Below are positions 1-13,965 of a stretch of DNA of 13,965 nucleotides, in pieces; positions within the stretch are counted from its first letter, which is position 1; each line of letters begins with the position of its first letter. The position numbers and the translations under genes were made by a program. The DNA comes from Promethearchaeota archaeon (lineage in GTDB: Archaea > Asgardarchaeota > Lokiarchaeia > Sigyniarchaeales > SOKP01). The stretch covers positions 1 through 13,965 of the forward strand of contig JAEOTS010000138.1 of NCBI GenBank assembly GCA_016839745.1. The letters are read 5' to 3'. The notes below the pieces were generated by a model that searched no databases, was not told the DNA's origin, and was given only the letters and a program-made list of their open reading frames with translations.

Positions 1-210
1 AGCTTTAATTGTTAAGGCATCCGAAAAATATTCGTTTAATAGAACGATTTTTTCAACTATGCCAATTAAATATCCTTCAATTGATTTTGTAGACACAAAT
101 AAACCCTTTTTAACAAATATCCCATCTTTTCTCTTGTTTATTACAAATGGATATTTCATAACATCAGGTAATTGAAGAAAATTAAAAACAATACCAAGCT
201 TTAAAGACAT
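1..210 (-). CDS. Partial (5' end) CDS, possibly the N-terminal HAS-barrel of a HerA/DUF87-family ATPase
   Basis: ATG at 210-208 opens 70 stop-free codons running off the window edge: MSLKLGIVFNFLQLPDVMKYPFVINKRKDGIFVKKGLFVSTKSIEGYLIGIVEKIVLLNEYFSDALTIKA. The 'LGIV...VKKGLFV...GYLIGIVEKI...NEYF' pattern resembles HAS-barrel beta strands. The ATPase domain is not visible, so the product call is tentative. Confidence 0.55.
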   Translation of the reverse strand, partial: MSLKLGIVFNFLQLPDVMKYPFVINKRKDGIFVKKGLFVSTKSIEGYLIGIVEKIVLLNEYFSDALTIKA

Positions 211-231
211 TGATTTAGGTAAGAATAAAAG

Positions 232-239
232 TTAATAAA
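232..239 (-). promoter_or_regulatory. Candidate archaeal TATA box for the partial CDS at 1-210
   Basis: TTTATTAA on the minus strand, 22-29 nt upstream of the ATG, a spacing typical of leaderless archaeal transcripts. The AT-rich background lowers specificity. Confidence 0.35.
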
Positions 240-299
240 AAGAAGATAAGTGATAGAATTTACTGATTTTAAAAATATTAGTTTGCGTTAAAAATAAGG

Positions 300-309
300 A
301 AAAAAAAAA
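300..309 (-). terminator. Poly-U archaeal terminator
   Basis: Run of 10 T on the minus strand just after the stop of the 317-910 gene. Confidence 0.5.
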
Positions 310-316
310 TTAAATT

Positions 317-910
317 CTATTTCTCTAATTTTCCCATAACTCTTAGTATTACATAATATCCATTTTTCCAGAAGTAAATCATAAATAATGTAACAGCTAA
401 AACTGCAAATAACGAGGCTCCTGCGAATAAAATCCAATTTCCAGCTGAAAAAGAATCTAAAAATGCAGAAAAAGGGGTACTAGTAGAACCAGGCAAAAGA
501 TCTTGAATTATTGAGATTACCACGCCTATAATAATTGCCATTATACTTATTAAAAGACCCCCAGCAGCAATTTTAACATCAATACGATTTTTATACTTCT
601 CCTCAATTTCTCTTACATTGAAAATGAAGTGTAACACCCATTTTCTTCCTTTTTTAAATAATCCAAAGAAAAATATCAAAAGAAAAAACAGTCCTGCTAA
701 AATTCCTGCGATTATAGCAATTTGGGATCCTAAACTCAACCTTAGGAAAGTTTCTAACTTCCCAGTTGGCATGAGAAAGTCAAATATTGACCAGATACCT
801 CCCGTAATGCAAGTCAAGCAAGCAAGAACGATAAAAATGTAAAATATATTCCCTACTACTCTTTGGTTTGAAGGATAAATTTCTTCAGAACCTGAATATG
901 ATTCTTCCAT
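317..910 (-). CDS. Hypothetical integral membrane protein, about 4 TM helices, two-fold internal repeat
   Basis: Four hydrophobic segments separated by a basic cytoplasmic loop (KKGRK...EEKYKNR). ATG at 910 preferred over the GTG at 919 used by the ORF track. Confidence 0.8.
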   Translation of the reverse strand: MEESYSGSEEIYPSNQRVVGNIFYIFIVLACLTCITGGIWSIFDFLMPTGKLETFLRLSLGSQIAIIAGILAGLFFLLIFFFGLFKKGRKWVLHFIFNVREIEEKYKNRIDVKIAAGGLLISIMAIIIGVVISIIQDLLPGSTSTPFSAFLDSFSAGNWILFAGASLFAVLAVTLFMIYFWKNGYYVILRVMGKLEK

Positions 911-1014
911 TTTTTTCACTATTCTATTATATTTAAGAAATTTATAACATTCTAAATATATAAAATTGAGTATTATAGCTAAGATTTAAATAGAAACATA
1001 AAAAAATAAATATT

Positions 1015-2553
1015 TTAATCAGATCCTTTATTTTGAAGCGTTTCGATGTAACATTTATGAAAATCCTTTTCATTTAGGATTGAATATAACTCGCTCGATA
1101 ATTTATATATTTTACTATAAACTTTCTGACGATTCTCATCTGGGATCCATTTTTTATCCACTTTACATATATTTTCAGCAGCGCTAACAACATCTGAAAA
1201 CAGCCCTGCACCACTTGCAGCTAAAATTGCAGTTCCTAAAGATGTGGCTTCCTCAATCACATTTCTAACGCAAGTCATTCCTAAAACATCAGAGTAAACT
1301 TGATTCCAAAAATCTGAGCGAGATCCTCCTCCAGTAAGCTTTAATTCTTTTGGCTCCAATCCTAATTCTCTAAAAACTTCGATATTTTTTTTGACCTCAA
1401 AAGCTACTCCTTCTAATATAGAGCGGACAATATCTCTTCTTTTATGACCTAATGATAACCCATATATCAAACCTCTCGCATATGGATTCCAATGTGGTGC
1501 CCCAGCACCGACTAAATGAGGAATTGCTAATAACTTATTAGCACCAATGGGTGATTTTTCTGCTTCTTCTGTTAAAATATTATATGGATCTTGATTTTGT
1601 TCTTCAGCTATTGTGCATTCTTCTTTTCCTAACTCGTCTCTAAACCACCTTAAAAAAGCACCAGTAGTAAAAATACTCGCTTCTTGAACCCATGCGCCAG
1701 GAATTGCGTGACAACTACATAATACTCTCTTCTTTGGATCAAAATTAGGTTTTTCCAGATACGCTAACAAAAAACTTCCAGTTCCCGTGGTTAATTTTAC
1801 CTTACCTGGAGAGACAACTCCTACTCCCAACGCTGCTGATTGTTGGTCTCCCGCTCCTGAAACAACCAAAGTTTTTTTATCAAATAAAATTTCTTCGGTA
1901 CTAATTTCTCCTATCTCAATTCCGCTTTCGATCGTTTCTGGCATCTTATCCAAATCTAGTTCTAATTCCGAAGCGATGTCTTCTGAGTATTTGAAATGGT
2001 TAATATCAAATAACATTGTTCTTGAAGCGTTAGAATGATCTGTGTAAAATTTCCCCGTCAACTTATAAATTATATAATCCGAAACTAGTAGGAATTTATG
2101 CGTCTTTTGATAAATCTCCGGTTTTTCGTCTTTAAACCAAAGAATTTTGGTTGCTGAAAAATAAGGGTCTATCGTTAATCCTGTTGTCCGATAAATTTTG
2201 TCTATACCTACTTTACTCTTTATAAAATCTACTTGGTCTGTAGTGCGTCTATCTTGCCAAACTAACGCATTATAAAGTGGATTGCCTTCTATATCAACAG
2301 GCACAATAGTTTCTCGCTGATTTGTTACAGAAAGACTCACAATCTCCGATTTATCGATTCCACTCCTTTTAATAGCAACTTCAGTGGTTTCTTTAATAGA
2401 TTCCCACCATAAATTCGCATCCTGTTCCACATATGACGGTTGGGGATAAAAGCTTTCCCACTCTTGATAACCACTAGCTAAAATTGATCCTGCCAAATCA
2501 AAAATATAAGTCCTGCATCCCGTAGTTCCAAGGTCAAGTGCGGCAACATACAT
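1015..2553 (-). CDS. FGGY-family carbohydrate kinase (xylulokinase/glycerol kinase-like)
   Basis: DLGTTG phosphate motif, VEQDA, TNQRET, WQDRRT, DHSNASRTMLF, GDQQSA, GTGSF, GAPHW and GGGSRS motifs. The substrate cannot be determined. Confidence 0.95.
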   Translation of the reverse strand: MYVAALDLGTTGCRTYIFDLAGSILASGYQEWESFYPQPSYVEQDANLWWESIKETTEVAIKRSGIDKSEIVSLSVTNQRETIVPVDIEGNPLYNALVWQDRRTTDQVDFIKSKVGIDKIYRTTGLTIDPYFSATKILWFKDEKPEIYQKTHKFLLVSDYIIYKLTGKFYTDHSNASRTMLFDINHFKYSEDIASELELDLDKMPETIESGIEIGEISTEEILFDKKTLVVSGAGDQQSAALGVGVVSPGKVKLTTGTGSFLLAYLEKPNFDPKKRVLCSCHAIPGAWVQEASIFTTGAFLRWFRDELGKEECTIAEEQNQDPYNILTEEAEKSPIGANKLLAIPHLVGAGAPHWNPYARGLIYGLSLGHKRRDIVRSILEGVAFEVKKNIEVFRELGLEPKELKLTGGGSRSDFWNQVYSDVLGMTCVRNVIEEATSLGTAILAASGAGLFSDVVSAAENICKVDKKWIPDENRQKVYSKIYKLSSELYSILNEKDFHKCYIETLQNKGSD

Positions 2554-2636
2554 GATTGATAATTCTCTTATAATTTTTATTTTAAGTGATAAGTTACAGA
2601 TGGGATCATAAAATAAAAATAATTATTATACATTGT

Positions 2637-2646
2637 AAAAAAAAAA
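2637..2646 (-). terminator. Poly-U archaeal terminator
   Basis: Run of about 10 T on the minus strand directly after the stop of 2650-3327. Confidence 0.5.
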
Positions 2647-2649
2647 GTT

Positions 2650-3327
2650 TCATTTGACTCTTTTAAACCCGCACCGTTTACAAACTAGCCCAACTTCAGG
2701 AGCATAAACCTCTGTTAGTGGACCGTTACAATTTGGACATTTTACATCAAAAGTTGGAAACCATTGTCCCTTGATGTTAGGCATTTGCTTCAAAGTGTTA
2801 ATAAACTGCACTCTTTCTAAATCTTTCTCATTAATTTGAAGCATCTGTTGTTCTTCAGCAATAGATTTTCCTTTAGGTGCTAAAACCATTAAAAATTTCA
2901 TTTTTTTCGGATTGTTTAGTAGTGATAATGTTCGCAATATAGCTCCTTCTTTGTATTGTTCAAATAATTTAGCTAATTCCGGAGGTGCTAATGCTACTAA
3001 TGTTGCTTGTGAATCCTTAAATTCGCTTTTAACTTTTTGAATGAGAATTTGGAAAATTCTGCGTTCACTGTCCATTCCCCATATAAGATTCCACGGTGTT
3101 ATGTCATAATCCTCCTTATCAGGACCAACGATTCTTTTAATACTTTCAACCCAAGAATAATGCTTGAAATTATACATATTAGAGAGCAAATCATCAAAGA
3201 ATCCCGGTTCAATTACGGGAAATGTTTTAATTATATTTTTCAGTGATAACAATTTAACTTGGGTCAAAATTTTTGTGTTAAGATTGTCCCACGGCGTATA
3301 TGTGAAAACTGAAAAGAAATTGCTCAT
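2650..3327 (-). CDS. Hypothetical protein with C-terminal C4 zinc ribbon
   Basis: 225 aa with CPNC-x15-CKRCG at the C-terminus. The N-terminal ~195 aa are not recognised. Confidence 0.8.
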   Translation of the reverse strand: MSNFFSVFTYTPWDNLNTKILTQVKLLSLKNIIKTFPVIEPGFFDDLLSNMYNFKHYSWVESIKRIVGPDKEDYDITPWNLIWGMDSERRIFQILIQKVKSEFKDSQATLVALAPPELAKLFEQYKEGAILRTLSLLNNPKKMKFLMVLAPKGKSIAEEQQMLQINEKDLERVQFINTLKQMPNIKGQWFPTFDVKCPNCNGPLTEVYAPEVGLVCKRCGFKRVK

Positions 3328-3459
3328 GATCTTTTAAATCAAATATAAAATATCCTTTTAATTTTACTATTTATGATGGAATAATGGTTTAAATTATAAA
3401 AATAAGATTTAAGAAAAATTACTCTTATACTTTTATTAAATATTAAACGAGATCATTAT

Positions 3460-4611
3460 ATGAGTGGAATTTGGGATAAGAAAGCTGATGCAATAAAAAA
3501 AGGAGATAACCTTAGGGATGTTTCATTTCTTATCGATAAAACTCTGAAGGATGAAAAGGGTTTTACTCATTACATCTTTAGTAAAGCTAATTTTCATAAT
3601 CCTTGGTATGCTATACCGGAAGACGATTTCAAATTGTTTGAAACCTTTATTGAAGGGGGATCTAGAGCGTATCCATCTGATGGTAGCATACCCTGTGATG
3701 TAGTAGCGAGTGAAGCGAGAAAAGTTCTCAAGAAAATTGAACTTTGTTCGCAAGATCCTAATCACCATTATTGTGAAGATGCTCGTGAAGTATTAAAAAA
3801 CGGGAAATTTTCGTTAGTTAGAGGTACGTTAAAACTCTATTTAGGCAAATATACCACCCGGGATTGGAGAAGGAAAAGATTTACAGACGATATCGATTTT
3901 TGGATGTTTAAGACCAATTTATTGGACTCTTCTTTGAAGGAATGCAGTTTTGTAAAAGATAAAGAAACAGGAGAATGGGAAAAAACTGTAGAGTGGAATA
4001 AATTTGAAACTAAAGAAAATAGGCATGAAACTCTTTTTGCTGCGAATAACCTTAATCAATTACTCGATTTTGGAGCTGGTAGTTATCTCACTGGTTCAAG
4101 TTTAAAAGAAATTTTTGATAAAAAAATTAAAAGAGGTCACGATGTAGATTTAAGCGATATTATTAATGTAGCAATGGTGAACAATGGTGTTGATGGTATA
4201 CACAAAGATGAGTGGTTAGATGCATGGAGTTCTTTTGAACAGGCTGCTAATACGCGAAATACTAGAACCACTTCTAATTTAATAAGTATTTGCCGCTATT
4301 CCTTAGCAATTGCAGACCACCTTGAAAAAGTCGGCGAGGCTATTAGAAAATATAAAGGTCATATTTTAGATAAATCTAAATATCCAGACGAGAAAATAAA
4401 ATCCCTCTGTAGTATCTCTACTCATTGGCAAAAATTTTATAATGCTAACGGAGTAGGTGAAACAAGAAAGGTTATTCATGATTTTTACGAAGAACAAGCA
4501 GAAGAGAAACCAGTGCATGCACAAAACCTAAGAAAATTTGCAAAGAGTATACTAAAATTACTTAATTCCAAATACGAATATCTTAAGGTTACATTCGAAA
4601 TTGAGCTTTAA
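3460..4611 (+). CDS. Uncharacterised protein, putative Pol-beta-superfamily nucleotidyltransferase (AbiEii/DUF1814/DUF6036-like)
   Basis: FSLVRGT (aa117-123), RFTDDIDF (D144-x-D146) and KKIKRGHDVDLSD (aa221-233) match the hhhGGx...RxTxDhDh...KxxxxRxKDxxD motif order. The CDS itself is solid; the family call is by eye. Confidence 0.65.
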   Translation: MSGIWDKKADAIKKGDNLRDVSFLIDKTLKDEKGFTHYIFSKANFHNPWYAIPEDDFKLFETFIEGGSRAYPSDGSIPCDVVASEARKVLKKIELCSQDPNHHYCEDAREVLKNGKFSLVRGTLKLYLGKYTTRDWRRKRFTDDIDFWMFKTNLLDSSLKECSFVKDKETGEWEKTVEWNKFETKENRHETLFAANNLNQLLDFGAGSYLTGSSLKEIFDKKIKRGHDVDLSDIINVAMVNNGVDGIHKDEWLDAWSSFEQAANTRNTRTTSNLISICRYSLAIADHLEKVGEAIRKYKGHILDKSKYPDEKIKSLCSISTHWQKFYNANGVGETRKVIHDFYEEQAEEKPVHAQNLRKFAKSILKLLNSKYEYLKVTFEIEL

Positions 4612-4663
4612 TTTTCAAATTATAAAATAAAAGTTTAATAATTTGTGTTTTAATTTTTCAAAC

Positions 4664-4960
4664 ATGACTCAATTTAAGATTGTAATTAAAAAAAGTTGCT
4701 TTTTCTGTGAAATGTTATTGACTTGGCTTAAGGATAAAAATATTGATTATAAAGTTTTAGACTACCAAGATCCTAAAGATTTTGACGATCCTTTAATGAA
4801 AAATCCTACATTTAATAGCCTTTATTGTGATATGAGTGCCTGTGTTGAAAGTTTACCGCTAATAGTAAAAAACGATAAAGAGTTCTTCTACAGCGAAATT
4901 TGGGACCTAGTTAACAACACAATAGTAGAAGAAAAAGCTAAAAAGATTTTTGAAATCTAA
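4664..4960 (+). CDS. Glutaredoxin/NrdH-like thioredoxin-fold protein
   Basis: MTQFKIVIKKSCFFCEML (strand-CxxC-helix), LKDKNIDYKVLD and cis-Pro motif SLPLIV. ATG at 4664 preferred over TTG at 4643. Confidence 0.8.
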   Translation: MTQFKIVIKKSCFFCEMLLTWLKDKNIDYKVLDYQDPKDFDDPLMKNPTFNSLYCDMSACVESLPLIVKNDKEFFYSEIWDLVNNTIVEEKAKKIFEI

Positions 4961-4982
4961 TGTGATTTATTTGTTCTACTAG

Positions 4983-5006
4983 TTCGTGAAACTGAACTTT
5001 CACGAA
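4983..5006. repeat. Perfect 9-bp inverted repeat (possible bidirectional terminator hairpin or protein-binding site)
   Basis: TTCGTGAAA-CTGAAC-TTTCACGAA, between the convergent glutaredoxin and MFS genes. Confidence 0.6.
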
Positions 5007-5106
5007 ATTAAATATATCTTTCCAAAATACCTCAATATAGCTCTCGATATTACACCTCTAAATTTCAAAAATTAGTTTAAATACAATTAGATAAAAGAAT
5101 TGTTTT

Positions 5107-6378
5107 TTATTCAATTATTTTTTCTCTCAATTCTAATCCTAATTCTTCTACCAAAGTATCAGTTTTTTTAGTAAGCCGTTTTTTTGTAACTCCATTAAGG
5201 ATCCAAAAACCAAAGATTGCAATCAAGCATAAAATTCCCGCAATGTACCATACCCAATTCGGTCCAATATAAAAATAGACAAAACTAGCCCCTGAAACTC
5301 CAAATAAAGTTGGAATGGACCAATGAAAGCCGTAAACTGCCATATATCTACCTCGCTTATCTTCAGAAGCAAATCGTGCAACAGTAGCTTGCGAAACTGG
5401 TATTACAATCATTTCCCCAACTGTTAGAATAGCCATCGCGACGAAAAACAAGTACCATTCAGAGACAAAACCATACATCCCAAAACCAAACATATAAAGA
5501 AGTGTACCTAGAGCCATCATTTTCATAGGTGCATACTTTGCAGTCCTTCTTGTGATCCAGAACTGGAGTGCTACTACCATCAAAGCATTCATACTTAGTA
5601 AAGCTCCAAACCACTCTAATGGGAAATTGTAAACTTTCCATAAAAATACCGATAATGTACTGTTCATTTGCATGTAAACTAACACCGTCAAAGCAGATAC
5701 AGCGAGAAAGAGAATGAAAACATAATCTTTTACTACTTCTATGTAACCTATTAGCGTTTTCCCTATCGATTCTTCGGGTTCATCATCTTGTTTTTCCGGT
5801 TTCGTTTCAGGGATAACAATGAATACAATTAATGCAGTTATTAAACTACTGACAGCATCTGATACAAACAATATCAAATAAGAATATCTATATAGCATTC
5901 CCCCAAGAATCGGACCTCCTACTGCTGAAAGATTTACAGCTACTCTTAATAATCCAAATCCATCAGCTCGTTTATCTTCTGGAAGTAAATCTACAACCAT
6001 TGCTTGCCGTGCTGGACCTCCTAAATCACCTAAAACGCCTAAAACTGCTGCTATTATGAAAAAAAGATATAAATCATTAACTATTCCCATCAGGATACTT
6101 CCAATACCACTTGAAATTAATCCGAAAAGTAGCATCGACCGACGACCATATTTATCAGTTAATGCACCTCCTATCGTACTACCAATTATGCTTCCAAGCG
6201 CAAATATAAAAAATAAAACTCCTACCTCTACTATTGTCACATTAAAATGATCGATAAGATATACTGAAAAAAAGGGAAATAATAAGAAACCTCCTAACCT
6301 ATCAATGAAAGTGGCAAAAACCAATACTATAAATGGCTTTGGGTACTTCTTATATTTCTTTTTACCTTCTGTAAGCAT
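5107..6378 (-). CDS. MFS transporter (drug/H+ antiporter-like, MdtH/DHA1 type)
   Basis: About 12 TM helices, MFS motif A GALTDKYGRR, GPILGG, and EDKRGRYM in the C-terminal half. Confidence 0.93.
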   Translation of the reverse strand: MLTEGKKKYKKYPKPFIVLVFATFIDRLGGFLLFPFFSVYLIDHFNVTIVEVGVLFFIFALGSIIGSTIGGALTDKYGRRSMLLFGLISSGIGSILMGIVNDLYLFFIIAAVLGVLGDLGGPARQAMVVDLLPEDKRADGFGLLRVAVNLSAVGGPILGGMLYRYSYLILFVSDAVSSLITALIVFIVIPETKPEKQDDEPEESIGKTLIGYIEVVKDYVFILFLAVSALTVLVYMQMNSTLSVFLWKVYNFPLEWFGALLSMNALMVVALQFWITRRTAKYAPMKMMALGTLLYMFGFGMYGFVSEWYLFFVAMAILTVGEMIVIPVSQATVARFASEDKRGRYMAVYGFHWSIPTLFGVSGASFVYFYIGPNWVWYIAGILCLIAIFGFWILNGVTKKRLTKKTDTLVEELGLELREKIIE

Positions 6379-6548
6379 AATTGAATCGTTAAGTAATTGA
6401 ATAACATAATTTCATTTATGGATTTCTGGTCTTTAAAAACACCATATTCCCCATAAACTAATGATAAATTTAATAATTGTAAACTAATAAATTTTAGACT
6501 ATCTATTATTTTTATTGAGCATTAAAAAATATTTAGGGAGAAGTAAAA

Positions 6549-7793
6549 ATGTTTGATTATTTAATAAGTGAAGATGCCAAAAAGATAAAAGAAGAGGTAC
6601 GTGCATTCGTAAGAGACGAAGTTCCTCATTCCTTAATTAAACAAATGGATAAAGAAGAAATTAATTATCCAACCGAGTTCTTACAGAAACTCGGTAAAAA
6701 AAATCTTATAGGATTAAGGTTCCCTAAGGAATTCGGTGGTCGAGGCTTAAATTGGGAGTGTGAGGTTGTTGCTCTTGAAGAAATAGGGGTATTAGGGAGC
6801 TCTCTACCGTGTTTATATTCTCTTCCTATAATTACTGGAGAAGCCATGAATTTATTTGGTTCTGAGGACCAGAAGGTAAATTACTTGAAGCCGATGTGTG
6901 AAGGTAAAAAATATACCGCAGAAGCGTTAACAGAACCAAGAGGAGGGTCTGATTTTTTTGGCGCAACTTGCACTGCTGTTAAAGATGGCGATTATTATAT
7001 ATTAAACGGGGAGAAACGTTTTGTTGTGGGGGCTGAAGGAGCTGATTTTTTTCTAGTTTATGCTAAAACCAACCTAGATCCTAAATCTGATCCTCGATCA
7101 TCACTCAGTTTATTTATTGTAGATCGTAGTAAGGGTGTTGAGACTGAATACATATATGGACTTCTTGGAACAAGAGGAGGTGGCGCAGGAAGACTCAAAT
7201 TTGAAGACGTTCAAGTTCCTAAAGAAAATATCATTATGGGAGAAGGGAAGGGAGGATTAATTTTTTATCAAATGATGGTCCCCGAACGTCTTACAACTGC
7301 ATCGGGTTCATTAGGATCGGCCAGAACATGTCTTCATATTGCTACTAAGTATTCGACAAAAAGAAAAGCATTTGGACAGACAATTAAAAACTTTCAAGCC
7401 GTGAATTTTAAAATAGCTGATAGTATTACGCTTTTAGACGCAGCGAGATCAATCGTTTTAAATACCGCTAGAACGATTGATGCTGGAGCACCAGCCGCTT
7501 TGCAGAGAAGACTGGTATCAGAATCTAAAAAATTCTCTACTAAAGCCTGCTGGAAAATTATAAACAATGCAATGCAAGTAATGGGGGGAATTGGGTATAC
7601 TACTGTTTACCCCATCGAAAGAATACTGCGGGATTCAAGACTTGGGGAACTGTGGACTGGGACAACAGAGATAATGTCCCTCATAATACAACATGAATAT
7701 TATAAAGAAATCCTCAGCGAGAAATGGTTTGATAGAGATGTAGAAAAAGACGCTATTGCCGCTGATCATGAAGAGGAAAAATATTTTGGTTGA
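6549..7793 (+). CDS. Acyl-CoA dehydrogenase
   Basis: [40 protein letters not shown] and GTTEIM motifs. GGGAG SD-like sequence upstream. Confidence 0.95.
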
Positions 7794-7820
7794 AAGCTAT
7801 ACTTGAAAATTTTCCTCAAC

Positions 7821-7828
7821 TTTTTTTT
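7821..7828 (+). terminator. Poly-U archaeal terminator
   Basis: T8 run about 28 nt after the acyl-CoA dehydrogenase stop, in a convergent intergenic gap. Confidence 0.45.
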
Positions 7829-7837
7829 AATTTACAT

Positions 7838-8764
7838 TTATAATGTAGTCCATATTGGATTTCTAGTAAGCCAAATCTTTTCTGTAATCTTATATTTATC
7901 AAATTTGTTCCAATTTACGTAAAAAATCTGGTTATCACTAAGATCTGCAGTATTTAATGTTGAAATGAATTTGAGATCGTCTAATCTTTTAATCCTATTA
8001 TTGCTAAGCCATAAATCCTTTAAACTCTTAAGGGTATCAATATTCTTTAGTTCGTAAATTTGATTGTTTTCAAGATATAGTTCGATTAACTTCGAAAGAT
8101 TCTCGAGTCCTTTTATTTCTGTAATTTTATTATCATTAAGGTTCAATTTTTCTAAATTTTTAAGATTCTCAAGTCCCTTTATTTCTGAAATCTGATTTCC
8201 GCGAAGGTATAATTTATCTAGATTTGTTAGGGTTTCAAGTCCTTTTATTTCTGTAATTTGATTGTTCTGAAGACCTAAAAGTTTTAATTTGGATAACGAT
8301 TCCAGTCCTTTAATTTCCGAAATCTGATTAATTTCTGAAGAACCAATATACTTTTTATAATTCCCTATACTAAAAATTTCTAAATTAGTAAGTTTCTTGA
8401 GCCCTTTTATCTCGGAAATCTGATTATTACCAAGATTTAGAATTTTCAATTTTCTTAGTGAATCAATATTTTTTATTTCTTTAATTTGATTCAAATTAAG
8501 GGTTAACCTGACTAAATTGGTAAGATTCTCAAGTCCTTCTATTTCTAAAATCTGATTTCCCGTAAGATCTAGCTCTTCCAAATCTTTTAAATTCTCTAAT
8601 CCCCTAATTTTCGATATTTTACTACCAGTAATTAATAATTTTTTTAAGTTTTTTAGAGATTCCAGCCCTTCGATATCTGAAATGTCACTTAATAGAGAAT
8701 TCTGAATTTTTAATTCTCCATCTCTATTTACCTTATAAGTAATTTCATCGTAAATTACTGGCAT
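7838..8764 (-). CDS. SDS22-like leucine-rich repeat protein
   Basis: About 11 repeats of 22 aa with consensus NQIxEIKGLExLxNLxxLxLxx, ending in a cap-like WLTRNPI. Confidence 0.95.
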   Translation of the reverse strand: MPVIYDEITYKVNRDGELKIQNSLLSDISDIEGLESLKNLKKLLITGSKISKIRGLENLKDLEELDLTGNQILEIEGLENLTNLVRLTLNLNQIKEIKNIDSLRKLKILNLGNNQISEIKGLKKLTNLEIFSIGNYKKYIGSSEINQISEIKGLESLSKLKLLGLQNNQITEIKGLETLTNLDKLYLRGNQISEIKGLENLKNLEKLNLNDNKITEIKGLENLSKLIELYLENNQIYELKNIDTLKSLKDLWLSNNRIKRLDDLKFISTLNTADLSDNQIFYVNWNKFDKYKITEKIWLTRNPIWTTL

Positions 8765-8767
8765 AAT

Positions 8768-9916
8768 TCACTTTTGCTTAGACAAATATCTTATTTTAAC
8801 CAATAAATCTCTTAATTCCATTTTATCATTATCTGTAGTTATATACTTTTTCTTAACGCCTTCAGAAAGAGGAATCATCTCGATTTTATTTCCTTGAAGT
8901 GATACCATGTTACCAAACTTGCCCTCTAATACAAGTGTCATAGCTGCAAGTCCAAATCGTAATCCTAAAATTCGATCGAAAGAGTTGGGCGTTCCTGCTC
9001 GCATCGTATGCCCAAGAACTACACTTCTACACTCAAACTCAACTCCATTATTTTTAAATTCCACTTTTAGATCCTCTCGAAGGTTTAACTCATCAACTAA
9101 TATTTTTGATATATTTAATTTAACGAGTAAAGGATTACCATATGCATCTTTTGGTAATTTAGCGATAGTTGCTTTCGAAATAGTTTTAAAATCTCTTTCT
9201 AACGATTCATTTTTAGGATAAGCACCCTCAGAAGTTGCTATAATGTGGTATGTATATCCCGCATTTACTCTATTTCTAAGTACATCAACAACATCCTTTT
9301 CGAAATCGAATGGCGTTTCAGGAATTAGTATTATATCAGCACCAGCAGAAATTCCACTATACATTGTAAGAAATCCTGCATCTCTGCCCATAATTTCTAC
9401 AACAAAAACTCGTTGGTGCGACCTAGCTGTAGTTGTTAGATTATCCATTGCATTAGAAGCAAGCTGCACAGCGCTCCAGAACCCAAACGTGTAATGTGTC
9501 CCTGCTAGATCATTATCAATCGTTTTGGGACATCCGATTACATTTGCATTTGCGTATTTGCACATAGCGTCGGCAACGCTTAAAGTGTCGTCCCCTCCGA
9601 TCGCGATTAAAGCGTCAATTCCTAATTCTTCTAATTTATCTACCAATACATGAGCAACTTTTTCTTTAGATTCAGCTCCTTTAAATGGATTGGTTCTACT
9701 TGTGTATAATATAGTCCCTCCAATAGTATGTAAATCATCCTGTTCTGCAATATTGAGTGGTATTGTTAAATTTTCTATAAGACCCTTCCAACCTTTAAGA
9801 ATTCCAACACATTCTATTCCTGCGTCATAAGCTTTTAACATTATTCCATAGATTACCGAATTTAAGCCTGGACAATCTCCGCCTCCTGTGAGGATTCCAA
9901 TTTTTTTAATTGTCAT
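8768..9916 (-). CDS. pfp: 6-phosphofructokinase, PfkA family, probably pyrophosphate-dependent
   Basis: TGGGDCPGLN, GGTILYTSR, GGDDT, PKTIDND, EIMGRDAG and LGHTMRAG motifs. GGDD plus Lys in PKTIDND is the PPi signature. Confidence 0.88.
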   Translation of the reverse strand: MTIKKIGILTGGGDCPGLNSVIYGIMLKAYDAGIECVGILKGWKGLIENLTIPLNIAEQDDLHTIGGTILYTSRTNPFKGAESKEKVAHVLVDKLEELGIDALIAIGGDDTLSVADAMCKYANANVIGCPKTIDNDLAGTHYTFGFWSAVQLASNAMDNLTTTARSHQRVFVVEIMGRDAGFLTMYSGISAGADIILIPETPFDFEKDVVDVLRNRVNAGYTYHIIATSEGAYPKNESLERDFKTISKATIAKLPKDAYGNPLLVKLNISKILVDELNLREDLKVEFKNNGVEFECRSVVLGHTMRAGTPNSFDRILGLRFGLAAMTLVLEGKFGNMVSLQGNKIEMIPLSEGVKKKYITTDNDKMELRDLLVKIRYLSKQK

Positions 9917-9993
9917 TTGATTTCACACTTATGATATATCAATTTTAAATATAAGTATCTAATTAGAAATAATGATAATTTCATTTATTACTT

Positions 9994-10563
9994 TTAATTT
10001 AGTTCTTTATTTTCGAATTTTTCAAACGAGTATTTTGATTCATCCGTTGGAATAATATAGCTTCCTCCCCCGGAATCAGTTATTATTAAAGTGAATTTAA
10101 ATTCTCCTTTTGACGCTTTTTGAAGATCCTGTAAAATTTTATCTATTTCCTCTATTTGAACATCGTCATCATCGAGATTTTTGCGATAAATTGAAACAGC
10201 ATTTTCAAATCTAAATAATATGCCTTCCACATTGGTGTAGTAGAAATCTGCGTTTGGACCAGGCTCCACAAATAGTTCCAACTCAGGAATCTCTAATCTT
10301 CCAACGGGGGAACGATAGATTTTTGATTTTAAATCTTTTTCATTCGAAACTCTCAAAGTCATTATTCCTGGAGTATTGTTGGTGGTTAGTGGAATAACAT
10401 CATTATTAGAAAATTCGCAAACATCACATTCAAACTTAATAAGTAACATTTTATCTCCGTCAGGTACGTCATATGTAGTTTTAGTAATTTTTATTTTACC
10501 TTTTTTGCAGGTAGGACATTTGAATGAAAATTCCACTTCTTCATTTTTTGATTTTTCTGACAT
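9994..10563 (-). CDS. Archaeal ZPR1 zinc-finger protein
   Basis: CPTC-x26-CDVC zinc finger followed by the ZPR1 A-domain motifs IPELELFVEPGP, TNVEGIL and FTLIITDSGGGSYI. Confidence 0.92.
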   Translation of the reverse strand: MSEKSKNEEVEFSFKCPTCKKGKIKITKTTYDVPDGDKMLLIKFECDVCEFSNNDVIPLTTNNTPGIMTLRVSNEKDLKSKIYRSPVGRLEIPELELFVEPGPNADFYYTNVEGILFRFENAVSIYRKNLDDDDVQIEEIDKILQDLQKASKGEFKFTLIITDSGGGSYIIPTDESKYSFEKFENKELN

Positions 10564-10728
10564 CGTTAATCACTTTCTATATTTTTGAAGGTTAAATTAC
10601 AGTTATTGTTAATTTTCATCAATTTAAGTGGCGTCCTTATAAATTTTTTCCAGAAATTTTTAATTTATTGCTAGTTACTTTACCTTAATAGTTCTATTTA
10701 CGATAATTTTATAAGTTTTCCAAAAAAA

Positions 10729-10747
10729 AAAACTATATTATAGTTTT
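10729..10747. promoter_or_regulatory. Perfect 19-bp palindrome, candidate transcription-factor operator
   Basis: AAAACTATA-T-TATAGTTTT in the divergent ZPR1/oxidoreductase intergenic region, about 55 bp upstream of the gamma-subunit start. Confidence 0.45.
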
Positions 10748-10802
10748 ACGGCTTTTATTATTATCAAAATTATAAGATCAAATAAATCAAGGATGGAAAA
10801 AA

Positions 10803-11387
10803 TTGACGGATAATGGAATAATAGAAATCACTTTTCATGGTCGAGGGGGTCAAACAGCTATCACTGCTAGTCAACTACTAGCGCAATTGGCTTATGAGGA
10901 AAGTTTTATAGATGCCATTGCAATACCTATTATTGGAGCTGAGAGGAGAGGAGCCCCTATCCAAGCGTTTACTAAGCTATCAAGGAATAAAACGATTAAA
11001 ACATACGATAGCGTAACCGATCCCGATTATATGTTAATTTTTGACCCCTCCCTGTTAGAGATTCCTAGAGTTTTGGAGACAGTAAAAAGTGGAGTTACAT
11101 TATTAATTAATACCAAAAATCCTATCGATACTTGTGAATTTCCCGAAAACATAAAAATTTTTATTGTTGATGCTACAGGAATCTGTATAAAATTAGGATT
11201 TATGCATTCGAGTGGACCGATATTAAACATTCCAATGCTTGGGGCATTTGGACAGTTATCCGGATTTTATAACTTAGACACGATGAAAAAAGTGATCTAT
11301 AGTGAATTTGGAGAGACTAGGGGTAAGAAGAATCTAGAAGTAGCTATCGAGGCTTACAATAATGTTAAGGAGGTTGAATTTGAATGA
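10803..11387 (+). CDS. porG: 2-oxoacid (pyruvate/ketoisovalerate):ferredoxin oxidoreductase gamma subunit
   Basis: HGRGGQ, GAERRGAP, VDATGI and NIPMLGA motifs. TTG start; ATGA overlap with the delta gene. Confidence 0.92.
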   Translation: MTDNGIIEITFHGRGGQTAITASQLLAQLAYEESFIDAIAIPIIGAERRGAPIQAFTKLSRNKTIKTYDSVTDPDYMLIFDPSLLEIPRVLETVKSGVTLLINTKNPIDTCEFPENIKIFIVDATGICIKLGFMHSSGPILNIPMLGAFGQLSGFYNLDTMKKVIYSEFGETRGKKNLEVAIEAYNNVKEVEFE

Positions 11388-11722
11388 CCAAAGTGAAATG
11401 GAAGAACATATGTGAAGATAAGGATAAAAGACCTGAAGTTCAAGAATATAAAAATTGGAAAGAATTACCCCCAATCCCAATATCACTTCCCATAAAAGGA
11501 AGTATTGGAACCACAGGAGATTGGAGAACGTTTAAACCGGTTGTAGATAGAGAAAACTGTACTAAGTGTGGCATTTGTTGGATGTATTGTCCCGAAGGTA
11601 CAATAATCAGAAATGAAGATGGAGAATTTGAAGTAGATTATGTCTATTGTAAAGGTTGTGGCATATGTGCTAAAGAGTGCCCTACAAAAAGTATTGAAAT
11701 GATTAGAGAGAGTGAAGTTTAA
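11384..11722 (+). CDS. porD: 2-oxoacid:ferredoxin oxidoreductase delta subunit (2x[4Fe-4S])
   Basis: TGDWRTFKPVV, CTKCGICWMYCPE and YCKGCGICAKECP. GGAGGT SD upstream. Confidence 0.95.
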   Translation: MTKVKWKNICEDKDKRPEVQEYKNWKELPPIPISLPIKGSIGTTGDWRTFKPVVDRENCTKCGICWMYCPEGTIIRNEDGEFEVDYVYCKGCGICAKECPTKSIEMIRESEV

Positions 11723-11723
11723 T

Positions 11724-12980
11724 ATGGTTGAAGCACAAGAAGATTTTATTCAGGAAAGAGAAACAAAAATAATTAAAGGAAATGTGGCTGCAGCTTACGC
11801 TGCGAAATCTGCAAGGGTCCAAGTGATAAGTGCCTATCCTATTACGCCTCAAACTACTGTGGTAGAAAAATTATCAGAGTTTGCAGATAATGGTGAGATG
11901 CCAGGAACTCAATATATTAAAGTTGAATCCGAACATTCGGTTATGGCTTCAATTATAGGCGCAAGCACTGCAGGGACTCGCACCTTCACTGCTACTTCGG
12001 GACAAGGATTATTTTACATGTATGAGATGGTTCATTGGGCGGCAGGTGCGCGATTGCCCATAGTAACTACCATCGCTTCGAGAGGTCCTGCTCCTCCATG
12101 GAACATTTGGGCAGACTTTACTGATATAATAAGTTGCAGAGATACCGGATGGATGATTTCATTTGCATCAAGTCATCAAGAGATTTATGATGATATTTTA
12201 ATGTCCTATAAAATTAGCGAAGATCACGATATTTTATTGCCTAAATTCGTAGCTTATGGTGGATTTACTCTTTCCCATACATCTAAACCTGTAACCATCG
12301 AGGACCAAGATGATGTCGATGATTTTCTACCACCACTCCCGGATGAGAGAGGATGGCCCCACATTTTTCTCGATCCTGAAAGACCAATGATGCACGGGAA
12401 TTTAATCATGCCATCTGGTTTTTACAACGAATTTAGGTTAAAAATCCATTATACTCATATGCTTGCTAAACAAAAAATTAAGGATGTCGCAGCGGAATTT
12501 GAGAAAAAATTTGGTAGACCATATGGAAATGGGTTAATCGAAGAATATAAAATGAAAGATGCAGAAGTTGCTATACTTAATTATGGTGAACTCGCTATGC
12601 AGATGGAAGAAGCGGTTGATGCTCTTAGGAATGAAGGATATAAGGTGGGATGTGTAAAATTAAGATATTTACGACCCTTTCCCGTTGAAGACATAATTCA
12701 GATTGCTAATAAAGTTAAAGTTCTTGGAGTTGCTGATAGAGCTACTGCGTTTGGATCCCCAACTGGGGGGCCAGTAAGTAGTGAAGTGTTAACAGCTCTA
12801 TACGGTTCTGGAGCAACCACAAAAGTTTTACCAATCGTGATGGGTTTAGGCGGTAGAGAAGTTGGATTAGAACAACAGAAAAATCAATTAAAAGTATTGA
12901 GTAAATTAAGTGAAACTGGAGAACTCCCAAAAGACATGATTGAAGGAACTTTCTGGGATGGATTATTGGAGGTTGATTAA
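11724..12980 (+). CDS. porA: 2-oxoacid:ferredoxin oxidoreductase alpha subunit (POR/VOR, VOR-like)
   Basis: AYPITPQT, VESEHS, RTFTATSGQGL, RPFP and GLGGR motifs. ATG at 11724, 1 nt after the delta stop, preferred over GTG at 11712. Confidence 0.93.
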   Translation: MVEAQEDFIQERETKIIKGNVAAAYAAKSARVQVISAYPITPQTTVVEKLSEFADNGEMPGTQYIKVESEHSVMASIIGASTAGTRTFTATSGQGLFYMYEMVHWAAGARLPIVTTIASRGPAPPWNIWADFTDIISCRDTGWMISFASSHQEIYDDILMSYKISEDHDILLPKFVAYGGFTLSHTSKPVTIEDQDDVDDFLPPLPDERGWPHIFLDPERPMMHGNLIMPSGFYNEFRLKIHYTHMLAKQKIKDVAAEFEKKFGRPYGNGLIEEYKMKDAEVAILNYGELAMQMEEAVDALRNEGYKVGCVKLRYLRPFPVEDIIQIANKVKVLGVADRATAFGSPTGGPVSSEVLTALYGSGATTKVLPIVMGLGGREVGLEQQKNQLKVLSKLSETGELPKDMIEGTFWDGLLEVD

Positions 12981-12982
12981 AT

Positions 12983-13921
12983 ATGGTATCTCTTAAAGAA
13001 GCATTAGAAATAGGACAAGAAGAATATTTTTTAGCAGGGAATTCCACGTGTGCGGGATGTGGTCTTGAAATCGCTTTAAGATGGGCTATGAAAGCACTTG
13101 GACCAAATACATCCTTGGTTACACCAGCAAGTTGTTTAAATGTTGTTGTAGGTTTATGGCCAAAGACAGCACCAAATTTTCCATTTATGAATATGGCATT
13201 TGCAGCAGCTGCAGCTGCGGCAACGGGAGTTTCTGCAGCTTTTAAAGCAAAATCTCATAAATTTCCAGGCAAAATCTGGGAAAAAATGACGACCCTAGTT
13301 TTTGCAGGTGATGGAGGTACTACAGATATCGGAATTCAAGGTTTAAGTGGTGCTGCTGAAAGAAATTCCAATATTATTTATTGTTGTTACGATAACGAAG
13401 CATACATGAATACCGGGATTCAAAGATCTTCTAGTACTCCTCATGGAGCAATAACAACTACAACCACATTAGGAAAGGAACGATACAAGAAAAATTTACC
13501 GAGGATAATGGCAGCACACGAAATCCCTTATGTAGCCACATGTTCTGTAAGCGAACCTCTCGATATCTATGAGAAATTTAAAAAAGCAAAATCAATTGAA
13601 GGATGTAAATACATCCACATTTTAGCTTCTTGTCCTCCTGGATGGGGTATTGCATCCGAAGATTCTATTGAAATACCTCGGTTAGCAGTTAAAACAGGTT
13701 CATGGATTTTATACGAAATCGAAAATGGCGTTTTAACATTATCAAAGAAAAGTAAATCATTATTAGATCCATCAAAAAGAGCTCCGTTAATTGATTACTT
13801 ATCGAGACAAAAACGATTTTCAAAATTGTCTGAAAAAGACTTAATTGAACTTCAAGAAATACTCGATCTTCAGTGGTCTAAAATCGCTGATGAATTATCC
13901 TGCCAAGAAAATCATCAGTGA
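12983..13921 (+). CDS. porB: 2-oxoacid:ferredoxin oxidoreductase beta subunit (TPP-binding)
   Basis: CAGC, TPP motif GDGGTTDIG...DNEAYMNTGIQRS and CPPGW. GGAGGT SD at 12968-12973. Confidence 0.95.
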   Translation: MVSLKEALEIGQEEYFLAGNSTCAGCGLEIALRWAMKALGPNTSLVTPASCLNVVVGLWPKTAPNFPFMNMAFAAAAAAATGVSAAFKAKSHKFPGKIWEKMTTLVFAGDGGTTDIGIQGLSGAAERNSNIIYCCYDNEAYMNTGIQRSSSTPHGAITTTTTLGKERYKKNLPRIMAAHEIPYVATCSVSEPLDIYEKFKKAKSIEGCKYIHILASCPPGWGIASEDSIEIPRLAVKTGSWILYEIENGVLTLSKKSKSLLDPSKRAPLIDYLSRQKRFSKLSEKDLIELQEILDLQWSKIADELSCQENHQ

Positions 13922-13965
13922 AGCCTTTTTGATTATAAAAATTAGCAATAATCCAATTGAATCCA

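Follow-up and report, generated by a model that had tools for sequence, protein, structure and literature searches.

The window, by which we mean the whole stretch of 13,965 nucleotides of archaeal DNA that was analysed, contains an ORF encoding a protein of 383 amino acids, here termed NT383, which is single-copy in its own genome (Table 1). The start methionine is identical in all full-length homologues in the alignment. Across genera the gene lies in a conserved block, in which an FGGY kinase gene and a Zn-ribbon gene are transcribed away from NT383, and NT383 is followed by an optional glutaredoxin-like (Grx-like) gene on its own strand and by a convergent MFS transporter gene. The intergenic region upstream of NT383 holds no ORF of at least 20 amino acids and no significant repeat, as judged by repeat and small-ORF scans. 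These scans, together with an Rfam scan of the window that came back empty, yielded no candidate for an RNA or peptide antitoxin beside NT383. Pfam, NCBIfam, and PADLOC searches found no known antitoxin or defence family, including AbiEi and HEPN, in any ORF of the window, which extends the statement of the first-pass annotation (made from the letters and an ORF list) that no AbiEi wHTH or HEPN gene is adjacent.

Table 1. Features of the NT383 locus, with positions in the window and the basis on which each was assigned
Feature	Position	Strand	Basis
Zn-ribbon gene, 225 aa, C-terminal Zn ribbon, divergent from NT383	2650..3327	-	Pfam Zn-ribbon matches at aa 194-220
Intergenic region between Zn-ribbon gene and NT383, 132 bp, AT-rich, divergent	3328..3459	.	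Sequence
NT383 CDS (P0001)	3460..4611	+	Open ORF, ATG start, 383 aa
N-terminal extension, family-specific, aa 1-75	3460..3684	+	AF2: small beta elements and one helix
Invariant loop GGSRxYPSDGxIP, aa 66-78, preceding the first core helix	3655..3693	+	Alignment
Motif I equivalent V-R-G-T, aa 120-123	3817..3828	+	hhalign against canonical AbiEii KGGTaL; R121, G122, and T123 invariant
Basic insert TTRDWRRK, 8 residues, aa 132-139, between motifs I and II	3853..3876	+	hhalign gap; AF2 short helix 134-139
Motif II RFTDDIDF, aa 140-147, with R140, T142, and the predicted metal-binding pair D144-x-D146	3877..3900	+	Alignment, hhalign
Motif III/IV equivalent LKEIFDKKIKRGHDVDLSDIINV, aa 215-237, with K222, R225, H227, D230, D233, and N236	4102..4170	+	hhalign on core; all six invariant
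C-terminal helical lobe, aa 249-371	4204..4572	+	AF2 long helices, pLDDT around 90; inside JHP933, 5uvd, TglT, and MenT4 alignments
Grx-like gene, 105 aa, CFFC and CDMSAC	4643..4960	+	31 nt downstream of NT383; weak Pfam Glutaredoxin match, E 0.006

The relatives of NT383 form a closed, previously unclassified family of about 500 proteins, of which 494 homologues are of approximately 383 amino acids. A HMMER search of 1.84 billion representatives retrieved only 39 proteins, all of them members of this family or fragments thereof, and fused relatives longer than 672 amino acids were not found. Matches to NT383 are present in 53 of the 68 genomes of its own GTDB family; a second family, represented by one genome, also has a match, and the 28 other Asgard families sampled have none. 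Five genomes of its own genus, each at least 98% complete, lack the gene, which has been lost at least twice within this genus and is dispensable. Some genomes carry two copies. With its presence in one of 30 sampled families outside its own and its absence from these five nearly complete genomes, a role as a universal Asgard housekeeping gene was rejected. The gene is inherited vertically at one locus, essentially within one family of Lokiarchaeia-type Asgard archaea, where strong purifying selection maintains it as a solitary gene on the chromosome.

Residue conservation was assessed in an alignment of 32 family members that reaches down to about 31% identity and includes a subclade at approximately 33% identity. 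Invariant columns in the core comprise R121, G122, T123, D135, W136, R140, T142, D143, D144, D146, and F147, followed by N196, F204, G205, G212, K222, R225, H227, D230, D233, and N236. The strings singled out by the first-pass annotation (RGT at 121-123, TTRDWRRKR at 132-140, RFTDDIDF at 140-147, and EIFDKKIKRGHDVDLSDI at 217-234) lie exactly where it had placed them. Since RGT, RFTDDIDF, and EIFDKKIKRGHDVDLSDI correspond to invariant family residues, these motifs are not chance strings, and the conservation of the DxD and K/R/D motifs across homologues, which that annotation had proposed as a test, is complete in the 32 sequences. Toward the N-terminus, G66, R69, Y71, S73, D74, G75, and P78 are likewise invariant, also in the subclade at approximately 33% identity. 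The preceding extension contains the conserved residues W5, D6, D10, G15, D16, R19, F40, F45, N47, and Y50 and falls outside the range, from about residue 75 onward, that aligns with nucleotidyltransferase (NTase) structures. The extension beyond the first core helix is about 75 residues in length, rather than the approximately 115 initially estimated. An estimated C-terminal "extension" of approximately 150 residues also required correction, as this part aligns with the helical lobe of JHP933, MenT3/TglT, and MenT4. Because the aligned range reaches residues 367-376 against nearly whole chains, the C-terminal lobe is probably for the most part a standard component of the DUF1814 family.

Membership in a known family was then examined with sequence and profile searches. 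The HMMER check against AbiEii (PF08843) left NT383 unrecognised, with no match at E <= 0.1, and a six-frame search of its whole genome with the same HMM, which finds canonical AbiEii proteins in 38 of 201 Asgard genomes, returned nothing. NCBIfam and PADLOC scans assigned NT383 to no family, and neither phmmer nor an hmmsearch with the family profile matched any PDB sequence at E <= 10. When the core of NT383 (aa 76-260) was aligned by hhalign with 27 canonical Asgard PF08843 proteins, a score of 26.9 (P 0.0022) was obtained, with all four DUF1814 motifs aligned in order and an hhalign probability of only 13%. Neither the 150 column shuffles (mean 12.5, sd 2.2) nor the 150 block shuffles (mean 16.0, sd 2.5, maximum 26.4) attained this score, and the reversed NT383 query scored 12.4. 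Against the minimal NTase family PF01909, the NT383 core scored 15.5, which is background level, and AbiEii scored 10.7. A full-length hhalign run placed the C-terminal motifs on TRNxR..SNLIS; as those residues are unconserved in the divergent subclade, this placement was discarded and the core-only alignment was used for motifs III and IV.

In the hhalign alignment of motif I, R121 stands opposite the first glycine and G122 opposite the second, in line with the earlier remark that RG replaces GG (RGT against GGT); a one-residue shift would make G-T resemble the G-[GS] pair. The first glycine of motif I, hG[G/S] (G49; G49A), is essential for AbiEii toxicity (PMC3985639). The basic insert noted in the first pass is real, as both hhalign runs open an 8-column gap in the AbiEii profile, with the insertion placed ahead of R140 and containing the invariant D135 and W136. 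The family-specific motif II, R-x-S/T-x-D-h-D, is present as R140-F-T142-D-D144-I-D146-F147 (invariant in 32/32) and aligns with RFSxDLDF of AbiEii. By alignment, T142 corresponds to S78 of MenT3 and T39 of MenT1, both of which are autophosphorylated (PMC11375011). Motif III, a lysine in a hydrophobic helix followed by an arginine, is found as L215-x-E-I-F-x-x-K222-x-x-R225 against leeIl.eK..all.R of the Asgard AbiEii consensus, with K222 and R225 as the motif III lysine and arginine in the core alignment, separated by a distance of 3 instead of 7. The invariant D230-L-S-D233 aligns with DlyD of motif IV, and is preceded by V229 rather than by Lys or Arg; the nearest basic residue is H227. The first-pass annotation had given these two motifs as KxxxxRxKDxxD, whereas the published form is KLxAaxxR followed by +DxxD (PMC3985639), relative to which the Lys-to-Arg spacing in NT383 is 4 residues shorter and the Arg-to-Asp spacing 2 residues shorter. 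The aspartate in kIdI, the canonical strand acid of AbiEii, aligns with L192 and has no conserved counterpart, with N196 nearby being invariant and position 197 being Asn or Asp; the extra invariant D143, or D230, might take the role of the third carboxylate.

An AF2 model built from the alignment that includes the 33%-identity subclade has a pLDDT of 87.3 and a pTM of 0.87. An earlier model based on a shallower alignment of close relatives only was set aside, as its conserved core was poor (pLDDT 70) and it matched only CorA-like helical noise. In the retained model, a strand at 120-121, a helix at 122-128, and a strand at 144-147 bearing D144 and D146 are predicted to form the G[GS]-turn and DxD arrangement of Pol-beta enzymes, and motif III/IV falls on two helices (215-225 and 228-240). 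The combination of AlphaFold and Foldseek, suggested earlier as a check for an NTase fold, returned JHP933 as the best match of this predicted model, with the structures 4ok0 and 4o8s making up the top three PDB entries (probability 0.95, E 8e-3, 16% identity, TM 0.22-0.35). VIA-align, run without Foldseek, gave ANT(2'') at Z 7.2 over 134 residues, the NTase-like 5uvd at Z 7.0, JHP933 at Z 6.1, and pol beta at Z 5.8, followed by TglT/MenT3 and MenT1 (both Z 5.5), LnuA (Z 5.3), and MenT4 (Z 5.2), all from about residue 75 onward. The alignments with JHP933, TglT, MenT1, and MenT4 span 155-185 residues at an rmsd of 5.2-7.2 A, all under the tool's Z of 8; the matches with Pol lambda and DncV cover residues 74-213, and the generic Pol-beta matches as a group (Z 4.3-7.2) are moderate rather than decisive. 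With Foldseek E above 1e-3 and VIA Z below 8, matches of this strength may, by the tools' calibration, arise from common structural arrangements. A Foldseek search of the viral BFVD library found nothing, and the ESM Atlas provided weak leads only, namely viral clusters with Poly_A_pol_cat in 11-22% of their members.

Most of what is known about DUF1814 NTases concerns toxins that extend tRNA ends and block translation and that are restrained by antitoxins. We consider it probable that NT383 is a highly divergent DUF1814 (AbiEii/MenT/JHP933-like) Pol-beta NTase that stands alone and transfers an NMP to a macromolecule outside of a toxin-antitoxin (TA) operon or defence island. The description of NT383 as a cryptic, divergent AbiEii/DUF1814-like NTase appears to be the best reading on indirect evidence, with four motifs in order and both the profile-profile comparison and the predicted fold pointing to DUF1814. 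The associated interpretation is retained in part, in that the gene is stand-alone with no antitoxin adjacent, and a fused antitoxin domain is not indicated. Alongside the observed conservation, motif alignment, predicted fold, distribution, and genomic contexts, we infer the following for catalysis, substrate, and regulation. D144 and D146 on the second core strand would bind Mg2+, and the R121-G122-T123 turn together with R140 would hold the triphosphate. K222, R225, and H227 from the following helix, along with D230 and D233 at the start of the next, would complete the NTP pocket in the manner of their AbiEii and MenT counterparts. The NMP would then pass from the NTP to a hydroxyl group on a macromolecule, the likeliest acceptor being the 3' end of an RNA, for example a tRNA acceptor stem, with a protein less likely. 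As the invariant T142 is located at the MenT autophosphorylation site, it could serve as a built-in off-switch. The gene is dispensable, having been lost repeatedly; copies have sometimes arisen in other housekeeping settings, and NT383 is time and again linked with thioredoxin-fold proteins.

This last association is the basis of an alternative in which NT383 is a redox-coupled, protein-modifying NTase that nucleotidylylates, or is thiol-switched by, its Grx-like partner or a DUF255 thioredoxin partner, with tRNA not being the target. Protein modification has precedent among Pol-beta-fold NTases, as GlnE, GlnD, and MntA modify proteins. In about a third to 40% of loci the Grx-like gene adjoins NT383, on its strand, an adjacency that survives changes in gene order (loci L068 and L124), and a natural fusion exists in which residues 385-479 of the protein P0121 match the Grx-like protein of the window (36% identity, E 3e-16). 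In addition, at six paralogue loci from two clades, a Thioredox_DsbH/DUF255 gene is directly upstream on the same strand, with nitroreductase and NifU genes nearby; at one of these (L135) it abuts or overlaps the start of NT383. The Grx-like protein is a facultative partner of NT383, however, as most NT383 loci have no adjacent Grx-like gene and the gene is still present in genomes that have lost NT383. The P0121 fusion cluster (8 members of 480-482 amino acids on 8 contigs) is a single cluster at >=90% identity and therefore stands for a single lineage, inherited synteny rather than selection may account for an adjacency seen within one archaeal family, and cysteines conserved in the main clade, such as C79, are unconserved in the divergent subclade. 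We regard this alternative as rather unlikely. A more far-reaching proposal, which we find distinctly unlikely, is that NT383 represents a new Asgard-restricted DUF1814 class, in which a toxin would have been domesticated into a thiol-redox-linked regulator. The N-terminal domain and its GGSRxYPSDGxIP loop would let NT383 nucleotidylylate, or be gated by, a thioredoxin-fold protein (the Grx-like neighbour or DUF255), and T142 autophosphorylation would replace the antitoxin.

It is very unlikely that NT383 acts as a classical growth-arresting TA or abortive-infection toxin with an unconventional antitoxin or regulator in the form of the 225-aa Zn-ribbon protein. Such a role would suit the toxic nature of the closest characterised relatives (AbiEii and MenT1-4), the presence of the Zn-ribbon gene as divergent neighbour at nearly all syntenic loci, and the repeated loss (at least two or three times within one genus) and occasional duplication of NT383. 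The Zn-ribbon gene is found in 97 of 100 genomes of the family irrespective of NT383, though, and is absent from the paralogue NT383 loci; its persistence where NT383 is missing means that it is not a dedicated antitoxin, and it was rejected as a dedicated partner. Being divergently transcribed, it also forms no operon with NT383. We likewise rejected a mobile element or defence island, given the stable gene order and the metabolic nature of the neighbouring genes. The locus carries no mobile or defence genes, no PADLOC model matches, and the paralogues sit among housekeeping genes.

That NT383 lacks an NTase fold altogether, the motif resemblance and weak fold matches being coincidental and the protein having another fold or a non-catalytic role, appears highly doubtful. 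In its favour, the sequence database searches were all negative, the structural scores fall in the range in which the tools warn of chance matches, and NT383 has neither the first glycine of motif I nor the strand acid. Against this, the four motifs are correctly ordered, fall on the expected predicted secondary-structure elements, and consist of exactly the family-invariant residues; the profile score greatly exceeds those of the shuffles and the MNT comparator; and DUF1814 proteins were returned by two independent structure aligners. A small-molecule (antibiotic-type) ANT/Lnu-like NTase paired with the neighbouring MFS efflux pump is scarcely credible, even with ANT(2'') as the best VIA-align match, LnuA among the others, and a Tet-like MFS transporter as conserved convergent neighbour, given that a motif II with Arg and motifs III/IV are peculiar to DUF1814, that hhalign favours AbiEii, that the ANT and LnuA matches cover only the generic NTase core, and that the MFS gene belongs to a long syntenic block, stays in place where NT383 is missing, and is absent at the paralogue loci.

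If NT383 is indeed a DUF1814-like NTase, it belongs to a branch too divergent for any annotation library, found in those archaea that are closest to eukaryotes, and a DUF1814-like NTase annotation could be given to about 500 "hypothetical proteins" of Lokiarchaeia-type genomes. Should it be active, the questions are how it is tolerated without an antitoxin, for which the conserved threonine at the MenT site offers a testable answer, what it modifies, and whether nucleotidyl transfer is tied to redox state.

Among known systems, generic Pol-beta NTases (ANT(2''), LnuA, the pol beta/lambda palm, DncV, PF01909) share with NT383 the alpha/beta core and the DxD on the second strand over residues 74-213; unlike NT383, they have neither the motif II arginine nor motifs III/IV, and the PF01909 profile score is 15.5 against 26.9 for AbiEii. 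With DUF1814/AbiEii proteins (PF08843; S. agalactiae AbiEii, of the type IV TA/AbiE abortive infection system), NT383 shares an identical motif II pattern (R-x-[ST]-x-D-h-D-F), an invariant and hhalign-aligned motif III Lys and Arg and motif IV DxxD, and a predicted two-part organisation of NTase core and helical C-terminal lobe. NT383 differs from AbiEii in having RGT in place of GGT, a valine in place of the basic residue of +DxxD, the shortened motif III/IV spacings, the 8-aa basic insert, and an extra N-terminal domain of approximately 75 residues with its invariant loop. The 21 residues between G122 and D144 contrast with a DUF1814 motif I-II spacer of x = 15 (Dy et al., PMC3985639), although the reference points differ and the two values are not directly comparable. 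In contrast to the AbiE and MenAT systems (type IV/VII TA), NT383 has neither an AbiEi (COG5340) or MenA-type antitoxin nor a bicistronic operon. MenT1, MenT3 (TglT), and MenT4 of M. tuberculosis (8AN4, 6J7N/6Y5U, 6Y56) resemble NT383 in predicted fold (Z 5.2-5.5 over 155-180 residues), in the R-x-S/T-x-D motif that places T142 opposite S78 and T39, and in the Lys and Asp that toxicity requires, equivalents of which are conserved in NT383. The latter is archaeal, chromosomal, and vertically inherited without a MenA-type antitoxin, however, and the identity is only 11-13%. JHP933 of Helicobacter pylori (4O8S/4OK0), a putative NTase of the DUF1814 family, shares the two-lobe architecture predicted for NT383 and aligns over nearly its whole chain (Z 6.1, 185 residues), although at 230-odd amino acids it is without the N-terminal domain and insert of NT383. 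Its gene lies in a plasticity zone and is overlapped by the gene upstream, in a TA-like arrangement, and JHP933 is the published best structural match of MenT3; DUF1814 genes are not all antitoxin-linked (PMC7450476).

The 383-residue protein NT383 (P0001) carries all four motifs described in the first-pass annotation (RGT, TTRDWRRKR, RFTDDIDF, and EIFDKKIKRGHDVDLSDI), each exactly where it had been placed. A word-indexed search resulted in 494 homologues, nearly all 380–394 aa long with 63–92% identity; source records that name them call them "hypothetical protein" and assign them to Lokiarchaeota or Promethearchaeota-type MAGs. When 1.84 billion cluster representatives were searched exhaustively with HMMER, 39 proteins were retrieved in all, every one a family member or fragment; the remotest full-length relative (P0128, 35% identity) itself has a few further relatives, with which it forms a subclade. 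In an alignment of 32 sequences that included this divergent subclade, invariant residues were found in the motif I region (R121, G122, T123), the insert (D135, W136), motif II (R140, T142, D143, D144, D146, F147), the mid-region (N196, F204, G205, G212, L215), the motif III/IV region (K222, R225, H227, D230, D233, N236), and the N-terminus (F40, F45, N47, Y50, G66, R69, Y71, S73, D74, G75, P78). The annotated motifs fall among these columns and so represent the conserved core of a real family and not a chance resemblance. The annotation had made its assignment depend on conservation of the DxD and of the C-terminal Lys, Arg, and Asp residues, and D144, D146, K222, R225, D230, and D233 are invariant in all 32 sequences.

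Features of the window, predicted elements of NT383, and a gene adjoining its paralogues
Feature	Position	Strand	Basis or remark
200-aa protein	317-919	-	no family; weak 2TM-type matches only (Saf_2TM, E 0.02)
Zn-ribbon protein, 225 aa	2650-3327	-	ribbon C-terminal
NT383 (P0001) CDS	3460-4611	+	open reading frame, 383 aa
helix	aa 79-98		AF2
strand	aa 120-121		AF2
RGT	aa 121-123		sequence position check
helix	aa 122-128		AF2
TTRDWRRKR	aa 132-140		sequence position check
short helix (insert)	aa 134-139		AF2
RFTDDIDF	aa 140-147		sequence position check
strand with DxD	aa 144-147		AF2
helix	aa 152-161		AF2
strands	aa 173-180, 187-196		AF2
helices with motifs III/IV	aa 215-225, 228-240		AF2
EIFDKKIKRGHDVDLSDI	aa 217-234		sequence position check
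long helices	up to aa 371		AF2
Grx-like protein, 105 aa	4643-4960	+	CFFC; weak Glutaredoxin/NrdH matches
308-aa protein, nearly all leucine-rich repeats	7838-8764	-	internalin-like LRR_4, LRR_8 matches
ZPR1-type zinc-finger protein homologue	9994-10563	-	TIGR00340, E 1e-36
2-oxoacid:ferredoxin oxidoreductase operon (gamma, delta/ferredoxin, alpha, beta)	10803-13921	+	four genes
Thioredox_DsbH/DUF255 gene, 712 aa	L135:3839-5977		also L134, L137, L090, L115, L098 (630-712 aa)

The HMMER comparison with AbiEii (PF08843) proposed in that annotation left NT383 unmatched, and no other family in Pfam, NCBIfam, or PADLOC matched either; searches of PDB chains with NT383 (phmmer) and with the family profile gave no match even at E ≤ 10. 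If NT383 is kin to the DUF1814 branch of Pol-beta nucleotidyltransferases (NTases), that kinship would lie beyond the reach of HMM-to-sequence comparison. Of 201 Asgard genomes searched in six frames with PF08843, 38 carry canonical AbiEii genes, whereas the window's own genome has none; 27 ORFs taken from the matched loci were aligned as a reference (consensus vfKGGTaL.k.Y....RFS.DlDF ... kidi ... leeil.eK..all.R.....rDlyDiy.i). When the NT383 core (aa 76-260) was compared with this reference by hhalign, the score was 26.9 (P 0.0022), with the program's own probability at only 13%. Controls consisted of 150 column shuffles (mean 12.5, sd 2.2, max 20.6), 150 shuffles of 8-column blocks (mean 16.0, sd 2.5, max 26.4), and a reversed query (12.4); comparison with 27 Asgard minimal NTases (PF01909) gave 15.5, and AbiEii against PF01909 gave 10.7. 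None of the 300 shuffles reached the real score, which argues that the likeness is specific to the DUF1814 branch, albeit at a low hhalign probability. The alignment places RGT opposite the AbiEii GGT, with Arg for the first Gly, and RFTDDIDF opposite RFSxDLDF after an 8-residue insertion, in agreement with the replacement of GG by RG and the basic insert before the DxD that the first-pass annotation had noted. K222 and R225 lie opposite the motif III Lys and Arg, and D230xxD233 opposite DxxD.

An AF2 model built from closely related sequences only had a pLDDT of 70 in the conserved core, and a second model, with the divergent subclade added, reached a pLDDT of 87.3 and a pTM of 0.87. The secondary structure of this model is consistent with an NTase core that leads into a helical lobe. 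Foldseek found no PDB match at E ≤ 1e-3; its top three matches are to JHP933, a DUF1814 protein (4ok0/4o8s; E 8e-3 to 1.4e-2, probability 0.95, 16% identity), and re-examination of its matches added pol lambda and DncV, which map to NT383 residues 74-213. VIA-align, run independently against 48,161 representative chains, matched ANT(2'') (Z 7.2, 134 aligned residues), the NTase-like protein 5uvd (7.0, 180), JHP933 (6.1, 185), pol beta (5.8), TglT/MenT3 (5.5, 180), MenT1 (5.5, 155), LnuA (5.3), and MenT4 (5.2, 175), all below Z 8 and hence middling by the tool's own scale, with helical-bundle noise at similar values. We therefore place weight on the theme of these matches: many NTases, one consistent mapping, and DUF1814 recovered by two programs. 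The AlphaFold and Foldseek comparison suggested in the first-pass annotation points to the NTase fold in its elements and its top match, with middling scores. Because the DUF1814 matches align model residues ~76-376 with nearly complete chains, most of the supposed ~150-aa C-terminal extension would be the second lobe usual in such proteins; MenT3 has been described as bi-lobed (PMC7450476). The ~115-aa N-terminal extension shrinks to residues 1-75, which alone lack a counterpart and end in an invariant loop, GGSRxYPSDGxIP.

The genomic context was compared in 29 loci belonging to two main genera and in another 60 loci from public MAGs. In the conserved block, orf200, an FGGY kinase gene, and the Zn-ribbon gene diverge from NT383 and, where present, the Grx-like gene, followed by a convergent MFS gene and then acyl-CoA dehydrogenase and phosphofructokinase genes. 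Identity of NT383 between genera is 63–72%, similar to the MFS gene and below the FGGY kinase (80–85%), a pattern that looks like vertical inheritance under ordinary purifying selection. The Zn-ribbon gene was considered as a dedicated partner of NT383 and ruled out: of 100 family genomes, 97 retain it, which makes it a core gene. A ~150-aa paralogue matching residues ~23-120 of its product occurs in most genomes. The 200-aa protein forms the edge of the block in most loci (37–87% identity), and the leucine-rich repeat gene lies between the acyl-CoA dehydrogenase and phosphofructokinase genes. ZPR1-type proteins are better known from eukaryotes. The ferredoxin oxidoreductase operon belongs to ordinary metabolism, confirming a housekeeping neighbourhood. 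The Asgard block (orf200, FGGY, Zn-ribbon, NT383, MFS, ACAD) also occurs, at 76–90% identity to the window, in a record labelled "Candidatus Nanopelagicaceae bacterium" (L083, DATKTW010000106.1; see also P0009), probably a mis-binned or mislabelled MAG. Several MAGs of one study labelled Hermod-, Hod-, or Thorarchaeota have the block as well.

NT383 is single-copy in its own genome and was matched in 55 of 301 sampled Asgard-phylum genomes: 53 of 68 in its own GTDB family and the one genome of a second family in the same class. The 28 other Asgard families sampled had none, and these include its sister family within the order (0/7). Thirteen genomes have two matches, in tandem in one (G225). 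In G125 the NT383 match is split over contigs C20 and C155, one piece with an in-frame TAG. Within its own genus NT383 is present in only 15 of 27 genomes, and five genomes at least 98% complete lack it. In five genomes of the genus without NT383, the syntenic block is intact with NT383 alone missing, and the Zn-ribbon and Grx-like genes directly adjoin, divergently. These genomes fall at three places on the Zn-ribbon tree, a neighbour-gene and not a species tree, whose well-supported branches cannot be reconciled with fewer than two changes. This indicates that NT383 has been lost repeatedly.

About 18 loci carry copies with 47–65% identity and no Zn-ribbon gene within 6 kb, several of them basal branches on the family tree. 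Their neighbours are housekeeping genes (2-oxoacid:ferredoxin oxidoreductase-like, nitroreductase, NifU, LPG_synthase_C, AMP-binding enzyme), with no known antitoxin or defence gene among those listed. At six loci from two clades, the gene immediately preceding the NT383 copy, in the same orientation, encodes a Thioredox_DsbH/DUF255 protein (630–712 aa); at L135 it abuts or overlaps the start of NT383. Nitroreductase and NifU genes are close by. At a single locus, a dual-specificity phosphatase (DSPc) gene (L116:5441-5875) lies ~100 nt upstream of a basal paralogue, with a 777-aa EF-Tu-like GTPase gene downstream; the arrangement is suggestive only insofar as MenT-type enzymes autophosphorylate. 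The Grx-like gene adjoins NT383 in roughly one-third to 40% of loci, upstream instead of downstream in two (L068, L124). In G255 (L019 = G255:C1, about 1120-1412) it is apparently frameshifted, with tblastn returning two pieces that join at residue 42. P0121, a 480-aa protein with 57% identity to NT383, aligns through residues 385-479 with the entire Grx-like protein of the window (36% identity, E 3e-16). Its 90% cluster (including P0166-P0172) has eight members of 480–482 aa on eight contigs, which argues against a single misassembly as the source of the fusion. CPKS in the fused part takes the place of CFFC in the window's protein. The fusion and the DUF255 neighbour of the paralogues suggest that NT383 is linked to thiol-redox proteins. 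Each of NT383 and the Grx-like gene persists without the other, and the link is thus facultative and unproven.

Judged by the HMM search and against the published DUF1814 motifs (Dy et al. 2014, PMC3985639), NT383 is not a member of PF08843 as currently defined. In that publication motifs I and II read hG[G/S]x15DhD, motif II also containing an Arg; NT383 has Arg for the first Gly and, owing to the 8-residue insertion, a longer spacing (21 residues, G122-D144), whereas motif II itself is present. Motif III (KLxAaxxR) is present, but with a Lys-to-Arg distance of 3, not 7; the Arg-to-Asp distance is shorter by two residues, the DxxD of motif IV (+DxxD) is preceded by Val instead of a basic residue, and no conserved residue corresponds to the strand acid of canonical AbiEii ("kIdI"). 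The active site of MenT3 brings together D80, K189, and D211, on which its toxicity depends, and the phosphates of the NTP are contacted by R76, K189, R205, and H207; autophosphorylation of S78 (T39 in MenT1), which precedes the first Asp of R-x-S/T-x-D-x-D by two positions, turns the toxin off (PMC7450476, PMC11375011). By hhalign, the counterparts in NT383 are R140, T142, D144, D146, K222, R225, H227, and D230/D233, all invariant. Since the catalytic and NTP-contacting residues are matched in this way, we propose that NT383 would catalyze Mg2+-dependent NMP transfer from NTP, the likeliest acceptor being an RNA 3' end and the main alternative a protein. T142 is a candidate self-inhibitory phosphorylation site, which could explain how NT383 exists without an antitoxin. 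NT383 is best filed as a divergent variant that would work like a DUF1814 NTase. Stand-alone DUF1814 genes are already acknowledged (PMC7450476), which makes the missing antitoxin notable rather than unprecedented; the new features are a family invisible to current libraries, its N-terminal domain, the compact motif III/IV, the confinement to a single Lokiarchaeia-type archaeal lineage in which synteny is stable and the gene has been lost repeatedly, and a natural fusion with a glutaredoxin-like protein.
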